A stretch of 64,000 bases of DNA from Pyrinomonadaceae bacterium. Its GTDB lineage: Bacteria > Acidobacteriota > Blastocatellia > Pyrinomonadales > Pyrinomonadaceae. The DNA is taken from contig JBGASE010000001.1 in the NCBI GenBank assembly GCA_044229875.1, forward strand, positions 29,639-93,638. The letters are read 5' to 3'. Position numbers and translations under genes: made by a program. The notes under the pieces are model-generated. The model was given only the letters and a program-made list of their open reading frames with translations. It was not told where the DNA came from and did not search any database. Shown piece by piece: positions 1-64,000 of the stretch (position 1 is the first letter of the stretch; each line of letters starts with the position of its first letter).

Positions 1-1603
1 CTTTTCGGACATATCCAGGCGCGTTCTGGATCGAGGGATTCAGTGCCTCGCCGATCCAAGCTCCCGGCGATCTTCCAAGCTGATTCAGCAATCGGTAAAT
101 ATTGATCTCAAGCCGGGCGTCGAACATTCCTCCGACATGTGACGCGCGAAGCACCTGAAGCGCGTCGAGTTCACGGACTGTACCGGCGCTTTTGAAATCG
201 GAGTAATTTTCGATCGGGTGCGTTGCGAATGATTGCCGGTCGATCCTGATGTTCCGACACCGGACTTGTTCGTCGATTCCTCCGGGCGAAGTGAAATAGT
301 AGACGGGATCGCTGATCGCGACCACCTCAGATGGCTCGATCCCGGCACGCTCCTCAAGTATGCGGACAATCTCGCCCTTTCCGTCGTCCGGCGCGATCGC
401 GCTGATCGGCTCGGTGATATAACCCGAAAAATTTGCGCGATTGAGATTCGGAAAATCCGGATCGGCATTGACGATCGGGCGGGGAAAGTCCTTCTTCGCG
501 AGCACGAACAGCTGCCCCGTTTCGCTTTCGAACCACGGCAGCAACTCGACCGTCCGATTTGGCCTTTCGGCCAGTTCATAGATCGTCCCGGACGCCTTGT
601 GCCGATAAAAATTCAACTTCAGAAACGACGGCGGCAGTTCCGAACCGGCAACTTCGGTAAGCATCACGCCGTCTTCCTTTTCGACCTTTTCGCCAGCGAT
701 CAAATAATTCGTCGGCGGGAAATGAACCGATGCGCCATTGCCGTCGCTGATCGCGAATTTCCCTTCAAAGCGATTGTTGACGATCCAAGGATTCCATAGC
801 GGCATTGAAACGACGATCCGCAGTGATTCCCGCCGGAACGCCGTTTCAAAATCCTGCTGCGAATAGTATGTGTACTCTTCGAGCAGTTCCGGATCCCAGT
901 GATCGCGATAGTCTTTTCTGAGAACAAACTCCGCGGCAAACCTGAGCGTCGTGCTGAACTTCGCACGTCGGGAGTCATTCGTCGGGACTCGTTCGAATGG
1001 AACCCCGGTCGTTAAGTTCTCGCTCGATCGGAAGTTCGCCGCGAAAGGTTCGAAAAGCGCCGCGGACGAGAGTTCAGCAATCGGTCCGGTTTCACTGCCG
1101 TCATCGGTCGGAAGATCGATGGTGACGATCGACTCTCCGTTTTCAGGAATCAAGAAATCGCGAATTATGATGACACCGCCGGATCTCAGCTGGGCGACCT
1201 GATTCCTGAGCGTGCGTTTGATCTGCCGAACGTCGAATCCGTTAAAACTGGTGACGTGATGAAGGACGGACGAATTCAGGATGGCGTCGAGCGATTCGTC
1301 CGGAAAAACGCGGTCGGCGATGTCGCCGACGACGAATTCAAGGTTTCCGGCCCGGTACTTCGAACGTGAATATTCAACCGTGACCGGATTGATATCGACG
1401 CCTGTCAGCTCAAGGTTCGGATAAAGCCGCGCGAGGTCGAACGTTCCGCTTCCGGAACCCGATCCCATGTCGGCGACCCGTCCGCGAGCCGGAAAATGCG
1501 CCGTTGTGAGCGCGATCTTCTGCTGCATCGACGCGTCCATGCCGACGAAGTAGGCCTCATAATCGGCGTCGCCGCCGCGATGCTGGTTTGCGTAATCTCC
1601 CAT
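1..1603 (-). CDS. class I SAM-dependent methyltransferase with a long C-terminal extension (3' end lies outside the window)
   Basis: Minus-strand frame is open from ATG 1601-1603 to the window edge. It is absent from the ORF track because there is no stop in the window. N-terminus MGDYANQHRGGDADYEAYFVGMD...; SAM motif I VADMGSGSGSG; about 530 codons visible. Confidence 0.7.
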   Translation of the reverse strand, partial: MGDYANQHRGGDADYEAYFVGMDASMQQKIALTTAHFPARGRVADMGSGSGSGTFDLARLYPNLELTGVDINPVTVEYSRSKYRAGNLEFVVGDIADRVFPDESLDAILNSSVLHHVTSFNGFDVRQIKRTLRNQVAQLRSGGVIIIRDFLIPENGESIVTIDLPTDDGSETGPIAELSSAALFEPFAANFRSSENLTTGVPFERVPTNDSRRAKFSTTLRFAAEFVLRKDYRDHWDPELLEEYTYYSQQDFETAFRRESLRIVVSMPLWNPWIVNNRFEGKFAISDGNGASVHFPPTNYLIAGEKVEKEDGVMLTEVAGSELPPSFLKLNFYRHKASGTIYELAERPNRTVELLPWFESETGQLFVLAKKDFPRPIVNADPDFPNLNRANFSGYITEPISAIAPDDGKGEIVRILEERAGIEPSEVVAISDPVYYFTSPGGIDEQVRCRNIRIDRQSFATHPIENYSDFKSAGTVRELDALQVLRASHVGGMFDARLEINIYRLLNQLGRSPGAWIGEALNPSIQNAPGYVRK

Positions 1604-1614
1604 AAATAAATGGT

Positions 1615-4287
1615 TCAGAATTTGATCCGGTACTGGAACTTGAGGTTTCTTCCGGCGCCGTCGATTCCCCAGCTCGGTTTGCGGTGAAACTGATCAAAGA
1701 TGTTCTCAAAGCTCCACTGGATCTCCGATTTTTCATCGATCCTGAAACCGCCCCGGGCATTGAACAAGGCGAACGACGGCAGGTATGTGAAGAGCGGGGC
1801 CGAATCGACGCCGACCCCGAGGATGCGGTTCTGAACCTGCAAAATAGACTCACCGGTCGCGAGCAGAACGGTTTCGTCGCCGGAGCCGCAGCGGCCGTCC
1901 GTGTTATTCGTCAATCCGGCGACACATGCGCCGCGTCTGAAAAAGTTCTGTATCTGAGCCCGGGATCGCGTCGCGCCGGTTCGCCGGTCGGCAAGATCCA
2001 AGGAAGAGAGTCGCGTCTGCTTTTGGGCGAAATTCGAATACAACTCGAACCAGATCTTCGCCCGCGGTTCAAATCTCAATCCGAGAAAGCCCTGCGGCGG
2101 GGGCGTTCCACCCTCGATATTCGGCGGCAATCCGGTAGCTTCATCGGCCGCCTTGATGTATGTGTAGTTGCCCTTGAGCTCGATCCGGTCAGTGATCTTG
2201 GTTTCGAATTCGTATTCAAATCCGAACAAACGCGCGGAGGTGAAGTTTGATCGGACAAGAACGGGAGATGTCGACAGAGCAACGAAAACGGTTCCGTTCG
2301 GCCGCTGCGAAATGATCGGCTGATCACCGAGAAATCGCCCGACCGAGCCTTGCGGCAGGATCAATGCTTGTTTCGTGATCGTGTCCTTGAGTTGGAGATA
2401 AAATACAGTGAGATCAGTATCGAATCGCTTGTTCGTGTATCTGAATCCGGCGTCGATCGAGCTTGAATACTCGGACCGTTGCGGCGCAACCGGCAAACCG
2501 GTCGAAACAGCGTTCGCGCCGGCATCGGTCCCGATCGTCCCGCCGAGATTGATAGCCGCTGAGTAATCGACCTCAAACCCGTCGCCGGTAAGTCCGAGCG
2601 TACCGAGGTCGGTCATGCTTGGATAGCGAAATCCGCGGGTAAAATTGAACGCGAGGTTCAGTCCTTTTGCGACGCGTGCGACGGCGCCGAGCCGGCCTGA
2701 AAAATCGGCGACCCTGAGCGAGTCATCGTTCCACAAACGCGTGCCGGAAACGATCGGGCTGTCGGCGCCGCGAACGCGATATGAACCGAGGTTGTATCGC
2801 AGCGCGCCGCTGATCCGGAGCCGATCGGGAATTGCTTCCCACGCGTCTTGAACAAACAGGCCGCCGGTGATGAAACGACCTTCATCGGGAACGCGCGGCC
2901 GCGAAAGCGAAAACACACCGTTCACCGGATTGAAGGTGAACGCGGGAGAATTAATCTTTTCGAAATAATAGTCGCCGCCGAACAAAAAACTGTGACGCGC
3001 CGGCAATTGCTTGTCGACAAAAAAGCTGAAGCCGGTTGCCGACGTCCGCTCATACTGATTCGTGATCGTACCGGCCGGATTTCCCTGACCACCCTGGTTT
3101 ATCCGTTCTTCGCGCTGAGAATTGTAAGAGACCGTGAACGATCCGGTGTCGAAGAAGCCGAGTCCCTGTTTGGCAAAGCGCAGGTAGGCGAAATCCTGCA
3201 TCAGATTCTTAAGGTCGGCGATCAGGTTGCCGTCGCCGCCGAGCATCTGATCGTATCGCTGACCGCCGTCTTGCTGGCCGCGCTGATATTTGAAAATCAG
3301 CGTTGAGTCGGGGCGCGGCGCGTAGTTCAGTCTGAATGTGCCGCCGTATTGTCCGAAGTCGGTTCCTCGCAGCCGTTCTCCAAAAATGTCCGATCGAAGT
3401 CCGAGAAATCGCGTCACTGCCGCGTGCGAATCGATGCCGTCGGCCGTGCGGAGCGTGCCGACACGACGGCCGGACAGGTTCACGGCGCCGCCGAGTCTGT
3501 TCGATCCGAAACTCAGATTCAGCGATCCGAAAAAGCTCCGGTCGGCACTGCCGTAGCCTGACACCGCATCGCCGTTGAACTGGTTCCGGTCGGCCGGGAA
3601 ACCGGGCGCTCGGCTGACAAGATTGACCGTACCGCCGAGCGAATCAGAACCGTATTGGGCGGAGTTTGCGCCGCGAAGAATCTCAACCGATTGGAAATTC
3701 GACGGATCGTTGAGATTGAAGAATGTGCTGATCCCGCCGCGCTGCGCGGAGTTCGTGAATCGAACGCCGTCGATATAAACCGAGACGTTTTTGCCGGTAA
3801 GTCCGCGAACCGCGATCGCGCCGATCGTCGGGCTTGTTCGCTGAAATGAGACGCCGACCTCTTCGTCGGCAACCTGCGCCAGAACGGTCGGCGATTTGCG
3901 GGAAATGCTGTCCGCGCCAACCAGCGTCACGGCTTGAGGAATGTTCTCGCGGCTCTCCGCACGTCCCGTTTCGGCGCTCACTGTGACCCGCGTTTCGTCA
4001 ATCTCAAGAACGATCTCATTTGGACCGCCGTTATCAATCTTGACCGTCGCCGGCGCAAAGCCGGTGTGGCGAACGCTGAGATCGCACCCTGAGCCGACTT
4101 CCGCTAACTGAAATGCACCGTTGGCGTCGGTCACGGTTTCTCGTTTGAAACCGTTCGCACACGACATCGATATGCTCGCACCGGCGATCGCCGCGCCGTT
4201 CTGATCCTTAACGATCCCGTGCAGGACAGGAGTCTGTGCAGTGATCGCGCCGGCGAAAAGTAAACATACGAAGATCAATCGACGCAT
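1615..4287 (-). CDS. TonB-dependent outer membrane receptor with N-terminal carboxypeptidase-regulatory-like domain
   Basis: 890-aa ORF with signal peptide MRRLIFVCLLFAGAITAQ. CarboxypepD_reg-like start (GIVKDQNGAAIAGASISM), plug region (AVRGLTGKNVSVYIDGVRF), and a beta-barrel ending in aromatic ...KFQYRIKF. Confidence 0.9.
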   Translation of the reverse strand: MRRLIFVCLLFAGAITAQTPVLHGIVKDQNGAAIAGASISMSCANGFKRETVTDANGAFQLAEVGSGCDLSVRHTGFAPATVKIDNGGPNEIVLEIDETRVTVSAETGRAESRENIPQAVTLVGADSISRKSPTVLAQVADEEVGVSFQRTSPTIGAIAVRGLTGKNVSVYIDGVRFTNSAQRGGISTFFNLNDPSNFQSVEILRGANSAQYGSDSLGGTVNLVSRAPGFPADRNQFNGDAVSGYGSADRSFFGSLNLSFGSNRLGGAVNLSGRRVGTLRTADGIDSHAAVTRFLGLRSDIFGERLRGTDFGQYGGTFRLNYAPRPDSTLIFKYQRGQQDGGQRYDQMLGGDGNLIADLKNLMQDFAYLRFAKQGLGFFDTGSFTVSYNSQREERINQGGQGNPAGTITNQYERTSATGFSFFVDKQLPARHSFLFGGDYYFEKINSPAFTFNPVNGVFSLSRPRVPDEGRFITGGLFVQDAWEAIPDRLRISGALRYNLGSYRVRGADSPIVSGTRLWNDDSLRVADFSGRLGAVARVAKGLNLAFNFTRGFRYPSMTDLGTLGLTGDGFEVDYSAAINLGGTIGTDAGANAVSTGLPVAPQRSEYSSSIDAGFRYTNKRFDTDLTVFYLQLKDTITKQALILPQGSVGRFLGDQPIISQRPNGTVFVALSTSPVLVRSNFTSARLFGFEYEFETKITDRIELKGNYTYIKAADEATGLPPNIEGGTPPPQGFLGLRFEPRAKIWFELYSNFAQKQTRLSSLDLADRRTGATRSRAQIQNFFRRGACVAGLTNNTDGRCGSGDETVLLATGESILQVQNRILGVGVDSAPLFTYLPSFALFNARGGFRIDEKSEIQWSFENIFDQFHRKPSWGIDGAGRNLKFQYRIKF

Positions 4288-4296
4288 AGGAAAAAT

Positions 4297-5565
4297 TCAC
4301 GCGGCAGGAAGGACACGTCCGCGGCATTCGCCGAAACCAATGCGCCGAAAGCCGGGTTTTTCGCAAAAACCCTTCATGATGATATCGTCGCCGTCCTCGA
4401 GAAAACGCCGCGTTTCGCCGTTCGGCAATTCGATCGGTTCCTTGCCGCGCCACGTCAGTTCGAGCAAACAGCCACGCTCGGATTTGTCGCGCCCGGAAAC
4501 CGTTCCCGTCGCCATCAGATCGCCGCGGCGCAGATTGCAGCCGTTGGATGCGTGATGTGTCAGCATTTGTCCGATCGTCCAATAGAGATCCTTCATGTTC
4601 GATCGCGACAGGCGGAACGGTTCGATATTCTCCATCCGCATCCGTTCCGTTTGAATGTAAACCTCGAGATTGATGTCAAATCCGCCGCGCGTCCGGTTTG
4701 TTTCTCCGTCGAGATACGCGAGCGGTTGCGGATCGCCCGATTCGCGCTCGAACGCGGGAACGCGAAACGGTTCAAGCGCTTCTTTTGTAACAATGAACGG
4801 CGAGATCGTGGTCAGAAAGTTCTTTGCAAGGAACGGCCCGAGCGGCTGATATTCCCAAGACTGGATATCGCGCGCCGACCAATCGTTGACGAGACAAAGT
4901 CCGAAAATATGATCTTCGGCATTTTCAACCGGGATTGAAGAGCCAAGTTCGTTACCTTTCGAAACAAAAAATCCGACTTCCATTTCGTAGTCAAGATTCC
5001 GGCACGGGACAAAGACCGGCGGATTTTCGGCATCGGCACGATTTTGCCCCGACGGCCGCCGGACATCTGCACCGGAGACGACGATCGAAGAAGCCCGGCC
5101 GTGATAGCCGATCGGAATATACTTGTAATTCGGAAGCAGCGGATTGTCGGGGCGAAACATCGCGCCGACGTTCGTCGCGTGAAAGATCGAGCAATAGAAA
5201 TCGGTGTAATCTCCGATCTCAAACGGCAATGCAAATTTCGCGGTCGCGATCGGCGACAGGTAATTGTCGCGAATCAGGTTTTTCACCGAGTCGGACGCCG
5301 CTTCCGAAAGCAACTCTGTCAGGCGTTCGCGAACCTTTGGGTCCGCGGCCAGTTCGAGAGTGACTTTCTCGTTGCTTTCGCGAATAAATGCATCGTAAAA
5401 CGGCTCGAAATCGAGAATGAAATCGCCGATTCCGATCCCGATTTGAAGATCGTTGCCACGATAGAATTTGCAGATCGGTAAATTTTGAAGAGGAAAGTCG
5501 GAGTCGGAACGGTTTGCTGATTCGATCCAACTCAAAAGATTCGGGTCGTGTGTTTTGTTGATCAT
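4297..5565 (-). CDS. fahA: fumarylacetoacetase
   Basis: 422 aa. Matches FAH hallmark stretches (DSDFPLQNLP; IGDYTDFYCSIFHATNVGAMFR; PIGYHGRASSIVVSG). Confidence 0.95.
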   Translation of the reverse strand: MINKTHDPNLLSWIESANRSDSDFPLQNLPICKFYRGNDLQIGIGIGDFILDFEPFYDAFIRESNEKVTLELAADPKVRERLTELLSEAASDSVKNLIRDNYLSPIATAKFALPFEIGDYTDFYCSIFHATNVGAMFRPDNPLLPNYKYIPIGYHGRASSIVVSGADVRRPSGQNRADAENPPVFVPCRNLDYEMEVGFFVSKGNELGSSIPVENAEDHIFGLCLVNDWSARDIQSWEYQPLGPFLAKNFLTTISPFIVTKEALEPFRVPAFERESGDPQPLAYLDGETNRTRGGFDINLEVYIQTERMRMENIEPFRLSRSNMKDLYWTIGQMLTHHASNGCNLRRGDLMATGTVSGRDKSERGCLLELTWRGKEPIELPNGETRRFLEDGDDIIMKGFCEKPGFRRIGFGECRGRVLPAA

Positions 5566-5652
5566 ATCGAAACTCAGTGACCGCGCAGCGAGATTTCTGA
5601 TACGCCTGTTGCGGTGTTGAGTTTCAGTTTATCATGAGGTCGGCCAGCGACA

Positions 5653-5739
5653 TTACTTCTTGCCCTTGCAATTGAGCGGACACTTCTTGCAGGCTTTTTC
5701 TTTCTTGTACTTCTTGCAGCACTTCTTCTTTACCTTCAT
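5653..5739 (-). CDS. 28-aa Lys/Cys-rich micropeptide (MKVKKKCCKKYKKEKACKKCPLNCKGKK)
   Basis: ATG..TAA frame below the ORF-track cutoff. GGAGG at 5744-5748 lies 4 nt upstream of the ATG, and a near-consensus promoter lies upstream. Sits in the gap between fahA and the crtI-like gene. Confidence 0.6.
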   Translation of the reverse strand: MKVKKKCCKKYKKEKACKKCPLNCKGKK

Positions 5740-5773
5740 AAAACCTCCGACATTGAAAGTCGCTTTCAACAAC

Positions 5774-5802
5774 ATATTATTCCAGTCGGTTGTGCGTGTC
5801 AA
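5774..5802 (-). promoter_or_regulatory. sigma70-like promoter TTGACA-17 nt-TAATAT for the micropeptide gene
   Basis: On the minus strand, TTGACA is at 5802-5797 and TAATAT at 5779-5774 with a 17-nt spacer. The -10 element lies about 35 nt upstream of the ATG. Confidence 0.5.
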
Positions 5803-5849
5803 GATAAAAGCCGTTATGAATCGCAAATCGCAGAGCTTATGATGAATGT

Positions 5850-7328
5850 ATGGAAAAGGTGATCGTTGTCGGTGCCGGTCTCGGCGGACTTTCGGCCGCT
5901 TGCCGGCTCGCGTCCGTCGGATTCAAAGTGACCGTCGTTGAAAAGAACGGCTCGGCCGGAGGAAAGGTGGGACTCTTTGAATCCGAAGGCTTCAGATTCG
6001 ATATCGGCGCCTCGCTGATCACGATGATTGACGTGTTTGAAGATCTCTTCGAATTCTGCGGCCGATCGCTTTCCGATTACATCGAAATTGAAAAGCTCGA
6101 TCCGATCTGCCGGTACTTTTGGTCCGACGGTACGATTTTCGACGCATCGTCCGACCTCAGGCTAACGAAACGGCGGATGGCCGGGATCGATCCGGACGAC
6201 GCACGGAGATTCGACGCTTTTCTCGCCGATTCGAAGTCAAAATATGAGGTCGCGTCAAGAACGTTTCTGAAGCACAATCTGAGCGACCTTCCCGAGCTGT
6301 TCAATCTTTCGAATCTGGGCGATCTGTGGAAGATCTCCGCTCTCCGATCGCTCGACAAACATGTCGGAAGTTTCTTCAGATCAAAGAAATTCCGACAGCT
6401 TTTCAACCGCTTCGCGACGTATAACGGATCGTCGCCATACAAGGTCCCGGCGACATTTTCCCTGATTCCGTACGTCGAATTCGGGCTCGGTGCCTGGTAT
6501 TCGCGCGGCGGGATTTACCGGATTCCGGCCGGAATCGAACGTCTGGCGAAAGAACTTGGCGTGAACTTCGTCTTTGACGCTGAGGTTGAGAAAATTATCG
6601 TCCGCGACGGACGGGCTACCGGCGTGAGATTGATGGATGGAGCCGAGCTGGCGTCCGATTTCGTCGTCGCGAATTCGGACGCGATCCACACCTATCGCAA
6701 TCTTGTCGAAAGCCGCGCGTTTCCGCCGAAGCGTCTCGACAAGATCGAGCCGTCGTGTTCCGGATTCGTGCTGCTCATCGGGACAAATCGCAAATATGAA
6801 CAGCTTTCACACCACAACATCTTTTTTTCCGACGACTATCGGGCCGAATTTGACTCGCTTTTCGGTGATTTGAAACCCGCAGGTGATCCGACGATCTATA
6901 TTTGCGCAACCTCGCGAACCGATCCGTCACAAGCACCTGAAGACGGTGAGAATCTCTTTGTTCTGGTCAACGCGCCATATACAAGCGACAGAACCGACTG
7001 GACCGAAACGGCCGAAGCTTATCGGGAATCGATCCTGTCAATACTCGAATCATTCGGTCTTGACGGACTACGAGAATCGATCGTCACGATGAAAACGATA
7101 ACGCCGGATGACTTCGAATCGAATTATCGAGCGAATCGCGGCTCGATTTACGGCGTTTCATCGAACGGCATCTTCTCAGCCTTCGTTCGGCCGCGGAACA
7201 AACCGTCCGATATCGATCGCCTCTATTTCGCCGGCGGCACGACCCATCCCGGCGGCGGAATGCCGCTGGTCCTGATTTCAGGGAAAATGGCGGCTGAACT
7301 CGTCATGCGCGACGCGCTCGGAACCTAG
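5850..7328 (+). CDS. phytoene desaturase family FAD-dependent oxidoreductase (CrtI/CrtD-like)
   Basis: 492 aa. N-terminal dinucleotide-binding fold VIVVGAGLGGLSAACRLASVGFKVTVVEKN, with CrtI-family length and C-terminal GGTTHPGGGMPLV motif. Confidence 0.85.
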   Translation: MEKVIVVGAGLGGLSAACRLASVGFKVTVVEKNGSAGGKVGLFESEGFRFDIGASLITMIDVFEDLFEFCGRSLSDYIEIEKLDPICRYFWSDGTIFDASSDLRLTKRRMAGIDPDDARRFDAFLADSKSKYEVASRTFLKHNLSDLPELFNLSNLGDLWKISALRSLDKHVGSFFRSKKFRQLFNRFATYNGSSPYKVPATFSLIPYVEFGLGAWYSRGGIYRIPAGIERLAKELGVNFVFDAEVEKIIVRDGRATGVRLMDGAELASDFVVANSDAIHTYRNLVESRAFPPKRLDKIEPSCSGFVLLIGTNRKYEQLSHHNIFFSDDYRAEFDSLFGDLKPAGDPTIYICATSRTDPSQAPEDGENLFVLVNAPYTSDRTDWTETAEAYRESILSILESFGLDGLRESIVTMKTITPDDFESNYRANRGSIYGVSSNGIFSAFVRPRNKPSDIDRLYFAGGTTHPGGGMPLVLISGKMAAELVMRDALGT

Positions 7329-8593
7329 TTTCCGTCGCGCCTTGCACCGTAACGTTCGAGCAGTGTACGGATTGATGGCTGCGACGTCAGATCGTATGCC
7401 GTTTCACCGTCGTCATCACGAGTCAGCGCCGACGCACCGGCCAGAAGCAGAACTTCAACAACCTCAAAATTATCGGCGTCGGCGGCTTCCATAAGCGCCG
7501 TCCGTCCAGCGGAGTTGCGCGCGTCAAGTTGTTTCGTTTCGCGAGCCAGCGCCTCGCCGACGGCCGCCGACGCATAACGCGCGCCGAGGATCAAAGCATT
7601 GTTTCCGTTCTGGTCGGTCAGGTTCGGATCGGCACCGAACTTGATCAGGAGCTCGATCAACTCAGGCGTTGCATCTTCATCGATCCGCATCATCGGAGTC
7701 TGTCCGTTTTCATCCCGGGCATTCGCCTTCGCGCCGTATTCAAGAAGCAGTTCAACCGCCTTCGCGCTGCCGTTTTCAACCGCCAGAAACAGAGGTGTGA
7801 TTTCGCCGTAGTTTGAGTCGCGAACGTTGACGTCCGCACCTTCGCCGACGAACTGTTTGATGAGATCCGCGTCGTCATCCGAAACTGCCCGGAACAACGG
7901 ATCCGAATAGTCCGCGAAACCGATGCCGCCCATCACCATCAACTCGACCCGCGGCGGTTCGATAATCAGTTCCGGTCCTTCATTCTCGCCCTCAGCTACC
8001 GTGAATTGCGCTTCCGCTGAGCGATATGAAGTATTTGACGCCGATGCTTTGAATCCGCCAATCGGCACGCCCGCGAATCGATAGCGTCCCTCATCGTCGG
8101 TCAATGCCGTCATCAACCAACTTGCCCCGGCCAAAGTCACTTCTGCGCCATCGACTGCGACACCGTTGGGATCGCGAACCAGCCCACTGACCGTTCCGAT
8201 CGGAGTCTTGGACTTGTTCGGCACATCGGACTTGACCTGAACCGATAGCTGATCGCGAGTACCAGGCGATTCCTGGCCGAGCGCGACCGACGAAAACACG
8301 ATCGAGGCACCGAAGACGCCGGCGGCGATTCGCGATGTCCGCGAGATCCGGTGAAGCTTCGGAGCGAAGACCGGTGATTGCGTGATCATGTCTTTTTTGA
8401 ACCGGACACACAGATTCCCGTTTGAACGCCGGACCAGGCGCATCGCTTCCTTCCGCGTCAGTTCGGAAATATTCGTGACGTCTTTCGCGCAATGCGAGCA
8501 AAAACGAACAACCTCGTTTCCCGTCATCGCGTCCCAATCCTCCTGACACTCCTGTTTGATCGAAATCGGTTTCTGAAAGCTGTTTTTGGACAT
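7325..8593 (-). CDS. membrane-anchored protein with Cys-rich N-terminus, CarboxypepD_reg-like domain and C-terminal ankyrin repeats
   Basis: Start chosen at MSKNSF (AGGAGAAGTT precedes the ATG); the ORF-track start at 8764 is upstream. Contains CSHCAKDV motif, one TM segment, GLVRDPNGVAVDGAEVTL, and repeated TPL..A...G....V..LL..GA ankyrin units. Confidence 0.75.
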   Translation of the reverse strand: MSKNSFQKPISIKQECQEDWDAMTGNEVVRFCSHCAKDVTNISELTRKEAMRLVRRSNGNLCVRFKKDMITQSPVFAPKLHRISRTSRIAAGVFGASIVFSSVALGQESPGTRDQLSVQVKSDVPNKSKTPIGTVSGLVRDPNGVAVDGAEVTLAGASWLMTALTDDEGRYRFAGVPIGGFKASASNTSYRSAEAQFTVAEGENEGPELIIEPPRVELMVMGGIGFADYSDPLFRAVSDDDADLIKQFVGEGADVNVRDSNYGEITPLFLAVENGSAKAVELLLEYGAKANARDENGQTPMMRIDEDATPELIELLIKFGADPNLTDQNGNNALILGARYASAAVGEALARETKQLDARNSAGRTALMEAADADNFEVVEVLLLAGASALTRDDDGETAYDLTSQPSIRTLLERYGARRDGN

Positions 8594-8899
8594 AACTTCT
8601 CCTGAACGCGGGAATCCGAAGGTTCTTGCGCGCCTTGGTAAAACTGCAAAGCCGTTTGTCTGATTTTGATTTTTTTCCGAGCGTTCCGTCGTCGCCCAAT
8701 CGTCTTGACGAGTACAACAACCTTGATGCCTTAACGAATTCAATTGGTTGCAAACCGCGGTCAACTTTTTTGATCCCGGGAGATTCGAATAAGTTCTTTT
8801 TGGAATTGGTTTTTGCTAGACTGTGAACGCTCTCCAATACTCCGATCCCGCACGGCCAAGGGCAAAATGCCGCGGCGGGAATGGTCTGACTCGGGCACG

Positions 8900-11800
8900 A
8901 TGATATCTCTTCGGAACATTCGGCGCGCGGCGATCGGCAAGCTTGTTCTTGTCGCGCTGCTTTGCGCCTTCGGAGATGTTTCCGCGCTCGGCCAACAGCG
9001 GTTTGAGGGCTGGACCATCGTTGACCCGATCGAAATCCGGTTCGAGGGCAATGATCGTGACCTGTCGGCCGCAGAGCAATTCAGGCTGATCGCGCGCGCC
9101 GCCGTTGGCGATTCGTTTTCGACCGTCAGAATTCGCGAATCGATCCAGAAGATCTACGATACCGGTCGCGTTTCGAAAGTCAGCGTCGAAGCCGAAGCGG
9201 CGGGCGATCGCTCAGTCCGGTTACGGTTCGTGATCAAACGCAAAACCCGCGCCGAACGCGTCATCGTCGTCATCGGAAAACAGATCGGCGAACCGATAAC
9301 GGAAGATGAACTGCTTTTCAAGCTCAATCTCCTGACCGTCGGAACGCCGGTGACTGAACAGATCCTTCAATCGAACGCAAACTCGATCCTTGAATATCTC
9401 CGGGATCGCGGCTATTTCGAATCGGAAGTCAGATACTCGCAGACGCCGATGTCGAGCGAGACGCAGGTCGCCGTCAGATTTGACGTAACCCCGAACGCTC
9501 AGGCGCGGGTCGGTGAGTTCAAACTTGAGATCGAGGGCTTCGACGGCTCAAAACTGAAGCCGAAAATCAAACTCAAACCCGGGGCGTTGTTCACCCGGGC
9601 AAAAATTGACGAGGACGTCGGTCGCGTCAAGGCCTCGCTGCGCGAAGTCGGTTTTTACGCTCCGGACCTGAACCAACCGCGTGTCGTATTCGATTCGGAC
9701 AACAATACCGTCGCGATCAACCTTGCCGGAAAGGTCGGCGCGGTCGTCAATGTCACGGTCGAATCCGATGATGAGAAGGTCGGGCGCGGCGCGCGGACGA
9801 GGCTGATTCCGATATTGCGGGAAGGAACGCTCGACTACTCGGCGATTGTCGAAGGCGAGCGCCGGCTTGAGAACTATTTTCAGGAGCAGGGCTTTTTCTT
9901 CGCCGAGGTGACGCCGGTTTGTTCGGTGACGCCGGCATTTGCGGAGAACGAGGCGAGTTTCATCGAAAACGGTACGGAAAACCTCTGTTCGGCGCTGTCG
10001 GGCGCGGAGCTCGACAAACGAACGGTCGACGTTCGATATGTCGCGGACCTCAATCGTCAATTCAAGCTCGTCGATATCCGGATCGCCGGAACCAACCTGT
10101 TGCCGGCGGCCGAGATCCGAACGGTTCTTGAATCACAGGAAGCAACCGTCCTTGGAATCGTCCCGTATCTAGGGTATGGGCGCGGATATACGAGTTCCGA
10201 GCTTTTGAGCGAAGACCGTGAAACGATCAGATCGCTGATGCGCGAGCTCGGGTTTCGTGAATCGACGGTCACGGTTCGGCAGGGCGTGTCGCCGAACGGC
10301 GAAGACCTGATCATTACGTTCGTCGTCAATGAAGGCCGTCCGACACGGATCGACGAAGTCAAAATCATCGGAAACACGGCCTTTCAGGAACCTGCATTGG
10401 CGGCAAAACTTCCGAACCTCATCGGCCAGAACTACTCACGCGCGCGTGTCCGGAACGGCATGAAACGCCTTGTCGAGTTCTATTCGAACGAGGGGTTTTT
10501 TGAGGCGTCGATCAACTATGAGATCGAGGAAAAGTCGAACGACGAAAATGAAGACAGGATCCGTGTCATCTATCGGATCGAGAACGAAGGCAAGCGCGTA
10601 CTGATCAATCGGATACGGATCAGCGGCAATGAACGTACTGACCGAGACGCGATCCTGCGAGCGTTGAATCTGAGAGCAGGCAGCGTGCTCCGCGCGGCCG
10701 ACATTTTCGCGAGCGAGCAAAATCTATATGCAAGTGACGCCTTCAAGCGGGTTGAGATCAAGACCGAGGCTGCCGGCGCGGGGCAAAACGGTGACCGGCT
10801 CGTCGACATCGTCATCAATGTCGAGGAACAGCCGCCGCGGCTTATCACTTACGGCGGCGGTTTTTCGACCGATCTCGGGGCCTTCGGCTCGTTCGACATC
10901 CGTCACTTCAATCTCTTCGGCAAACTGCAGCAAGGCGGTGCCCGCGTCAGAATTTCGCGTCTGCAACAGATATTTCAGGTCGATTACGTCAATCCGCGCT
11001 TTTTGAAGGACGGCAAGTCGGCCGATGGTGTTCAGCGATTTTCGCCGTTGACGTTTTCGGCGCAGTACCAAAGGGATTCGACGGTGACGCGCTTCTTCAG
11101 ATCGGCTTTTGACAGCGGAACGTTCGGAATCGTCCAGCGCATTGATGAGAACGGAAATCCGATCGATGAATTCGGGAATGACACCGGGAGTCCGACGATC
11201 AATCGGCTGACGCTTTCGGCTGAAACCAGCCGGACGATCAATTACAAAGAGCGGAGTTTGCTGTTCTTTCGTTATCGTTTTGAAGACGTCAGATTATTCA
11301 ATGTAGAAAGTCTGCTGATCAAGGATCTGCTTCTGCCGGATGCCAAGATCAGGATCTCCGGATTCGGTGCAACTTACGTTCGCGATACCCGGGAAAATTG
11401 CAATTATCGCTATTCGGTTCTGGAAATAATTTCGAAGGGTGAGGCCGGCGAACCATGCAAATACAATCCCGGCGATCCGACAAAAGGCGAATATATCACC
11501 GCGGAATACAATCTCAGTCTTCCGTTTCTCGGCGCCAACATCGGCTTTCAGAAGTTCCAAGCGTCATACTATCGCTTTTTTACGGTTCCGTTTCTCAAGA
11601 ACACGACCTTTGCGGGCCGAGCCGTGATCGGTCTTGCCAACGTCTTTTCGCGACGCGATCGTTTCAATTCGGCGCAGTTCCCCGATCTTGACGGAATTCT
11701 CCCGATCAGCGAACGATTTTTCGCCGGTGGATCGACGTCGATCCGCGGATTTGATTTTGAGTCTGCCGGGCCGCGCGTCGTCATTGTTCCGCAGGGAACG

Positions 11801-12205
11801 TTTCGCGATCAAAGCGGCCAGATCGTAACTCTCAATCCGTTTACCGTGCCGTTCGGCGGCAACGCGATCGCGATCGTCAACCTCGAAGCACGCGTTCCTC
11901 TCAGCAAGTCGATACGCGTCGTTCCCTTCTACGACGGCGGAAATGTCTTCCGACGTATCGGCGATATTTTCAACCCGCCTGATGTGCCCGCAAACGATGT
12001 CTTCCGGCAAAATCTGCGCGCGCTTTGGTCGCATACCGTCGGACTTGGATTTCGGTTAAAAACTCCGGTCGGCGGCGAAGTCGGATTCGATTACGGCTAT
12101 CTGCTCAACCCGCCGGAGTTTCGCATCCCGCAACAAAGCGGCCCGGACGCAATATTCAGATTGCGGCAGGGCCAGATCCACTTCAGATTTTCGCAGGCGT
12201 TTTAG
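8900..12205 (+). CDS. bamA: outer membrane protein assembly factor BamA (POTRA repeats plus Omp85/D15 barrel)
   Basis: Start chosen at MISLRNIRRAAIGKLVLVALLCAF (signal peptide). Multiple POTRA-like units, a barrel, and terminal ...IHFRFSQAF. Confidence 0.9.
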   Translation: MISLRNIRRAAIGKLVLVALLCAFGDVSALGQQRFEGWTIVDPIEIRFEGNDRDLSAAEQFRLIARAAVGDSFSTVRIRESIQKIYDTGRVSKVSVEAEAAGDRSVRLRFVIKRKTRAERVIVVIGKQIGEPITEDELLFKLNLLTVGTPVTEQILQSNANSILEYLRDRGYFESEVRYSQTPMSSETQVAVRFDVTPNAQARVGEFKLEIEGFDGSKLKPKIKLKPGALFTRAKIDEDVGRVKASLREVGFYAPDLNQPRVVFDSDNNTVAINLAGKVGAVVNVTVESDDEKVGRGARTRLIPILREGTLDYSAIVEGERRLENYFQEQGFFFAEVTPVCSVTPAFAENEASFIENGTENLCSALSGAELDKRTVDVRYVADLNRQFKLVDIRIAGTNLLPAAEIRTVLESQEATVLGIVPYLGYGRGYTSSELLSEDRETIRSLMRELGFRESTVTVRQGVSPNGEDLIITFVVNEGRPTRIDEVKIIGNTAFQEPALAAKLPNLIGQNYSRARVRNGMKRLVEFYSNEGFFEASINYEIEEKSNDENEDRIRVIYRIENEGKRVLINRIRISGNERTDRDAILRALNLRAGSVLRAADIFASEQNLYASDAFKRVEIKTEAAGAGQNGDRLVDIVINVEEQPPRLITYGGGFSTDLGAFGSFDIRHFNLFGKLQQGGARVRISRLQQIFQVDYVNPRFLKDGKSADGVQRFSPLTFSAQYQRDSTVTRFFRSAFDSGTFGIVQRIDENGNPIDEFGNDTGSPTINRLTLSAETSRTINYKERSLLFFRYRFEDVRLFNVESLLIKDLLLPDAKIRISGFGATYVRDTRENCNYRYSVLEIISKGEAGEPCKYNPGDPTKGEYITAEYNLSLPFLGANIGFQKFQASYYRFFTVPFLKNTTFAGRAVIGLANVFSRRDRFNSAQFPDLDGILPISERFFAGGSTSIRGFDFESAGPRVVIVPQGTFRDQSGQIVTLNPFTVPFGGNAIAIVNLEARVPLSKSIRVVPFYDGGNVFRRIGDIFNPPDVPANDVFRQNLRALWSHTVGLGFRLKTPVGGEVGFDYGYLLNPPEFRIPQQSGPDAIFRLRQGQIHFRFSQAF

Positions 12206-14898
12206 TTTATTGCCGACGAAATGATGTGGCTTTCGTCAAGCTCGACCAGAAAATTCTCGTCATTGGCTTCGACGATCAGATCCTCACTTCGGACGTCAAT
12301 CGGCGTTGAGTCGGCAGGCTGAGACGCGGCCCCGGGCGGTACCGGACGCGACTGCGATGTCGCCCCGGGAGCGACCGGTCTCGATTGCGAAGCTCGTCCC
12401 GGCCCGACGGGTCTTGACTGCGATTGATTTCCGGGCGAGGCACGGCGCGGGTCGACGGGCGGTTTCGCCGCCACCATCTTGAGACGCTTGCGTTTGAGTT
12501 TGACCTCATACATCGCCTTGTCGGCCGAGATAAGAAGATGATCAAGAACCCGCCCGCTTGCCGGATAGGCGGCTGATCCGACGCTGATTCCGACCTGCGC
12601 AAAACGGCCATCGCCGATCGGCAAGACGAAATTGTTGATTGCTTTCTCAATACGTTGACAGAGTTCGGCGACCGATCGGTTATCGGTCTCGGGGATGATA
12701 GCGACAAACTCGTCGCCGGCGTATCTCGCAAGAAAATCGTAATCGCGAAGTTGGCCGCGCATGACCTTGGAAATCTCTTTAAGAAGTTTATCGCCGACCT
12801 TGTGCCCAAACGTGTCATTGACAGCCTTGAACCCATCGAGGTCGAGCATCAGCAATTGGAACTTCGCATTGTTCCGATCGGAACGAGCCGATTCCTTCTC
12901 AAACTGAATCTGCAGACTCCGTGCGTTCGGCAAACCGGTCATCGGGTCGGTCAGCGCGCGTGACTCGGTCTCAGCATGATTGATCGATTTGAAAATTGCG
13001 TCCGACGCGATGCGTGAGACCGTTTCGAGCAGTCGCAGGTGTTCGTCTTCGTACTCGGTCAGGTTGCATGAGTAGATCGAAACCGCCCCAAGCAGCTTTT
13101 CCTTCGCGATCAACGGAAGCGATGCCATCGCGCTGTACTCGTTGCTGAGATTCACCTGGCTCAAAGAAAAGTCAAGATTCGGAACATTCGACGCCACCGC
13201 CTGTCTCTTCTTGAGCGCGAATCCCGTTCCGCCTTCGCCGGGTTTGACATAAATATGCCGGATCTCGGTCGCGTTGAGCCCTTCGGTGTAAACCGCCTGC
13301 GCTTCGTCTGTGATCTCGTTATGTTGGAAGATGACGCATGTATCGAACGGAACCAGCTCACGGATCTTGGCGGTGAAAAGCGAATAGACATTTTCGATCG
13401 ACAGCGAAGAAGAGAATGTACGTGCCAGTTCGTAGAGCGTGAATACCTCGCGATTGGCGCGCTTGATCTGTTCAATATAACTGCGGTCTTCGCTCGCGTT
13501 GCGGAATGCTTCTTCTTCGGCCACGGAATCAAATTCGTATGCCAGTCCTTCTTCCTGAATCCGCTCCTCAAACTCGGCAAGATTGCGGCAGAAAATATCG
13601 ACGATCGTCGGATCGAACTGTGTCCCCGCGCCGTTGACAAGGAATTTGCGCGCCTCGTCGCGCGAAACCGCAGTTCGGTAAGGACGAGCACCCCGAAGCG
13701 TATCGTAGGCGTCCGCGACCGAGAGAATCCGCGCGGTCAAAGGGATCTTCTTTCCCTTCAGGCCTTCCGGATATCCCGTTCCGTCCCAACTCTCATGATG
13801 ATATTTGATCGTCGGAATCACCGGGTTGTTGAATCCGATCGCTTCAAGGATCGCGGCACCAACCGAAGCATGGATCTTTATCTTTTCCATCTCGGCCGGA
13901 GTCAGTCGTCCGGGCTTGTTCAGAATATGATCCGGAACCGCCAGCTTCCCGATATCGTGCAGGAGCGCTCCGGTTTTTATCGCTTGAATGTCTTCGTCGG
14001 AAAGACCCATCATCTCGCCGATCCCAACGGCATAGATCTGGGTTCGGCGGACGTGGCCGCGGCCGACCTGATCGCGGGCGTCGATCGCGGTTGCCAATGC
14101 TTCGACCGTCGCCAGATGAACACGGCTCGCCTCTCGGATCTCCTTTACCTTTTGCTCGAGCCGCTCATTATGGATGCGGTACGCGAGGTGGCCGACAAGC
14201 GCCACTGCGAGGACGACCCATCCGAACGCGAGTCCGAAGAACAGGAACAGAAAATGACAGAGAAGCGCGTTTCCGAAGTTGATCAAATACGGAGCCGATG
14301 TTTTCAGTGCCTGAGTCCGAAACGCGTCATAGACCACTTCCTTCCCCAGAACGAGCGCGTAAAGACTGTTAAGGGTCCGGGTAACCCCGAAATGCGTCAA
14401 CGCGGCACCGGCAAGTGCCGAGATCAGTGCATAGGCGGGAACGGGCTGATCGGCAATGATGCCGAAATTGAAACCGAATACCGCCGACAGAATCAGATAA
14501 AGTACAGACGTCGCGGAAAATGTCGCGAGAATGTGGTTGAAGATACTGTAGATCCAGTCAAATCTGGATTTATCCGTAAAATTGAGACGAGCCACCGATG
14601 CTGCCGCACCGAGAATAACTGCGCCCGGAATACCGAGCCAGATCGCTCCGATAAAAACCGTCAGTTCCTTTGCCGAAAGGTTGATCGGTGTTCCCGGAAT
14701 TTTGATCTGATGCTGATTGATCAATGCAGACGTCGCCAGCGCAACGGCGAGGATCAGAAAGTGCCGAGAGTCGTACGCCTTTAGCTGAGGTGCCGCAATC
14801 ACGCACGCCACGACACTCGCGAGCCCGATCAGAGCCCAGAGTATCTTGGTTGGCGTATTTATTTCGGCAATGCCGTCGGTGTGCTTTTCCATTACCAA
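12202..14898 (-). CDS. multi-pass membrane HD-GYP / GAF / GGDEF (AGDEF variant) c-di-GMP signalling protein
   Basis: 898 aa with a polytopic N-terminus. HD-GYP signature HDIGK...HHESWDGTGYP, a GAF-like middle region, and a GGDEF domain (LDLDGFKAVNDTFGH...RYAGDEF). The tail carries SQSRPVxPG repeats. Confidence 0.9.
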   Translation of the reverse strand: MVMEKHTDGIAEINTPTKILWALIGLASVVACVIAAPQLKAYDSRHFLILAVALATSALINQHQIKIPGTPINLSAKELTVFIGAIWLGIPGAVILGAAASVARLNFTDKSRFDWIYSIFNHILATFSATSVLYLILSAVFGFNFGIIADQPVPAYALISALAGAALTHFGVTRTLNSLYALVLGKEVVYDAFRTQALKTSAPYLINFGNALLCHFLFLFFGLAFGWVVLAVALVGHLAYRIHNERLEQKVKEIREASRVHLATVEALATAIDARDQVGRGHVRRTQIYAVGIGEMMGLSDEDIQAIKTGALLHDIGKLAVPDHILNKPGRLTPAEMEKIKIHASVGAAILEAIGFNNPVIPTIKYHHESWDGTGYPEGLKGKKIPLTARILSVADAYDTLRGARPYRTAVSRDEARKFLVNGAGTQFDPTIVDIFCRNLAEFEERIQEEGLAYEFDSVAEEEAFRNASEDRSYIEQIKRANREVFTLYELARTFSSSLSIENVYSLFTAKIRELVPFDTCVIFQHNEITDEAQAVYTEGLNATEIRHIYVKPGEGGTGFALKKRQAVASNVPNLDFSLSQVNLSNEYSAMASLPLIAKEKLLGAVSIYSCNLTEYEDEHLRLLETVSRIASDAIFKSINHAETESRALTDPMTGLPNARSLQIQFEKESARSDRNNAKFQLLMLDLDGFKAVNDTFGHKVGDKLLKEISKVMRGQLRDYDFLARYAGDEFVAIIPETDNRSVAELCQRIEKAINNFVLPIGDGRFAQVGISVGSAAYPASGRVLDHLLISADKAMYEVKLKRKRLKMVAAKPPVDPRRASPGNQSQSRPVGPGRASQSRPVAPGATSQSRPVPPGAASQPADSTPIDVRSEDLIVEANDENFLVELDESHIISSAIN

Positions 14899-15206
14899 AA
14901 CGTCGCTTCGGATCCATCGCGTACCGGATCAATTTTTCCTGCAGTCACGAACACGGATCCAACTCCTGAATATCATTTCACATGCCGTTCCAGACAGTGT
15001 TGTTTTTGCAGCATTTAGTGAGATCGCTGTGAACGGGGCACACCACTTTGACAAGGTTGGGGACGTGTAATTTTCAAAATGACTGATCTCGGCCCAAAGA
15101 ATGTTGCAAAAAACGATTTTTCTCAACGGCGAACTGGGCTAAACTGTTCAGGGCGTCGGGGTAGCAGAGAAAATCGAGGACGTGAGAAGTCCAGCTTTAA
15201 TTTTAG

Positions 15207-16214
15207 ATGAACGGATGGTTCGAAAGCAATAGTTTTTTTTCCGTGCAGAATATCGCGAAATCATTACAAATCTTAATGTTAGGCGTCATTGTTTGGGCGC
15301 CTTCCGCAGTTCTATTTGGTCAGAAAGGCGATGAAGATCTGAAGATCGAAACGCGCCTTGTTTCGGTCGAAATCTCGGTCACCGAATCCGATGGAAAACC
15401 TGTCACCGGCTTGAGGCCTGAAGACATAAGGCTGTTTGTAAATGGATCGCCGACCGACGTCGCCTTTTTTCAACCGGTCGTAAAGGAGGCCAACAGCCGC
15501 CCGATCTCGATAGTGTTCGCTCTCGATATGTCCGGCAGCGTGACCTCAGCGGAACTCGAACTGCTGACGGCCGCGATGCGTCGATTTGTCGATCAGCTTT
15601 CGCGATACGACGCGCATTTTGCACTTGTGACTTTCGGGATGGATGTGAAAACCGTTCAGTCATTCACCGCGCGGCGCGACAAAATCGAGAAGGCGTTTCG
15701 AAAACTCGCGCGTGAAGACGACGGCCTGTCGACCCACGCATACGACGCGATCGATTCTGCCGTTCGCTTGCTCGTCCGGAAATCGCCAAAAGTCATCAAA
15801 GGTAAATTCCCGCGGCGCGCGATCATAGTTATTACCGATGGTTTCCCGGTCGGCGACACCGTTTCGCCGGCGACGGCGGCCGAACGCGCAAATCAGGCAG
15901 AAACTTCCGTCTTCGGCGTCATCCTACCTTCATTCTCACGTTTGCAGGGAAAAAAGAAGCCCCTTCCGACCTTGCTTGAGGCGAGCGGGCTGATTGAGAA
16001 AACCGGCGGGAGAAGCTTCTACGCGAACGAACTGAATTTCGAGCGATTGTTCGACCAGTTGGCGACGGAAATAGTCTCTTCATATGTCGTCGCCTACTAT
16101 CCGGATGATTCCGCGACGCAGGAGATCAGGGTCGAGGCGCCGAACGGATTGCGGGTCACGCAAAGCCGCAAAACAGTCAATCGGACGACTGATCCGAAGC
16201 CCGACGATCAGTAG
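15207..16214 (+). CDS. VWA domain protein (VWFA-related acidobacterial type)
   Basis: 335 aa. N-terminal beta region (IETRLVSVEISVTESDGKPVTGLRPEDIRLFVNG), then a MIDAS-like FALDMSGSV. Confidence 0.85.
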   Translation: MNGWFESNSFFSVQNIAKSLQILMLGVIVWAPSAVLFGQKGDEDLKIETRLVSVEISVTESDGKPVTGLRPEDIRLFVNGSPTDVAFFQPVVKEANSRPISIVFALDMSGSVTSAELELLTAAMRRFVDQLSRYDAHFALVTFGMDVKTVQSFTARRDKIEKAFRKLAREDDGLSTHAYDAIDSAVRLLVRKSPKVIKGKFPRRAIIVITDGFPVGDTVSPATAAERANQAETSVFGVILPSFSRLQGKKKPLPTLLEASGLIEKTGGRSFYANELNFERLFDQLATEIVSSYVVAYYPDDSATQEIRVEAPNGLRVTQSRKTVNRTTDPKPDDQ

Positions 16215-16420
16215 CGGTCGTCCTCATAGTCGTACGGATCATCGCCGTAGTCATCATAGTCGTCGCCCTTTCCCGCCTCATGCAGATCAAGCTCGATCGG
16301 ATCCAGCCCGACAACTTCGAGATCGACACCGCATTCGTCGCAGTTGACTATATCGCCTTGTTCGGAATCGGCATCGACGTAAACTTCTTCGGCGCACTCA
16401 GGACATTTTGAAGTCGGCAT
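16208..16420 (-). CDS. LysW-like zinc-ribbon amino-group carrier protein homologue with Asp/Tyr-rich tail
   Basis: Start at MPTSKCPEC (GGAGA upstream). CPEC...CDECG zinc ribbon and the LEVVGLDPIELD core resemble LysW. The tail DDYDDYGDDPYDYEDDRY replaces the EDWGE terminus. Confidence 0.65.
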   Translation of the reverse strand: MPTSKCPECAEEVYVDADSEQGDIVNCDECGVDLEVVGLDPIELDLHEAGKGDDYDDYGDDPYDYEDDRY

Positions 16421-16628
16421 TTGATGATTTTCTCCAATTGATCGTTTCGCAAACCTGATAACCGGAACCGAAAATCCGTAACGCAGGCTCAATCCAATCT
16501 AATCCGAAATGTCTTGGATTGGCAACATTTTCAACAGAAATTTGAACGGTTTTCAATTTGTTTTCAAGCGATGTTTAGTAGATATTATTCATTGATCTGG
16601 ATTATTTCAAACTCAGCCTGGACAAAAA

Positions 16629-17561
16629 ATGCGCTTTCCTTTCGAACTGGATTCAACCAAGAAATTTGACGTCGTCGGCTTCGGAACGAACGCTGTCGAT
16701 TACCTGATCCGTGTCCCGAGCTATCCGGAATTCAACTCCAAGGTTGAATTAGTCAACTATCTTCAGGCGGCGGGCGGCGAGATTGCGACGACGATGGCCG
16801 GACTCCAGCGACTGGGAGCGAAAACGTCATATGTCGGACGGTTCGGGGATGACGCCGAGGGCGCATTTGGTATCGATTCATTGCGCGACGAGGGCGTCGA
16901 TCTCGGTTGGGCCGAAACGATCGAAGGCGCACGGACACAGATCGCATTTATCGTCATTGACGTCCGCAACGGCGAACGGACCGTAATCTGGAAGCGCGAC
17001 GCCGCGTTGGCTTATTCGCCTGAAGAAATTCCGGAAGACGCGCCGAAGAGTTGCCGGATACTTCATTTCACGCCGCACGATGCACGTGCTTGCCTGGCGA
17101 TGGCACGGTCTGCAAAGGAATCGGGGGCCGTAATTTCGATCGATATCGACAACATTTTTGACGGGATCGAGGATGTTTTGCCGCTCGTTGACGTCTTGAT
17201 CACATCGGCTGAGTTTCCGGGTCGATTTCTTGGAATTCACAGCCAAAAGCAGGCGCTTTCTGAGTTGCAAGCGCGTTTCGGGTGCAAGGTCGCCGGCATG
17301 ACGCTTGGCGAGACGGGATCGCTATTGCTGTGCGGCGACGAGTTTGTCCGAACCGACGGATATCCGGTTCCGGGCGGTTGTCAGGACACGACCGGCGCCG
17401 GCGACTCTTTCCGCGTCGGATTGCTTTACGGTTTGCTGAAAGGCGAATCGGTCGAAGATTCAGCGCGAATAGCGAACGCCGTCGCGGCCCTCAAATGCCG
17501 TGCGGTCGGCGCCCGAACGGCGTTGCCGTCGCCAACCGAACTCGCCGAACTGCTCAAATAA
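16629..17561 (+). CDS. PfkB-family carbohydrate/nucleoside kinase
   Basis: 310 aa. Ribokinase-like fold markers (VVGFGTNAVDYL; DTTGAGDSFRVGLLYGLL). Confidence 0.85.
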   Translation: MRFPFELDSTKKFDVVGFGTNAVDYLIRVPSYPEFNSKVELVNYLQAAGGEIATTMAGLQRLGAKTSYVGRFGDDAEGAFGIDSLRDEGVDLGWAETIEGARTQIAFIVIDVRNGERTVIWKRDAALAYSPEEIPEDAPKSCRILHFTPHDARACLAMARSAKESGAVISIDIDNIFDGIEDVLPLVDVLITSAEFPGRFLGIHSQKQALSELQARFGCKVAGMTLGETGSLLLCGDEFVRTDGYPVPGGCQDTTGAGDSFRVGLLYGLLKGESVEDSARIANAVAALKCRAVGARTALPSPTELAELLK

Positions 17562-17652
17562 AAGTCTTTACGCCCGATCCGTCGATATGCGAAAATCATG
17601 TTGGCGGTATTTTCTGTGGTCTCCGGGGTCGTCTCTTCTGCCTCAGCCTGAT

Positions 17653-18873
17653 ATGGAATCCAAAACCGGGCTCATCATTCAATTTACGGGAATATTTCTC
17701 GTCACGGCTTTGTCGCTGTTTCTTCGGCGTTCGTTGAAGACCCCGGCGTCGACGTTGTGGCTGGTCGCGTGGGCAAGTCTCTCGGCGGCTCTTTTCTGTT
17801 TGAGTCTGGGATTCATATTTCCGTCGACGAAGGTCCTTTTCGGCGTTTACTTCTTTCTTGAATATGTATTCGGACTGGCGCTCGTTCTCGGTTGCAAGAG
17901 CCTCGCCCCGACTTCAAAGAGTGATTCCCGATTGGCGTTGGCGGTCATTCCGTTTGCGCTGCTTTCCACCTGGCTTGCGGTTGCGATCGGAGACTTCAAT
18001 TACGTTTTCAACATTCACGCGTTTGTCCTCGGGGCATTCTTTGGAGCCTCATTTCTGGTTCTCGGGAATTCAGAGATCAAGAGCTTCGGCTGGCGCGTGA
18101 TGCGGATCGCACTGCTGCTTCTGACCATCGACTTTTTTCATTACGCCGCGGTTTTTACGATTCTCCTGATCGATCCCGAACTATTGCCGGCGACAAGCTA
18201 TCTTTCGTTCGCGCCGATCATCGACCTCGTGCTTGAGATTCTTCTTGCGTTCGGGATGGTGATCGTTTTGTTGGAGCAGGTTCTCGACAGGGTCCAGGCA
18301 GTCAACAGCGAACTTCAGGAAGCGCATGAGAAGCTGCGCCAGATCGCGCATATTGATCCGCTGACAACGGCCTTTAACCGACATGCGTTTTACGGATTTC
18401 TCGAGAACCGAGATACGGGTACGGTCTCCGGATGTGTCGGATTTTTTGATATTGACGATCTTAAACCGATCAATGACCAACTCGGCCACGCCGTCGGCGA
18501 TACCGTCATCCGAACGGTGGTCAGAACGCTTCGCGATCTGATCCGGGCAGAGGATCTTATTTACCGCTGGGGCGGCGACGAATTTTTCGTCGTCATGATC
18601 GGCATGACCGAAGATTCGGCGCTTGAAAGACTCCACCGCATCGATCGGATGCTTACCGATGTGTCGATCGAAGGCCTCGATCGTCCGCTCACGATCCGCG
18701 TCTCATGCGGTTTCAAGAATTTTTCAGACACCTCGCAGCTCGAATCCGCGGTCCGCTCGGCAGACGAAGAAATGTACCGCCGCAAAATGGAGCGAAAGAA
18801 CCGAAGAAAAACCGGCACGCATGCCCCCGTCTTCATTTCAAACGAAAATATTCTCGTCTCGATGAACCGTTAG
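17653..18873 (+). CDS. membrane-bound diguanylate cyclase (GGDEF)
   Basis: Multi-TM N-terminus, then DPLTTAFNRHAF...DIDDLKPINDQLGHAVGD...RWGGDEFFVV. The start is uncertain: 17653 was chosen, with 17587 or 17500 as alternatives. Confidence 0.85.
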   Translation: MESKTGLIIQFTGIFLVTALSLFLRRSLKTPASTLWLVAWASLSAALFCLSLGFIFPSTKVLFGVYFFLEYVFGLALVLGCKSLAPTSKSDSRLALAVIPFALLSTWLAVAIGDFNYVFNIHAFVLGAFFGASFLVLGNSEIKSFGWRVMRIALLLLTIDFFHYAAVFTILLIDPELLPATSYLSFAPIIDLVLEILLAFGMVIVLLEQVLDRVQAVNSELQEAHEKLRQIAHIDPLTTAFNRHAFYGFLENRDTGTVSGCVGFFDIDDLKPINDQLGHAVGDTVIRTVVRTLRDLIRAEDLIYRWGGDEFFVVMIGMTEDSALERLHRIDRMLTDVSIEGLDRPLTIRVSCGFKNFSDTSQLESAVRSADEEMYRRKMERKNRRKTGTHAPVFISNENILVSMNR

Positions 18874-19511
18874 CACATCGGAATTGCAAGCTCAAAATCG
18901 CCGAAGCATGCCGGAACATGGAAGTTCGGGGCGGATGTCCTTGTCTGAGACCAGGCGAGATAGCCGCGATTCGGGTCGGTACCGACGCAACGGTATAGAT
19001 TTCCTTTAAATCTCAGCCCCGAATGCGCCGTGAGGTTGAGCGATTTCCACTCAATTCGCATCGCCATGACGCTTGAATCTTCATTGATCTGCGCCGCCGA
19101 TTCCATTCCCGATTCGTAATCCCAATCAGTCTCGCGACGGTCGGCCAACTGCTTGATGCCGAGGTCGATCCATTCGCCGTTTGGGGCTATCTCGAACTCA
19201 AAATACCGGTTCGGTTCGCCCGGATCCGGAGCAATGAAAACTTCGCATACGTCGCGATCCCAGAGTCCGATTGTTTTTGATGCGAGTTCAGGCTCCGTCG
19301 AAACAACAAACGGCTCACTCTGGTTCGCCTCAAAGCGGACGTAGAGCGCATCGTCCGACCACAGCAGCCGCGCAGAAAAATGACGTCCCGGTGGTGCCGC
19401 ATCGCCGGACCAATACGTCTCAACGCGGATCACATCAGCGACGTTCCATGCATCGTGATGAAGTTCGCCGATCGGAAAATCGGTGTCGATACGACGGATA
19501 AGTGCTTTCAT
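18870..19511 (-). CDS. carbohydrate-binding family 9-like protein
   Basis: 213 aa. The pattern ([29 protein letters not shown]...EVFIAPD...[10 protein letters not shown]) resembles CBM9-like/DOMON-like proteins. Overlaps the yjbQ stop by 4 nt. Confidence 0.6.
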
Positions 19512-19927
19512 TCGCCGATGATTTTGACCAGCACACGCTTGCGCCGGCCGCCGTCAAATTCGCCGTAGAAGATCTGCTCCCACGGCCCGAAATCGAATTC
19601 GCCTTCGGTGATCGCAACGACCACCTCGCGGCCCATTACCTGACGCTTCATGTGCGCATCGGCGTTGTCCTCGCCGGTATCGTTGTGCCGGTAAGAACGA
19701 ACCGGTTCGTGCGGTGCCAGCTTTTCGAGCCAGACTTCATAATCGTGATGCAGCCCGCGCTCGTCGTCGTTGATAAAAACCGACGCCGTGATATGCATTG
19801 CGTTGATCAATGCAATCCCTTCGGTGATCCCCGATTCGGCGAGGCATCGCCTGACGTCGGGCGTGATGTTGATGAACGCGCGGCGCGTCGGAATATCGAA
19901 CCAAAGTTCCTTTCGGTAGCTTTTCAC
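19508..19927 (-). CDS. YjbQ/UPF0047 family protein (secondary thiamine-phosphate synthase-like)
   Basis: GTG start at 19927, chosen 4 nt after the upstream gene's stop. This gives about 139 aa, the usual family length. Sequence [24 protein letters not shown]...[12 protein letters not shown]...[11 protein letters not shown]. Confidence 0.8.
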
Positions 19928-19931
19928 GATT

Positions 19932-21677
19932 TCAGTTGCCGGTATTGAACACGGTCTTGAATGCCATTTTTGCCAGTTTCCAGGTGCGGTCGAGATCGAT
20001 CTTTCCGCCTTCCTCGTCACGCCCGAGCAGTTTGTCGACGACCAGTTTTCGCAGGTCGCGGCCTTCGCGCTTGAGCATGAATTCCTTTGCGTACGGTTTC
20101 GCAGTCTCGAAGAAGTTGAATTCCGGATCGGTGATGATGCCGATCCCCTCGAGCGTCATCAAGGCGCGCATGATGTAAGTGAAATTCGACGGCAGTCTGA
20201 ATGGATAATCGTACATGACGTCGGCCAGATCGTACGTCAGCTCCTTGAAATTCACCTCTTTGAGTTTCAGGTTCAGATGAAACCTGAACATCTTTTCGAC
20301 CACCGGCCGGACGATCTCCGGATTTGCGCCGGGCTTGAGAAAATCGAGCTCGATCAAATCCTGCGCGATCCCCGCCGGATCCTTGCCGACAACGTGGAAA
20401 AACGCATCGATCATTTTCGCCTGAAGTTTCGGCGTGATCCGTCCGACCATTCCAAAATCGAAGAACGCAAGCCGGCCGTCGGGCATGACCAGCAAATTGC
20501 CGGGATGCGGATCGGCATGAAAAAAGCCGTCTTCGAGAAGCTGTTTGAGATATGTTCTGATCAGCAATCGGTTCACCTTCTCGGGCGAAACGTTGCGCGC
20601 CATGAGTTCTTCAAGCGCGGTCACCTTTGTTCCGTGGATAAATTCCATCGTGATGACCTTTGACGTCGTCGCGCTCCAATAAATTCGCGGAACGTGAACG
20701 TTCGACCAGTCTCTGAAACTCTCGCGAAACCGATCGGCGTTGCGCCCCTCGGCCGCGTAATCCATTTCTTCGTGGATCGTTTCGTCAAACTCGCGGAGCA
20801 TTCCTTTCCAATCAGCGTTCTCGTTGAGCGCCGGAAAACGTTCGGCAAAATTCGCGACCTTTCGCAGAATCTCGATATCGCCGCGAATGATCCCGGCGAG
20901 ATTCGGCCGTTGGACCTTGACCGCAACCTCTTCTCCGGTAAACAGCTTGGCGCGATAGACCTGACCGAGACTTGCGGCCGCGACCGGTTCGATGTCGAAT
21001 TCCTCGTAAACCTCGTTGATCTTCTTTTCGAGTTCCTTTTCGATCCGCGCAAACGCGATCTCGTTCGGAAACGACGGAACCGAATCCTGGAGTTCGCCGA
21101 GCGCTTTGACGAACGGAAGCGGAAGCAGATCGGGGCGCGTTCCCATCGATTGGCCGATCTTGATGAACGTCGGGCCGAGCTCGATCAGTTTTTCCTTGAG
21201 CCAAACCGCCTGTCTCTCCTGATTCAGCTCCTTGTTCCGTTCGGAACCGAACATGAACCGCCGCAGAATGAGCATGAACCAGTGAAAAACGGTCAGCCGC
21301 AGCCCGTAAAGCCACTCGCCGCCGACCGCCATCCGCGTCAGTCGACGTGCGGTTTCGATCCGTGCTTCGGCCTGCTTCAGATGCTGCGCGCGATGAACGT
21401 CGTATTGATCGAGATAGAGATAAAGCGCGAGTTTGCCGAGAACCGCGGAAACGTGAAACAGTCGGAAATAGCCGCGCCAACCGCGATAGCTGAGTTCGAC
21501 CTCAGTTTCCTTTTCGATCAGAAACCGTTCTTCGGCGATCAACTGATCGTTCGTGACCTGTTTTGAAATCGGCAGCGATTTGGTCGGTACCAGATGCTGG
21601 TGACCGTTTTCTCTGTCGCCGTCGATGATCGGGACGATCGCCTTGTCTTTCACTGCCAAACCTGTTGTTTCATCCAT
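19932..21677 (-). CDS. ABC1/UbiB-family atypical kinase
   Basis: 581 aa. [46 protein letters not shown] motifs. Confidence 0.9.
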
Positions 21678-21761
21678 CGTAAATCCTTCGCAAGAACAGT
21701 CTTAGAATCACAAAAAACGAATCGGTTTGCAAAAAAGTTCGTTCACGGGCGGGAATTGCCT

Positions 21762-22715
21762 TCAGGCGAGTTCGAGTTGGTTTGCGACGCCCTGACGTTT
21801 GAAATAACGAAGCGCGGTTGCCGAATCGATCTGAATCTGCGATTTGAGTTCGTCGATCCCCGAAAACTTTCGTTCATCGCGGATCCGGTACAGAAATCTG
21901 ACGCGGAGCACGTCGCCGTAAAGATCGCCGTCAAAATCGAAAACAAAGGTCTCGATCGACGGCATTTTCTCGTCATCGAACGTCGGTCTGACACCGACGT
22001 TCGTGATACTTCGTCGCCAGACGCCGTCGATCAGCGTCGCCGTTGCGTAGACTCCGAATTTCGGAATGACGCGGTTGACCGGTTTCAGATTCGCTGTCGG
22101 AAATCCGATCGTCCGGCCGCGTTTGTTGCCGTGAATGACCTGGCCTTCGACACCGTACGGGCGGCCGAGCATGCGTCGCGCCAGATTCACCTTGCCGTCG
22201 GCCAAAAGGCGTCGGATGATCGACGACGAAATGCGAGTTCCGCGCAATTGGACTTCGTCAACTTCGTCGGCCCGAAACCCGAGCCGATCGCTAATTTCCC
22301 TCAGAAGTCCGATATTTCCTGATCGGTTCTTCCCAAACGCGAAACCGGCGCCGAGATAGACTTCGCGGGCCTGCAGCCGTTCGTGAACGACGTCGGCAAG
22401 AAACCGCTCAGCGTCGATCGCGGCGAAGTTTTCGTCGAATCGGATGACGATGGCCTGTTTGATACCGAGAAATTCAAAATTCGCCAGCCGTTGATCGAGG
22501 GTCTGAAGCAGCGGCGGCGCACTCGCCGGATGCAGAACGGCACGCGGATGCGGATCGAACGTGAGCACGGTCGGGACAGTTCCGGTTACGGCGGCGCGCT
22601 CGACGACCGTCTGCATGATCCGCTGATGGCCGACGTGAAGACCGTCAAAAACGCCGAGCGTGAGCGTCGTGCCGCGCAGAATTCCCGCATTGTCAGTTCC
22701 GTGAAATATCTTCAT
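21762..22715 (-). CDS. ribF: bifunctional riboflavin kinase / FMN adenylyltransferase
   Basis: 317 aa. LTLGVFDGLHVGHQ in the N-terminal FAD synthetase part, and GFPTANL...ETFVFDFDGDLYG in the riboflavin kinase part. Confidence 0.95.
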   Translation of the reverse strand: MKIFHGTDNAGILRGTTLTLGVFDGLHVGHQRIMQTVVERAAVTGTVPTVLTFDPHPRAVLHPASAPPLLQTLDQRLANFEFLGIKQAIVIRFDENFAAIDAERFLADVVHERLQAREVYLGAGFAFGKNRSGNIGLLREISDRLGFRADEVDEVQLRGTRISSSIIRRLLADGKVNLARRMLGRPYGVEGQVIHGNKRGRTIGFPTANLKPVNRVIPKFGVYATATLIDGVWRRSITNVGVRPTFDDEKMPSIETFVFDFDGDLYGDVLRVRFLYRIRDERKFSGIDELKSQIQIDSATALRYFKRQGVANQLELA

Positions 22716-22720
22716 CGCGT

Positions 22721-23485
22721 TCAGCCTTCGACCACCATTTCATCGTACGCAAAACTCACGTTGTCAGGCAAAAGCCGCGAGTCACGGGAGTGCAGCACGT
22801 CATGATTGAGATGCGTCAGGAAAGCCCGTTTGGGCTTCAGATCTTCGATGTAGGCCAATGCTTCGTCGAGACAAAGATGCGTCGAATGCGGCTTGAACCT
22901 GACGCAATCGAGCACCAGCACGTCAAGATCCCGAAGTCCGTCCATCGAATCCGGCGGAATCGTTTTCAGATCGGTGGCGTAAGCAAAATCGTTGAAACGG
23001 TAAGCGATGACCGGCAGTTTACCGTGGATGACTTCAAGCGGCGTGACCTCGAGCCCGTTGCCGAATGAAAAGGTCGAGTTGTGGACGACCGTGTGCGGAA
23101 TCAGTTGCGGAAGTCCGCCGCCGAAATGCGTCGGCTCAAAAATGTAGCGAAAAATGCGCTTGAGGTCTGTCCACGCGATTTCATTGGCGTAAACTCCCAT
23201 CGCGCCGTAGCGGAAATTGAAAGGCCGGATATCGTCAAGCCCAAAAACATGATCAACGTGGCAGTGCGTGATGAAAACTGCGTCGAGCCGTTTGAGCTTC
23301 GCGCGCAGCGCCTGCTGGCGGAAATCGATTGAGGTGTCGACCAGAATCTGCTGACCGGCATGCTCGATCAGGACCGAAACGCGAAGCCTTTTGTCGCGCG
23401 GATCGTCCGACCGGCAGGTTTCGCATTCGCATCCGATGGTCGGAACTCCGGTTGATGTTCCGGTGCCGAGAAAAGTAAGTTTCAT
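22721..23485 (-). CDS. MBL-fold metallo-hydrolase (PhnP-like)
   Basis: 254 aa. MKLTFLGTGTSTGVPTIGCECETC and the HxHxDH motif (ITHCHVDHVFGL). Confidence 0.85.
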   Translation of the reverse strand: MKLTFLGTGTSTGVPTIGCECETCRSDDPRDKRLRVSVLIEHAGQQILVDTSIDFRQQALRAKLKRLDAVFITHCHVDHVFGLDDIRPFNFRYGAMGVYANEIAWTDLKRIFRYIFEPTHFGGGLPQLIPHTVVHNSTFSFGNGLEVTPLEVIHGKLPVIAYRFNDFAYATDLKTIPPDSMDGLRDLDVLVLDCVRFKPHSTHLCLDEALAYIEDLKPKRAFLTHLNHDVLHSRDSRLLPDNVSFAYDEMVVEG

Positions 23486-23543
23486 GTTCGGAGTCCCGTC
23501 GTGTTCCGTTCAGCGCCGGCCGATTCGTGCGCCGAACCCCGAA

Positions 23544-24065
23544 CTACTTCTTGCCCAGAATATCGCTCGCGGAGAATTTCTTCGCCGCCTGTTGCTTCAG
23601 CCGTTCCTCGGTTGCGCGGACAAGCTGGACATACTGCATTCTCAGGTCGGCAAGTAAACCGTCGAGCAGTCGGGCCTCCTTCGGATGAAGATTGCCGTTC
23701 GTTTTCTCGCGCAGCATGCCGAGAACGTCAAGCCAATATTTGCCGGAATCGAGATCAAGTTGCCGTTGGCCCGTTGCGGGATGCGGCATCGCGCCGAGCG
23801 CCGCGGCCGCGTTTGTCGCCAGCGTTGAAAGAAAATTCACGAAGCTCGCCGGATCATCCGCGCCCGGAATATCGTCAGATTCGGGTTCGGCAGGCAGTTC
23901 CGGCTCGGTCGCCGCCGCTGTCGGCACGGGCGCCGGTTCAACGACGGGGACCGGCTCCGGACGCGCCGGAGGCGGCTCAAAACCTTCACGCAGACTTCCG
24001 TCAAGGTTGAATTTGCGCCGATCGGTGACCTTTACCGCATTTTGTTCTTCTTCGTGTTCACTCAT
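23544..24065 (-). CDS. DUF1844-like protein
   Basis: 173 aa. Acidic N-terminus, Pro-rich linker and a conserved C-terminal block (FVNFLSTLATNAAAALG...GKYWLDVLGMLREKTNGNL) recalled as DUF1844. Confidence 0.65.
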   Translation of the reverse strand: MSEHEEEQNAVKVTDRRKFNLDGSLREGFEPPPARPEPVPVVEPAPVPTAAATEPELPAEPESDDIPGADDPASFVNFLSTLATNAAAALGAMPHPATGQRQLDLDSGKYWLDVLGMLREKTNGNLHPKEARLLDGLLADLRMQYVQLVRATEERLKQQAAKKFSASDILGKK

Positions 24066-24159
24066 AACTGCTGATCAATCTTCTGTTTGATAGTAGCATT
24101 TCGCCGAAAAAGAATTCAAAATCGATTCCAGCCGCGGATTCGTGGTTTGTGACTGAATT

Positions 24160-24960
24160 ATGTCGAAATCATTTGATGAATTGGTAAGCGTTATGACCCG
24201 GTTGCGTGCGCCGGGCGGTTGTCCATGGGATCGCGAACAAACTTACGGATCGTTGGCGCAGTATCTGATCGAAGAGTGCTATGAGACGTTTGACGCGATT
24301 CAGGAAGCCGAATCTACCGGTGCCACGCACAATCTCAGTGAGGAGCTCGGTGATGTCCTGCTTCAGGTCGTTTTCCACTCGGCAATCGGGGCGGAACGCG
24401 GTGACTTCACGGTCGACGACGTCGTCAAAAGCGTCACCCAAAAACTGGTACTCAGGCATCCGCATGTCTTCGGCGAAACGGAACTCGCGACGGCCGAAGA
24501 CGTTTTGAACAATTGGGATGATCTGAAAAAAGCCGAACGCGCCGCCGCCGGTAAGGAAGAGAAGACGCTCGATTCGATCCTCGACGAAGTTCCGGTTCAC
24601 TTCCCTGCGCTGCTTGAAGGGCAAAAGATCACGAAAAAGGCGGCGAAGGTTAAATTTGACTGGGAGAACGTCGAACAGATTTTCGACAAGCTCGATGAAG
24701 AAACGGTTGAGCTTCGCGAAGCGATCTCCTCGGGTTCGAATATCGAGGAAGAGATCGGCGATCTCCTTTTCGTCGTCGTCAATCTCGCCCGAAAACTCGA
24801 TATCGACGCCGAAACGGCGCTCCGGAAAACGAATCGGAAGTTCCGTACAAGATTCAGATTTATCGAGGACGAGCTGAAATCCGCCGGACGCTCTTTCGAA
24901 GACGCTGATCTTGCTGAACTCGACGGGATCTGGAACAAGTCAAAGCTAGGCGCCGTGTAG
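24160..24960 (+). CDS. mazG: nucleoside triphosphate pyrophosphohydrolase MazG
   Basis: 266 aa. CPWDREQTYGSLAQYLIEECYE and tandem MazG repeats (EELGDVLLQV; EEIGDLLFVVVNLAR). Confidence 0.9.
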   Translation: MSKSFDELVSVMTRLRAPGGCPWDREQTYGSLAQYLIEECYETFDAIQEAESTGATHNLSEELGDVLLQVVFHSAIGAERGDFTVDDVVKSVTQKLVLRHPHVFGETELATAEDVLNNWDDLKKAERAAAGKEEKTLDSILDEVPVHFPALLEGQKITKKAAKVKFDWENVEQIFDKLDEETVELREAISSGSNIEEEIGDLLFVVVNLARKLDIDAETALRKTNRKFRTRFRFIEDELKSAGRSFEDADLAELDGIWNKSKLGAV

Positions 24961-25004
24961 GTTCCGCGCAACGCCCGGCTATTTGTTTTCGCACCGGAAA
25001 CAAA

Positions 25005-25703
25005 TCAGTTCAGATCAAAGAGCAGGAATTCGGTTTCGTCGCTTCCGGCCCTCAGCGACAGTGCGCGTTCGTCGCTGATCGCGGCGCCGTCGCCGGCGTC
25101 AAGCGTCTCGCCGTTGACTTCCAGCGAGCCTGAAATCAGTTGGATCCAGACGTGCCGGTCGGCGGCGGGTTCAAATTCGACGCGTTCCCCGTTCGCCAAA
25201 ACCGACGCGTAGATCGAGACGTCCTGATTGATCGTCACTGAACCGTCGGTTCCGGCCCGCGATGCTACGAGCTTCAGTTTTCCGCGTTTTCCGTCACGCG
25301 GAAACGACGTCTGTTCGTAACCGGGTTCAAGATCCTCCGCTTCCGGCATGATCCAGATCTGAAGCAGATGCGTTTGTTCCGTCGGCGAACTGAACTCGCT
25401 GTGCCTGATACCGCGTCCGGCGGTCATCCGCTGAACTTCATCGGGAAGGATCGTCGTCCCGTTGCCCATCGAATCCTTGTGCGACAGTTCGCCGCGAATG
25501 ATGTACGTCACGATCTCCATGTCGCGATGTCCGTGCATCGGGAAACCTTGCGCCGGTTCGATGAAATCTTCGTTGATGACCCGCAGCGAGTGAAAGCCCA
25601 TGAACTTCGGATCGTAATAGGTGTTGAACGAAAAGGTGTGAAACGTATCGAGCCAGCCGTAATTCGCATGCCCGCGTTGATTTGCTTTTCTGACGTTGAT
25701 CAT
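25005..25703 (-). CDS. pirin family protein
   Basis: Start taken at the second ATG, 5 nt after AAGGAGG. GFPMHGHRDMEIVTYIIRGELSHKDSMGN cupin motif. Confidence 0.9.
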   Translation of the reverse strand: MINVRKANQRGHANYGWLDTFHTFSFNTYYDPKFMGFHSLRVINEDFIEPAQGFPMHGHRDMEIVTYIIRGELSHKDSMGNGTTILPDEVQRMTAGRGIRHSEFSSPTEQTHLLQIWIMPEAEDLEPGYEQTSFPRDGKRGKLKLVASRAGTDGSVTINQDVSIYASVLANGERVEFEPAADRHVWIQLISGSLEVNGETLDAGDGAAISDERALSLRAGSDETEFLLFDLN

Positions 25704-25814
25704 CATTTCCTCCTTGATCGAAGGATTTAGATTACACAATGAAACGGATCATTGCGTCATCAATCGAGGCGAGCGAAATCTAATACTTTCGGGGGAAGGA
25801 TGACTCGCGAAGTG

Positions 25815-26840
25815 CTATTTGACGGCCGATTCGAGAAACGTGACGGTCGCCGCGGACGTGTCGAGTTCGGCCTCAATACCCATCGGAAGCGTGAATTGTT
25901 CCCGGATATGCCCGAACGAGAGCCCGTAAATGACCGGAATCCCGAGATCGCCGAGCCGGTCGCGCAGTACATCGATCAGCGACTGCGTTGATGTGTCACG
26001 CGGATTGCAGTCTTCAAAGATCCCGAGCGCGATTCCGGCAAGCTGTTTCATGTCGATCGACTGGCGCAACTGCGACAGCATGCGGTCGATTCTGTAAGGC
26101 TGTTCACCGACGTCTTCGAGGAATAGCAGTTTTCCCTTGATGTCGCGCAAGCCATACGGTGTTCCGGCGAGCGCCGACACCAGCGAGAGATTGCCGCCGG
26201 TCAACTGTCCACGCACTTTGCCAGGCTTGATGACCTCGGTTTTGTAAAGATTCGAACTCTGCGCCCGATTGTACTCCGATAACTCGATACGATACGGCGA
26301 AACCGGATTCGTAAGCACGTTGAGAACATGCGTCTTTGTGTAATCGACCGGCGCCGACGTTCCGACCGGCCCGTGAAACGTTACAAGTCCGGTGTTTTGC
26401 GAGATCGCGATATGAAGCGCCGTTATGTCGGAATAGCCGATCAGGATCTTTGGATTTCTTGCGATGAGCTTGAAATCGATGTCGGGCAGGATGCGTCCGG
26501 CGCCGTAACCTCCGCGAACGCACCAGACTGCTTTGATCTCCGGGTCAGAAAATGCCCAATGGAGATCCGCGAGACGTTCCTGATCGGTGCCGGCGAGAAA
26601 TCCGTTGCGGTTACACGCCGATTTTCCGATCTTGATCCGGAATCCGTAAGACTCAAGGTTGGCAAGCGCCTTGTCGAATTCTTCTTTCGCGGGCGCGCTC
26701 GACGGCGCGATCACGCCGACCGTGTCACCTGATTTCAATCTGTTCGGTTTGATCATTTTCGATTTCGATCTGGCGCCGAGCGCCGGCGCGGCGATGAGCG
26801 GCAGTGCGACGGCCGATTTCAACAATTCTCTTCGGTTCAT
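25815..26840 (-). CDS. LD-carboxypeptidase (peptidase S66) with twin-arginine-like signal
   Basis: Start at MNRRELLKSAVALPLIAAPALG. GYSDITALH nucleophile motif and a GHI.. C-terminal histidine region. Confidence 0.85.
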   Translation of the reverse strand: MNRRELLKSAVALPLIAAPALGARSKSKMIKPNRLKSGDTVGVIAPSSAPAKEEFDKALANLESYGFRIKIGKSACNRNGFLAGTDQERLADLHWAFSDPEIKAVWCVRGGYGAGRILPDIDFKLIARNPKILIGYSDITALHIAISQNTGLVTFHGPVGTSAPVDYTKTHVLNVLTNPVSPYRIELSEYNRAQSSNLYKTEVIKPGKVRGQLTGGNLSLVSALAGTPYGLRDIKGKLLFLEDVGEQPYRIDRMLSQLRQSIDMKQLAGIALGIFEDCNPRDTSTQSLIDVLRDRLGDLGIPVIYGLSFGHIREQFTLPMGIEAELDTSAATVTFLESAVK

Positions 26841-26875
26841 AACGAATTTCCTCCAGGCAAAATCGGACTCAGGCT

Positions 26876-27505
26876 TCAAAAATCAACGCGTACCATGCCC
26901 CGTTTTATCGCCGTCGTCGCGGCCGACGTGCGATCCGAAACGTTCAGCTTTTCGAAAATATTCTTGACGTGCGTTTTGACCGTGTTCTCGGTGACGTCGA
27001 GCGCGAACGCGATCTCTTTGTTGCTCATGCCGCCGACGATCATCTGCAGCGTCCGGGTTTCGCTTCTCGTCAGTTCTTCGCTCCCGATATGCTCGCTGAG
27101 CACGGCCGCGATCTCGGCCGGGATGAATTTCGATCCCTTCGCGACCGTTTTGACCGCCCTTATCAGCCCAGGCGGATCGACATCTTTGCATACATAACCG
27201 AGTGCGCCTTTTTTCAGCGCCTTTGTGATCTCGGTATCGCCGGCATGATCGGCAAGGATGATGATCCGAGCTCGCGGATCGGCGGCGAAATAGCCGTCAA
27301 GAAAGTCGAGCGCGCACGAATCCGGCATTCTTAATCCGAGAATCGTAACATCGGGCCGCAGTTCCTTGAAGAGGCGGATGCCGTCGGTGCCGTTATCGGC
27401 TTCGGCGACAATCGCGAGCGACGGATCGGACGCGATGACGGATTCGATTCCGATTCGGATCAGTTTCTGATTTTCGATCAAAAGGATGCGGATCACTTCA
27501 GGCAT
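26876..27505 (-). CDS. NarL/FixJ (LuxR-type) response regulator
   Basis: 209 aa. Receiver domain (ILLIENQ...VTILGLRMPD) plus LuxR HTH (LTRSETRTLQMIVGGMSNKEIAFALDVTENTVKTHVKNIFEKL). Confidence 0.9.
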   Translation of the reverse strand: MPEVIRILLIENQKLIRIGIESVIASDPSLAIVAEADNGTDGIRLFKELRPDVTILGLRMPDSCALDFLDGYFAADPRARIIILADHAGDTEITKALKKGALGYVCKDVDPPGLIRAVKTVAKGSKFIPAEIAAVLSEHIGSEELTRSETRTLQMIVGGMSNKEIAFALDVTENTVKTHVKNIFEKLNVSDRTSAATTAIKRGMVRVDF

Positions 27506-27902
27506 TCGTTTTTGATTTTAGCTGAAATCCGCCGAATACATGAAGACCCGCACCGCCAAGGACAAGGTAAAGCGCGTTTCTTGAGTAATCGGAATAATTG
27601 TGAAGATCGTACGATTCGTGAGCAAACGCGTAAATCATTATAAGTCCGGCCGCCGAGATCAAAAAAGACCCGAAATACTGTAGATATGCACGAAATTTGC
27701 TGACTGAGACCTGAACGTACAATCCGACCATGAGATGTGTGACCGAAATCAGCAATATATAGATGTGCCGCGATCTCATCAGAACACGTAACTCCTGATT
27801 AATCAGCGACTTGTCCGGAAAATCATGACGCATGAACTGTCCCGTCACGAGAAACGCAACGAAAAGTGCCAAGCCGAACAATAAATGAAAGTAACGCAGC
27901 AA
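27498..27902 (-). CDS. small integral membrane protein (about 4 TM), unknown function
   Basis: 134-aa hydrophobic ORF. Overlaps the response regulator start by 8 nt and follows tkt by 2 nt. No family recognised. Confidence 0.5.
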   Translation of the reverse strand: MLRYFHLLFGLALFVAFLVTGQFMRHDFPDKSLINQELRVLMRSRHIYILLISVTHLMVGLYVQVSVSKFRAYLQYFGSFLISAAGLIMIYAFAHESYDLHNYSDYSRNALYLVLGGAGLHVFGGFQLKSKTNA

Positions 27903-27904
27903 GA

Positions 27905-29917
27905 TCAGATCAGCGATTTCGCAAGCGCAACCGCGTTATCAACCGTGAATCCGTATTCGCGGAAAACGACTTCAGCCGGCGCCGACGCGCCGAAGCGGTC
28001 GACCGCAAGCACGTTGCCGCCGTCGCCGACGTATTTCGACCAACCCATCGAAACGCCGGCTTCAATTGCCAACCGCGCGCTGATCGACTTCGGCAAGACC
28101 AACTCACGGTATTCGGCCGATTGCTCGTCAAACAATTCCCAGCACGGCATCGAAACGATGCGTGTCGGAATACCTTCCGATTCAAGTTGTTCGCGGGTTT
28201 CGAGCGCGAGACCAACTTCGGAGCCGGTGGCGATAATGATCAGTTTCGGCGCGCCTCCGGTCGCTTCGGCGAGTACATAAGCGCCTTTCGCTGTGCCTTC
28301 GGCCGAGGCAAATTTTGTCCGATCGATGAGTGCTGTCTTTTGCCTCGAAAACGCAAAAGCCGTCGGCGCGTGCCGCCGGTTGACGGCAATTCGCCAAGCC
28401 TCACGCGTTTCGTGTGCATCTGCGGGACGGATGACCGCGAGATTCGGGATCGCGCGAAGGGCGGCGATATGCTCAACCGATTGGTGCGTCGGACCGTCTT
28501 CGCCAAGACCGATCGAATCGTGCGTGAAAACGTAGATACACTGCGCGTTCGAAAGAGCCGCAAGCCTGATGGCGGGCCGCATGTAATCCGAGAACGTCAT
28601 GAACGTGCCGCCGAACGGTATCAGGCCGCCGTAGAGCGCGATACCGTTCATGAGCGAGCCCATCGCGTGCTCGCGAATGCCGAAATGGATGTTACGGCCC
28701 TGATAATTGCCGGGCTGATGCGATGTCGACGATTTGATGACGGTGTTGTTTGATGGAGCAAGGTCCGCCGATCCGCCGATCAGTTGCGGAAGTTTGTCGG
28801 CGATCGCGTTGATCACTTCGCCCGAATAGGCGCGGGTCGCTTTTGCCTCGGCGCCGTCGAACAAAGGAAGCGCCGTTTCCCAATCAGACGGAAGTTCGCC
28901 GGCTGCGATTTGCTTGAAAATCGCACCTTCGGCCGGAAAACGTTCGGCGTAGGCCGCGACGCGATCGTTCCATTCAGCCTCAAGTTCAGCGCCGTTCCCG
29001 ATCGCCGCGCGGAAATGCTCAAGAACGGCATCCGGAATCAGAAACTCGGCGTCTTCGTCCCAGCCAAGATTGCGTTTCGTCTCGCGAACGGCATCAAGCC
29101 CCGGCGCGTCGGAGTGAGCCTTGTTCGTCCCCTGCTTCGGCATCCCGAATCCGATCACGGTTTTGACGCGGATCAGCGAAGGTTTGTCATCGACTTCCTG
29201 CGCCTCAAGGATCGCCGCTTCGATCGCTGCGAGATCGTTTCCGTCTTCAACCGTCGAAACATGCCAGCCGCACGATTCAAACCGCGCCGTCACGTCTTCA
29301 GTGAACGCCAGATCGGTCGAACCCTCGATCGTGATCTTGTTGTCGTCGTAAAGATAAATGATATTTCCAAGCCCGAGATGACCGGCGACGGACGCCGCTT
29401 CGTACGAAATTCCCTCCATCAGATCGCCGTCGGAACAGATCGCGTAGATGTAGTTATCGACGACCGGAAAATCGGCTCGGTTAAAGGTCGCCGCGAGATG
29501 CGCCGAGGCGATCGCCATCCCGACGCCGTTCGCGAAACCCTGACCCAACGGGCCAGTCGTCACCTCGACACCGGCGGTCATGTGATTTTCAGGATGACCT
29601 GGCGTTGTAGAACCGAACTGGCGGAAATTCTTGATATCGTCGAGCGACACCGAATCGTAACCGGTCAGATGAAGCAGACTGTAGATCAGCATCGAGCCGT
29701 GTCCGCCCGAAAGAATGAACCGGTCGCGGTTGAACCACTTTGGATTCTTCGGGTTGTGCCAAAGGAACTTGGTCCACAGAACATAAGCCATCGGTGCCGC
29801 GCCGAGCGGAAGTCCCGGATGGCCGGAATTGGCTTTCTGAATCGCGTCGAGCGAAAGCGTGCGGATCGTGTTGATTGAAAGTTGTTCGATCGATTGTTGT
29901 GTCATCGTTGCCGTCAT
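27905..29917 (-). CDS. tkt: transketolase
   Basis: Start chosen at [55 protein letters not shown] motifs. Confidence 0.95.
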
Positions 29918-30040
29918 ATGTCTCGCAGATGGCCGTATTGGCTCGGAAGTACAAAATTGGAAATCGTAAAATAAATGATAGACCCGAAATCGCCTTTCGT
30001 CATTTCGGCACGCCACTTAGAAGGAAAATTCATATCATTG

Positions 30041-30295
30041 CTGAACCGCGCACGCAGTAAGCGGGTGTCAGCAAGCAGTAAGCGGCGAGCAGCGCGCAGT
30101 GCAGAACCGCGCACGCAGTAAGCGGGTGTCAGTAAGCAGTCAGCAGTGGACAGCGCGCAGTGCAGAACCGCGCACGCAGTAAGCGGGTGTCAGTAAGCAG
30201 TGAGCAGTAAGCGGCGAGCAGCGCACGCAGTAAGCGGGTGTCAGTAAGCAGTGAGTCGTGCAGTCAGACGCCAGACGTCAGTGAGCAGTGAGTGG
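30041..30295. repeat. about four tandem copies of a 61-nt unit containing the 29-nt motif GAACCGCGCACGCAGTAAGCGGGTGTCAG
   Basis: Units start near 30043, 30104 and 30165, with a degenerate copy near 30221. The inter-motif segments are also near-identical, so this is a minisatellite. It lies between the tkt start and the FGGY kinase stop. Confidence 0.9.
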
Positions 30296-30305
30296 GTACA
30301 GTTGG

Positions 30306-31760
30306 TCAACCGACCGTCGACCGGTAGGTCTCGCGATGCCGTCGGCGAGCCTCGTCATACAGCTGATGCCTTTCCCGATCGAACTGAAACACGCGCCCGG
30401 CGGCCTCCGCCGACGATACTTTCGCGCCAGCGATCTGCAGTGCGTAAATCGCCGCGCCGCGTGATGACGCTTCCCGCGTCTCAGGAAGGAAAAGATCGCG
30501 GCCGATGACGTCGGCGATGATCTGCGTCCATACCGGCGATTCACGAAGCGCGCCGCCCGATGCAACGATTGATGTGATCGGATTAACTGAATCGAGCCGA
30601 TCGAAAATTTCGGCGAATCGATACGCGACCGACTCGAGCCCGGCTTGGACGATATCAATCGCGTCGGACGTCGAACGCAGCCCGATGATCGCGCCGGTCG
30701 CATTCTCGTGATAGCCGGTGCTTCGTTCACCGAAAAAAAATGGAAGGAACGAAAGTTGGTGCGCCGCCGGCGGGCGGTTCGCAATCTCCGATTCGATCTC
30801 GTCGTCAGTTCCTGTGAGGCGCAGATTGTCCTTCATCCAGCGGTAAAGTCCGCCGCCGTCCGAAAGCGCGCCGCCGATGATCACGCGTGAACCGTCGATC
30901 CGATACGACCACAGGCCATCGGGTATTGTTTGCGGTACGTCGCCTTCGAACACAACGCGCATCGCGCCTGACGTTCCGATCATGAGCGCGGCTTTCCCGG
31001 CACCGACGCATCCCGCACCGATGTTGTTTGCGGCACCGTCCCCGATCGCCGGAAACCAATCGGCATCGGCCAATTGCGGCCACTTCGCCGAGAATTGCGT
31101 TCCCAATTTCAATGATTCGGCATCGGCCGCGATCCGCGGAAGCCGCGATCGGCCAAGCTTGAGATAGTCGCAGAGTTCGCGATCCCATTCGCAAAGCCGC
31201 TGATCGAATAAACCGGTCGCCGAGGCCATCGAGACACTCGTCGCGGTCGATCCGCAAACCCGCATACCGACATAATCGCTGAAGGAAATCCACTGCGAGG
31301 TCCGGGCGTAGTCGGTCGGAGACTCGGACTTGAGCCAGAGCAGCTTTGCCGGCCAGAAACTGGAATGAAAATGAGCGCCGGTCCGGTTGTGAGTTGCGAT
31401 CGGGTCAAGATCGCGGCGCAGCGTTTCGATATACTTCGCCGGTCGGTTCTCGGCCCATGCGAATACCTTGGTCGTCGGATTTCCGTCGGCGTCGATCCCG
31501 AGAATGCTGTGCCAGAATGATGAGATGGCGACGATCCGGATCGACCGTCCGGCCGATTTGCCGATCGCGTCGGCGATCGCTTCTTCGACCTGTGCGAAGG
31601 CCTCGTCGGCGTCGATTTCCGCGCCGCCGTCATCGGTAGCCGAAAGTGTTCGCTCATGTTTGATGAAGGATTCGGGTACCGCTTCGGCACGAAAGTCATA
31701 GAGTCCGGCGCGAACGCTTGAAGTTCCGATGTCGATCGATAATACGAATTCTTTGTTCAA
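30306..31760 (-). CDS. FGGY-family carbohydrate kinase (gluconokinase-like)
   Basis: 484 aa. SIDIGTSSVRAGLYD N-terminal ATPase motif and a GGALSDGG / ASGGALR second domain. Confidence 0.85.
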   Translation of the reverse strand: MNKEFVLSIDIGTSSVRAGLYDFRAEAVPESFIKHERTLSATDDGGAEIDADEAFAQVEEAIADAIGKSAGRSIRIVAISSFWHSILGIDADGNPTTKVFAWAENRPAKYIETLRRDLDPIATHNRTGAHFHSSFWPAKLLWLKSESPTDYARTSQWISFSDYVGMRVCGSTATSVSMASATGLFDQRLCEWDRELCDYLKLGRSRLPRIAADAESLKLGTQFSAKWPQLADADWFPAIGDGAANNIGAGCVGAGKAALMIGTSGAMRVVFEGDVPQTIPDGLWSYRIDGSRVIIGGALSDGGGLYRWMKDNLRLTGTDDEIESEIANRPPAAHQLSFLPFFFGERSTGYHENATGAIIGLRSTSDAIDIVQAGLESVAYRFAEIFDRLDSVNPITSIVASGGALRESPVWTQIIADVIGRDLFLPETREASSRGAAIYALQIAGAKVSSAEAAGRVFQFDRERHQLYDEARRRHRETYRSTVG

Positions 31761-31873
31761 GATGCTGCCAGTTTAATCGAAATACACGGCATCATGAAGC
31801 GCAAATCCTTTGATTGCAATCGTCTTTCGGTTATTATTGTTGCGAAACGAGCACGATAAGGAGCCCCTAGTTT

Positions 31874-32719
31874 ATGAAGACCTGTCAGTCCTGTGGCCAT
31901 TCAAATTCCGATGACATGAGTTTCTGCCTCGAATGCGGGAAGCCGCTGCCCGATGCGCCGATGGTTTTCAATCTCGGAACCGGTTCATCGCAACCGGGCG
32001 GTCAGCAGCCAAGTCAGTTCGGCGGGCCTCCGAGTTTTGGGAATCAGGGATTTCAGCAACAGCCGTTTTCGATGGTTCCGCCGTCGAAATCAAAGGGTTC
32101 CGGCAAGAAGATTTGGGTCGCGGTCGGCGGATTCTTTGCGTTGATCCTGCTTATTGTCGTCGGAATAGGCGGAATACTTGCTTACAACTATCTCGGAAAG
32201 CCTGACGACCCCGTTGTTAAGAAATCGCCATCGCCGGAAGCTTCGCCGTCGCCGTCGTCTTCTGTTGCGACTCCAAAGAAGGCGCAAGAGGTTTCTACTC
32301 CAAAAGTTGATGAATCGGTCCAATCCGAACCGCGGGCGAGTTCGAGCGAGATCACGGCCGATTTCAACGTCAAGCAGGGCGGTCGGCTCGGGATGCGCAT
32401 CAAAACGACGTTTACGGTTTATAACCTCAAAGGCAAAGATCTTTACCTCGCGCTTTATTTTCAGGATGAGGACGGCAATCCGCTGAAAACGACGAACACG
32501 AAATTTTCGACCACTGAAGGCGACGTCGCCGCGTTCTTTTCGCTCAAACCCGGATTTGACGAGGCATTTTATGAGAAGGTCGAAGTGTTCATGCCGTACG
32601 ATGAATTGAAGCTCAGTAAGGGAAAATACAACCTGAACATCGATGCCAGCGTGATTTATAAAGTCGGCGGATTGGTCGATCATCTCGACGACTATCCGTT
32701 TGAATATGAAAAGTTCTAA
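31874..32719 (+). CDS. zinc-ribbon, single-TM protein of unknown function
   Basis: 281 aa. CQSCGHSN...CLECGKPL zinc ribbon, Gln/Pro-rich linker, TM segment (IWVAVGGFFALILLIVVGIGGILAY), Ser/Pro linker and a beta-rich C-terminal domain. Confidence 0.6.
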   Translation: MKTCQSCGHSNSDDMSFCLECGKPLPDAPMVFNLGTGSSQPGGQQPSQFGGPPSFGNQGFQQQPFSMVPPSKSKGSGKKIWVAVGGFFALILLIVVGIGGILAYNYLGKPDDPVVKKSPSPEASPSPSSSVATPKKAQEVSTPKVDESVQSEPRASSSEITADFNVKQGGRLGMRIKTTFTVYNLKGKDLYLALYFQDEDGNPLKTTNTKFSTTEGDVAAFFSLKPGFDEAFYEKVEVFMPYDELKLSKGKYNLNIDASVIYKVGGLVDHLDDYPFEYEKF

Positions 32720-32723
32720 GCGA

Positions 32724-33032
32724 TCATTTGCCGCTTAGTCCGACGATTTTCACGAACCACCATCTGAGGCCGACGAACAGGAATCGGTAATCTTTGAAGA
32801 ATTCGGGCGGCTTGCCTTCAAACGCATGGCCGATAAACTGCAGTATCCAGCCGATGACGAACAGCCCGAGGGATATTCGCCACATTCCGGTGATAAAGAG
32901 GCAGGACGGAATAAGCAGGATCGAGACCGCGATCATCGGGATACCGAAAGCGTGGGTCAACCGGTTCATCGGATGCTGATGCCCCTCGGCATACTCCTCG
33001 ATCCAGTCTTCCCAAGTGCGTCCACCCATCAT
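32724..33032 (-). CDS. DUF962 (Mpo1-like) membrane protein
   Basis: Start chosen at MMGGRTW. HQHPMNRLTHAFGIPMI and QFIGHAFEGKPPEFF motifs. Confidence 0.7.
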   Translation of the reverse strand: MMGGRTWEDWIEEYAEGHQHPMNRLTHAFGIPMIAVSILLIPSCLFITGMWRISLGLFVIGWILQFIGHAFEGKPPEFFKDYRFLFVGLRWWFVKIVGLSGK

Positions 33033-33121
33033 AACGGCAACCTCCAGATTGAAATTTATTCGGATTTGATCCATTTCGTCGGATCAAGACCGGTTAATGA
33101 TACAACGATTCGTTGATCGCG

Positions 33122-33616
33122 CTAAACGACTTCGTTCGCGCCGTACTGATCAATCCGATCGTAAGTGCGGACGATGAGCCCGTCGCCGATATCTTCTGAC
33201 GATCGCTCAGCGAATCCTGCTAGAAAATCGGGCCGCATGAAGACATCGGCATCCTCAACCGAGACCGGCACTTCGGTCACGATCCAGCGGTCGATGAGAT
33301 CGCCAAAAGCATTGTAAATCTGTCCGCCGCCGATTATGTAAACGTCCTCAGTCGCGGCAATTCTGACGATCTCTTCACGGCTTCTGATTACTTCCGCGCC
33401 CGATACCCGGTCGATCGAACGCGTTCGGCTCAAGACAATATTCCGCCGGTTCGGAAGCGCCCGCCCGATCGATTCCCAGGTTTTGAAACCCATCACGATC
33501 GGATGTCCGCTCGTCGTCCGCTTAAAGAATCTGAGATCGGCCGGATAGTGCCACGGCAACGAGCCGTGACGCCCGAGGGCGAGATTTCTGGCGATGGCGA
33601 CAATGGCGATGATCAT
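33122..33616 (-). CDS. folA: dihydrofolate reductase
   Basis: 164 aa. IIAIVAIARNLALGRHGSLPW...DLRFFKRTTSGHPIVMGFKTWESIG. Confidence 0.9.
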   Translation of the reverse strand: MIIAIVAIARNLALGRHGSLPWHYPADLRFFKRTTSGHPIVMGFKTWESIGRALPNRRNIVLSRTRSIDRVSGAEVIRSREEIVRIAATEDVYIIGGGQIYNAFGDLIDRWIVTEVPVSVEDADVFMRPDFLAGFAERSSEDIGDGLIVRTYDRIDQYGANEVV

Positions 33617-33831
33617 TTCTTCAATTCACGGATCGACAAAGCACCCGACGGGCATTTGCCGACGGTTTCAACGATCTTTGCGGAATCGGCTCCGTCGATC
33701 TTGATCCATAATCGCTCCTTCGGCTGAAAAACTTCGGGCAGATTTCGGACGCAGTTTGCCGAATGCGTGCAGAGATCGCCTTTCCAGACCACCGTGATCT
33801 CTCCGTTTGTGTACGAATGTTCTTTGCTCAT
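33613..33831 (-). CDS. small divergent 4Fe-4S mono-cluster-like protein
   Basis: 72 aa. ITVVWKGDLCTHSANCVRNLPEVF...GKCPSGALS pattern. Overlaps the folA start by 4 nt. Confidence 0.55.
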   Translation of the reverse strand: MSKEHSYTNGEITVVWKGDLCTHSANCVRNLPEVFQPKERLWIKIDGADSAKIVETVGKCPSGALSIRELKK

Positions 33832-33836
33832 ATTTG

Positions 33837-34613
33837 TTAATGTGTCGCCAATCCGCAGTTTACGTTCAGATCCTGACCGGTGATCGCGCCGCCCGCGTCC
33901 GAACAGAGGAAGCGGACCGTTTCTCCGATTTCCTCAAGCGTCTCGAAACGCTTCAAGAGCGTTCGCGAACGGGTTGCGATGATCGATTCTTCGGGCGAGA
34001 TCATAAACGCCTCAGCGAGTTTTTCGTTGAATGCCGAACCGCTTTCGGTTTCGGGCTGAAAACCGGGAATTACGGTATTGACGGTGATGTTGAAGAAGCC
34101 CAACTCCGCAGCCAGAACGCGCGTCAGAGCCAATATCGCCGCTTTCGCGCTTGAATCCGCGGCCGCAAACGGCAGCGGATTTTTGCCCGATAGCCCGCCG
34201 ATGTTGATGATCCGGCCGCCGGCGCTTTCCTTGATATGCGGAATTGCCGCCTGACAGAACAGAAAGACCGAACGCAGATTCGTGTTGATGACATCGTCCC
34301 AGACTTCGACCGGCATCGTCTCGACCGAATGCCCTACTCCGACGGTCGCCACGTTGTTGACGAGGATGTCGATGCGCCCGAAATACTCGACCGTTTCCTT
34401 GACGATGCGGTCGATCTCGGATCGATCGCAGGCGTCGGCCTGAATCCCGAGCACTTTTCCGCCGAACGCCTCAATCTCGGCTTCGGCCGCCTTCAGGCGA
34501 TCGGCCGTCCGTCCGTTGATGACGACGCTCGCGCCGGCACGCGCCAGCGACTTGGCGATCGCGAGCCCGATTCCGGCCGTGCTGCCCGAGATGATTGCAA
34601 CTTTTTCGTTCAT
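33837..34613 (-). CDS. SDR-family oxidoreductase (FabG-like)
   Basis: Start at MNEKVAIISGSTAGIGLAIAKSL (TGxxxGIG), plus an NNV..VG and catalytic region. Confidence 0.9.
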   Translation of the reverse strand: MNEKVAIISGSTAGIGLAIAKSLARAGASVVINGRTADRLKAAEAEIEAFGGKVLGIQADACDRSEIDRIVKETVEYFGRIDILVNNVATVGVGHSVETMPVEVWDDVINTNLRSVFLFCQAAIPHIKESAGGRIINIGGLSGKNPLPFAAADSSAKAAILALTRVLAAELGFFNITVNTVIPGFQPETESGSAFNEKLAEAFMISPEESIIATRSRTLLKRFETLEEIGETVRFLCSDAGGAITGQDLNVNCGLATH

Positions 34614-34786
34614 ACAGCCATTCTGCAACATAAACCCGCCAAACCGAAAAAGGTGTCAAAGCGAAAATGGCGGCGCCGTTTGGAACGCGATCATAAATTC
34701 GCTCCATCGCATTTTCACTTTCAACACCTTTCAGTGATAAGATTTGCTACTTGTTGCTATAAGAAATCGTTAACTAACCGCAAATT

Positions 34787-36073
34787 ATGGATAAATTCTT
34801 AATTCGGGGCGGAAAGCCGCTTCATGGAAAGATCGAGATCAGCGGCGCCAAAAATTCGGCGCTGCCCTGCTTGGCGGCAACGCTGCTGACTGCCGAAACC
34901 GTGATTCTGCATAACGTTCCGTACGTCAAAGACCTGATCACGCAGCGTCGGTTGCTGGAAGACCTCGGCGCGACCGTTCTGACGCCGGAACTGCGCACGC
35001 ACAAAGTCACGGCCCGTAATATCGAAACATTCGAGGCGCCGTACGAACTCGTCAAGACAATGCGAGCCAGCGTGCTCGCGCTCGGGCCGTTGCTCGCGAG
35101 ATTCGGCCAGGCGAAAGTCTCGCTTCCCGGTGGATGCGCGATCGGAACGCGACCGATCGATCTTCATTTGAAAGCATTTGAAATCCTTGGCGCGACCGTT
35201 TCGCTCGAAGCCGGAAACGTCGTCGCGCGCGCACCTGAAGGCGGATTGATCGGGGCCGAAGTGAATTTCGAAAAGGTCACCGTCACCGGGACGGAGAACG
35301 TGATGATGGCGGCCAGCCTGGCGCGCGGAAAAACGACGATCAACAACGCCGCGTGCGAACCGGAAATCGACGATCTCGCCGAACTGCTCAACAAAATGGG
35401 TGCGCGGATCAAAGGCGCGGGAACGCCGACGATTGAGATCGAGGGAGTTGAAACACTCGGCGGAGCCGAACACACGATCATTCCTGACCGGATCGAGACC
35501 GGAACTTTTATTGTTGCGGCGGCGATCACCGGCGGCGATGTCGAGATCAAGAATTGTCGTCCGGATCATTTGCGTGCGGTGATCGAAAAGCTGCGCGAAG
35601 CCGGAGTCGTCATCGAAGAGCTCAACCAAAGCACGCTTCGCGTGACGGTCGGCTCAAACGGGCTCGTCGCGCGGGATGTGACGACCGAGCCGCATCCGCT
35701 GTTTCCGACCGATATGCAGGCACAGTATATGGCGCTGATGACGCAGGCCGAAGGAACGTCCGAGATCAAGGAGACGATCTTTGAAAACCGGTTCATGCAC
35801 GCGTCGGAGCTGATTCGTATGGGTGCCAAGATCGACATTCATGGAAATACCGCGGTCGTTCACGGCAAAACGAGGCTTTCCGGCGCGCCGGTGCTGGCGT
35901 CCGATCTTCGGGCTTCGGCGTCGTTGGTGCTGGCCGGACTTGCGGCTGACGGCGAAACGTTCATCGACCGCGTTTATCACATCGATCGCGGATACGAAAC
36001 AATCGTCAAGAAACTGCGTTCAATCGGCGCCGACATCGAGCGCGTCACCGAACACGTCGCGGCGGCGAATTAG
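34787..36073 (+). CDS. murA: UDP-N-acetylglucosamine 1-carboxyvinyltransferase
   Basis: 428 aa. [27 protein letters not shown]...[19 protein letters not shown]. Confidence 0.97.
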
Positions 36074-36254
36074 ACTGGAAAGATGCCCGCGAATCACGCG
36101 AAAGACGCTAAAAAGGCTGTTTGACGCGACCGCAACGACATCGTTAATCGCCCCGGTGGGCGAAACGAAGCGAACGTGATCTTCGGACAAAACTCTTGAT
36201 CCACTAATATGTTTGGCGTATTTCGCGCAGTTCGCGGGCAAACCGATTCTGAAT

Positions 36255-36297
36255 AAACAAAGCGGAAATGCGATCAATCCGCATTTCCGCTTTGTTT
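36255..36297. terminator. bidirectional rho-independent terminator between murA and kynA
   Basis: Perfect 18-bp inverted repeat AAACAAAGCGGAAATGCG / CGCATTTCCGCTTTGTTT with a 7-nt loop, A/T-flanked, lying between convergent genes. Confidence 0.75.
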
Positions 36298-36310
36298 TTC
36301 TCGAACGCGT

Positions 36311-37090
36311 TCAGACCTCGAGATGGGTTCTTGCTTCCCAGATCTCCGGAAAGAACTTCTTTGAAAGCGTCGATCTCAAATAGCCCGCACCTTCGGATCC
36401 GCCGGTTCCGCGCTTCATCCCGAGCATCCGTTCGACCATCAGAACGTGATGATATCGCCAGAGCGCGATGTTCTCATCGTGATCGATCAGCAGGTCCTGC
36501 ATATTGAAAAGGTCGGGATATGTCTCAGGCTTTTTAAGAATTTTCGTGATCGCAGCCACGCGTTCATCATTTGATCCGGTCGTGAATCCGTTGCGTTCCA
36601 GCAGCGACCAGAACGCGTCGGCCAACGAAGGCGACTCGAACCGCTTCTTCAGCCGGGCATGCGCGAACGGATCGAATTCAAAAAATTTGAGGATCCGTTC
36701 ATCCTTTGCTCCGGAAGAAAATTCAAGTTCACGAAACTGCATCGATTGAAAGCCGCTGGCCGGATTCAATCGGTCGCGAAACTCAAGAAATCCGATCTGG
36801 GCCATCGATTCAAGAATGTGAATCTGCGAGACCATTATCTTCTCGATCGCGTTGACCGCCTTGAGCGAGTGGTTGGCGCGGAACATCCGGCCCTCATTGA
36901 GCCAGCCGAGCGTGGCATCAACTTCGTGGAGTATCTGCCTGAACCAAAGTTCGTATGTCTGATGGATCACGATGAACAGCAATTCATCGTGACTGGTCGG
37001 TTCCGAAAGCGTCTCCTGAAGCGTAATCAGTTCGGGAACCTTCAGGTAACTGTTGTATGAAAGCTCCGGGTTTTCTCCGTACTCGTGCAT
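36311..37090 (-). CDS. kynA: tryptophan 2,3-dioxygenase
   Basis: 259 aa. YNSYLKVPELITLQ, HDELLFIVIHQTYELWFRQILHE, GTGGSEGAGYL motifs. Confidence 0.9.
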   Translation of the reverse strand: MHEYGENPELSYNSYLKVPELITLQETLSEPTSHDELLFIVIHQTYELWFRQILHEVDATLGWLNEGRMFRANHSLKAVNAIEKIMVSQIHILESMAQIGFLEFRDRLNPASGFQSMQFRELEFSSGAKDERILKFFEFDPFAHARLKKRFESPSLADAFWSLLERNGFTTGSNDERVAAITKILKKPETYPDLFNMQDLLIDHDENIALWRYHHVLMVERMLGMKRGTGGSEGAGYLRSTLSKKFFPEIWEARTHLEV

Positions 37091-37226
37091 AAACTATGAA
37101 CCAAAATCGAGATTCTCAATCGATCGAAACGATGCGAAAACAATGCAATCTTCTTCGACAATTCGGGGCAAGTCAATTTCGAGGCGTCGATCAATCAAAA
37201 ATAGCGGGAATACTTATGAAAACGTC

Positions 37227-37255
37227 TTGACAATAACATCAAATTTGGTTAAATT
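37227..37255 (+). promoter_or_regulatory. sigma70-like promoter TTGACA-17 nt-TAAATT upstream of cspA
   Basis: TTGACA at 37227-37232 and TAAATT at 37250-37255 in an A+T-rich intergenic region. Implies a 5' UTR of about 250 nt. Confidence 0.5.
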
Positions 37256-37513
37256 TTCGGACGTTCTAACAAAAACAACACTAAAAAATTAATCCCCAAA
37301 AAATCTTGCGGTTTAAGGTTTTCGACTAATTTGGAAATGGTTTTTTGAACATTTCTCTAAATCAACGTCCAATCGGTTTATTGCACCGCCTGGATGCGGA
37401 TTTTTCGTTTTTCTGCCTGTGTTTCAACAACGCGTGTGCCGAAAACTTGAGAGGAGCGAATCCCCGAAGATTCAAGAAAGAGCTGAATTCACTGAAGTTT
37501 GCAGGAGGAATTG

Positions 37514-37726
37514 ATGGATATGTCAAAAACGACCGGTAAGGTCAAATGGTTTAACAACGCGAAGGGTTACGGTTTTATCGAGAAACCGGGCGAACAGGAT
37601 ATTTTCGTGCATTACAGCGCGATTTCCGGCGACGGCTACAAAACCTTGGCGCAGGGACAGGAAGTCGAATTTGAAGTTACCAACGGCCCGAAAGGTCCGC
37701 AGGCAGAAAACGTAATGAAGGTTTGA
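37514..37726 (+). CDS. cspA: cold-shock protein (CspA family)
   Basis: AGGAGG lies 5 nt upstream of ATG 37514. [15 protein letters not shown] (RNP1) and DIFVHYSAI (RNP2). Confidence 0.95.
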
Positions 37727-37761
37727 CGGATTGTTAGATCATTTCTACCGATTTCATCGAT

Positions 37762-37790
37762 AAAAAAAGCGGCTTGCGGGCCGCTTTTTC
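37762..37790. terminator. bidirectional rho-independent terminator after cspA
   Basis: AAAAAAAGCGGC-TTGCGG-GCCGCTTTTT hairpin with an A-run and a T-run, between convergent genes. Confidence 0.75.
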
Positions 37791-37793
37791 CGT

Positions 37794-38111
37794 CTAATCT
37801 TCCTCGCCGCGCTTCTTCAGCATACGGCGCCAAAGCTCGCGGTACGAAGTCAGCCGCGACATCAGCGTATTGAAATAGTAGCGCTGAGCGTATGACAGAT
37901 TCCGATTGTCGCTGATCCGTTTCATGTTCGCTTCGACGCGCCCGCGGGCTTCGAGCGGCGGCCGCTTCGTCGATCCGTTGAAGTAGATGTCAAAGTCGAT
38001 CTTGAGCTTTCGGATATCGTCCTCAATCCGCGAAAGCTGCTGATCGATCATCGCCGAGTCTTCCTTTTTCGAATTCGCCTGTCTGTGCAGTTTATTTCCA
38101 ACGATTGCCAT
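37794..38111 (-). CDS. hypothetical 105-aa protein
   Basis: Start chosen at MAIVGNKLHR. The upstream part of the 238-aa track ORF runs through the selA promoter region and overlaps the selA 5' end, so it was not accepted as coding. Coiled-coil-like sequence; no family recognised. Confidence 0.45.
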   Translation of the reverse strand: MAIVGNKLHRQANSKKEDSAMIDQQLSRIEDDIRKLKIDFDIYFNGSTKRPPLEARGRVEANMKRISDNRNLSYAQRYYFNTLMSRLTSYRELWRRMLKKRGEED

Positions 38112-38238
38112 ATTTTTTTGATTTGGGATCGGATGAGGCTCCGTATTTAAAACAGTTTTAACGCGATCGTAATTCCGAAAGTTTTTGATCGACGCAAATA
38201 ATGGATAAAAATACGGGCTTTGAACTAGAATCAATACG

Positions 38239-39645
38239 ATGGCAAACGATTCTTCAGATATGCAGGCGCTCGCCTTTGTTCCTTCGGTTGATGTTTTGCT
38301 GAGGACCGACACCGCAAAGCGAATCGCCGTGTCTACCGGATCAAAGCATCTTACAGTCCTTGCGCGCGCCGTGACTGACGCGCTCCGGCAAGAGTTGGTC
38401 GAGCGTACATTCGAAAATCCGTCACGTGAATCGCTGCTCGTTGCGGCCGAATCGCGTCTTGGAACCGCGTTTGAAAACGAACGAAAGACCGGTCTGAAGC
38501 GCGTCATCAACGCCAGCGGAGTGGTAATTCATACAAATCTCGGCCGGGCGCCATTATCGGCGGCCGCGCTTGAAGCGATCTCGGCCGCTTCCGGTTACTG
38601 CAATCTCGAATACAGCCTTGAAACCGGACGCCGAGGCAAACGCGGCGCGCGTGCCGAATCGCTCCTCGCCGAATTGACAGGTGCGGAGTCAGCGCTGATC
38701 GTCAACAACTGCGCGGCCGCCGCGTTTCTCGTGCTTCGTGTTCTGGCGGGCGGCGGCGAAGTGATCATTTCGCGCGGCGAACTGGTTGAGATCGGCGGCG
38801 ATTTCCGCGTCCCTGACGTTCTGACGGAATCGGGCGCATCGCTGCGGGAAGTCGGGACGACGAATCGCACAAAACTCGCCGACTATGAACGCGCGATCAA
38901 TGACTCGACGCGATTGATCCTAAAAGTTCATCCCTCGAATTACCGGATCATCGGCTTTACTGCGGCGCCGGAATTGGCCGACCTGGCCGACCTTGCGCAC
39001 CGCAACGGACTGATCTTGTTCGAAGATGCCGGTTCCGGCGCATTGGTCGACCTGACGGCGCACGGATTACGCGACGAACCGATGATCGCGTCGTCGATCG
39101 CGGCCGGCGCCGATGTCGTCACTTTCAGCGGCGATAAATTGCTCGGCGGCGTCCAGGCCGGACTGATCGTCGGCCGTGCGGAAACGGTTGAACGGATCAG
39201 AAAACATCCGCTCTATCGTGCGCTTCGCGTCGGCAAGCTAGCTTACGCCGCGCTTGAAGCGACGCTTGAGGCGTTTCGGCGCGATCCGCTTCTAGAGATT
39301 CCGGTGCTCCGGATGCTGTCGATGAGTTTGGCGGAAATCGAAGTCCGTGCTCAAGATTTTGCCGCAACGCTGAATCGGATCGGTGGAATTTCGGCGGCGG
39401 TAGTGCGCGGCCGGTCGGTCATCGGCGGCGGTTCGGCACCGGCCGTTCAGCCGGAAACGGCGCTCGTCGTCGTCGAACACGCAGGTCTTTCGGCATCAAA
39501 ACTGGAAGAACGCCTTCGCGCTTCCGAACCGCCCGTCATCGTTCGGATCTTCGACGGAAAACCAGCGATCGATCTCCGGACCGTTGAACCCGAAGATCAG
39601 CAAACGTTGGCCGATGTCTTCACGCGGCTTTTCACGCGAGACTAA
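38239..39645 (+). CDS. selA: L-seryl-tRNA(Sec) selenium transferase
   Basis: 468 aa. INASGVVIHTNLGRAPLS and the PLP-lysine region FSGDKLLGGVQAGLIVG...HPLYRALRVGKLAYAALEATL. Confidence 0.9.
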   Translation: MANDSSDMQALAFVPSVDVLLRTDTAKRIAVSTGSKHLTVLARAVTDALRQELVERTFENPSRESLLVAAESRLGTAFENERKTGLKRVINASGVVIHTNLGRAPLSAAALEAISAASGYCNLEYSLETGRRGKRGARAESLLAELTGAESALIVNNCAAAAFLVLRVLAGGGEVIISRGELVEIGGDFRVPDVLTESGASLREVGTTNRTKLADYERAINDSTRLILKVHPSNYRIIGFTAAPELADLADLAHRNGLILFEDAGSGALVDLTAHGLRDEPMIASSIAAGADVVTFSGDKLLGGVQAGLIVGRAETVERIRKHPLYRALRVGKLAYAALEATLEAFRRDPLLEIPVLRMLSMSLAEIEVRAQDFAATLNRIGGISAAVVRGRSVIGGGSAPAVQPETALVVVEHAGLSASKLEERLRASEPPVIVRIFDGKPAIDLRTVEPEDQQTLADVFTRLFTRD

Positions 39646-40721
39646 CTGCCGGCCCGAAAGTCCGTCATAAATTCCACGAAGCGCTCGACGCCTTCGACCG
39701 GAAACGCGTTGTAAATCGACGCTCGGATGCCGCCGACCGATCGGTGTCCTTTGAGTCCGCTGAATCCGTTCGCGGACGCCGCCGACAAGAACCGTTCCTC
39801 AAGTTCCTCCGACGGCAGTCTGAACGTCACATTCATCGCGGATCGCGCCTCGCGGTCCGCATGCGGCCGGAAATAACCGTCGCTGGCATCGAGCGCGTCA
39901 TACAAAAGCTTCGCCTTCGCCGCGTTGCGTACCGCAATTCCGCGCACCCCGCCCTCGCGCTCCAGCCATTCGCAAACCAGACTGATGAGATAAATGCCCC
40001 ACGTATTCGGCGTGTTCGGCATCGATTGGTGCACCGCAAACTCTCGATAATCGAGCATCGCCGCCTGATTGGCCGGAACTTTCGCGATCAGATCATCGCG
40101 AATGATGACGACCGTTACCCCTGACGGGCCGATGTTCTTTTGCGCTCCGGCGTAGATCAATGCGTAGCGATCAAGATCGATCGGCTTTGAAAGAATGTTC
40201 GATGACGCGTCGCAGATGACGGGGATTCCGCCACCGTCAAGATCGTATTTGAACTCGACGCCGTCGATAGTTTCATTCGAACAGTAGTGAATGTAATCGG
40301 AATCGGGATGAAAACGCAGCTGGTCCGGTTCCGGGATCGAGCGGAAACCCGTCGACTCCGTATTAATCGGAACCGCGACCGCTCCGAATTTCCGCGCCTC
40401 GGCCGCGGCTTTTTTTCCCCAGGCGCCGGTGATCACGTATTCGCCGCGACGTTTGAGAAAGTTCATCGGGATCATTGAAAACTGGAGGGACGCGCCGCCT
40501 TGCATGAAAAGGATCCGGTAGTGATCGGGAACGCCGAGAAGCCGGCGGAGTCCGGCCTCGGCCCGGTCGAGGATCTCAATGAACTTCGCCGACCGATGGC
40601 TGAGCTCCATCACGCTCATTCCGATTCCGTCCAACGAAAGCATCTCTTGCCGGGCCGTTTCCAAAACTTCCGGCGGCATCATCGCGGGTCCGGCACTGAA
40701 GTTGTAAATCGTGTTTGTCAT
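39642..40721 (-). CDS. serC: phosphoserine aminotransferase
   Basis: 359 aa. YNFSAGPAMMPPEVL, and GAQKNIGPSGVTVVII with the PLP lysine. Confidence 0.95.
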   Translation of the reverse strand: MTNTIYNFSAGPAMMPPEVLETARQEMLSLDGIGMSVMELSHRSAKFIEILDRAEAGLRRLLGVPDHYRILFMQGGASLQFSMIPMNFLKRRGEYVITGAWGKKAAAEARKFGAVAVPINTESTGFRSIPEPDQLRFHPDSDYIHYCSNETIDGVEFKYDLDGGGIPVICDASSNILSKPIDLDRYALIYAGAQKNIGPSGVTVVIIRDDLIAKVPANQAAMLDYREFAVHQSMPNTPNTWGIYLISLVCEWLEREGGVRGIAVRNAAKAKLLYDALDASDGYFRPHADREARSAMNVTFRLPSEELEERFLSAASANGFSGLKGHRSVGGIRASIYNAFPVEGVERFVEFMTDFRAGS

Positions 40722-40876
40722 CGCGGTCGATGGGTAAAATCTACCATAATCCCGAGCCGTAATTCATGCCGTCGATCTCATCGCAACCTCAAACCGAATC
40801 GATATCGCAAACAAAACTTCGATCCGGGAAAATATTTGTTGATTTAACCGCGAGTTTTCGGTAAGTTTATCGTAAA

Positions 40877-40894
40877 AATGAATGGTCATTCATT
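40877..40894. promoter_or_regulatory. candidate TetR operator palindrome AATGAATG-GT-CATTCATT
   Basis: Perfect 8-bp inverted arms about 50 nt upstream of the TetR-family gene start. Confidence 0.4.
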
Positions 40895-40945
40895 CATGGA
40901 TCTGCGGCGCTGATCGTCAGACGCTTTTCCAAACCACGAAACCTT

Positions 40946-41548
40946 ATGTCTCGAACAACTGCCAAACCATTCGTCAGCGACAAACGCGAAGCAATCCTGC
41001 GCGCCGCCATCAAGGTCTTCGCCGGAAAAGGCTATTTCAACTCAAAGGTCGCGGACATCGCGAAAGAAGCCGGAATCGCCGACGGAACCGTTTATCTCTA
41101 CTTCAAGAGCAAAGACGATATTCTGCGTTCATTTTTTGATCGCGCAATGAGCGATTTCATCGCCGAAGGAAAACGTGAGCTGACCGAGATCGATGGCGCC
41201 GAAGCGAGACTTCGGCGAATCGCCCAGCTTCACCTGGAACGGCTCGGCGACGACCGCGATCTGGCAATCGTTTTTCAGGTCGAGCTTCGCGGATCGACGA
41301 AATTCATGCAGGAATTTTCGGCCAAGGGATTTGCCGACTATTTGGACATCATCCGCGCGACCATTGCTGACGGACAAAAGGAAGGCGTATTTCGCAAGGA
41401 TCTGAAGCCGATCGTTGTCGCCAAAATGCTGTACGGCGCGCTTGATGAAATGGTGACCAATTGGATCCTGTCACGCAAGCCGTATCCGTTGGCGCCGATG
41501 GCCGATGAAGTTTTGAAAGTCTTTTTCGGAGGTGTTCTTCAACGATGA
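40946..41548 (+). CDS. TetR/AcrR-family transcriptional regulator
   Basis: 200 aa. N-terminal HTH REAILRAAIKVFAGKGYFNSKVADIAKEAGIADGTVYLYFKSK. Overlaps the downstream ligase gene by 4 nt. Confidence 0.9.
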   Translation: MSRTTAKPFVSDKREAILRAAIKVFAGKGYFNSKVADIAKEAGIADGTVYLYFKSKDDILRSFFDRAMSDFIAEGKRELTEIDGAEARLRRIAQLHLERLGDDRDLAIVFQVELRGSTKFMQEFSAKGFADYLDIIRATIADGQKEGVFRKDLKPIVVAKMLYGALDEMVTNWILSRKPYPLAPMADEVLKVFFGGVLQR

Positions 41549-43407
41549 ATACCGTCGGCAACATCGTGCCAAATGCCACAAAGGTTGTGCGAACGCGGGT
41601 TCCGCTGTTTGAAGACGAACCGCGGACACTGGGCGAACTGTATGCTTTTGCGGCCCGAAAGCATGACCGGCCTGACGCGCTCAATTACAAAAAGGACGGC
41701 GCGTGGCATCGGATCCCGACTGTCGAAATGATCGAACGCGCCGGCAACATCGCGCTTGGCCTGCATTCCCTCGGCTTGAGAAAAGGCGATACGGCCGCGA
41801 TTCTCGCGGCAAATTCGCCCGACTGGACGATAACCGACGCCGGTTGCCAGATGTCGGGCGTGATCGACGTGCCGATCTACACGACGTTGGCGCCGAACGC
41901 CGTTGCCTACATTCTTCGGGATTCCGGTGCGCGGGTTCTCTTTGTCGAAAATCATGCCGGATTTGAGCGTTTGAAAGATGTCATCGCCGAATGTCCGCGG
42001 CTTGAAACGATTGTCGTCTTCGAGGCCAAAGAATCGGATGATGCTGATACGATGCCGATCAGCGAACTTGAACGGATCGGCGCTGGCGTACGATCCGATA
42101 ATCCGGCGCTGATCGAAGAACTTCTCGCTGCCGTCAAGCCTGACGATATTGCGACACTGATTTACACATCGGGAACGACCGGCGAACCGAAAGGCGTGAT
42201 GCTGACGCATTCAAACCTTGTTTCGAACGCGATCGACGCCGGCGAAAAATATGGTTTTTCCGAAAGCGACGTCCCGCTGTCGGTACTTCCGCTTTCGCAC
42301 GTTTTTGAACGCACCGGCATGTACCTTTACATTCTCAACGGAATGGCGGTTCATTATGCGGAATCGCTTGAAAAAGTCGCTGAAAATCTGCGCGAGGTCC
42401 GTCCGACGTTGTTTGTCGGTGTCCCGCGGATTTTCGAAAAGGTCTATGCCAAAGCTAAGCTCAAGGCGGCTGAGGACAGCAGTTTCAAAGAGCGGATTTT
42501 TGATTGGGCGATCGGGATCGGCAAATCGGTGGCGCTCAAGCACGAACGCAAGGAAGACGTCTCGACGATGCTCGCGATCAAACATTCGATCGCGGACAAG
42601 CTCGTTTTCTCAAAATTCAGAGAGTTCTTCGGCGGCCGCTTGCGCTTTTGCATCACCGGCGGCGCGGCGCTTTCCGAGAATGTGTTTCTGATCTTCAACG
42701 GCGCCGGCGTTGCGATCATGAACGGCTATGGATTGACCGAAACTTCGCCGGTGATCACATCAAGCAACCCGATCGACGTCCGCCTCGGAACGGTCGGCAA
42801 AGTCATCAGAAATGTCGAGGTCCGGATCGCGGAAGACGGCGAGATCGAAGCGCGCGGACCGAACATTATGCTCGGCTATTACAACAAACCGGATGCGTCC
42901 GAAGAGGTTTTTACCGAGGACGGCTGGTTCAAGACCGGCGACATCGGGGAATTCGATTCCGAAGGATATCTGCGCATCACCGATCGGAAAAAAGAACTCT
43001 TCAAGACTTCGGGCGGAAAATACATCGCGCCGTCGCCGATCGAGCAGATGATCAAAGGTTCGCGTTTCGTCAGCCAGGTCGTTCTGATCGGCAACGAACG
43101 CAAATTTCCGGCAGCGCTGATCGTCCCGAGCTTTGATCAACTTGCGAGCTTCGCGAAAGAACACGGCCTTGATCTAGGTAAACCTGACGAGGTTTGCGCG
43201 CACGAGCGCGTGATTCAGTTTTTCGAACGCGAAGTTAACGAATACACGCAGGAACTCTCAAACTACGAACGTGTAAAACGCATCGCGCTGCTTCACAAAG
43301 AACTCACCGTCGAAGGCGGCGAACTGACACCGACCCTAAAAATAAAGCGCCGTGTCGTCAACGAACGATACGCAACAATCATCGAGCAGATCTACGAAGA
43401 GAGCTAG
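41545..43407 (+). CDS. long-chain fatty acid-CoA ligase (AMP-dependent synthetase)
   Basis: 620 aa. AMP-binding motif LIYTSGTTGEPKGVMLTH, and later GWFKTGDIG...GYLRITDRKKELFKTSGGKYIAP. Confidence 0.9.
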   Translation: MNTVGNIVPNATKVVRTRVPLFEDEPRTLGELYAFAARKHDRPDALNYKKDGAWHRIPTVEMIERAGNIALGLHSLGLRKGDTAAILAANSPDWTITDAGCQMSGVIDVPIYTTLAPNAVAYILRDSGARVLFVENHAGFERLKDVIAECPRLETIVVFEAKESDDADTMPISELERIGAGVRSDNPALIEELLAAVKPDDIATLIYTSGTTGEPKGVMLTHSNLVSNAIDAGEKYGFSESDVPLSVLPLSHVFERTGMYLYILNGMAVHYAESLEKVAENLREVRPTLFVGVPRIFEKVYAKAKLKAAEDSSFKERIFDWAIGIGKSVALKHERKEDVSTMLAIKHSIADKLVFSKFREFFGGRLRFCITGGAALSENVFLIFNGAGVAIMNGYGLTETSPVITSSNPIDVRLGTVGKVIRNVEVRIAEDGEIEARGPNIMLGYYNKPDASEEVFTEDGWFKTGDIGEFDSEGYLRITDRKKELFKTSGGKYIAPSPIEQMIKGSRFVSQVVLIGNERKFPAALIVPSFDQLASFAKEHGLDLGKPDEVCAHERVIQFFEREVNEYTQELSNYERVKRIALLHKELTVEGGELTPTLKIKRRVVNERYATIIEQIYEES

Positions 43408-43669
43408 TGTTCGAGCTTCTCCGCAGTCGCGGATTTTCCATCGCGCAAAACCTGCGCCGGCGATTTCTCCAAGGTTCGCACCTGAAGGCCGTGGCAAATG
43501 AGCCTTTGGCAGGAAGACTCCAAACGCATCAACATTTGGCGGCCAGAGCATGACTTGCCACGAGCTTCAGCTAGTGGGTTGAATGTCCTTAAAATAGAAC
43601 TGGGCTTTAGCCCAACTGAGTCGTTTTGGCTAAAGCCGGAATTCTTAGAACTCCTGACCCACAGCCTGA

Positions 43670-43804
43670 AGGCCGTGGCAATACTACCGGGCCCGTTGGT
43701 ACGATTCTAATCTCGGACGATTCATCTCCGAAGATCCGATCGGCTTCGCCGGCGGCGATGTCAATCTTTACGGGTATGTCGGAAACGGACTATATGACCA
43801 ATAA
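43670..43804 (+). pseudogene. Rhs/YD-repeat core junction remnant with the toxin domain deleted
   Basis: This frame reads RPWQYYRARWYDSNLGRFISEDPIGFAGGDVNLYGYVGNGLYDQ*. That is the RHS repeat-associated core signature, preceded by a stop and truncated 4 residues after the core. Confidence 0.8.
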
Positions 43805-44060
43805 CGAACTATTCATTTGCAGAGTTTGTGGTTTGACCCAGACTGATATGCCGTGGGGCGAAAGTGGAGAAGACCCGAGTCACGACATTTGCGATTGCTG
43901 CGGAACAGAATTCGGATACGAGGACTCTTCAATTGATACAATTAAGAAAAACCGGGAGATGTGGCTGAAGTCGGGGGCAAGATGGTGGAACAGTAAAGTC
44001 CTGCCGAATGACTGGATTTTGGACGAACAGCTTGAGAATATCCCATTGCAATTTAGATAA
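43794..44060 (+). CDS. small Cys-rich protein (CPCC-family-like), immunity-like
   Basis: 88 aa from ATG 43794, which overlaps the remnant's end. CRVCGL...PWGE..EDPSHDICDCCGTEFGYED pattern. The track ORF 43626.. is a read-through artefact upstream of this ATG. Confidence 0.65.
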   Translation: MTNNELFICRVCGLTQTDMPWGESGEDPSHDICDCCGTEFGYEDSSIDTIKKNREMWLKSGARWWNSKVLPNDWILDEQLENIPLQFR

Positions 44061-44135
44061 TCGCCCGCCTCGGGATTTTTCGCTCCGATAACGATGCCGA
44101 ATCTTCCGAAATGACAAATTGGAAAAGGAGCCGAA

Positions 44136-44381
44136 ATGCTTGTTGCAAAAGTGATCGTAAATGAAGAAACGGGAATTCCAACCGGCGAGGTTGAGCTTGT
44201 TCTTGACCAAAACGGACTTCATGAACTTTGTGAAAGACTCGAATGGATTCGGCGCGGAGAGACGGATCATTTCCACCTGATGACGACCGAGTGGGGCAGC
44301 GGTGAACTTCAGATCTTTCAGGAATCAGAGAAAGAGAAGCTTGTTCATCACTTCAAGGTCCGTCATGTGCCGGAAGTCTGA
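44136..44381 (+). CDS. small immunity-like protein (Imm32-like by recollection)
   Basis: 81 aa. AAGGAG lies 6 nt upstream. GLHELCERLEWIRRGETDHFHLMTTEWGSGEL pattern. Confidence 0.6.
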   Translation: MLVAKVIVNEETGIPTGEVELVLDQNGLHELCERLEWIRRGETDHFHLMTTEWGSGELQIFQESEKEKLVHHFKVRHVPEV

Positions 44382-44548
44382 TTTCGGGAGTTACTCGACA
44401 ATGCCGATGCACGGAATGCTGGCAGTTCGAATATACGCATTGGTTTATGTTTTGAATTCGATTTCGTATCGAATAAATCGAAGATCGCTCACCCGATGAC
44501 TCAGACGGACATTCGATTGGTCAGAAAATACTTGGAGAAACGCAACAA

Positions 44549-44861
44549 ATGAACAACGTAGTTGAGAAATTAGAACTCTTTCGAGATTTGGCTCGGATGG
44601 AGTGCGGTCCGGCATTTTTCGATTTCCATAATGATTTCGACTTTTCCGGATGGTCATATTCAGATCGAACACTGATCTTTTGCTTCACGAGACCGACAGA
44701 TGATCTTGACCCTTGATACGCTTTATCGGGGTCGATTTGAGAATGAGGGAGAATTGCTCGACGTTTCGACTGACGGCAGATTTTGCATATGCTTCGATTT
44801 TATTGACGGATTTGATGGTCGCTTTCTATGTGAAGGATTAGAAGTCACGCCCTCCGTTTAA
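44549..44861 (+). pseudogene. frameshifted small immunity-like gene (55-aa plus 53-aa halves)
   Basis: ATG 44549 with GGAGA upstream opens MNNVVEKLELFRDL...TRPTDDLDP* (stop 44714-44716). An overlapping frame from 44700 continues ILTLDTLYRGRFENEG...EGLEVTPSV* to 44861. Confidence 0.45.
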
Positions 44862-44882
44862 ACGATTTTCGAATGCATTTGG

Positions 44883-44925
44883 GGTATTTTGGATTTGTGA
44901 TTTCGGATTGCGGATTGCCGCACCC
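44883..44925. repeat. 43-nt GATTTCGGATT-family repeat (copy A)
   Basis: GGTATTTTGGATTTGTGATTTCGGATTGCGGATTGCCGCACCC. 42 of 43 nt identical to 46889-46931. Confidence 0.85.
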
Positions 44926-44936
44926 AAGTAGAGTAG

Positions 44937-45353
44937 ATGACGTTTGATGAAGTTAGCACACATACTGCGAACGGGTCTGTTTGTGTAGACATTATCTCGA
45001 CACCGCAATACTCGGGATTCGTGAGAAAAGTGATTTTCTATCCGAGAAATCGGGTGTGTATAGAGTTTGTCGGCAAAGATGTTGGCGAGGATGAAAGCGG
45101 ATATGAATACTGTTGTACGTTTTCGTCACTCAATGAAGCGATACGTAGCATTGAACAGTTCCTTGATAAACCGCTCTCGAATTGGACAAATCATACGAGG
45201 TCCGGGACCCGGCCAAGAATCCAAGAGCCGACCAATATCAAGACGGGCCATGAGTTGCTAAAAGGTGACATAATTCGCTCGAGAATTCCCCTTCCGAGAA
45301 TTGGAGTTTATACGCCTCGGTTCGACCTCAATATCTTTGAATCACCGCACTGA
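44937..45353 (+). CDS. hypothetical 138-aa protein (immunity-like by context)
   Basis: ORF directly after repeat copy A, in the low-GC island. No family recognised. Confidence 0.5.
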   Translation: MTFDEVSTHTANGSVCVDIISTPQYSGFVRKVIFYPRNRVCIEFVGKDVGEDESGYEYCCTFSSLNEAIRSIEQFLDKPLSNWTNHTRSGTRPRIQEPTNIKTGHELLKGDIIRSRIPLPRIGVYTPRFDLNIFESPH

Positions 45354-45569
45354 GAGATTCGCGAAAAGAGTCAAGCTGTCATACGCTCGTATTCGACCAG
45401 ATAATGGCGCGCTATTCCGAAGTAGCCGATCCATTCAGCGACGGAAGCGGCGGTGAGTGATGATGCAGTCGTAATTACCCGACAGTCATACCTTCGTGTA
45501 AGACCAAATAGTGCCGCGACATTCCGATGGTGACGGCAGAAGGAGCTATCAGCGTCCATTTGAGGACAG

Positions 45570-45995
45570 GTGATTGTTATGAATGAAAACCAAACTGATT
45601 CGTGGATTCCAATCGAGAACAGCACGCAATGGCATCAGCTTGCTGAATCGTGTGACTATTTTGAGGACGGAGTGGTTCGCGAACTTAGTTGGACGGGCGG
45701 CGAATATGTTGATGCGAATCGGCAAATGAACTTCAAAGGTCTTCCGTTTGTTTGGCTTCTGATTCAAACGCAGAACGCCTCGGCTCCAGCGATTGAATTC
45801 CTGGTAATGGATGCCGTTGAAATCCGTTTGGATCATTCCTTCGCGCCCGAGTTCAACATGGTCTTCGGCGCGAATGGGATCTTATTTGAGCTTTCACCCA
45901 GCGGTGCCGGGTTTATTCGCGGGGCCCAATTATTTTATAGAATGCCGGAGCGACAGTCATTGGGAGAAACAGGCTTGTTGACAGGCCACGAATAG
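45570..45995 (+). CDS. hypothetical 141-aa protein (immunity-like by context)
   Basis: GTG 45570 or ATG 45579 start after GAGGA. No family recognised. Confidence 0.5.
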   Translation: MIVMNENQTDSWIPIENSTQWHQLAESCDYFEDGVVRELSWTGGEYVDANRQMNFKGLPFVWLLIQTQNASAPAIEFLVMDAVEIRLDHSFAPEFNMVFGANGILFELSPSGAGFIRGAQLFYRMPERQSLGETGLLTGHE

Positions 45996-46140
45996 ATCTT
46001 TCACGTCCTGGAAGTACCCGCTCAAGCCACCAAGGCGGCAACGACTGAGATGGAATCCGAAATTCGGAGCCTTGAAGTTACTTTCAAGGTAACAGTCTCC
46101 TGTAAGTCGTCGCCGACCTCTCGTATCGACGAATGCCGCC

Positions 46141-46194
46141 GAAGATCCGATCGGTTTCGCCGGCGGCGATGTCCCGTTACCTTTTTCAAATTGA
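46141..46194 (+). pseudogene. short degenerate Rhs junction remnant (EDPIGFAGGDVPLPFSN*)
   Basis: Positions 46144-46173 are near-identical at the DNA level to the junction copies at 43733 and 47018, then diverge and hit a stop. Confidence 0.7.
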
Positions 46195-46311
46195 TGAGAC
46201 GATAATATTGATGCGCTTTTGGAGATTATCGTTCCTTATCTCGAAGATATTGATCGATTGGAATTGGCTCAACCTGTCTAAGAAAGTCTTCTTTCGGGGA
46301 CGAATAGCGAA

Positions 46312-46749
46312 ATGAAAATAGAGGAACTAGTTTTGAACTATCGGGGATTTCTCGTCGATGCTTGGCCGACAATGAAAGCGATCTTGGCTGAATGGGATTG
46401 GGATTCGTCGCCCTACTTCGTCGACGAGTGGATGCAGGCAAATTGGGAGCTCTTGGTCGAACGGCCCCTCGACATCAAACTTCCTCCATACGGATTAGAT
46501 CGCTCAACAAAATGTCGATATATCGATCCCGGGGTCATGCCCAGTCACGAGATCTTAGTCACCGAATCTGGTTCGATTCAGCCGCCACGCCTACGATTTC
46601 TTTGCTTCGAAACGAATAGGGACGGTGTAAGTCGGTTTGAGCCGCCTTTTGATCGCGTTTTTGTTGAAGACCCCAAAACGACTAAACGCTTTTCAGTTCA
46701 ATTGCCCGAATTAAGGTTCGACCTTAGAACAATTGAACAACGAAGTTGA
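46312..46749 (+). CDS. hypothetical 145-aa protein (immunity-like by context)
   Basis: ORF downstream of the second junction remnant. No family recognised. Confidence 0.5.
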   Translation: MKIEELVLNYRGFLVDAWPTMKAILAEWDWDSSPYFVDEWMQANWELLVERPLDIKLPPYGLDRSTKCRYIDPGVMPSHEILVTESGSIQPPRLRFLCFETNRDGVSRFEPPFDRVFVEDPKTTKRFSVQLPELRFDLRTIEQRS

Positions 46750-46761
46750 CCACGAACATAG

Positions 46762-46888
46762 TCGCAGTCGCAAGGGCGTCAGCGTTTCATCGTCGGCGGG
46801 AAGGAGAACACGAAGTTCATCTATCACGGTGCCGACGTCATCGCCGACGATAATTCCGGAACGCTGACGAAATACATCAACGGCCTTC
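46762..46888 (+). pseudogene. Rhs core fragment (..QRFIVGGKENTKFIYHGADVIADDNSGTLTKYINGL) truncated by a repeat insertion
   Basis: Matches the usual Rhs pattern x-Y-x-Y-D-G-x-x-hI-A-E-x-D-x-x-G-x-h-x-x-x-Y-h-x-G. It begins just after a stop and ends where the 46889 repeat starts. Confidence 0.6.
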
Positions 46889-47015
46889 GGTATTTTGGAT
46901 TTGTGATTTCGGATCGCGGATTGCCGCACCCGACAAACGCAAACGGCGTACCCGCGTGTTCGATAATTTCAACGGACACCAAATCCGAAATCGGAAATCT
47001 GAAATCCCAAATTGG
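46889..47015. mobile_element. MITE-like element (about 127 nt) with imperfect GATTTCGGATT-type terminal inverted repeats
   Basis: The left end equals repeat copy A. The right end is CACCAAATCCGAAATCGGAAATCTGAAATCCCAAATTGG in opposite orientation. It sits exactly between the Rhs core fragment and the DPIGFAGG junction. Confidence 0.55.
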
Positions 47016-47656
47016 ATGACCCGATCGGCTTTGCCGGCGGCGATGTCAATCTTTACGGGTATGTCGGAAACGGGCCGCTCGGAGCGGTTGATCCGTTTGG
47101 GCTCGAGGCCAGCTACTGGAATGAGATTGCGGATTCCGCTGATGATAGCATCGAGTATGCACGGCAGTTTTATCAGCCGGATCCGCATGCGATCAATACG
47201 AATACAGCGGTCAATTTTGTGTCGTATATGGCCCACGGCACCGTTGATTTACTTCGCGTCGGCAACGGCATCGCCGAGGCCTATTATTGTGAAGAAACGT
47301 GGGAAGGGCGCGCGGCATATGTATTGATGGACATTGCGCGAGCGTCAGGGATCGCGAGCATTGTGCTTGGCGGCGCAGTCGCGGGTGGATTATCGAAGAT
47401 TCCTCCTTCGCGATTTCTCACACGACCAATCAGGTTGCCGGGTAGAGAATGGCCTCAAGGCGGAAAGACATTTCGTGTGGCTCCTTTTGGAAATAACACG
47501 ACCCATCCGATTGGTAGGTGGCCCCACTATCATAGACTCGGACCTAAGATTATGAAGGGGAAAAAGAAAGGCCAGACAATGCCCGGCCAGTCTATGAAGC
47601 GTCACCGTCCGTGGGAATCGTCTCCGTACGATAGATCGTTTTGGGACCGGTTTTAG
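47012..47656 (+). CDS. orphan Rhs C-terminal toxin cassette (core junction plus about 180-aa unrecognised toxin domain)
   Basis: TTG-initiated ORF (M)DDPIGFAGGDVNLYGYVGNGPLGAVDPFGLE, the complete Rhs core end with the DPxGL motif. Followed by a novel domain with a Gly-rich hydrophobic segment and a basic tail carrying PHYHR and HRPWE. Confidence 0.8.
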   Translation: MDDPIGFAGGDVNLYGYVGNGPLGAVDPFGLEASYWNEIADSADDSIEYARQFYQPDPHAINTNTAVNFVSYMAHGTVDLLRVGNGIAEAYYCEETWEGRAAYVLMDIARASGIASIVLGGAVAGGLSKIPPSRFLTRPIRLPGREWPQGGKTFRVAPFGNNTTHPIGRWPHYHRLGPKIMKGKKKGQTMPGQSMKRHRPWESSPYDRSFWDRF

Positions 47657-47669
47657 AGGAGGTATAAGC

Positions 47670-48011
47670 ATGTCAAGTGAAGTTCGACCACCGATCATCG
47701 TCAACGCGAGTGGGGACGTCTATTTTTACCGCACAGTGGCTGAGGTGGAATTGGATTTGGAAGTTCCAGACGTGCGAAACGGCGAGTATGAAGTTTTTGA
47801 TTCACACGGACGTGTTCTTGGGCTCGAGGTTATTTCCAGTGCAATTCAGGATCTGGTGAGAGTGGTCTCGACTGAACGGTTCGATCCCGAGTATTTGCGT
47901 GACTTCATGATCTCTTTTTTCACGGTTGCTGGGGAGAACGAATCGGGGTTGCGCTCAATGCACCTTCGGGAGTTAGTCGATCTTGGGTTGCGTCTATCAA
48001 ATCGCATGTGA
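47670..48011 (+). CDS. candidate cognate immunity protein (113 aa)
   Basis: ATG lies 13 nt after the toxin stop, with AGAGGAGG 7 nt upstream. Small acidic protein; no family recognised. Confidence 0.7.
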   Translation: MSSEVRPPIIVNASGDVYFYRTVAEVELDLEVPDVRNGEYEVFDSHGRVLGLEVISSAIQDLVRVVSTERFDPEYLRDFMISFFTVAGENESGLRSMHLRELVDLGLRLSNRM

Positions 48012-48041
48012 CATTTCTATTGAGTTACTACACAAAATCGC

Positions 48042-48064
48042 GGTAGTGGGTCTGACCCACTACC
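48042..48064. other. perfect 10-bp hairpin GGTAGTGGGT-CTG-ACCCACTACC flanked by AAAATCGC direct repeats
   Basis: Read directly from the sequence, at the right-hand edge of the island just upstream of ffh. Confidence 0.6.
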
Positions 48065-48079
48065 AAAATCGCCAATTCC

Positions 48080-48117
48080 TTGACACATTTGACATCGCCG
48101 ACTAGTATTTATAGTTT
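48080..48117 (+). promoter_or_regulatory. candidate ffh promoter(s): TTGACA-17-TAGTAT and overlapping TTGACA-17-TAGTTT
   Basis: Two TTGACA hexamers (48080 and 48089), each with an A/T-rich -10-like hexamer at 17-nt spacing, 30-60 nt upstream of the ffh ATG. Confidence 0.3.
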
Positions 48118-48144
48118 CGGCTCTAAAGCCAGAAGTGTCTCTAT

Positions 48145-49650
48145 ATGTTCGAATCGCTTTCAGACAAGCTGAAGAAAACGCTGAAGAATCTGCGTGGGCA
48201 GGGCAAGCTGACGCCCGAACATGTTGATATCGCGTTGCGAGAGATTCGGATGGCGCTTCTTGAAGCGGACGTGAATTACAAAGTCGCCAAGGATTTTGTC
48301 GAATCGGTCCGTTTGAAGGCTGAAGGTCAGGAAGTCTGGCAGGACCTCAAACCGCATGAGCAAGTCGTCAAGATCGTTTATGACGAACTTGTCGAGTTGT
48401 TTGGCGGCACGTCGTCGCGGCTTGTTTTTACGAAGCAGATTCCGAACGTCGTGATGATCGTCGGGCTGCAGGGTTCGGGAAAAACGACCTCGACCGGAAA
48501 GATCTCGCGGTGGCTCGCCGACAATCAGGAGCGGAAACCGCTTCTCGTTTCGGTTGACGTTTACCGTCCGGCGGCGCGCGAGCAGCTCAAGGTTGTCGCC
48601 AATGCCGTTGGGACATCGATCTTTGAAGACAAATCGACGAACGATCCGCTGACGCTTGTCCGCGGCGCGATGAAGCACGCTGTCGAGGTCGGATACGACA
48701 CGCTGATGATCGACACGGCGGGTCGCCTGCATATCGACGACGAGCTGATGGTCGAGCTCGAGCGGATCAAGTCCGAAACAAAGCCGATCGAAGTCCTGTT
48801 CGTTGCCGATGCGATGACCGGTCAGGACGCGGTTCGTTCTGCTGAAGAATTTCATCGCCGCGTCGGAATTACCGGCGTCGTTCTGACGAAAATGGACGGC
48901 GATGCGCGCGGCGGCGCGGCGCTCTCGATCAAACAGGTCATCGGACAGCCGGTGAAGTTTGTCGGCGTCGGCGAAAAGTACGACGCGATTGAGCCATTCT
49001 ATCCCGATCGGATCGCGCAGCGGATTCTTGGGATGGGCGACGTGCTGTCGCTGATCGAGGAAGTCCAGGGCAAGATCGACGAGGAAGAAGCGCAGAAGCA
49101 GCTTCAGAAAATGACGAGCAATCAGTTTACGCTCGAAGATTTTCGCGCCCAGCTCGGTCAATTCAAAAAGCTCGGTTCGATGACCAAGCTGATGAAAATG
49201 CTGCCTGAACAGATGACCGGCGGAATGCAGCTTTCGGATGAACAGTCTGAGCAGGTCGAAGCGCAGATGAAACGGACTGAAGCGATCATCGATTCGATGA
49301 CGCGTCAGGAAAGGGTCAACTACAAGCTCATCGATGCGAGCCGCAAGACGCGGATCGCAAACGGATCGGGCTCGACAATTTTGGAAGTCAATCAGCTGAT
49401 CCGCCAGTACGAGCAGATGCGCAAAATGATGCAGCAGATGAATCGTGGCGGACTGCTCGGGAAACTCGCGGGCCGTGCAATGGGCGGACTCGGAAGCGGG
49501 CTCGGCGGCCTTTTGGGCGGTGGCGGCGGACTTGGCGGAATGTTCGGCGGCGGTCCGTCGGAAAACGATTTTGACAACGATTACGACGAAACGCGTGACA
49601 CGTTGGCGAAGAAACTCAAGAAGAAGAAAAGACACAAGAAACGTAAGTGA
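48145..49650 (+). CDS. ffh: signal recognition particle protein Ffh
   Basis: 501 aa. GLQGSGKTTSTGK, DTAGRLHID, TKMDGDARGGAALS, and a Met-rich M domain with a Gly-rich basic tail. Confidence 0.97.
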   Translation: MFESLSDKLKKTLKNLRGQGKLTPEHVDIALREIRMALLEADVNYKVAKDFVESVRLKAEGQEVWQDLKPHEQVVKIVYDELVELFGGTSSRLVFTKQIPNVVMIVGLQGSGKTTSTGKISRWLADNQERKPLLVSVDVYRPAAREQLKVVANAVGTSIFEDKSTNDPLTLVRGAMKHAVEVGYDTLMIDTAGRLHIDDELMVELERIKSETKPIEVLFVADAMTGQDAVRSAEEFHRRVGITGVVLTKMDGDARGGAALSIKQVIGQPVKFVGVGEKYDAIEPFYPDRIAQRILGMGDVLSLIEEVQGKIDEEEAQKQLQKMTSNQFTLEDFRAQLGQFKKLGSMTKLMKMLPEQMTGGMQLSDEQSEQVEAQMKRTEAIIDSMTRQERVNYKLIDASRKTRIANGSGSTILEVNQLIRQYEQMRKMMQQMNRGGLLGKLAGRAMGGLGSGLGGLLGGGGGLGGMFGGGPSENDFDNDYDETRDTLAKKLKKKKRHKKRK

Positions 49651-49692
49651 ATTTCGGGACCGGACAATCGGTTCCAACAGTGAGAACAAATT

Positions 49693-49938
49693 ATGTTAGC
49701 AATCAGTTTAATGCGAATGGGTGCCAAGAAAGCGCCGTTTTACCGTGTGGTCGTCAAGGAAAAGCGTTCAAAGCGTGACGGCAAGTACCTTGAAAATCTC
49801 GGCACCTACAATCCGATGACGAATCCGGCTGAAGTTGTTCTGAAGCATGATCGGATCGCGTATTGGATCGGTGTCGGCGCGCAGCCGACCGAAACGGTCG
49901 CGAGCCTGATCAAGCACAATCCGGCCGCCAGCGAATAA
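49693..49938 (+). CDS. rpsP: 30S ribosomal protein S16
   Basis: 81 aa. [37 protein letters not shown]. Confidence 0.95.
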
Positions 49939-50020
49939 TTGCCGGTTCGTCTGAGTGATCTGCGGAATTTCCGGGATCAATCGGACGAACAGTTTTGATT
50001 CGTCCGCAATCTGGGATTTT

Positions 50021-50251
50021 ATGAAGAACGCCGTTGAAAAAATCGTGAAAGCGCTTGTCGCAAACGCGGACGCGGTCGAAGTGACTGACAACTCGGAAGG
50101 GAAGACGGTCAACATCGAAGTGCGCGTCGGCGAAGGCGACATGGGCCGGATCATCGGTCGGGAAGGACGGACGGTGAAGGCGATCCGCAGTCTTTTGTTC
50201 TTCGCCGGGCAAAAGCACGGAAAACGCTATCATCTGGATATCGTTGACTGA
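50021..50251 (+). CDS. KH-domain RNA-binding protein (YlqC/UPF0109)
   Basis: Start at MKNAVEKIVKALV. GRIIGREGRTVKAIRSLL KH motif. Conserved position between rpsP and rimM. Confidence 0.85.
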   Translation: MKNAVEKIVKALVANADAVEVTDNSEGKTVNIEVRVGEGDMGRIIGREGRTVKAIRSLLFFAGQKHGKRYHLDIVD

Positions 50252-50769
50252 TGTCTGCCGATGACTTGGTCGCCATCGCTCTGATCGTCAAACCGCGCGG
50301 GCTGCGCGGTGAATGCGTTGCGGAGCTGCTGACCGATTTCCCGGAGCGTTTCGAGGAAACCGAGTTGGTAACGGCGGTCTTGCCCGACGGTTCGCGCCGC
50401 GATCTGAAGATCGTTTCATTTCGATTTCAAAAAGATCGCGTGAATCTGATGTTTCAAGGCGTCGCTGATCCGGATGCGGCCGATTCCCTTCGTGGAGCCG
50501 AGATCTGCGTGCCGGCACAGGAAACGGTCGAGCTGGAAGAGGGCGAGTTTTTTGACTGGGAACTTGAAGGTTGCCGCGTCGAGACGATCGACGGAACGGA
50601 ACTCGGCACCGTCAAAGAGCTGATGCGAACGGGCGGACCCGAGATTCTGGTCGTCGCCGGGGCAGAAAAGGAATACCTGATCCCGTTTGCCGAAGCGATC
50701 TGTGTCGAGGTCGACATTGAAAAGCAACTTATCAAGGTCGACCCACCGATCGGACTTCTTGAGTTTTGA
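50251..50769 (+). CDS. rimM: 16S rRNA processing protein RimM
   Basis: 172 aa. VKPRGLRGECVAELLTDFPERF and a PRC-barrel C-terminus. Conserved operon position. Confidence 0.9.
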   Translation: MSADDLVAIALIVKPRGLRGECVAELLTDFPERFEETELVTAVLPDGSRRDLKIVSFRFQKDRVNLMFQGVADPDAADSLRGAEICVPAQETVELEEGEFFDWELEGCRVETIDGTELGTVKELMRTGGPEILVVAGAEKEYLIPFAEAICVEVDIEKQLIKVDPPIGLLEF

Positions 50770-50810
50770 ACCTGGAACGATGTGAATGCTGAAAGGCCTT
50801 CGCGACTTGG

Positions 50811-51518
<708 letters not shown>

Positions 51519-51579
51519 AAGTGAGTAGTCACGTTTTTCGCGAAACCAATGACGTTTCACCTCTCGCCGACAGAATAAA

Positions 51580-51942
51580 ATGAACCGTTTAGACAGCGTC
51601 GAGAAGACACAGTTGAAGGAGAATGTTCCTTCGTTTCAGCCGGGCGATACATTGAAGGTCCACGTCCGGATCAAAGAAGGTAACAAAGAGCGTCTCCAGG
51701 TTTTTGAAGGCGTGTGCATCGCCCGCAAGCATGGCGGAGCGCGTGAAACGATCACCGTTCGGAAAGTGAGTTTCGGAATCGGCGTCGAACGCATTTTCCC
51801 GCTGCACGCAACGATCGTCGATCATATCGACGTTGTCCGCCGCGGTAAGGTCCGCCGCGCCAAGCTTTACTATCTGCGTGATCTGCGCGGTAAAGCGGCG
51901 CGTATCAAAGAACGCGATTTCCGCAACAAGAAAAACAAGTAA
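51580..51942 (+). CDS. rplS: 50S ribosomal protein L19
   Basis: 120 aa. [37 protein letters not shown]...RRAKLYYLR. Confidence 0.97.
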
Positions 51943-51993
51943 AATTCGGATTCGTGAATTCGGATTTGGGATTTCGGAATTCGGATTTGGATC
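51943..51993. repeat. GATTTCGGAATTCGGATTTGG-type repeat block (opposite orientation to 52098-52349)
   Basis: AATTCGGATTCGTGAATTCGGATTTGGGATTTCGGAATTCGGATTTGGATC begins immediately after the rplS stop. Confidence 0.85.
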
Positions 51994-52036
51994 AACGTCA
52001 TCGCGAATCGCGCAACGCAACAGGAAGAGGCTTCTA

Positions 52037-52349
52037 TGTTGCGCCGCGCGTTTCGCGTTTTTGTTTTACTCGGGGACGGAACCTCGACCTCAACCCTGAT
52101 CAGAATCCGAAATCCGAAATCGGCGCGATTCGCCGTTTCGTTTTATCTGAAGCGTGAAACTCGAACTCTTCCCCGATCAGAATCCGCAATCCGAAATCAG
52201 AAATCCGAAATCCGAAATCCAAAATCCGAAATCGGCCTGGTGTTGCGCCGCGCGACTGTTGGTTTTATCTTAACAGTACGATGAACCTCGAACTTTTCCC
52301 CGATCAGAATCCGCAATCCAAAATCAAAAATCCGAAATCCAAAATCGGC
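52037..52349. repeat. three tandem units of about 90-115 nt, each ending in (A)ATCCGAAATC reiterations
   Basis: Units span roughly 52037-52124, 52125-52240 and 52241-52349. They share TGTTGCGCCGCGCG..TTTTAT..GAAC(C/T)TCGA(A/C)CT..CCCGATCAGAATCCG(A/C)AATCC..AAATCGGC. The third unit contains the rnhB ATG. Confidence 0.85.
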
Positions 52350-52937
52350 ACGCTTTTTGAAGATCAGGCCCGACTCGAGGGGTATCGGTTCATTGCCGGA
52401 GTCGACGAGGTCGGACGCGGATGTCTCGCCGGGCCGGTCGTCGCAGCGGCATGTATCCTTGATCTCTCGAAGCCATTACCTGAATTTCTCAACGATTCGA
52501 AACAGTTGACTGAATCGAAGCGTTTGAAGATAGACGAAGAGCTCCGCGCCAACGCGCTCACGTATGCGATCGGCGAAGTGTCGGCCGAAGAGATTGATCG
52601 TACCGATATTCTCAGAGCAACGATGAAGGCGATGAAACTTGCGATCGAAGCGCTTTCGCCGCCGGCTGATTATTTGCTGATCGACGCGCTTCGTTTGAAG
52701 GAACTGCTTTTGCCGCAAAAGGCGATCATCAAAGGCGACGCAACATCGGTCTCAATCGCCGCCGCGTCGATCATCGCCAAAACCTATCGCGACAATCTGA
52801 TGCGCGATCTCGCACGGGTGCATCCCGAATACGGATTCGAAAAACACGTCGGCTACGGAACGAAAGCACATTTCGACGCGATCAAACAGCACGGCGCATG
52901 CGATTTTCACCGCCGAAGTTTCAAAGGAGTTGTCTGA
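52281..52937 (+). CDS. rnhB: ribonuclease HII
   Basis: 218 aa. IAGVDEVGRGCLAGPVVAAA, DSKQLTESKR, and a C-terminal HRRSF. The first ~22 residues are encoded by the repeat unit, and no alternative in-frame start was seen. Confidence 0.9.
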   Translation: MNLELFPDQNPQSKIKNPKSKIGTLFEDQARLEGYRFIAGVDEVGRGCLAGPVVAAACILDLSKPLPEFLNDSKQLTESKRLKIDEELRANALTYAIGEVSAEEIDRTDILRATMKAMKLAIEALSPPADYLLIDALRLKELLLPQKAIIKGDATSVSIAAASIIAKTYRDNLMRDLARVHPEYGFEKHVGYGTKAHFDAIKQHGACDFHRRSFKGVV

Positions 52938-52978
52938 AAATGTTGTCATCATCGCGATAATCTCGTTAGGATGTTTTC

Positions 52979-53267
52979 GTGGGTTTTGAGTGGGATGAGC
53001 GCAAAAACCGATTAAACATTGAAAACCACGGAATCGACTTTACTGACGTTGATTTTTGAAGGTCCGATGTTGGTCGGAATCGACGATCGTGAAGATTATG
53101 GGGAAATTCGACTTATTGGAATTGGTTATTTGAACACCATCGCGGTCGTCATTGTTTTCACCGAACCTTCTCCTGAAAAGATCCGTGTTATTTCGATCCG
53201 AAAGGCGATAAGATATGAACGTGAAAGATTTGAAAAGGCAATCACAAACCGACTGGACGAAACTTGA
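52979..53267 (+). pseudogene. brnT: BrnT-family (DUF497) toxin, frameshifted in a T5 run
   Basis: GTG 52979 frame reads VGFEWDERKNRLNIENHGIDFTDVDF* (stop 53057-53059). The +1 frame continues IFEGPMLVGIDDREDYGEIRLIGIG...KIRVISIRKAIRYERERF to 53267. The shift maps to TTTTT at 53053-53057. Confidence 0.75.
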
Positions 53268-53490
53268 AGCAATGACGGATAGTGAAATATCCACCTCTGA
53301 CATTCAACCGCTTGAAGATTCATATTTTGCTGATGCCAAAGTGCGCTTGCCACACGGCAAAGTAAGCGTTGTCTTGAGTCTCGATGAGGAAACCAACGAT
53401 TGGTATCAATCGCAAGGTGCTGACTCACGGGAGTTGAGGTCTGTCGCAATCCGCATTTACGCTGAAGCGCATAAAGAAATTCGAAGATAG
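53215..53490 (+). CDS. brnA: BrnA-family antitoxin
   Basis: 91 aa. QTDWTKLEAMTDSEISTSDIQPLEDSYFADAKV...VVLSLDEETNDWYQSQG pattern, typical of BrnA. Overlaps the brnT 3' end. Confidence 0.75.
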   Translation: MNVKDLKRQSQTDWTKLEAMTDSEISTSDIQPLEDSYFADAKVRLPHGKVSVVLSLDEETNDWYQSQGADSRELRSVAIRIYAEAHKEIRR

Positions 53491-53767
53491 GACACGAATG
53501 AACGGTTTTGATTGAAACCAAGGACTCCTCGCCAGAGGTCGGGTTCGATCTCCATTTCGGATGATAGCGTCCGGAAAGTGATTTACAAGGCGTACATTCT
53601 GATGGGAAGAGCTGATTCGGCCATCAATCGCGTAACTACCCGCAACCCGAACGAGAACTGTTTGTTCCCGGGTTTTGCCACAGACTTGATTTCGAAAGCG
53701 ATAACGCCGATTTCAGAAGCCAATTAGCCTTGTTTCGCTTCTTCAAACGGAAGACTGGCGCACCAAC

Positions 53768-55027
53768 TTACAAGAGAAAGCCCCTGAACTTCGCCGGATC
53801 GATCCTGTACTCTGGAAAAATCTGATCTAGCTTTTTATTCCCAAGGTGCTTTTGCGCGGCTTCGCCGAGGACGTCACGGAAATCAGTTGTTACCGCAAGA
53901 TCACGGCCCTCATAAAGCTCGCTCGCCTTGAGACCTTTCCAGTCGCCGTAAACTTTGCCGCCTTTAACGCCGCCGCCGATCGCAAACATCGCATTGCCGT
54001 GACCGTGATCGGTGCCGCGACCGCCGTTTTCGCGGACCGTCCTTCCGAATTCCGACATCGTCAGGATCAAAACATCGTCCATGCGCTTGCCGAGATCGGT
54101 CGTCAGCGCCGAGATCGCCGATCCGAAATCACGCAGGAGATTTGCGAGTTGCCCGCGTGGTCCGCCCTGATTCGTGTGTGTGTCCCAGCCGCCGACTTCA
54201 GCGAACGCGGTTTCGAGCCCGATATCGGCTTTGATCATCTGCGCGATCTGCATCAACGATCGTCCAAGCGCCGAATTCGGATATTGCGCGCCGTTATCTG
54301 GCTTGAACTGTGCCGGGTTCGCCTTTTTCAAATAATTGACCGCTTCAAACGTCTCCTTTCCGGTTTCGCCAAGGCTGTCCTTTGAATTTTGCTGATAAAT
54401 GTCTTCGAATCCTCCCTGGACCGAACGTGAATAGGCGCCGGCTTTGATCGTAAAATCGGCAAGGTTCGTCATCGCTATCGTCGGATAACGGCCCATCAGC
54501 GTGCGGGGCGTTTGCTGTGCCATTGCGACCGCGCGAAATGCGCTGTCCGACTTCGACTGCGAGGTCTGAAGGACGCGGTTCAGCCAACCGTCGCGCGTGC
54601 CTTTGTCGCCGGGGGTTCCTGACTCCATGTAATCCTGCGCATCGAAGTGCGATCGGGTGTTGTTCGGCGATCCGGCGGAATGGATGACGGCCAGTTGTTT
54701 GGATTTCCAAAGCGATTCAAAGGGCGCAAGCGATGGATGAAGCCCGAAAAATCCATCGAGGTTGACGGCTCCATCTGTCTTGCCCGGCTTTTGAATCGCG
54801 ATGTTGCGCCGCGCGTCGTAATAGCCGGTGTCACCGAACGGTACGACCATGTTCAATCCGTCGACCGCGCCGCGCTGAAAAATCGTGATCAGAATCTTTC
54901 GTTTGCTCCGCGTATTGCGCAGTGTTTGCGCGTTTGCGAATTGCTGCAGCGCATCAGGCGCGGCCGCCATAAAACCGAAACTCGCCAACGCGATCCCGCC
55001 CGACTTCAAGAAAAAACGTCTGTCCAT
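53768..55027 (-). CDS. DUF1501 domain protein (sulfatase-like fold) with Tat signal
   Basis: 419 aa. MDRRFFLKSGGIALASFGFMAAAP Tat signal, with a DUF1501-like GGWDTH and GTDHGHGN. Confidence 0.85.
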   Translation of the reverse strand: MDRRFFLKSGGIALASFGFMAAAPDALQQFANAQTLRNTRSKRKILITIFQRGAVDGLNMVVPFGDTGYYDARRNIAIQKPGKTDGAVNLDGFFGLHPSLAPFESLWKSKQLAVIHSAGSPNNTRSHFDAQDYMESGTPGDKGTRDGWLNRVLQTSQSKSDSAFRAVAMAQQTPRTLMGRYPTIAMTNLADFTIKAGAYSRSVQGGFEDIYQQNSKDSLGETGKETFEAVNYLKKANPAQFKPDNGAQYPNSALGRSLMQIAQMIKADIGLETAFAEVGGWDTHTNQGGPRGQLANLLRDFGSAISALTTDLGKRMDDVLILTMSEFGRTVRENGGRGTDHGHGNAMFAIGGGVKGGKVYGDWKGLKASELYEGRDLAVTTDFRDVLGEAAQKHLGNKKLDQIFPEYRIDPAKFRGFLL

Positions 55028-55212
55028 ATCTTCGAAAAACCTCTGTTAACCGTATTTTACCCGACGATCACGCCCGATATCGGTTAGACGCATAATCGAT
55101 CGCAATAGTCGGCTTTTTCCGCCGGTCATCGACTGAGGCCCGCCCGCAGTTCCGGCGCATCAGCCGTCCTCGGTTGTTTGAAAACTCCAGTCAGTTATAA
55201 TTTATCAACTGT

Positions 55213-56037
55213 ATGCGCGAAAAATTGATAGAACTCATATTGGAACGGCTTGACCGCGACGCGGATGCGATCAGGAACGATTTTCATAGCGACAAAGGGA
55301 TCCAGACACGCTTTACGGCGATCGACGGCTTGTTTCCCGATGACATTGCGCATCGTATCTATGAATCGTTTCCGCGCTTTGACCAAATGCGCCTTCTCGA
55401 CAGTTTTCGCGAGAAAAAATATACGTCGAAGGATTTTGACAGTTTTGATCCGTTGATGAAAGACGCGACGTTCGCGTTTCAGGACGAGCGCGTCGTCAAT
55501 CGCGTTGCGGAACTCACCGGGATCGAAGACCCGCACGGCGATCCGCATCTCTACGCCGGCGGATTGAGCGCGATGGCGACCGGACATTTCCTTAATCCGC
55601 ATCTCGACAACTCGCATGACGGCGAACGAAAGAACTATCGCGTCCTGAATCTGCTGTATTACGTGACGCCTGGCTGGAAGTCAGAGAACGGCGGAAATCT
55701 CGAGCTGTGGGACGAATCCGTCAGAAATTCGATCGAAATCCCAAGCCTTTTCAACCGGCTCGTGCTGATGGGGACCAACGACAAATCGTATCACTCGGTA
55801 AATGAAGTAAAGGTCGAACAGCCGCGCTGCTGCGTTTCGAACTATTATTTTTCGCCGCATTCGCCCAACGGCTACGAAACGTTTCACGTCACATACTTTC
55901 AGGCGCGACCTGAACAAACATTCCGCCGGCTTGTGACCCGCGTCGACAGCGGACTTCGTTCCGCCGTCCGGAAGGTCGTTAAAGACGGCTTCGCAAAGCG
56001 AGACGTTTACGACGGCGACGACGCGAAGAAAAACTAG
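55213..56037 (+). CDS. 2OG-Fe(II) oxygenase (prolyl 4-hydroxylase-like)
   Basis: 274 aa. HxD...H facial triad context (FLNPHLDNSHDG...GGNLELWD...SYHSVNEV). TATAAT at about 55196-55201 lies only 11 nt upstream of the ATG. Confidence 0.8.
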   Translation: MREKLIELILERLDRDADAIRNDFHSDKGIQTRFTAIDGLFPDDIAHRIYESFPRFDQMRLLDSFREKKYTSKDFDSFDPLMKDATFAFQDERVVNRVAELTGIEDPHGDPHLYAGGLSAMATGHFLNPHLDNSHDGERKNYRVLNLLYYVTPGWKSENGGNLELWDESVRNSIEIPSLFNRLVLMGTNDKSYHSVNEVKVEQPRCCVSNYYFSPHSPNGYETFHVTYFQARPEQTFRRLVTRVDSGLRSAVRKVVKDGFAKRDVYDGDDAKKN

Positions 56038-56172
56038 CCGAACCTGTTGATTCTATTGGTAGGTTCGTCGTTTGATTCATTAAGATTCTCTCCAAAAACC
56101 TCGATTTACCTTGTCATAGCGAACTACTCCGCATAGTTTGAAATCGGCACGACAGTCCGTTATTTTTACGTT

Positions 56173-56577
56173 ATGAACTATTGGCTGTTGAAACAGGAAC
56201 CGACGTCATATTCGTTCGAGGATCTGATGCATGACGGAAAGACCGACTGGACCGGCGTCCGGAACTTTCAGGCCCGCAATTTTCTTCGTGAGATGAAGGT
56301 CGGAGACGAAGTGCTTTTCTATCATTCGGGTTCGGTCAAAGCCGTCGTCGGGAAGGCGAAGATCTCGCGCGAAGCATATCCAGATCCGACGGCGACTGAC
56401 GATGGCTGGATCTGTGTCGATATTGAGGCGATCGGGCCGGTTGCTAAACCGATCACGCTCGACGTGATCAAGGCTGAGCCGGAACTCGCAAACATGATGC
56501 TCATCAAGCAGGGGCGATTGTCGGTTTCAAAGGTTACCGCGGCGGAGTTTGCGGTGATCGAACGTCTTTCGGCGTGA
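56173..56577 (+). CDS. EVE (PUA-like) domain protein
   Basis: 134 aa. MNYWLLKQEPTSYSFEDLMHDGKTDWTGVRNFQARNFLREMKVGDEVLFYHS. Confidence 0.9.
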   Translation: MNYWLLKQEPTSYSFEDLMHDGKTDWTGVRNFQARNFLREMKVGDEVLFYHSGSVKAVVGKAKISREAYPDPTATDDGWICVDIEAIGPVAKPITLDVIKAEPELANMMLIKQGRLSVSKVTAAEFAVIERLSA

Positions 56578-56622
56578 TCGGGTTCCGCGTTTGGGATTTG
56601 CGAGTCCGCGTGTCACGTGAAG

Positions 56623-57777
56623 TCACAGTTTCGAGATTGCTTTGAGCGCGGTGGCGAACGCCCCGGGGTCTTCCTGCGGCCGGCACGAAACCGCGCGGTC
56701 ATCGACGAAAGCGATTGCGAGCGGTTTTCCGAATCCGGAATAAATCTCGTCAAACGGAAGCTCGTGGCGCTGAAACCAGCGCTCGATGTGGTTCCTGAGC
56801 TTGGCGACCTCGTCGGCTCGCAGAGTCTCCGGATTGATGCGCGAGGTGTAAACCACGATTCTGAACTTCTTTTTGATCTCGGTCAGAAACTCACGTGCGC
56901 CGTCGATCGGATCCCCGATCTTCTCAAGTCCCTTCCAACCGCTGTAACTTGCGATAACTGAGTCTAGATCGACGCAAACCGCCGAACGGTGACGGGCTTT
57001 CGGTTTTTTCCGAACCTGTTTCGGGCGTTCGATCGCCGGCAGCGGCATCGGCCGCAGCGAGATCAGATGTTCGATCGCCGAAATTCCCTCGATCCAGGGC
57101 TCATCGGGATCGTCATCACTCCAAACCTTCGAAAAATGCTGATGCGTATGATGGCGTCCCGGCATCCGCAGCCATTTTCCGAGCCCGTCAAGCCGCTCCG
57201 ATGACGGAAAAAGCTCAGGCGCCTGTTTGAGACCGAGTTCATTCCAATCGGAAGTCAATTGTGAAAGATACCTGAAGACATCGGCCAACGGATATGGGCG
57301 GTCGAGAAGACAAATCACATGTAAACCGCCAAAACCGTTTGAATCGACGATGCACGGATCGAGCATTTCGCCGCGCATCTTCTGAAACCAGCGACTTGCG
57401 GCGGCGAAATTCGCCCGTGTCTTCTCATGAAAATCCTCGGGATCGTGAACGTCGAGATCGATCGCGAACCATTTGCATGTTTCGTCCTCTGAGACGAGGT
57501 GAAGCCCGATCAGATGTCCCGCCTTCAGTCCCTTGAAATGGCGGATCAGCTTTTCATGCGAGACAAAGTCCTTTTTCTGTTCGCGAAGCTCCTTCACCGG
57601 CAATGTCACGGCGCTTACTTTCGAGCCGAGAACGGTGTTCTTTACGGTATATTGCCCCCAAACATCGAAGCGGTTGACGAGCCGTTCCATCGCCCAATCC
57701 GCCAAACGCTCGGCGTTCTCGCGCCATTCGGCAGCGATCCATCGCAGATGCGGATCGTTGAAAATCTCGTCGATCAA
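56623..57777 (-). CDS. archaeo-eukaryotic primase-polymerase (AEP/Prim-Pol) domain fused to a C-terminal HAD-type phosphatase
   Basis: 384 aa. The TTG start overlaps the ligase stop (TTGA). AEP motifs WFAIDLDVHD, NGFGGLHVICLL, WLRMPGRHH. Basic linker RPKQVRKKPKARHR. HAD motifs VDLDSV (I), VVYTSR (II), GFGKP (III), FVDDR (IV). Confidence 0.75.
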   Translation of the reverse strand: MIDEIFNDPHLRWIAAEWRENAERLADWAMERLVNRFDVWGQYTVKNTVLGSKVSAVTLPVKELREQKKDFVSHEKLIRHFKGLKAGHLIGLHLVSEDETCKWFAIDLDVHDPEDFHEKTRANFAAASRWFQKMRGEMLDPCIVDSNGFGGLHVICLLDRPYPLADVFRYLSQLTSDWNELGLKQAPELFPSSERLDGLGKWLRMPGRHHTHQHFSKVWSDDDPDEPWIEGISAIEHLISLRPMPLPAIERPKQVRKKPKARHRSAVCVDLDSVIASYSGWKGLEKIGDPIDGAREFLTEIKKKFRIVVYTSRINPETLRADEVAKLRNHIERWFQRHELPFDEIYSGFGKPLAIAFVDDRAVSCRPQEDPGAFATALKAISKL

Positions 57778-59240
57778 GCGAACCTCTCCCAGCCCTTTTT
57801 GACGTTCTTATCGACCATATCGGCAAAAAACGCGTTCGCCTGCTCGATCGTGTTCGCGGGGGTGATGTTTCGTGCTATCGGTTCGGCGCGGCCCGAACTG
57901 AAATCCGTGTAATAGACGACGAACGGCAAAAACTCGCGGGACGCTTCCTTGTTTGTCTTCCAGAGAATGAACTTTCGGACCATCATCTTGTCACCCTGCT
58001 TCTTGGTGTAAACGACGCGCTCGACCAGTTCCGACTTCGGAAGCTGAATATCCTCAACCTTGACGTCGACATCGGGAACCGGAACGATGCTGTCGATCTG
58101 CCGGATGTTGATATCGGCGAGCGATGCGCGTTTGTCTTCACGAAGCCTGACAAACTGTGGCGAAATGATGCTCACAAACGGCAGTCGCCGGCAAGCGACC
58201 CAACGCGCGTCGTCGGGCTGCCAGTCGATCACCATCCGGTTGATCTCGCCGCCGCGCGCTTTTTCCGAGATGATGTCGAGACATTTCATCTCAATGACAT
58301 ATTTCGGACGGACCATTTCATACGCGACGTGATCCGAGTTGACCTCGGTATAGTTCGACGGGGCGACGCTGTCCTTTAGCTCAAGAAACAGATCGCGCCG
58401 TTCCTTCTCGGAAAATCCGCCGCCGACGCGCGTCAGGATGTGATACGTTTCGTCGGGTCGTTTGACGCCGACAAGCAGATCGTGAAGGAGTCCCTTGCGG
58501 TCGTCAACGCTTTCGCTGAACCCGATCACCGCGGCGTCGATCGAGTGCGTCGGTTTGATCTTCCAGCCGCCCTGTTCACCCCAGACGACAAGCCCTTCGG
58601 AGTTCTCGGTCAAAACCCAGTCATGATAAAGCTCTCCAACGTCGCCGGATGATTCGGCTTTCTGAAAATCGACGACCCGCACGAGCTTTCCGCCGTCGAA
58701 AATCCTCGCCAGCCGTTCAAGCTGGGCCGACCAGTCAGTGATCGTCGAATCATCGATTTCAACAACTGCAAACGGCGCCAGCGAGATGTCATTGAGTTCA
58801 TCGGCATCGCGCGGATTTCGAATCACGCGTATCGCATCATGGACGCGTTCGCGACCGTCCTGACGTTTTCGGTGAAACAATTCGCAGGCGATGATCGCCG
58901 ACCGGACGCCGGCCGATCGGAGGCGCTCAACCGCCTCGGCGATGCACGGCAGCCCGACGCGCACCGTGCCGCCGGGGTTGACCGTGAGCGCTTCGCCTTC
59001 ATCGAAACAAAGAAGACAGAATTCACCGTCGATCTTGCGGGTGACCACGAACGTCCCGCTGCGCGGGATCTTCTCGCCGATCTCATCGCCGTTTGTCGGA
59101 TAGAGCATCCCGCTCAGCCGTCGTTTGAAATCCTGCGCCTTGATCTGCAGCGAGAAATTATCGAGCGCGGTCGCCGGCCCGATCATGTAACCGCCAAGCT
59201 TTTGAGTAAATTGCGCGACGTCGTGCTTGAGCGAGATCAT
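57774..59240 (-). CDS. minimal ATP-dependent DNA ligase with about 110-aa C-terminal extension (possibly WGR-like)
   Basis: 488 aa. Motif I TRKIDGEF (Lys69), III IIACELF, IV EGLVVW, V GWKIKP, an OB region, and motif VI-like FVRLREDK. The tail FILWKT...YYTDFSSGRAEPIARNI...EQANAFFADMVDKNVKKGWERF resembles WGR. Confidence 0.8.
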   Translation of the reverse strand: MISLKHDVAQFTQKLGGYMIGPATALDNFSLQIKAQDFKRRLSGMLYPTNGDEIGEKIPRSGTFVVTRKIDGEFCLLCFDEGEALTVNPGGTVRVGLPCIAEAVERLRSAGVRSAIIACELFHRKRQDGRERVHDAIRVIRNPRDADELNDISLAPFAVVEIDDSTITDWSAQLERLARIFDGGKLVRVVDFQKAESSGDVGELYHDWVLTENSEGLVVWGEQGGWKIKPTHSIDAAVIGFSESVDDRKGLLHDLLVGVKRPDETYHILTRVGGGFSEKERRDLFLELKDSVAPSNYTEVNSDHVAYEMVRPKYVIEMKCLDIISEKARGGEINRMVIDWQPDDARWVACRRLPFVSIISPQFVRLREDKRASLADINIRQIDSIVPVPDVDVKVEDIQLPKSELVERVVYTKKQGDKMMVRKFILWKTNKEASREFLPFVVYYTDFSSGRAEPIARNITPANTIEQANAFFADMVDKNVKKGWERFA

Positions 59241-59953
59241 TCCGCGACCTCCACCTGGCTGACCTTCGGGGCCTTGAATTCCATGTTTGAAAGATGGAGC
59301 AGCAGCAGATACTTTTCGCCCTCGACACGACCTTCGAGAAATCCGCGATAGGGTTTTCCGCCGCGTTGGAAGATCAGCGGCTGATTGCCCTTTCCGGCGC
59401 CGAGAATCATGAAAGAGTCGTTCTCGTCGAGTTCCCGGGCGATTTCGTAAAGGAAATCATAAGTCAGGCCGTTGATGTGCGTGATCTGCTTCATGCCGGT
59501 AAAAATGAATTTCCGGACCGCCTCGCACTTTTTGATGAACTTCCCTGTCCAGATCAACGGGATATCGGAGTTGGTGTTTTGCGGCTCGACCTTACGCGGT
59601 CGCCGCTCTTTCAGATTTCCTGCGGCATCGGTTACGACTTCGAATTCCTCGACGTGATATGACAGTTCGCCGTCGACCGCATAAACCCTCGACGTTTCAG
59701 TCAAAAGTTTTCCGAAAAGCTCGAAGTCGATTTCCGGATCGGAATCGGCAATCGCTTTTCCAAGTTCGTCCAGTTCACCCTCAAACTCTTTCAGCAGTTT
59801 CGGGGTTGAGTGTTTGGCATCGCACTGAAGCAAACGGACGGTTTTCGTTTCACGGCGATTTTCATCGAGCCATCTGATGACTCTTTTCGGGCGGACGCCG
59901 AGCAACGAAACGCGGGCGTCACGGCGGTTCTTGTTGGCGAGATTGATCGGCAT
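59237..59953 (-). CDS. unknown 238-aa protein, first gene of the ligase/AEP operon
   Basis: ATG start. Its stop overlaps the ligase ATG (ATGA). No motif recognised, and it does not resemble Ku (no MRAIWKG..FGLV-type N-terminus). Confidence 0.6.
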   Translation of the reverse strand: MPINLANKNRRDARVSLLGVRPKRVIRWLDENRRETKTVRLLQCDAKHSTPKLLKEFEGELDELGKAIADSDPEIDFELFGKLLTETSRVYAVDGELSYHVEEFEVVTDAAGNLKERRPRKVEPQNTNSDIPLIWTGKFIKKCEAVRKFIFTGMKQITHINGLTYDFLYEIARELDENDSFMILGAGKGNQPLIFQRGGKPYRGFLEGRVEGEKYLLLLHLSNMEFKAPKVSQVEVAE

Positions 59954-60024
59954 AATTTGCGTTCGAAATGCTTTTGAATTACTCTCGGTTTTGCCTTTTC
60001 ATCCTAGCATAAGACGAGTTCATT

Positions 60025-60801
60025 TTGGATAAGTTTTCACTTCCAAAAACGTTCGATCATCGCGGTTTCCTGCGGTTCTACTTAGCCGTCGAATGCGTTG
60101 ATGCGATCTCCGCGGGGGTCTGGATTGAGCCGTTAAACGCACTTATTACTGAGTTTAGCGAAGACGAACTGGAAATGATCTCGGATCGCGTCGCGTTGGA
60201 CTCCCGGCTTCAAGCTCATCGCCGCACGTCGCTTATGGAACTCGATCGCCGCGTCCGCGGGTCGCGTCATTTTGGCGAGCTTGATCTGGCGATCACGGAT
60301 TTTGAGCGGCGTTATTTCTGTGAATCTGAGAACGGCGGATGTGTCCGCTGCGGACGCCCGTCGGATGTTGGCGGACCGCTTTGCTCGTCGTGGTTCGGCG
60401 CACCGGAAACAAAACCTGAGGAACCCGTGTCGGTTGCCGTCGATCCGGCGCCGAAGAGCGCTCAACCTGAGTCGGTTCCTGGTTCAGATCCGCTGCTTGA
60501 GTATTTCAAGATCGCGCCGACGCCGGGAGAGATCGGCGGATTCGAATATGACGCACTTATCGATTCGGCCCCCGTCGTCGTTTGGCGGCCGGCGTGTGAG
60601 ATCGAACGCGATTTCGTCGATGACCTGCTCTGCGAAGCGGAAACGGCCGGTATTACACGGCTATTCTTGATCGCAAGAACCGATCTTGGTCCGGACAAGC
60701 TTCCGACCAATCCGAAGGTAGCGCTGATACTCCTGCCGATTCCGCCGGACTTCGGCGCCCCGCTGATGAATGTGATCGAAACCGACGTCGCCTACTCGTG
60801 A
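60025..60801 (+). CDS. unknown 258-aa protein, divergent from the ligase/AEP operon
   Basis: TTG-initiated track ORF; the start is uncertain. Central CVRCGRP...CSSW Cys cluster, a Pro/Glu-rich linker, and a C-terminal alpha/beta-looking block (VVVWRPACEIERDFVDDLLCEAETAGITRLFLIARTDL). Confidence 0.5.
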   Translation: MDKFSLPKTFDHRGFLRFYLAVECVDAISAGVWIEPLNALITEFSEDELEMISDRVALDSRLQAHRRTSLMELDRRVRGSRHFGELDLAITDFERRYFCESENGGCVRCGRPSDVGGPLCSSWFGAPETKPEEPVSVAVDPAPKSAQPESVPGSDPLLEYFKIAPTPGEIGGFEYDALIDSAPVVVWRPACEIERDFVDDLLCEAETAGITRLFLIARTDLGPDKLPTNPKVALILLPIPPDFGAPLMNVIETDVAYS

Positions 60802-60989
60802 TCGAAAATCTCCTCGCCGGTCGAATCTTGATTCCTCCCCGGTTTTTGCATATTTTTGAATTTCGAATGTTTTGAATCTTGATTGTCTGGAATCCGGAAT
60901 CATCGTTTTTGCTCCGTCGCGTTGATTCGGCTAAAATCAAACGTTTGATCCTGATAACAAAAATTTAGCAGAGGGAAATATCAAAAATT

Positions 60990-62459
60990 ATGTCGAATGT
61001 TGCTATTACAGTTGCCAAAGGCGACGGCATTGGACCGGAGATCATGGACGCCACGCTCCATATCCTGAAAGAGGCCGGTGCGCGGATTGATATCGAAGAG
61101 ATCGAGATCGGTGAAAAAGTTTATCTGAGCGGAAATTCGGCCGGTATCGCGCCGGAATCGTGGGAATCGCTCCGCCGGACAAAGGTATTTCTAAAGGCTC
61201 CGATCACAACCCCGCAGGGCGGCGGTTTCAAGTCGCTGAACGTGACCGTCCGCAAAACACTCGGGCTTTACGCGAATATCCGTCCGTGTGTTTCGTACCA
61301 TCCGTTCATCAAAACGAAGCATCCGGTGATGGACGTCGTCATCGTCCGTGAAAATGAAGAAGACACCTACGCCGGCATCGAATACCGGCAGACCGACATG
61401 GTCGAACAGTGTCTCAAGCTGATATCGCGGCCCGGCTGCGAAAAGATCGTCCGCTATGCGTTTGAATACGCGACGCGCAACAATCGCAAGAAGATCACGG
61501 CATTCGTCAAAGACAACATCATGAAACAGACCGACGGTTTGTTCCACAAGGTTTTCGACGAGATCGCCGCCGAATATCCGTCGATCGAAGCCGATCACTG
61601 GATTGTCGATATCGGCGCCGCGAAGATGGCCGATACGCCCGAGAATTTCGACGTTATCGTGATGCCGAATCTTTACGGCGATATCCTTTCGGACGTTGCC
61701 GCGCAGATCGCCGGTTCGGTCGGACTTGCGGGATCAGCGAATATCGGCGAGAACATTTCGATGTTTGAAGCGATCCATGGAAGCGCGCCGCGCCGCGCCG
61801 GCCAGAATCTCGCCAATCCGTCGGGACTGTTCCTCGGCGCGATGATGATGATGGTTCATATCAACCAGCCGGACGTTGCCGAACTTGCGCACAACGCGTG
61901 GCTTCGCACCGTCGAAGACGGCGTTCACACGTACGATATTTTCAAAGACGGCGTCTCAAAGGAAAAAGTCGGCACGAAGGAGTTTGCCGAAGCTGTCGTC
62001 AAACGGCTCGGCCAGAAGCCGGAAACGCTGAAAGCGGTTGAGTACAAAAAGGTTGAAGAGATCGCGGAAGCCGATCGCAAACCGATTTTCTCAGTCCGGA
62101 CTCCGCCGAAAAAGGAACTTGTCGGCGTCGACGTCTTCATCGACTGGCACAACGGCGAGTTTTACGGATCGGGAAGCACGATCGGACCGGAGATCGAAAA
62201 GCTCAACGGCGGCGGACTGAAGCTCGTCATGGTTTCAAACCGCGGCACAAAGGTCTACCCCGACGGCTTGTCCGACACGTTCTGCGTCGATCATTGGCGC
62301 TGCCGTTTCAAGAGCGACAGCGGCTCCGAAGTGATCTCGCACAATCAGGTGATCGAACTTCTGGCGCGTTTTGAAGCCGCTGGCTTCGATTTCGTCAAGA
62401 CCGAAAATCTTTACAACTTTGACGGCTCGCCAGGCTACAGCATGGGCCAGGGCCAGTAA
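60990..62459 (+). CDS. icd: NADP-dependent isocitrate dehydrogenase (long form with C-terminal extension)
   Basis: 489 aa. ITVAKGDGIGPEIMDA, SLNVTVRKTLGLYANIRP, NLYGDILSD, GSAPRRAGQNLANP. Confidence 0.9.
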   Translation: MSNVAITVAKGDGIGPEIMDATLHILKEAGARIDIEEIEIGEKVYLSGNSAGIAPESWESLRRTKVFLKAPITTPQGGGFKSLNVTVRKTLGLYANIRPCVSYHPFIKTKHPVMDVVIVRENEEDTYAGIEYRQTDMVEQCLKLISRPGCEKIVRYAFEYATRNNRKKITAFVKDNIMKQTDGLFHKVFDEIAAEYPSIEADHWIVDIGAAKMADTPENFDVIVMPNLYGDILSDVAAQIAGSVGLAGSANIGENISMFEAIHGSAPRRAGQNLANPSGLFLGAMMMMVHINQPDVAELAHNAWLRTVEDGVHTYDIFKDGVSKEKVGTKEFAEAVVKRLGQKPETLKAVEYKKVEEIAEADRKPIFSVRTPPKKELVGVDVFIDWHNGEFYGSGSTIGPEIEKLNGGGLKLVMVSNRGTKVYPDGLSDTFCVDHWRCRFKSDSGSEVISHNQVIELLARFEAAGFDFVKTENLYNFDGSPGYSMGQGQ

Positions 62460-62462
62460 CAA

Positions 62463-62570
62463 TGCAGAACCGCGCACGAAGTAAGCGGGTGTATGCCCAG
62501 AGCGCATGAAGGACAGGCTGAGTCGTCGGGGCCTGTCGGAGCACCCGCTTACTGCGTGCGCGGTTCTGCA
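62463..62570. repeat. inverted pair of the 29-nt dispersed motif (long hairpin, MITE/REP-like) directly after icd
   Basis: TGCAGAACCGCGCACGAAGTAAGCGGGTG (62463-62491) and CACCCGCTTACTGCGTGCGCGGTTCTGCA (62542-62570). One mismatch, a 50-nt loop with an inner GACAGGC/GCCTGTC stem. Same motif as 30043-30295. Confidence 0.85.
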
Positions 62571-62670
62571 TCGCCGACAGAATTTAGAATTCAGAGTGCC
62601 AAAGATTAAATGCGACCCGCTTGTTCGCAGGGAGTCGAACATAGGAATTTCATCGGGCCAGCTTCGCGGC

Positions 62671-63090
62671 CTACGGCGTTGCCGCGATTACCTCTTCGAT
62701 CAAAATCTGAAAATTCGCCTTTTGGTTCGTTGACTTGTCAGGGGGACGATTTACGAATCGGGCACGAACTCTGACCGGCAGCGATCTGGGTTCAAGTTGT
62801 CGCGTCGTTTGCCAGCCATTGCTGTAGAAAAAGTCCTCAACCTTCTCATTGTCAAAAAAAACCGCGGCGCTCGACTCATCTTTCTGACATTCAGGTCCGT
62901 TCAACCAGCCGCTGCCGTTGGAGACCAGAACGAGTGTTCCCGTCAACACTACGGTCTGTCCGTCATATTTGGACGGGTTCTTGACGATGTCACAATAATT
63001 CAGCTCCGCGACACTCTTCGTTTTCGGAATCGAGTTGGTCGAATTACAGCCCGTCAGCAAGATCAATATCAGTAAGCATGAAATCCGCAT
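62671..63090 (-). CDS. hypothetical lipoprotein
   Basis: Start chosen at MRISCLLILILLTGCNS (lipobox LLTGC). 139 aa; no family recognised. Confidence 0.6.
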   Translation of the reverse strand: MRISCLLILILLTGCNSTNSIPKTKSVAELNYCDIVKNPSKYDGQTVVLTGTLVLVSNGSGWLNGPECQKDESSAAVFFDNEKVEDFFYSNGWQTTRQLEPRSLPVRVRARFVNRPPDKSTNQKANFQILIEEVIAATP

Positions 63091-63311
63091 GATCGCTCGC
63101 CCCGCAACAGATTGATCCCGAAGGCCCGCCAAGTCAAACTGAATTGCGTTTGTTTGCCTTAACCGGGCGATTTATGTACTGGGTTCTGTTTCGCGGCCGG
63201 AGCGTAAAAATTACCACGCGCGCGCGGATGAGAGCCAGAAATGCTTAGAACACATTAGTTTGCTCGGGAATATCGTTTGCTTGAAATGAGGTAGACGGAG
63301 GTGTAAACAAC

Positions 63312-64000
63312 ATGTTTATCCAGCAATCCCCAGCGGCCCGGTTTCGGAAGATAAGTCGGGCGATATTGCCGATCCTGACAATTTCAATTATCACGATCGC
63401 GTACTCGGCCTCGGATACCGCGTTCAGTTCGGTCGGAGAGTCGGCGGAATCAACGCAATTCGAGGCAAAAACTCTATCAGGCACCGTCGATCGCGTGCCG
63501 AACCGAATGGACGATCCGCCGGTCTGCATTCCGCCGCCTGCCGGACTGATCGGTTGGTGGACCGGTGACGGAAGCGGCGTCGATATCGCAGGCACCAACC
63601 ACGCGACGGCTCAAAACGGCGGCGGATTCACGACCGCCGGACAGGTCGCCGGAGCCTTCAATTTCGTGAATCCGCCGAACGCGACGTCCGGCCAGTTCGC
63701 ACAGATCACGTCGCCAGCCGGAATTCCAACCGGAAATTCGCCGCGAACCGTCAGTCTTTGGTTCAAGACCGCGACAAATCTGTCGAGTGCGACGGAATCT
63801 GCGCTGTTCAATTACGGCGAACAGTCTGCAGGGCACACGTTCGGCCTGATCACGTCGGCCAACGCCCCCGGGAAACTCTACTTTTACGGCCACGCCGCCG
63901 ATCTCGGCGGAACGACGACGATCCTGCCGGACACGTGGTATTTCGGATCGGTAACCTACGACGGCACAACAGTTCGCCTGTATCTCAACGGGCAACTTGA
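63312..64000 (+). CDS. LamG/concanavalin-A-like lectin domain protein (3' end lies outside the window)
   Basis: GGAGG lies 10 nt upstream of ATG 63312. The frame stays open to the window end (not in the ORF track). TM/signal anchor, then GLIGWWTGDGSGVDIAG...RTVSLWFKT...WYFGSVTYDGTTVRLYLNGQL, typical of LamG_3-type domains. Confidence 0.75.
   Translation, partial: MFIQQSPAARFRKISRAILPILTISIITIAYSASDTAFSSVGESAESTQFEAKTLSGTVDRVPNRMDDPPVCIPPPAGLIGWWTGDGSGVDIAGTNHATAQNGGGFTTAGQVAGAFNFVNPPNATSGQFAQITSPAGIPTGNSPRTVSLWFKTATNLSSATESALFNYGEQSAGHTFGLITSANAPGKLYFYGHAADLGGTTTILPDTWYFGSVTYDGTTVRLYLNGQL

What the first reader, a model, noticed from the sequence alone, without database searches (positions are those of the whole stretch)
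43408..48144. Island of orphan Rhs junctions and immunity-like genes with no full-length rhs gene nearby
A visibly A+T-richer 4.7-kb stretch lies between two core genes (acyl-CoA ligase and ffh). It contains three copies of the Rhs core/toxin junction (DPIGFAGGDVNLYGYVGNG) at 43733-43788, 46144-46173 (truncated) and 47018-47073. Copies 1 and 3 differ at only 2 of 56 nt. There is also a piece of upstream Rhs core at 46762-46888. Only the last junction still carries a toxin domain. The others are followed directly by small unrelated ORFs (88, 81, about 105 frameshifted, 138, 141 and 145 aa) that look like stockpiled immunity genes. Established work on Rhs/CdiA systems shows that orphan toxin-immunity modules are exchanged into the main locus by recombination across this conserved junction. 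Unusual features here are the near-complete loss of the toxins, the retention of many candidate immunity genes, and the very short homology arms.
Basis: partly seen in the sequence, partly recalled or inferred. Interest (0 to 1): 0.7.

Follow-up and report, generated by a model that had tools for sequence, protein, structure and literature searches.

The report
Decayed Rhs toxin array keeping antidotes
A soil acidobacterium carries a 4.6-kb island that is the worn-down remains of a row of spare Rhs toxin/antidote cassettes: six of seven toxin genes have been cut away but the antidote (immunity) genes are kept. This is a known kind of defensive gene stockpile, seen here in a little-studied phylum.

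Summary
Three copies of the Rhs core/toxin junction, a 110-nt Rhs core fragment and a GC dip (0.49 against 0.546) lie between the acyl-CoA ligase gene and ffh in a Pyrinomonadaceae (Acidobacteriota) genome. Independent metagenome assemblies reproduce the structure.

The island holds seven co-oriented modules. Only the last keeps a toxin domain (no Pfam, PDB-sequence or fold match) with its 113-aa immunity gene. The other small ORFs have homologues elsewhere that sit just after polymorphic-toxin C-termini, inside Rhs orphan arrays, or fused to Barstar or Imm42.

Toxin stubs are still visible: 4 codons after junction 1, 10 codons before the 81-aa ORF and about 28 codons before the "frameshifted" ORF. 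A sister haplotype still has the toxin upstream of the 81-aa gene. Three sister contigs carry the intact 128-aa form of the frameshifted gene.

Best reading: an eroded Rhs orphan array that now acts mostly as a poly-immunity locus. Rhs orphan modules, polyimmunity loci and orphan Rhs immunity genes are all described already, so this is a new member of a known kind.

Untested: whether the genome has a full-length rhs, and whether any of these genes is expressed or protective. The 64-kb window has no full-length rhs.

The parts
43408..43678 (.). Non-coding spacer after the acyl-CoA ligase stop. It contains a 17-nt direct repeat, CCTGAAGGCCGTGGCAA, at 43481-43497 and 43665-43681. The second copy abuts the point where Rhs remnant 1 is truncated at its 5' end.
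   Evidence: No similarity to the same interval in relatives L006 and L007, or to any other locus fetched.
43679..43804 (+). Module 1: 3' remnant of the Rhs core plus junction copy 1 (QYYRARWYDSNLGRFISEDPIGFAGGDVNLYGYVGNG). It is fused in frame to only 4 further codons (LYDQ*), so the toxin body is missing. A stop codon lies just upstream, so there is no expressible ORF.
   Evidence: 82-86% DNA identity to six junctions of L092. 94.6% protein identity to P0011.
43794..44060 (+). 88-aa Cys4 zinc-ribbon protein, a candidate immunity gene. Its ATG overlaps the end of the junction reading frame.
   Evidence: 89 of the best 150 hits belong to this family. It occurs as tandem repeats (P0012, P0013) and fused to Barstar (P0040) and Imm42 (P0054). 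Homologue P0024 lies 4 nt after a toxin C-terminus that matches PDB 8ey4_A, a PT-VENN protein, at E 7e-21. Invariant residues C9, C12, C36; C33 and C35 nearly invariant.
44059..44091 (+). Module 2: stub of 'toxin B', its last 10 codons (NRPPRDFSLR) plus the stop.
   Evidence: 100% identical to the end of the 133-aa toxin fragment in sister contig L100. Identity between the two haplotypes begins at 44059. The same toxin precedes the homologue in L103.
44136..44381 (+). 81-aa immunity gene, cognate to toxin B. Distantly Imm32-like.
   Evidence: Imm32 match at E 1.2e-3 here and 1.6e-4 for P0152, over the whole profile but below the Pfam cut-off. Toxin B ends 44-45 nt upstream of the gene in L100 and L103.
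44467..44552 (+). Module 3: stub of an Ntox24-like toxin, about 28 codons (...SKIAHPMTQTDIRLVRKYLEKRNK*). Its stop overlaps the next ATG (ATGA).
   Evidence: 90% DNA identity to L092 5688-5929. In L092 the same module still has the junction and most of the toxin, with a weak Ntox24 hit.
44549..44861 (+). Immunity gene broken by a 74-nt deletion at 44707, with TT microhomology at the ends. The intact allele is 128 aa.
   Evidence: L099, L100 and L101 are 100% identical on both sides of the deletion and encode 128 aa. P0005 is 88% identical.
44883..44925 (.). 43-nt copy of a dispersed element rich in heptamer repeats. It is 98% identical to 46889-46931.
44937..45353 (+). 138-aa ORF, a candidate immunity gene (module 4). 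No toxin stub was detected.
   Evidence: Family of at least 8 homologues; P0006 is 59% identical. In L093 and L094 the homologue lies 6 nt after a 118-aa ORF and just before a junction remnant. No Pfam or PDB match.
45579..45995 (+). 138-aa ORF (141 aa from the GTG at 45570), a candidate immunity gene (module 5).
   Evidence: Homologue P0031 (48% identical) lies next to RHS fragments in GCA_016712785.1, locus L096.
46139..46173 (+). Junction copy 2: a 35-nt remnant (AEDPIGFAGGDV) with unrelated sequence on both sides.
46312..46749 (+). 145-aa ORF, a candidate immunity gene (module 6).
   Evidence: Family of at least 13 homologues with invariant W, P, D, QANWE residues. P0061 is a tandem duplicate. 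P0016 lies downstream of a toxin plus a 63-aa gene in L095. AlphaFold2 model with pLDDT 91: two helices plus a small beta barrel. No PDB match.
46762..46888 (+). Module 7: Rhs core fragment (…RFIVGGKENTKFIYHGADVIADDNSGTLTKYINGLR). In P0011 this region lies about 87 aa upstream of the junction.
46889..47011 (.). 123-bp element with inverted heptamer-repeat arms (46886-46914 and 46983-47011). It takes the place of about 260 nt of Rhs core.
   Evidence: (I1, D2). A similar element interrupts an RHS fragment in L096.
47012..47656 (+). Orphan Rhs C-terminus and the only complete toxin. It comprises junction copy 3 (47018-47073), a DPFGL motif, a helical N sub-domain, and a 75-aa C sub-domain (FRVAPFGN…WPHYHR…KRHRPWE…FWDRF). 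It has no proper start codon or ribosome-binding site.
   Evidence: TIGR03696 positions 48-76, E 4.9e-6. 52-54% identical to the C-terminus of the 1259-aa RHS protein P0007. Alignment A2. The C sub-domain is also found on Hcp and PG_binding proteins. No Pfam, PDB sequence or fold match.
47670..48011 (+). 113-aa cognate immunity gene of the last toxin, preceded by a good Shine-Dalgarno sequence (GAGGAGG).
   Evidence: 39% identical to the ORF after P0007 in L091, and 33% to the ORF after the homologous toxin in L110. Fused to the toxin C sub-domain in P0058.

Best explanation
The island is the eroded remnant of an array of Rhs 'orphan' cassettes in a Pyrinomonadaceae genome. It sits in a variable intergenic hotspot between the acyl-CoA ligase gene and ffh. 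Each cassette has the order junction, toxin C-terminus, immunity gene.

Seven cassettes can be recognised. In six of them the toxin-coding DNA has been removed, leaving stubs of 0-28 codons. The downstream immunity gene and its immediate upstream sequence are kept. Only the last cassette still encodes a toxin, and it lacks a start codon and the Rhs shell.

Shown:
- the anatomy and the toxin stubs;
- homologous toxin-immunity pairs elsewhere;
- sister haplotypes that still carry toxin B and the intact 128-aa gene.

Inferred:
- The cassettes piled up by serial displacement from, or recombination with, one resident rhs core. This would explain why the three junction copies are 90-97% identical to each other.
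- The locus now works mainly as a poly-immunity store that protects the cell against Rhs toxins fired by neighbours.
- The last cassette is a silent spare. It could be reactivated only by a crossover within its 59-nt junction.
For: - Junction copies and core fragment.
- Toxin stubs: 44059-44091 is identical to the end of the L100 toxin. 44467-44552 is 90% identical in DNA to the L092 module, which keeps its junction and Ntox24-like toxin.
- Conserved toxin-immunity pairing for the last module: L091, L110 and P0058.
- 81-aa gene after toxin B in L100 and in the independent sample L103.
- 88-aa family fused to Barstar and Imm42, and following a PT-VENN toxin.
- The other families occur in Rhs or toxin arrays.
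- The loss is selective: 1 of 7 toxins is intact against 6 of 7 immunity genes (Fisher two-sided p = 0.029). The seventh immunity gene is intact in sister contigs.
- The window's junction copies are 90-97% identical to each other, against a mean of 79% among the six junctions of L092.
- Relatives L006 and L007 have only about 760 bp, with one unrelated gene, in this interval.
- GC dip.
- Independent assemblies agree.
- Literature on orphan Rhs immunity genes and polyimmunity loci.
Against: - No expression or protection data exist.
- Only one ORF has any Pfam immunity match, and that match is below the cut-off.
- Context evidence is weaker for the 138-, 141- and 145-aa ORFs. Their homologues are in arrays, but not always directly after a recognisable toxin.
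- No full-length rhs was found in the 64 kb. The rest of the genome could not be searched, so the source of the junction sequence is unknown.
- Intergenic gaps of 75-316 nt are longer than in classic polyimmunity operons.
- One immunity gene is broken in this genome.
Confidence: 0.8

Rival explanations
1. The island is an active reserve of toxin cassettes. Its main role would be to supply new C-terminal toxins to a full-length rhs gene elsewhere in the genome, by homologous recombination across the junction.
For: The last module is a complete toxin-immunity pair behind a 59-nt junction that is 96% identical to copy 1. Such exchange is documented in Salmonella. Logan contigs break at 43738 and 47053. 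The window's own repeats do not explain these positions at k = 31, which hints at further junction copies in the samples (my inference).
Against: - Six of seven modules have no toxin left to donate.
- Homology arms are 35-110 nt. The arm of the last module is interrupted by a 123-bp repeat element and a deletion of about 260 nt. In Salmonella LT2 the shared stretch is 522 bp, and typical arrays have 240-1700 nt.
- No full-length rhs lies within 64 kb.
Confidence: 0.12
2. The island is neutral genomic debris: a dead Rhs locus that is decaying, in which the small ORFs are no longer used.
For: There are stubs, truncated junctions, an inserted repeat element, a 74-nt deletion in one ORF, low GC, and no clear excess of promoters (6 found against 5.0 expected).
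Against: - The decay is strongly one-sided: toxins are lost and immunity ORFs stay intact.
- Breakpoints spare each immunity gene and the 30-80 nt upstream of it.
- The ORFs belong to conserved families of 35-60% identity and full length.
- One of them folds with pLDDT 91.
Confidence: 0.12
3. The last Rhs C-terminus and its immunity gene work as a type II toxin-antitoxin-like pair inside the cell, as reported for a Salmonella orphan.
For: An intact toxin and immunity gene lie adjacent. A paper title and abstract listed (PMC7043789) describe such a role for Rhs elements.
Against: There is no ATG or GTG with a ribosome-binding site at the start of the toxin ORF; it opens with TTG right after a repeat element. 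No promoter-like site precedes it.
Confidence: 0.04
4. The structure is an assembly or binning chimera caused by the repeated junction.
For: Short-read contigs do break at the junction copies.
Against: ENA contigs assembled at k = 141, and Logan contigs from several samples, span junction copy 2, the core fragment, the repeat element and the ORF boundaries at 99.5-100% identity.
Confidence: 0.02

Closest known systems
[quoted passage not shown] 2014, PMC3967940)
   Same: A 3' fragment of the Rhs core ends in the conserved junction and is followed by a variable toxin and its immunity gene. The fragment has no start or shell of its own. Activation by recombination with a full-length gene is presumed.
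   Different: - In Salmonella the orphan lies directly after the main gene and shares 522 bp at 95% identity with it.
- Here no main gene lies within 64 kb and the arms are 35-110 nt.
- Six of the seven modules here have lost the toxin.
Polyimmunity loci (Zhang, Iyer, Aravind et al. 2012, PMC3482391)
   Same: A tandem, co-oriented set of unrelated immunity genes, proposed to protect against toxins of non-kin. The content varies between close strains.
   Different: That paper states that polyimmunity loci are never interrupted by toxin genes or cassettes. This island still contains junction remnants, toxin stubs and one whole cassette, so it looks like an intermediate stage.
Orphan immunity genes and poly-immunity arrays downstream of Rhs effectors (Serratia Db10, Hagan et al. 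2023, PMC10539506; Martinkus et al. 2026, Curr Biol 36:176, known here only as cited in bioRxiv 10.64898/2026.07.13.738213)
   Same: Standalone immunity genes without their toxins are retained next to Rhs sequences. In Serratia they were shown to protect against a foreign Rhs toxin.
   Different: Those arrays follow an intact, T6SS-linked rhs effector-immunity pair. Here the array stands alone between housekeeping genes, in Acidobacteriota, and its delivery system is unknown.
Orphan array in Acidobacteria MAG GCA_016709645.1, contig JADJMK010000039 (locus L092)
   Same: It has the same junction peptide and six junction copies in 19.7 kb, with no full-length rhs on the contig. It shares the Ntox24-like toxin plus immunity module at 90% DNA identity. 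Some of its toxins are truncated.
   Different: L092 keeps most of its toxins and longer core fragments. Its junction copies are more diverged from each other (mean 79% against 90-97% here).

Membership tests
Rhs orphan toxin/immunity cassette array | A 3' end of the Rhs core ending in the conserved junction (…RFxxxDPIGxxGGxNxYxYxxN…DPxGL) | tested here: met
   Three copies. TIGR03696 positions 48-76 at E 4.9e-6; this is below the cut-off because only 30 residues remain. 86-95% protein identity to RHS proteins P0007 and P0011.
Rhs orphan toxin/immunity cassette array | A variable toxin domain directly after each junction | tested here: not met
   Present after copy 3 only (47074-47656). Copy 1 is followed by 4 codons and copy 2 by unrelated sequence.
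Rhs orphan toxin/immunity cassette array | A cognate immunity gene immediately downstream of the toxin | tested here: met
   The 113-aa ORF starts 14 nt after the toxin stop. The pairing is conserved in L091 and L110, and the two are fused in P0058. Toxin stubs lie before the 81-aa and 128-aa genes.
Rhs orphan toxin/immunity cassette array | The array lies downstream of a full-length rhs gene with which it shares core sequence | tested here: not met
   No RHS/YD similarity elsewhere in the 64-kb window. The rest of the genome could not be searched.
Full-length Rhs/YD-repeat toxin | YD/RHS repeat shell (PF05593, PF25023) of about 1000 aa or more | tested here: not met
   Only 43 aa plus 18 aa of core remain.
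Polyimmunity locus (Zhang et al. 2012) | A tandem, same-strand array of several unrelated immunity genes | tested here: met
   Seven + strand ORFs with no similarity to each other. The immunity role is inferred from context in other loci.
Polyimmunity locus (Zhang et al. 2012) | Never interrupted by toxin genes or toxin cassettes | tested here: not met
   Junction remnants at 43679 and 46139, toxin stubs, and one complete cassette at 47012-47656. The criterion is quoted.
Polyimmunity locus (Zhang et al. 2012) | Short intergenic distances consistent with a single transcript | tested here: inconclusive
   Gaps of 75, 167, 75, 225, 316 and 262 nt. The promoter and terminator scan is not informative.
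Pfam Imm32 (for the 81-aa ORF) | Score above the Pfam gathering cut-off (27 bits) | tested here: not met
   19.2 bits here, and 22.0 and 13.3 bits for two homologues. The matches span the whole profile. This is a distant resemblance only.
Acquired interbacterial defence (AID) clusters of Bacteroidales (features recalled from my own knowledge; a passage of PMC10539506 describes them only as mobile arrays of orphan immunity genes) | Immunity array carried on a mobile element with its own recombinase | tested here: not met
   No island ORF has a recombinase or integrase match. No tRNA gene in the window.

The most novel reading that the evidence does not exclude
The locus and its sister haplotypes may capture the conversion of an Rhs orphan-cassette array into a toxin-free polyimmunity locus. 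The route would be stepwise deletions that remove toxin bodies but always spare the immunity gene and its 30-80-nt upstream stub. The genome may have given up the weapon altogether, becoming an immunity-only 'cheater'. This would supply an origin for polyimmunity loci, which Zhang et al. 2012 describe as never interrupted by toxin cassettes.

A bolder variant is that the short junction remnants serve as portable crossover sites by which immunity-only cassettes are captured.
Probability: 0.4. Interest if true: 0.5.

Novelty: new member of a known kind. Interest (0 to 1): 0.35.

Why it matters
- It extends Rhs orphan and poly-immunity biology to soil Acidobacteriota (Pyrinomonadaceae), where interbacterial weapons are almost unstudied.
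- It gives a clear case, with visible toxin stubs and a sister haplotype that still has the toxin, of how toxin cassettes are pruned while antidotes are kept.
- It points to several protein families that have no Pfam entry:
  - a widespread Cys4 zinc-ribbon immunity-type domain;
  - four other small immunity-candidate families;
  - a toxin C-terminal domain (PHYHR…RHRPWE…FWDRF) carried by Rhs and Hcp proteins;
  - a second toxin, 'toxin B'.
- None of this overturns current ideas. The value lies in annotation and evolutionary illustration.

Tried and rejected
- **Exact junction DNA.** Scans of the GTDB genome set and the JGI metagenomes found nothing. The genome and its near relatives are therefore absent from both collections.
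- **Concatenated protein query.** A homologous-protein search with six ORFs joined found nothing. This was a false negative, because the same proteins are in the collection.
- **Rhs-core protein search.** It listed only hits of 265 aa or less and omitted P0011 itself. It therefore says nothing about full-length rhs genes.
- **Exact look-up of the 214-aa toxin.** It failed, so the accession of the 101-kb NCBI contig was not obtained.
- **Family and sequence searches.** Pfam and NCBIfam gave no family for 6 of the 8 proteins. PDB sequence searches of four family profiles found nothing, apart from Rhs-junction matches for the toxin profile.
- **Fold searches.** Searches with the toxin model (pLDDT 74) and the 145-aa model (pLDDT 91) gave no significant match.
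- **Other scans.** Rfam found nothing, and no tRNA genes were found.
- **Synteny.** Only two relatives share the ligase-ffh arrangement, and neither has Rhs sequence there. Whether a full-length rhs ever sat at this site is therefore open.
- **A weak similarity set aside.** The L093 118-aa ORF resembles the 141-aa ORF (47% over 36 aa). I judged this too weak to use.
- **Assembly artefact.** Considered and rejected.

Full report
**1. Observation**

The three junction copies are real and are not due to chance. The 30-nt pattern occurs at 43733, 46144 and 47018 and in no shuffle. Copies 1 and 3 differ at 2 of 56 nt. Copy 2 is a 35-nt remnant with unrelated flanks.

Copy 1 also keeps 18 codons of core upstream (QYYRARWYDSNLGRFISE). 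The core fragment at 46762-46888 is 94% identical in protein to an acidobacterial RHS protein, P0011, and about 90% identical in DNA to Rhs fragments in L092.

The island (43408 to about 48000) has GC 0.490 against 0.546 elsewhere. It is the lowest-GC 4.6-kb stretch of the window.

Nothing else in the 64 kb resembles Rhs. The large ORFs are BamA, a TonB-dependent receptor, a GGDEF protein, transketolase and similar.

**2. Source and reality of the structure**

Ffh is 93% identical to that of Pyrinomonadaceae/Acidobacteriota MAGs. Exact copies of the window's proteins occur on a 101-kb NCBI contig and on Logan and ENA metagenome contigs.

Those independent contigs match 43759-47031 at 99.5-100% identity. 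They span junction 2, the core fragment and the repeat element. The island is therefore not a chimera.

Short-read contigs end at the junction copies, as expected for a repeat.

**3. Boundaries**

In the two nearest genomes with the same tetR-ligase-ffh order (L006, L007), the interval is about 760 bp and holds one unrelated gene, different in each. Similarity to the window stops at the ligase stop codon and resumes at about 48001-48073, the ffh promoter region.

The interval is therefore a variable hotspot, and the 4.6 kb is lineage-specific.

**4. What the ORFs are**

A full HMMER scan of 1.84 billion representatives, using the island proteins joined end to end, found homologues for every ORF.

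- *Last module.* The toxin part is 52-54% identical to the C-terminus of a 1259-aa RHS protein, P0007. That protein has the same junction peptide and is followed by a 112-aa ORF 39% identical to the window's 113-aa ORF. The same pairing recurs in L110, and the two are fused in P0058.
- *Toxin architecture.* The toxin has a helical N sub-domain that is shared with proteins carrying other toxic ends, such as Ntox24 in P0009. It also has a 75-aa, highly conserved C sub-domain (FRxAPFGNRTGHPxGxWPHYHRRG…PGQGxxRHRPWE…DKSFWDRF). This C sub-domain also sits on Hcp and peptidoglycan-binding proteins. It has no Pfam, PDB-sequence or fold match, so its activity is unknown.
- *81-aa ORF.* It gives weak, full-length Imm32 matches. 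More tellingly, in sister contig L100 a toxin C-terminus ('toxin B') ends 45 nt before this identical gene. In an unrelated sample (L103) the same toxin precedes a 78%-identical homologue, in an array that also holds a junction, another toxin and an Imm44 gene.
- *'Frameshifted' ORF.* It is a 128-aa gene with a 74-nt deletion. Three sister contigs have it intact. In L092 the same gene follows a junction plus an Ntox24-like toxin at 90% DNA identity.
- *88-aa ORF.* It belongs to a large Cys4 zinc-ribbon family that accounts for 89 of the best 150 hits. The domain occurs in tandem repeats and fused to Barstar and Imm42. One homologue lies 4 nt after a toxin matching the solved PT-VENN protein 8ey4.
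- *138-, 141- and 145-aa ORFs.* They belong to conserved families found inside Rhs or toxin arrays (L093/L094, L096, L095). The 145-aa protein gives a confident model (pLDDT 91) with no known fold match.

**5. Toxin erosion**

- The window keeps the last 10 codons of toxin B at 44059-44091. Identity with L100 starts exactly at 44059.
- It keeps about 28 codons of the Ntox24-like toxin at 44467-44552, ending in an ATGA overlap with the immunity gene.
- Junction 1 is joined in frame to 4 codons whose stop overlaps the 88-aa gene's start.
- In the last module, about 260 nt of core between the core fragment and the junction are replaced by a 123-bp element with inverted heptamer-repeat arms. This element is also dispersed elsewhere in the window and in relatives.
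- Overall, one of seven toxins survives against six of seven immunity genes (p = 0.029).

**6. Mechanism**

*Shown.* The island is a row of cassettes of the Rhs orphan type. The toxin halves have been deleted and the immunity halves kept. The population still holds less-eroded haplotypes.

*Inferred.* The junction copies are 90-97% alike, whereas the six in L092 average 79%. This fits cassettes that each passed through the same resident rhs core (serial displacement) or were homogenised by conversion.

The retained genes probably protect against Rhs toxins of neighbours, as shown experimentally for orphan Rhs immunity in Serratia.

The last cassette is silent. It has a TTG start, no ribosome-binding site and no shell. 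It could be revived only through its 59-nt junction. By comparison, the shared stretch in Salmonella is 522 bp, and typical metagenomic arrays have 240-1700 nt.

**7. Comparison and novelty**

Rhs orphan modules, polyimmunity loci, and orphan or poly-immunity arrays next to Rhs effectors are all described. This island fails two textbook criteria:
- there is no adjacent full-length rhs;
- it is interrupted by cassette remnants, unlike polyimmunity loci as described by Zhang et al..

It therefore reads as an intermediate between the two. L092, L096 and L103 show that similar partly eroded arrays are common in this lineage.

I class it as a new member of a known kind and rate its interest as moderate to low. 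The most useful by-products are several unannotated toxin and immunity families.

**8. Limits**

The rest of the genome could not be searched. Expression and protection are untested. The immunity assignment for three of the ORFs rests on neighbourhood alone.

Noticed in passing
window 51945-52350; also 44883-44925 and 46889-47011: Arrays of a 7-nt repeat (AATCCGA / TTCGGAT) occur here. Composite repeat units of about 112 nt lie between rplS and rnhB. The same heptamer arrays match intergenic DNA in several related Pyrinomonadaceae loci, and one interrupts an RHS fragment in L096. This looks like a lineage-wide dispersed or mobile repeat.
   Followed up: partly
window 30039-30252: A 61-nt tandem repeat (3.7 copies, 87% matches) that contains CAGTAAG heptamers. 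Unexplained.
   Followed up: no
window 43481-43497 and 43665-43681: An exact 17-nt direct repeat, CCTGAAGGCCGTGGCAA, lies 184 nt apart. The second copy ends exactly where Rhs similarity begins. It may be a scar of the event that truncated the Rhs core.
   Followed up: partly
window about 53019-53490 (L001 5967-6438): A BrnT-family toxin gene with an overlapping 91-aa partner, downstream of rnhB. This is an ordinary type II toxin-antitoxin pair.
   Followed up: no
window 47435-47653 (C-terminal 75 aa of the orphan toxin): A highly conserved domain (FRxAPFGNRTGHPxGxWPHYHRRG…RHRPWE…FWDRF) with no Pfam or PDB match. It is found at the C-terminus of RHS, Hcp and peptidoglycan-binding proteins. It is probably an undescribed polymorphic-toxin domain.
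   Followed up: partly
L006 9381-9908 and L007 9361-9816: The ligase-ffh interval holds a different single gene in each relative: a GNAT-like 175-aa protein in L006 and an unknown 151-aa protein in L007. The site is therefore a recurrent insertion hotspot.
   Followed up: partly
L092 (GCA_016709645.1, JADJMK010000039), whole 19.7-kb locus: Six Rhs junction copies with toxins of several families (WHH/colicin-DNase with a SUKH immunity gene, Ntox24-like, and others) and no full-length rhs on the contig. This is a larger, less eroded version of the same kind of array.
   Followed up: partly
tool behaviour: the search for homologous proteins missed exact matches when given a concatenated query. 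It also listed no hit longer than about 1.75 times the query, omitting P0011, from which nearly all of the query was taken. Negatives from this tool should be read with care.
   Followed up: no

Follow-up and report, generated by a model that had tools for sequence, protein, structure and literature searches.

A probable orphan Rhs toxin-immunity cassette from Pyrinomonadaceae carries a small basic C-terminal domain of a large uncurated family

Orphan Rhs-CT/RhsI units, known from the rhs orphan arrays of E. coli and Salmonella and from the RhsA/RhsB-CT tips with RhsI of Dickeya, consist of a short core running to DPxGL and then a variable tip, with a small immunity gene closely linked to it. 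Past DPxGL, an Rhs protein carries the encapsulated, cleaved toxin (Rhs/Tc architecture). We analyzed a stretch of 64,000 nucleotides from a Pyrinomonadaceae genome (contig JBGASE010000001.1; hereafter the window), in which positions 47012-48011 share this layout. The locus also resembles the described arrays in having several tandem units, repeated core-end DNA as recombination substrate, and a GC content below that of its flanks. It differs from them in that no parent rhs gene lies upstream within the 64 kb, in that the core piece is only 30 codons long and abuts a 126-bp inverted-repeat element, and in that neither the toxin family nor the immunity family has a curated model. Rhs orphan cassettes are ordinary; the present one leads to a widespread, putative toxin-immunity pair without a curated model or a study in the literature searched. 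We consider it likely that 47012-48011 is a toxin-immunity cassette, orphan in this window. The features of the locus are the following.

43661..43789, plus strand: Rhs core-end remnant 1 (QYYRARWYDSNLGRFISEDPIGFAGGDVNLYGYVGNG), from direct repeat family D2 and frame translation
46141..46173, plus strand: Rhs core-end remnant 2 (EDPIGFAGGDV), D2 family, frame-3 translation, cut off after 11 codons
46762..46884, plus strand: internal Rhs core fragment (..FIVGGKENTKFIYHGADVIADDNSGTLTKYING) without start codon, similar to P0193 and L068
46886..47011, no strand assigned: 126-bp element with 29-nt terminal inverted repeats, MITE- or REP-like (inverted repeat I1, 79% complementary)
47012..47656, plus strand: orphan Rhs-CT ORF, 214 aa, TTG start, intact, without frameshift or internal stop
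47015..47104, plus strand: Rhs core end, residues 2-31 (DDPIGFAGGDVNLYGYVGNGPLGAVDPFGL), TIGR03696
47105..47434, plus strand: pre-toxin/linker module, residues 32-141, pI 4.8, common to orphans with other toxin tips
47444..47653, plus strand: conserved candidate toxin domain, residues 145-214, with 15 K/R, 4 D/E and 4 His (net +11, pI 11.3)
47655..47662, plus strand: Shine-Dalgarno AGAGGAGG of the immunity gene, read directly, GGAGG 7 nt before the ATG
47670..48011, plus strand: putative cognate immunity gene, 113 aa, pI 4.57, with homologues downstream of the toxin domain across loci

The original prediction, made from the DNA letters, had described a TTG-initiated frame of 214 codons containing the core end with DPxGL, followed by a Gly-rich stretch (ASGIASIVLGGAVAGGLSKI) and a basic tail (RVAPFGNN...WDRF), with an acidic 113-aa ORF and its strong AGAGGAGG site placed 13 nt downstream; each of these elements is present as described. 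Residues 2-31 match positions 48-76 of the 76 positions of TIGR03696 (Rhs_assc_core; E=4.9e-6), scoring 27 bits against a cut-off of 32.5 bits since the ORF covers no more than the final 30 positions of the model. Both halves of the autoproteolysis motif DPxG...DPxGL are kept (DPIGF at residues 3-7, DPFGL at residues 27-31), and the frame closes with a TAG at 47654-47656, leaving a 13-nt gap to the immunity ATG at 47670. The description of the unit as an orphan also stands: tblastn with seven full-length Rhs queries found no RHS-repeat region or parent rhs gene in the 64-kb window, the matches being confined to two core-end remnants and the toxin tip. A parent rhs gene may lie elsewhere in the genome, outside the window.

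Past the core end, about 180 residues had been proposed as unassigned to any toxin family. An unassigned stretch of 183 residues is indeed there, made up of two separable modules rather than a single domain. The possibility that the whole 183-residue CT forms one domain was ruled out, since P0002 and P0003 share just its first part: P0002 is 89% identical across residues 32-141 but ends in an Ntox24 tip (PF15529, E=6e-8), and P0003 is 62% identical over the module, shared up to SRFLTRPI, after which a different tip follows. Residues 32-141 are predicted to form three long helices, of which the last is the Gly-rich hydrophobic one; in the AlphaFold2 model they span CT residues 2-22, 30-61 and 66-93 (pLDDT 53-79). 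This module resembles the PT-TG, PT-VENN and CdiA-CT cytoplasm-entry domains in its position between delivery scaffold and tip and in its reuse with different tips. It differs from them in matching no Pfam pre-toxin family and in being confined to a handful of close relatives, of which the only named one comes from a Pyrinomonadaceae genome. Its Gly-rich hydrophobic helix suggests a possible role in membrane entry.

The tip itself carries the motif R-x-APFGN ... PHYHR ... GQ-x3-RHRPW ... D-x5-RF at the C-terminus. Alignment A4 of the domain has 16 invariant columns, every one of which is retained in the window copy; Arg, Asn, His-Tyr-His-Arg, Gln, Arg-His-Arg and Asp are invariant, and Glu is nearly so. 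In the numbering of the window ORF, the alignment columns include E146, R155, N161, H172, H174, H198 and D207, with H172 and H174 in the HYH and H198 in the RHR group. A search for PHYHR...HRPWE at the C-termini of other polymorphic toxins had been proposed. A profile search of a library of 1.84 billion proteins recovered 608 protein clusters at E<=1e-3, full-length Rhs proteins among them, and 490 at E<=1e-10. The ORFs of 47012-48011 are not chance frames, because the window domain scores E ~1e-27 in this search and the 113-aa protein has 47 homologues by profile search. By sequence, the domain belongs to a large, uncurated family that extends beyond one genome. It is 67-70 residues long, with a mean pairwise identity of 59%. 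In each of the 164 members examined it forms the very C-terminal end of the protein, with a median net charge of +7 and 4 His. Among the proteins that bear it are full-length Rhs proteins, others that match the CdiA-type DUF637, and Neisseria proteins. In the Rhs members P0157, P0159, P0174, P0176, P0194, P0206, P0209, P0210 and P0224 (925-3220 aa), which have RHS_repeat or YD-shell domains, the toxin domain is the final 67 residues. When plasmids were searched by tblastn with the domain, the matches were limited to a Methylomonas Rhs protein and two Neisseria records.

The unrecognized status claimed for the domain held up for the window protein and for 24 further family members, none of which gave a Pfam, NCBIfam or PDB-sequence match. 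The window toxin protein hit no Pfam family at E<=1, and for the 24 members, scanned singly, no E value fell under 0.33 in Pfam or 0.23 in NCBIfam. No significant profile match was found to curated toxin families (Pfam Ntox/Tox-*, HNH/His-Me, deaminase, ART and BECR RNases; NCBIfam), and the best match of the toxin profile to PDB sequences was an unrelated aminotransferase (E 0.1). In scans of 44 immunity-family members, E values likewise stayed at or above 0.05 in Pfam and 0.011 in NCBIfam, and the immunity profile reached a best E of 0.3 against PDB sequences; single-sequence searches of PDB sequences returned noise only. Foldseek, which had been suggested as a check, matched neither the toxin CT nor the 113-aa protein to a known fold. 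The best values for the toxin model were E=2 against PDB and E=0.29 against BFVD, with no nuclease, and the matches were generic helical bundles aligned to the pre-toxin helices; the pLDDT-93 immunity model reached E=0.49 with TM <=0.31 against PDB. Known immunity families (Pfam Imm*, SUKH, Smi1/Knr4, CdiI, barstar-like) gave no profile or fold match.

The literature searched held no report of toxicity, binding or enzymatic activity for any family member, and the motif strings gave one irrelevant match only. The domain was not found in the small parts searched of the supplements to the Levy-lab toxin screen and to Zhang et al. 2012; the main text of the latter holds no fitting toxin entry with an HxH-type motif, its only HxH being that of Tox-JAB-1.

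A candidate immunity role for the 113-aa protein, as originally suggested, is supported by the genomic context of the family. Among 68 independent genome loci with a full toxin domain, 66 have an immunity homologue directly downstream on the same strand, with a median offset of -9 nt, and only 2 immunity matches lie elsewhere in these loci; in 8 loci checked by hand, the downstream genes were homologous to the 113-aa protein. L008 and L009, where a 93-aa gene lies downstream, count as exceptions; this gene was rejected as a member of the immunity family, as it gave no alignment. The loci span well over ten phyla (Pseudomonadota, Campylobacterota, Acidobacteriota, Actinomycetota, Chloroflexota, Planctomycetota, Bacteroidota, Verrucomicrobiota, Bacillota, Nitrospirota, Bdellovibrionota, Melainabacteria and others). 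The 113-aa protein contains 20 D/E against 11 K/R, has no signal peptide or transmembrane segment, and carries the motif PPIIV...E-P-x-D-V-x-N-G-E-Y...D-S-E-G; AlphaFold2 predicts a soluble alpha/beta domain (pLDDT 93.1, pTM 0.84). Its homologues are net negative in 66 of 66 cases, and just one of the 66 has a 19-residue stretch of strong hydrophobicity. Toxin and immunity distances are weakly correlated (Mantel r=0.21), which we do not count as evidence of interaction because linkage alone would explain it.

The two partners evolve at very different rates: mean pairwise identity is 59% among toxin domains and 25% among immunity proteins. This pairing with a fast-evolving acidic partner is a toxin-immunity signature, and it speaks against a function of the C-terminal domain as a trafficking, receptor-binding or secretion-signal module with the 113-aa protein as its chaperone or adaptor. 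Such a module would fit a domain that is always at the extreme C-terminus, like some secretion signals, and that has no recognizable enzymatic fold. Yet the Rhs segment past DPxGL is where the cleaved toxin sits, on one and the same pre-toxin module the domain alternates with known toxins (Ntox24, for example), and at least three unrelated N-terminal architectures deliver it. We regard a non-toxin role as very improbable.

If the pair is indeed a toxin and its immunity protein, the 70-residue domain would be the toxic moiety and the 113-aa protein would neutralize it by direct 1:1 binding, as suggested by their complementary charges, near +7 on the toxin domain and near -6.5 on its partner. 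Action in the cytoplasm of the target cell would be expected because the immunity homologues are soluble and have no export signal. The target could be an anionic substrate, most likely RNA or DNA, because the residues kept invariant are not hydrophobic but polar, of the kinds used in catalysis. The arrangement recalls the colicin E3/E9-Im3/Im9, barnase-barstar and CdiA-CT RNase-CdiI pairs: a small basic C-terminal domain (pI 11.3) is followed immediately downstream by an acidic soluble partner (pI 4.6), and sequence change is much faster in the immunity protein than in the toxin. The invariant His, Arg, Glu and Asp are also reminiscent of metal-independent RNases. However, the domain resembles none of these nucleases in sequence or fold, is smaller (67-70 residues), and is modeled with almost no regular secondary structure. 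AlphaFold2 predicts two short strands (FRVA and HYHR) and almost no helix (pLDDT 83-87). Compared with a His-Me finger layout, the model has the FRVA and HYHR strands without the helix that would follow, within a small irregular domain; a His-Me finger or barnase-like fold is thus supported neither by the model nor by the PDB fold search. A structural zinc site would be an equally good reading of the three His plus Asp. Residue chemistry and charge lead us to propose a nuclease tentatively, with the chances somewhat against it.

Just upstream of the domain usually lies a Gly/Ala/Ser-rich hydrophobic segment, with a median maximum Kyte-Doolittle value of 1.11 compared with 0.41 in control windows. 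A value of 1.4 is reached in 28% of members versus 6% of control windows, and 1.6 in 25 of 160 members. This is a trend; in most members there is no clear transmembrane helix. Under the cytoplasmic mechanism, the segment may help the small basic domain to reach or cross the inner membrane. It could also be the toxic part itself: Gly-rich helices (glycine-zipper-like, e.g. GAVAG) would insert in the inner membrane, where they would open a pore or collapse the proton-motive force, with the basic domain anchored on anionic phospholipid head groups and the soluble immunity protein blocking from the cytoplasmic face. The higher frequency of hydrophobic segments ahead of the domain, relative to control windows, is compatible with such a membrane toxin, and cytosolic immunity proteins occur for some bacteriocins. 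But pore-former immunity proteins are usually integral membrane proteins, whereas the 66 from this family are all soluble and acidic. Conservation in the family lies in the basic domain; the hydrophobic segment, weak in most members (median 1.11), varies in sequence and length and is not the family core. Sixteen invariant polar residues of catalytic type would, moreover, be unexpected in a lipid anchor. A membrane toxin thus seems unlikely, even with the Neisseria homologue on its side, which is annotated as a membrane protein, has an apparent double-glycine bacteriocin-type leader and lies beside a FapF-like channel (PMC11798529).

That homologue (Q5FA66 in Neisseria gonorrhoeae; N. meningitidis also has a member) is 179-182 aa long and starts with an apparent GG/GA leader, LSQKEMKETEGA, judged by eye. 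Its gene adjoins the FapF-like NGO_0166, with a C39 peptidase gene nearby, and its 3' end is overlapped by the gene of its immunity homologue. The FapF-like protein is an outer-membrane channel (PMC11798529), and a 2025 paper on autolysis in gonococci names NGO_0166 without studying it; no functional study of NGO0164-0166 or Q5FA66 was found in the literature searched. In its leader-like sequence, adjoining FapF-like gene and nearby C39 peptidase, the Neisseria homologue is similar to double-glycine bacteriocins handled by C39 peptidase/FapF-like systems (Neisseria nap island, PMC11798529; Moraxella McbC/McbI, PMC2761928). The window copy differs from these bacteriocins, being an Rhs tip with no GG-leader peptide form, and the Nap peptides are 16-36 residues long (PMC11798529) and not related by sequence.

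The same domain occurs on at least three kinds of delivery apparatus, in about 600 clusters from well over ten phyla, and is unusually small and conserved (59% mean identity across phyla). A broader proposal, which we hold to be rather doubtful, is that this basic domain of 67-70 residues represents a new minimal class of cytoplasm-acting antibacterial toxins, with a fold and catalytic mechanism unlike solved proteins and an immunity partner of new fold, entering target cells by any delivery (Rhs, CdiA-type, double-glycine bacteriocin) and present as a copy in pathogenic Neisseria. The occurrence of the domain in N. gonorrhoeae and N. meningitidis, beside NGO_0166, provides a medical link. Once defined, its activity would amount to a toxin mechanism not yet described or to a new minimal nuclease, and would give an annotation to hundreds of "hypothetical" or "membrane" proteins.

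In the window, the cassette comes last in a 4.7-kb island that is low in GC compared with its flanks, consists of Rhs remnants and orphan immunity genes, and is bounded by a long-chain acyl-CoA ligase-like gene and ffh. The island holds 3 core-end copies (direct repeats, frame translation). Remnant 1 ends short of DPxGL and is fused directly to a small ORF (43791-44060); it shares 92-95% identity with the P0002 and P0003 core ends, and its DNA is 95% identical to the core end at 47015..47104. The other units consist of truncated core ends and small ORFs, one of the latter with a weak Imm32 match (E=1.2e-3) and another homologous to the gene that comes after an orphan CT in L010.

The 126-bp element stands in place of about 90 core codons, the number found absent from the window copy by comparison with P0193 and L068. 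The core fragment just before the element is 68% identical to residues 10-34 of P0193, where DPIGF comes at about residue 124, and 57% identical to 2248-2352 of L068, where the core end comes at 2563; its counterpart in intact relatives lies about 90 residues upstream of DPIGF. As the original prediction had it, the TTG of the toxin ORF lies at the edge of the insertion, being the first base past the element. An in-frame TGA precedes it at 47000-47002, and direct inspection of the sequence revealed no Shine-Dalgarno before the TTG (47012). Because of this start codon, the missing ribosome-binding site and a core broken by the element, the toxin would not be translated as it stands. The ORF is probably stored, untranslated, and would become usable only after recombination through the 90-bp core-end homology. 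The approximately 90 bp of core end (47015..47104) are the sole homology left for recombination into a parent rhs gene. The immunity gene, with its own strong ribosome-binding site, probably guards against relatives that deploy the same toxin.

The same facts could indicate that the toxin half is decaying and serves no purpose now or later, selection acting on the immunity gene only, as the last of an orphan-immunity island that shields the cell from neighbors' Rhs toxins. We take this possibility seriously while giving it clearly less than an even chance. In keeping with decay, the 64 kb hold no parent rhs gene, the core is broken by a repeat element with about 90 codons deleted, the TTG start lacks a Shine-Dalgarno, and neighboring units of the island are already down to truncated core ends and small ORFs. 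However, the 214-codon frame is intact with all family-invariant residues kept, the 90-bp core-end identity needed for recombination persists, and a parent rhs gene may sit outside the window. The toxin is, moreover, identical in a second strain (L096; positions 47302-47656) despite 26 differing sites in ffh.

As a candidate promoter for the immunity gene, a scan gave only a weak sigma-70-like site at 47259-47287, of a kind no more numerous here than in shuffled sequence. The repeats of the 126-bp element are built from GGATTTC/G heptamers, a motif with 14 matches in the window against 0.15 expected and a cluster at 51948-52347, and a half-copy of the element (direct repeat D3), 98% identical, lies at 44883-44925.

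The cassette comprises two reading frames, found exactly as the original prediction had described them:

47012–47656, plus strand: toxin ORF, 214 aa, TTG start, first residues MDDPIGFAGGDVNLYGYVGNGPLGAVDPFGLE
47654–47656, plus strand: TAG stop codon of the toxin ORF
47655–47662, plus strand: strong ribosome-binding site AGAGGAGG of the candidate immunity gene
47670–48011, plus strand: candidate immunity gene, 113 aa, ATG at 47670

Residues 2–31 of the toxin ORF match the last 29 positions of the TIGR03696 Rhs_assc_core model (E=4.9e-6), and neither half of the DPxG...DPxGL motif has been lost. A search with residues 32–214 recovered 28 proteins. P0002 matches the window protein at 89% identity over residues 2–120 and continues as Ntox24 (PF15529, E=6e-8); P0003 (62% identical) shares the sequence up to "SRFLTRPI" and then carries another tip; in the remaining matches the common part is confined to the last 65–72 residues. 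Because these two relatives carry other tips and the remaining matches share the tip only, the alignment marks residues 32–141 as a pre-toxin module and residues 145–214 as a real conserved domain. The region had been predicted to be one unassigned domain of ~180 residues: it is indeed unassigned, but it divides into two modules. Apart from this correction the original observation is real and its interpretation supported. The pre-toxin module was seen solely in a handful of near relatives, of which one, from a Pyrinomonadaceae genome, has a name, and is modeled by AlphaFold2 as three long helices, the third Gly-rich and hydrophobic (pLDDT 53–79). In the model of residues 145–214 (pLDDT 83–87), regular structure amounts to two short strands and little else.

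New Rhs tips are common; this one stands out as unusually small and conserved, and its family is widespread across bacterial phyla. The family alignment (A4; 24 sequences, 67 profile positions) contains 16 invariant columns (R, A, P, G, N; H-Y-H-R; Q; R-H-R-P; D; R) and near-invariant E, F, G, P, G, W and F. A profile search of 1.84 billion representative proteins returned 608 clusters at E<=1e-3, 490 of them at E<=1e-10. In each of the 164 members examined, no more than 2 residues separate the end of the domain from the C-terminus, and the medians are +7 for net charge and 4 for His; the window domain has a pI of 11.3. Long members (925–3220 aa) are RHS-repeat or YD-shell proteins; P0176 combines RHS repeats with a CdiA-type DUF637 match (E=8.6e-6), and P0022 has a weak DUF637 match under the Pfam cut-off (E=0.02). 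The architecture is thus modular, with the domain terminal on several delivery scaffolds. Scanning one genome per species gave 95 loci, of which the best 80 were kept; these 80 span Pseudomonadota, Campylobacterota, Acidobacteriota, Actinomycetota, Chloroflexota, Planctomycetota, Bacteroidota, Verrucomicrobiota, Lentisphaerota, Bacillota, Nitrospirota, Bdellovibrionota, Melainabacteria and Myxococcota. In ten loci (L050, L070, L072, L075, L079, L085–L087, L089 and L095) the domain matches profile positions 1 to ~57 only and the DRSFWDRF tail differs or is absent, with an immunity homologue still directly downstream; by sequence, this group may be a distinct sub-family.

A homologue of the 113-aa ORF follows the toxin domain in eight hand-checked loci: the window, L001 (Pyrinomonadaceae), L003 (alphaproteobacterium), L004 (Sorangium), L006, L010, L012 and L014 (N. 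gonorrhoeae). These share the motif PPIIV...E-P-x-D-V-x-N-G-E-Y...D-S-E-G, and a profile search recovered 47 homologues. A full toxin domain with 300 nt or more of sequence after it is present at 68 genome loci; at 66 of them an immunity-family match lies within 400 nt on the same strand, and only 2 such matches occur elsewhere in these loci. The median offset is -9 nt; the two genes therefore often overlap. All 66 immunity proteins are net negative (median charge -6.5) and only one has a strongly hydrophobic stretch; the window protein has 20 D/E vs 11 K/R and a pI of 4.57. Mean pairwise identity is 25% among immunity proteins vs 59% among toxin domains. The linked gene had been proposed as an immunity candidate, and this near-obligate linkage to a soluble, acidic partner, its charge complementary to that of the toxin domain, argues for that role. 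For the 113-aa protein AlphaFold2 predicts, with very high confidence (pLDDT 93.1, pTM 0.84), a sheet of five strands accompanied by two short helices, with three more helices at the C-terminal end.

The family is also present, unstudied, in pathogenic Neisseria. N. gonorrhoeae and N. meningitidis encode a 179–182-aa protein ending in the toxin domain (UniProt Q5FA66, annotated "membrane protein"), in which the sequence LSQKEMKETEGA, read by eye, resembles a double-glycine leader. The 3' end of its gene is overlapped by the gene of a 121-aa immunity homologue (N. gonorrhoeae loci L013–L015, 5480–6366; also Neisseria-like metagenome contigs L005–L007). An outer-membrane beta-barrel gene adjoins, with a C39 peptidase gene nearby; from gene order, the former appears to be the FapF-like NGO_0166, a locus mentioned, without study, in PMC11798529.

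The overall layout is that of the well-known Rhs orphan toxin-immunity cassette. The proposal that the toxin domain is unrecognised withstood every comparison. Neither the window proteins nor any member of the two family alignments (A4, A7) scanned singly matched Pfam or NCBIfam, and neither protein matched PDB sequences with single-sequence or profile queries. Foldseek found no structural relatives of the toxin model (best E 2.0 and 0.29 in PDB and BFVD) or the immunity model (best E 0.49). Literature searches with motif strings and locus tags turned up no relevant paper, the motif is absent from the supplementary portions covered for two large toxin surveys, and none of the toxin entries in the Zhang et al. 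2012 main text has a suitable HxH-type motif. As judged by these searches, both proteins belong to families undescribed in the libraries and papers covered.

The 70-residue domain would be the toxic moiety, neutralised through binding by its partner. Since the immunity proteins lack an export signal, the toxin's site of action would be cytoplasmic. The high pI of the domain, together with its set of invariant residues (Glu, Arg, Asn, His-Tyr-His-Arg, Gln, Arg-His-Arg, Asp), suggests that the substrate is anionic, with RNA or DNA the likeliest candidates. We hold a nuclease only tentatively, at clearly less than an even chance, because no fold match backs it and the His/Asp residues could instead form a structural zinc site. 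Its chief competitor is a toxin that attacks the membrane through the Gly-rich helices. In the 60 residues that precede the domain, hydrophobic segments rich in Gly/Ala/Ser are over-represented, with a median maximum 19-residue Kyte-Doolittle score of 1.11 vs 0.41 in control windows; only 25/160 reach 1.6, so this is a trend rather than a defined transmembrane helix. Since what the family conserves is a basic, polar domain, and since its immunity partners are soluble, we consider membrane action unlikely.

The pair is the last unit of a 4.7-kb island (about 43400–48100; GC 0.43–0.55 vs about 0.52–0.61 in flanking genes) between a 620-aa ORF and a 501-aa ORF, which by eye we take to be a long-chain acyl-CoA ligase and ffh. 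Rhs core-end DNA (repeat family D2) occurs three times, at 43730, 46141 and 47015, among these features:

43661–43789: truncated Rhs core end, YYRARWYDSNLGRFISEDPIGFAGGDVNLYGYVGNG, frame break after
43791–44060: small ORF, cysteines CxxC...CxCC
44136–44381: small ORF, weak Imm32 match (E=1.2e-3)
45570–45995: small ORF, 32% identity to the gene after another orphan Rhs-CT (loci L010/L011)
46141–46173: truncated Rhs core end, EDPIGFAGGDV
46762–46884: internal Rhs core fragment (..FIYHGADVIADDNSGTLTKYING), directly upstream of the toxin ORF
46886–47011: 126-bp element, MITE- or REP-like, 29-nt terminal inverted repeats of GGATTTC/G heptamers

By sequence the small ORFs between the remnants look like orphan immunity genes; ORFs 44937–45353 and 46312–46749 are without any match. 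The cassette had been called an orphan, and tblastn with full-length Rhs proteins agrees, detecting the core-end remnants and toxin tip only and no parent rhs gene within the 64-kb window. In the intact relatives P0193 and L068 about 90 residues separate the "TKYING" stretch from "DPIGF"; the 126-bp element therefore occupies the place of ~90 missing core codons. A half-copy (98% identical) lies 2 kb upstream at 44883–44925, and the heptamers, dense at 51948–52347, occur 14 times in the window vs 0.15 expected by chance. Many other loci of the domain (such as L034, L091, L012 and L035, from genomes and metagenomes) hold 3–5 Rhs core-end fragments within 6 kb, so the domain is very often part of an orphan array rather than of the main rhs gene.

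The TTG begins at the first base past the element, in keeping with a start made by repeat insertion. The reading frame is intact, but it is probably not translated because the TTG follows an in-frame TGA (47000–47002) and no Shine-Dalgarno sequence precedes it; with the core also interrupted, the suspicion that the toxin is silent in this genome is probably right. It may serve as a reservoir that can recombine via the 90-bp core-end identity, or it may be a decaying remnant, and the immunity gene probably functions alone. We compared window positions 47302–49092 with positions 1–1791 of L096, from a second sample. Apart from one base the two are identical throughout 47302–48515, a span that takes in the toxin gene, the immunity gene and the initial 370 nt of ffh; over the following 575 nt of ffh they differ at 26 positions. 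Because of this contrast the cassette would have been either recently exchanged or conserved, and the pattern would fit a recombination boundary within ffh or a recent cassette transfer. Elsewhere in the window, four tandem copies of a 51–61-nt repeat (CAGTAAGCGGGTGTCAG...) lie at 30036–30276, just downstream of a 703-aa minus-strand ORF (27905–30016) that, from reading it, is presumably a transketolase.

Follow-up and report, generated by a model that had tools for sequence, protein, structure and literature searches.

The operon at positions 56623-59953 of the window, by which we mean the whole 64,000-nucleotide stretch analyzed from a Pyrinomonadaceae bacterium (GCA_044229875.1 JBGASE010000001.1:29639-93638), is probably a cryptic, non-orthologous counterpart of bacterial NHEJ that joins the ends of DNA double-strand breaks, a reading to which we assign a probability of roughly 0.68. 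Its three genes, here called g1, g2, and g3, would supply a full NHEJ-like toolkit of non-orthologous parts: a protein of predicted Ku fold, an ATP-dependent DNA ligase, and a fusion of a Prim-Pol with a HAD phosphatase. A reading made from the DNA sequence alone had described these genes as encoding LigD-like activities without Ku and had known of no described system of this kind. We likewise found no published description of the operon. The absence of Ku, by comparison, does not withstand structure prediction, as the leading gene encodes a protein whose modeled fold is that of the Ku core.

All three genes lie on the minus strand. The first, g1 (59237-59953, 238 aa), encodes the Ku-fold protein, a predicted DNA-end-binding subunit; g2 (57774-59240, 488 aa) encodes the ligase, which consists of a nucleotidyltransferase domain, an OB domain, and a family-specific C-terminal domain; and g3 (56623-57777, 384 aa) encodes the fusion of a Prim-Pol-type archaeo-eukaryotic primase-polymerase (AEP) with a HAD phosphatase. 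Direct reading of the junctions shows a 4-nt start/stop overlap at each, with a Shine-Dalgarno sequence ahead of both. At the g1/g2 junction (59237-59252), GGAGG at 59248-59252 is separated by 7 nt from an ATGA overlap at 59237-59240, and at the g2/g3 junction (57774-57789), GGAGAGG at 57783-57789 is separated by 5 nt from a TTGA overlap at 57774-57777. In the family alignment, homologs start at the residue of this TTG codon, which supports it as the start of g3. The translational coupling proposed by the sequence-only reading was therefore borne out to the nucleotide, and every motif that it had quoted was found in the translations, at positions that are invariant in the family alignments. 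The GC content of the operon (0.54-0.555) equals that of the rest of the window, in agreement with the earlier view that its base composition is native, and no integrase or replication genes adjoin it, also as had been said. The flanking genes are chromosomal housekeeping genes (BamA, LptF/G, penicillin amidase, and a CRP regulator). An EVE-domain gene also adjoins the operon in the window. The upstream region yielded no DNA-damage regulatory motif.

The 238-aa leader had been called unrecognisable, which holds for its sequence and fails for its predicted structure. A Pfam scan of g1 at E≤0.1 gave no match, including to Ku (PF02735), and no assignment was obtained in Pfam, NCBIfam, PADLOC, or PHROG scans. 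Alignment of g1 to a Ku alignment with hhalign returned a probability of 0.1-0.2%. A custom HMM derived from 8 annotated Ku proteins, which scored 230 bits against its positive control (Mtb Ku), matched nothing at E≤10 in the six-frame translation of the window, so no canonical Ku is encoded there. The AF2 model of the g1 monomer, the second that was made, has a pLDDT of 93.9 and a pTM of 0.76. Searched against the PDB with Foldseek, this model gave 53 matches at E≤1e-3. The 50 that were listed are without exception Ku chains (Ku70/80, Mtb Ku, or bacterial Ku homodimer), matched full-length with a probability of 1.00 over 233-267 aligned columns. Matches of the earlier model, with a pLDDT of 56, were already exclusively Ku, and the single significant match in BFVD is the Ku of Mycobacterium phage Dylan. 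TM-scores reach 0.46-0.48 against the bacterial Ku structures 9i91 and 8v53 and span 0.40-0.48 across matches, which is below the customary threshold of 0.5. From these models, we conclude with high confidence that g1 is predicted to adopt the Ku-core fold, a beta-barrel with bridge/pillar arms; the model is monomeric, and a Ku-like ring would be a putative assembly of it. Ku-fold proteins in non-NHEJ roles do exist, such as INTS13/14 and M1AP (PMC11377751).

The g1 family comprises 566 unannotated representatives at 50% clustering. Its median pI of 8.5 is close to the 8.6 of canonical Ku, and distant members (P0289, P0290, P0246, P0248, and P0242) carry long PAAKK/Lys-rich C-terminal tails, that of P0289 accompanying a match to Pfam HC2 at 7.7e-16. 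The family is basic, as Ku is, and the Lys-rich tails of some members resemble those of actinobacterial Ku.

The ligase assignment of g2 is firm. Its nucleotidyltransferase (adenylation) domain (58521-59063, minus strand, aa ~60-240) contains the catalytic Lys69 in the motif KIDG and aligns to the corresponding domain of 3rr5/2cfm, and its OB-fold domain (58086-58520, minus strand, aa ~241-385) includes motif VI (RLREDK) and matches PF04679 (DNA_ligase_A_C) at aa 249-370 with 37.6 bits. The g2 profile also aligns to archaeal and Lig1 ligases in the PDB over aa 60-323 (E 1e-18 to 1e-12), and g2 matches the ATP-dependent ligase family phrog_114 at 1.4e-12. All six ligase motifs (I-VI) are invariant in the family alignment, in which the 28 sequences share K69 (KxDGE), E120, E215/G216, K227/K229, and R367/D369/K370. 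The catalytic set that had been read from the sequence is thus complete, and the protein does lack an N-terminal DNA-binding domain. What the sequence-only reading had overlooked is a conserved C-terminal domain of ~95 aa (57777-58061, minus strand, aa ~394-488; MVRKxxxWKTNK...TDFSxxR...GW, pI 9.4). This domain is conserved across phyla, with 14 invariant columns in 16 sequences from at least four lineages (alignment A7), and it has no Pfam match and no relative among PDB sequences. Orthology of g2 to the ligase domain of LigD was ruled out, since g2 scores 32 bits against the NHEJ-ligase model TIGR02779 (cut-off 227.75) and no LigD ligase domain is among its 31 PDB profile matches at E≤1.

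The Prim-Pol domain of g3 is N-terminal (57043-57777, minus strand, aa 1-245). Over aa 61-221 it matches PF22548 (AEP-TOTE) with 33.2 bits, above the gathering score of 27, and most g3 homologs carry the same precomputed assignment. Among solved structures, the domain is closest to the Marinitoga CAPP Prim-Pol (7nqd/7nqf/7p9j, E 7e-7), and a weak match to the CRISPR-associated PrimPol model of PADLOC was also obtained (1.3e-4). CAPP Prim-Pol alone was returned by the AEP profile search of the PDB at E≤10, with no LigD PolDom. The AEP-TOTE assignment and these CAPP-only matches rule out placement of the polymerase in the LigD PolDom clade. The earlier description of LigD-like activities thus remains apt for the set of activities and does not extend to the ligase or the AEP themselves.

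A Lys/Arg-rich linker (56992-57042, minus strand; ERPKQVRKKPKARHRS), which varies in length among homologs and corresponds to basic, variable columns 270-310 of alignment A2, leads into the C-terminal HAD-superfamily phosphatase domain (56626-56991, minus strand, aa 263-384). This domain is capless, because its ~120 aa leave no room for a cap. Its profile matches the HAD protein 1xpj in the PDB (E 2.4e-7), and a PHROG match to phrog_1238 was obtained (1.6e-9). Among named families, TIGR01689 (EcbF-BcbF) comes first at 4.9e-5, far under its cut-off, and matches to TIGR01662 HAD-IIIA (0.039) and to the polynucleotide kinase family phrog_415 (E 0.043) are weak. The catalytic residues of both domains are intact, being invariant in 38 sequences: D107, D109, H111, H153, E188, R204, H209, and H210 in the AEP, and D270-x-D272, T311/S312-R313, K351, and D359-D360 in the HAD domain, where they make up the four HAD motifs, the DxD being the nucleophile/acid pair. 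The HAD fold is that of the 3'-phosphatases of T4 and eukaryotic PNKP. As had been proposed, it stands in place of the LigD phosphoesterase (PE) domain, which Pfam and NCBIfam detect in none of the three proteins, and we infer that it takes over the role of that domain.

The three genes are inherited together. Among the 54 genome loci with at least 4 kb of sequence upstream of g3, 49 contain g1 and g2, and the five that do not are all from Verrucomicrobiales; every one of the 49 Acidobacteriota genome loci whose upstream sequence is long enough keeps the g1-g2-g3 order. Identities of g1, g2, and g3 to the window co-vary (r=0.96-0.98), and dN/dS values of ~0.03-0.11 indicate purifying selection. 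While this supports a conserved operon, the three-gene unit is not the evolutionary core. Across phyla, the invariant core is a triad of g1, the ligase, and g0, an acidic protein of ~200 aa, which is found in a GC-rich lineage, a SAM-fusion lineage, Cyanobacteria, Myxococcales, and a marine lineage. The end-processing add-ons at triad loci vary: AEP-HAD is lineage-specific and also occurs alone, and other DNA-end enzymes lie beside the triad elsewhere, namely Exo_endo_phos in locus L092 and SbcCD in locus L098. Comparison of g0 with g1 by hhalign gave an E-value of 0.013 and a probability of 3.4%. No g0 is present in the 64-kb window, which may mean that this system lacks a part or that its g0 is encoded outside the window. 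Relatives of g1 are absent from 72,556 plasmids and 50,697 phages and occur on 1 of 2.9 million viral contigs. Stand-alone relatives of the AEP were observed on two small viral contigs.

Of known systems, bacterial NHEJ (a Ku homodimer with multidomain LigD, as in M. tuberculosis, B. subtilis, and P. aeruginosa) has the same activity set in one genetic unit: the predicted counterparts here are a Ku-fold end binder, an ATP-dependent ligase, an AEP-superfamily polymerase, and a 3'-end-cleaning phosphatase. Its Ku and ligase genes are adjacent, as are g1 and g2. However, g1 lacks sequence similarity to Ku by Pfam, custom HMM, and hhalign; g2 is closest to archaeal/Lig1-type cores and has a unique C-terminal domain, unlike the LigD LigDom; the g3 polymerase is of the CAPP/TOTE Prim-Pol type instead of PolDom, with HAD instead of PE; and the activities of LigD are here spread over two proteins, including a novel AEP-HAD fusion. 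The acidic partner g0 in the core of other genomes is a further difference. In Methanocella paludicola, Ku, Lig, Pol, and PE are reportedly separate proteins (Bartlett et al. 2013). Such split NHEJ, like the nonconventional bacterial class (PMC7719229), resembles our operon in distributing activities over several clustered genes with modular, dispensable processing components, but its components are HMM-recognisable orthologs of Ku and LigD domains, which holds for none of the four components of our operon. Eukaryotic NHEJ also pairs a HAD-fold 3'-end cleaner (PNKP) with a Ku-fold end binder (Ku70/80), and a further likeness, a pair of distinct Ku-like subunits, would arise if g0 and g1 are paralogs; in contrast, the operon lacks a kinase domain and XRCC4/Lig4-type partners, and its HAD domain is fused to a polymerase. 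In Deinococcus radiodurans, another stress-tolerant soil bacterium, DRB0100 (an ATP-dependent ligase) and DRB0098 (PNKP-like) form an end-healing and sealing operon (PMC1997131) that likewise combines an accessory ligase with an end-healing phosphatase. That operon contains an HD-type phosphatase/kinase and a macro-domain protein, with no Ku-fold protein or polymerase.

The affinity of the g3 AEP for CAPP and TOTE effectors raises another explanation, which we consider unlikely: that the operon serves in biological conflict (anti-phage or anti-plasmid) or in counter-defence rather than in general housekeeping break repair. In such a module, the Ku-fold protein would act like Mu Gam and cap the ends of linear DNA that is invading or broken, and the three enzymatic activities (Prim-Pol, phosphatase, and ligase) would serve as effectors or in self-repair by modifying nucleic-acid ends or sealing them. 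PF22548 is named after the TOTE conflict system (defined in bioRxiv 10.1101/2025.09.15.676423), and the CAPP relative and weak PADLOC PrimPol match point the same way. So do the SNase and HerA-like ATPase adjoining g3 at some loci, an RM-type methylase inserted at one locus (L063), an HNH endonuclease upstream in Hormoscilla, the EVE-domain neighbor in the window, and a patchy phyletic distribution outside Blastocatellia. But here the AEP is fused to a HAD phosphatase inside a ligase/Ku-fold operon with no CRISPR-Cas context, and PADLOC defence models otherwise match none of g1-g3. TOTE also comprises TPR, OB, and TBP components, of which there is no sign here: Pfam finds no TPR, CSD, or TBP match in g1, g2, the upstream 258-aa ORF, g0, or other neighbors, and the predicted fold of g1 is Ku, not TBP. 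The housekeeping flanks without defence islands, apparent vertical inheritance within Blastocatellia with tight co-divergence and strong purifying selection, and the near absence of phage or plasmid relatives also argue against it.

The HAD fold, which PNKP 3'-phosphatases also use, and the weak phrog_415 match would also suit RNA repair akin to that of T4 Pnkp/Rnl or bacterial PNKP-Hen1, in which the HAD domain would heal 2',3'-cyclic or 3'-phosphate RNA ends, the ligase would seal RNA, and the AEP would act on RNA. Healing plus sealing is a logic that fits RNA and DNA alike, yet we give this very little chance: no kinase domain, Rnl-type RNA ligase, or Hen1 was detected in g1-g3 (Pfam, NCBIfam, PHROGs), the proteins matched by the ligase profile, which includes the OB domain and motif VI, are DNA ligases (archaeal Lig, Lig1, Lig4), and the Ku-fold partner and co-occurring SbcCD and Exo_endo_phos point to DNA ends. 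Slimmer still is the prospect that the operon is what is left of a module that replicated or maintained an integrated mobile element, with a replicative primase-polymerase, a ligase, and g1 as an accessory DNA-binding protein. Prim-Pols are common replicases of such elements (PMC11724360), and there are the AEP relatives on viral contigs. Nevertheless, the vicinity shows no helicase, PriCT domain, integrase, partition, or repeat features, GC is native, the position among chromosomal housekeeping genes is kept, plasmid and phage relatives are lacking, and the g0-g1-ligase core can do without AEP-HAD.

In the NHEJ-like reading that we prefer, a g1 dimer would form a Ku-like ring that threads onto a double-strand-break end and protects it. 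In most genomes, the acidic g0 would assist or regulate g1, its conserved acidic-hydrophobic tail perhaps serving as an adaptor. The HAD domain would strip blocking 3'-phosphates, the Prim-Pol domain would fill gaps or add nucleotides across synapsed ends, and the ligase would seal nicks, placed by its basic C-terminal domain instead of the missing N-terminal DNA-binding domain. End-processing enzymes, AEP-HAD here and Exo_endo_phos elsewhere, would be exchangeable accessories to a fixed core of g0, g1, and ligase, which resembles the known modularity of canonical NHEJ.

More tentatively, g0 and g1 could be paralogs of ancient origin that assemble into a heterodimeric Ku70/80-like ring and, with a dedicated ligase whose C-terminal domain docks on the acidic tail of g0, constitute an independent, previously unseen end-joining lineage across several bacterial phyla. 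If this is true, NHEJ-like repair would be far more widespread in bacteria than HMM-based surveys show (~22% of genomes), and the Ku superfamily would have a deep bacterial branch invisible to sequence methods.

The three minus-strand open reading frames of the operon, g1 (59237-59953, 238 aa), g2 (57774-59240, 488 aa), and g3 (56623-57777, 384 aa), match the coordinates of the sequence-only reading exactly, and each motif that it quoted is found in the translations. Its claims of translational coupling and native base composition hold as well: g1/g2 and g2/g3 each share a 4-nt start/stop overlap, with a Shine-Dalgarno sequence before both downstream genes (GGAGG, 7 nt, ATGA at the g1/g2 junction; GGAGAGG, 5 nt, TTGA at the g2/g3 junction), and the GC content of the operon (0.54-0.555) equals that of the remaining window. 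No LexA-box pattern, dyad or 7-mer enrichment, or conserved motif was found in 55 upstream regions, a promoter/terminator scan gave signals no more frequent than expected from shuffling, and an Rfam scan of the window gave 0 matches.

The leader protein g1 had been described as unrecognisable and the operon as being without Ku, neither of which is borne out by structure prediction. Pfam, NCBIfam, PADLOC, and PHROGs contain no match for g1, and its profile showed no link to Ku among PDB sequences. From an alignment of 42 close homologs, AlphaFold gave a poor model (pLDDT 56), yet Ku accounted for 50 of the 50 PDB matches listed. An exhaustive profile search showed g1 to be part of a separate family, which counts 566 representatives at 50% clustering, and a second model, for which distant family members were added to give a 68-sequence alignment, reached a pLDDT of 93.9 and a pTM of 0.76. 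The methodological lesson is that the structural assignment of g1 did not come out until more diverse sequences had entered the alignment (pLDDT 56 to 94). Foldseek comparison of the second model to the PDB returned 53 matches at E<=1e-3, and again all 50 of the 50 listed were Ku chains, including Ku80, Ku70, Mycobacterium tuberculosis Ku (9i91/9ig8), and the bacterial Ku homodimer 8v53, with 233-267 aligned columns and a probability of 1.00. Among predicted viral structures, the sole significant match was the Ku of Mycobacterium phage Dylan. TM-scores against bacterial Ku structures are under 0.5 (0.46-0.48, rmsd 5.4-6.9 Å); such values are not unexpected where the references are rings and the model is a single chain of an intertwined dimer. 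The Ku fold also occurs in proteins that serve other functions, namely INTS13/14 and M1AP (PMC11377751). As modeled, g1 is a Ku-fold protein whose likeness to Ku is purely structural. The reference alignment comprised eight plasmid proteins annotated as Ku, found with an M. tuberculosis Ku sequence as seed; against it, hhalign gave the g1 family a probability of 0.1-0.2% and no sequence link, and an HMM of the same eight proteins had 0 matches in the six-frame window and 81 related loci (control, 230 bits).

Other properties of the g1 family point the same way as the Ku reading. The family is basic, with a median pI of 8.5 versus 8.6 in canonical Ku, and five members (P0289, P0290, P0246, P0248, and P0242) carry long Lys/Ala/Pro-rich, PAAKK-like C-terminal tails. 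Actinobacterial Ku carries a DNA-binding C-terminal extension of a like kind, as in the C-terminus of M. tuberculosis Ku (PMC9638933). P0289 also matches the histone-H1-like Pfam family HC2 (7.7e-16), and another member, P0245 (L092:4916-6298), has a SAM domain as its C-terminal extension. Four g1 homologs (P0206, P0222, P0227, and P0235) are labeled ‘ribosomal protein S24E’ in JGI annotation, apparently an erroneous label that has spread, to judge from the Ku-fold model and the operon setting. In the cyanobacterium Hormoscilla (L095/L096:8616-9328), both assemblies show the g1 homolog broken by a frameshift into parts covering HMM positions 3-158 and 156-231; the gene may be a pseudogene or use programmed frameshifting, or the break may be a sequencing error.

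The second protein, g2, passes Pfam DNA_ligase_A_C at 37.6 bits, and its family profile matched the cores of archaeal, Lig1, and Lig4 ligases in the PDB (E 1e-18 to 1e-10) from about residue 60. These matches begin past the position of the N-terminal DNA-binding domain in the archaeal, Lig1, and Lig4 enzymes, in agreement with the earlier observation that g2 lacks such a domain. The adenylation residue Lys69 (KxDGE), E120, E215/G216, K227/K229, and motif VI (R367, D369, K370) are invariant in a 28-sequence alignment. On the NHEJ-ligase equivalog model TIGR02779, g2 reaches 32 bits where the cut-off is 227.75, and is therefore not a LigD ortholog. Overlooked in the sequence-only reading was a basic, conserved C-terminal domain of ~95 aa. 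No relatives of this domain were found in Pfam, using five isolated domains, or among PDB sequences, using a cross-phylum profile; by eye, it may be WGR-like.

In g3, the N-terminal domain scores 33.2 bits on Pfam AEP-TOTE, above the cut-off of 27, and its only solved profile relatives are 7nqd, 7nqf, and 7p9j, all structures of the Prim-Pol domain from the Marinitoga CRISPR-associated Prim-Pol (CAPP); LigD PolDom is absent from its PDB profile matches. The C-terminal ~120 aa form a capless HAD domain that matched 1xpj at E 2.4e-7, besides weak HAD-IIIA and PNK-family matches. Capless HADs tend towards macromolecular substrates, so this domain would be compatible with a DNA 3'-phosphatase role. 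Invariant among 38 g3 homologs are D107, D109, H111, H153, E188, R204, H209, and H210 of the AEP and D270, D272, R313, K351, D359, and D360 of the HAD. On alignment, then, the active-site residues of ligase, AEP, and HAD are all invariant; their loss would have spoken against the proposed activities.

We surveyed g3 relatives in one genome from each of 185,579 species, which yielded 201 stretches, 80 of them examined. Nearly all of the loci belong to Blastocatellia (Pyrinomonadaceae, Chloracidobacterium, Aridibacter), the remainder being mainly Verrucomicrobiales. Co-occurrence of the three genes, which had been left to be checked, is common: g1 and g2 lie upstream of g3 on the same strand in 49 of the 54 loci having at least 4 kb upstream, and the five exceptions are all Verrucomicrobiales. 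The identities that g1, g2, and g3 homologs show to their window counterparts rise and fall together (r = 0.96-0.98). Comparison with the three closest relatives gave dN/dS of 0.03-0.11, values that are approximate given saturated dS. In the Verrucomicrobiales loci L021, L025, L035, L039, and L040 the AEP-HAD gene stands solo, without g0, g1, or ligase, and the fusion is therefore a self-sufficient unit, open to recruitment on its own. Its surroundings there vary (M60 peptidase, RimK) and include a divergent ~990-aa PD-(D/E)XK nuclease gene in L021 and L025 and a HerA-like ATPase in L039 (11693-14134). HerA-like ATPases recur in the Acidobacteriota loci L006 (3757-6111) and L007, and in L001 (7546-10404) an SNase gene and a HerA-like (DUF87) ATPase of ~780 aa lie directly 3' of the AEP-HAD gene. 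Inserts of 0.8-3.5 kb at the ligase/AEP-HAD junction are seen in L064, L076, L077, L055, and L037, and in L063 (7900-9746) the junction holds a 312-aa ORF of unknown kind and an N6/N4 DNA methylase (PF01555).

Clustering of all ORFs around the operon added a fourth gene to the conserved set, g0, which encodes a protein of ~203 aa directly upstream of g1 in 53 loci (within L002-L081; e.g., L045:7192-7803). It has no Pfam match. The protein is highly acidic, with a pI of ~4.2 and a net charge of about -21, and its C-terminus is a conserved acidic-hydrophobic tail ([DE][DE][IL]xF[DGE]L[LMF], ...EEISADDLDFDLL). No g0 was found in the window, either by tblastn or by HMM on the six-frame translation of all 64 kb, and a homolog search gave none on a 101,044-bp contig. 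In the closest relatives of the window, g0 is already uncoupled from the operon, ~1.8 kb off on the opposite strand. Comparison of g0 to canonical Ku by hhalign was negative. Against g1 it scored 23.2 over 173 collinear columns, at a probability of only 3.4%, with an RGGxxY..FLxG motif in both; reversed and shuffled controls reached at most 19.5 and <=35 columns. This was the sole full-length collinear profile-profile alignment among the pairs tested, and on these profiles g0 and g1 are possible paralogs.

HMM searches placed all distant g1 or g0 homologs of other lineages within a g0-g1-ligase triad whose ligase has the special C-terminal domain. These lineages include L090 (a GC-rich lineage, without AEP), L094, Hormoscilla (L095), and Myxococcales (L097); in L092, an AEP-HAD gene lies upstream and an Exo_endo_phos enzyme downstream of the triad. 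From this recurrence, the evolutionary core is g0, the Ku-fold protein, and the ligase, with AEP-HAD as an accessory typical of Blastocatellia. In L095 an HNH endonuclease gene is directly upstream of g0. In the marine (TARA) lineage L098/L099 (1-4861, 8001-10770), a divergent SbcC-SbcD operon is found ~3 kb from the triad, and two unannotated genes (487 and 293 aa) separate them.

Several other features of the window lie near the operon or at some distance from it. Divergent from g1 is a 258-aa ORF (60025-60801, +) without family assignment, kept only in the three closest relatives at 49-54% identity; automatic gene calls on identical contigs retain only its C-terminal 124 aa (60427-60801), so that 71 bp and ~470 bp are both possible lengths for the intergenic region upstream of g1. 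An EVE-domain gene (56173-56577, +; PF01878, E 1.4e-44) converges on g3 at a distance of 45 bp from the g3 stop, adjoined by a 2OG-Fe(II) oxygenase gene (55213-56037, +). An EVE gene is also beside the operon in L001-L004 and L007. EVE domains are readers of modified bases, and a functional tie to a repair operon is thus possible. Heptanucleotide tandem arrays (TTCGGAT / AATCCGA / AATCCAA, 4.6-7.6 copies) at 51945-51992, 52181-52233, and 52315-52346 sit just upstream of and within the 5' end of an ORF (52281-52937) that is RNase HII-like by eye, and encode repetitive ‘IRNPKSE’ peptides in several frames. The low-GC, high-skew region at 44-52 kb is merely same-strand small genes in series, with no tandem array.

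We favor an NHEJ-like end joining of breaks by g1-g2-g3, with a probability of roughly two in three for this inferred mechanism. A Ku-like dimer of g1 would bind and protect the broken DNA end, with g0, where present, as a putative acidic adaptor or regulator of g1. The HAD domain of g3 would take off 3'-phosphates, the Prim-Pol domain would fill gaps or extend across the synapse, and the g2 ligase, aided by its basic C-terminal domain, would seal the break. Across lineages the set of partners is modular (AEP-HAD, Exo_endo_phos, SbcCD adjacency), just as end processing in NHEJ is known to be.

A conflict or counter-defence role is unlikely: although the AEP has affinities to TOTE (a conflict system of TPR, OB, TBP, and Effector) and CAPP, and nuclease, ATPase, or RM neighbors occur at some loci, the surroundings are housekeeping (recurrently BamA/Omp85, LptF/G, penicillin amidase, and a CRP-family regulator) and inheritance within Blastocatellia looks vertical. 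The TOTE partner components are absent, and we reject membership of the operon in that system. RNA repair seems highly improbable, as there is no kinase, Rnl, or Hen1 and g2 is a DNA-type ligase. Slightly less probable still is a remnant of mobile-element replication, given the native composition and the lack of a helicase, an integrase, or plasmid or phage relatives. No integrase or transposase recurs among the operon flanks; g1 relatives number 0 in 72,556 plasmids and 0 in 50,697 phages, and g3 relatives 0 on the same plasmids, with phage matches only via the small HAD domain. Among 2.9 million viral contigs (IMG/VR), the triad occurs on one and a stand-alone AEP on two. With these searches essentially empty, a mobile-element or phage origin was rejected as the main explanation.

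The end-joining reading retains one half of the original description, ‘LigD-like activities without Ku’: the activity set is like that of Ku + LigD, whereas ‘without Ku’ does not stand, g1 being modeled as Ku-fold. The operon mirrors Ku + LigD in predicted function and resembles it in fold and activity set only; each sequence-defined component (Ku HMM; LigD LigDom, PolDom, and PE) is missing. It is best described as an NHEJ-like system of non-orthologous parts around a sequence-cryptic Ku-fold protein. The g1 family is undetectable by Ku HMMs and always accompanied by a ligase family of its own and by interchangeable enzymes for end processing; it ranges over Acidobacteriota, Cyanobacteria, Myxococcota, and uncultured lineages. 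In the open-access literature we found no published description of the operon, nor of any bacterial Ku family hidden at the sequence level. In surveys of NHEJ, which depend on HMMs of Ku and LigD, about three quarters of bacteria come out as NHEJ-negative (PMC7719229); such surveys would count operon-bearing genomes as being without this system.

If the system works as we infer, it would be a natural case of the four NHEJ activities arising from non-orthologs of Ku and LigD, and its AEP-HAD fusion enzyme and compact ligase with a new accessory domain would be new and may serve as tools. A bacterial end-joining system would possibly have two different Ku-like subunits, which bears on the origin of eukaryotic Ku70/80, and template-independent break repair would be wider among slow-growing, desiccation-exposed soil bacteria.
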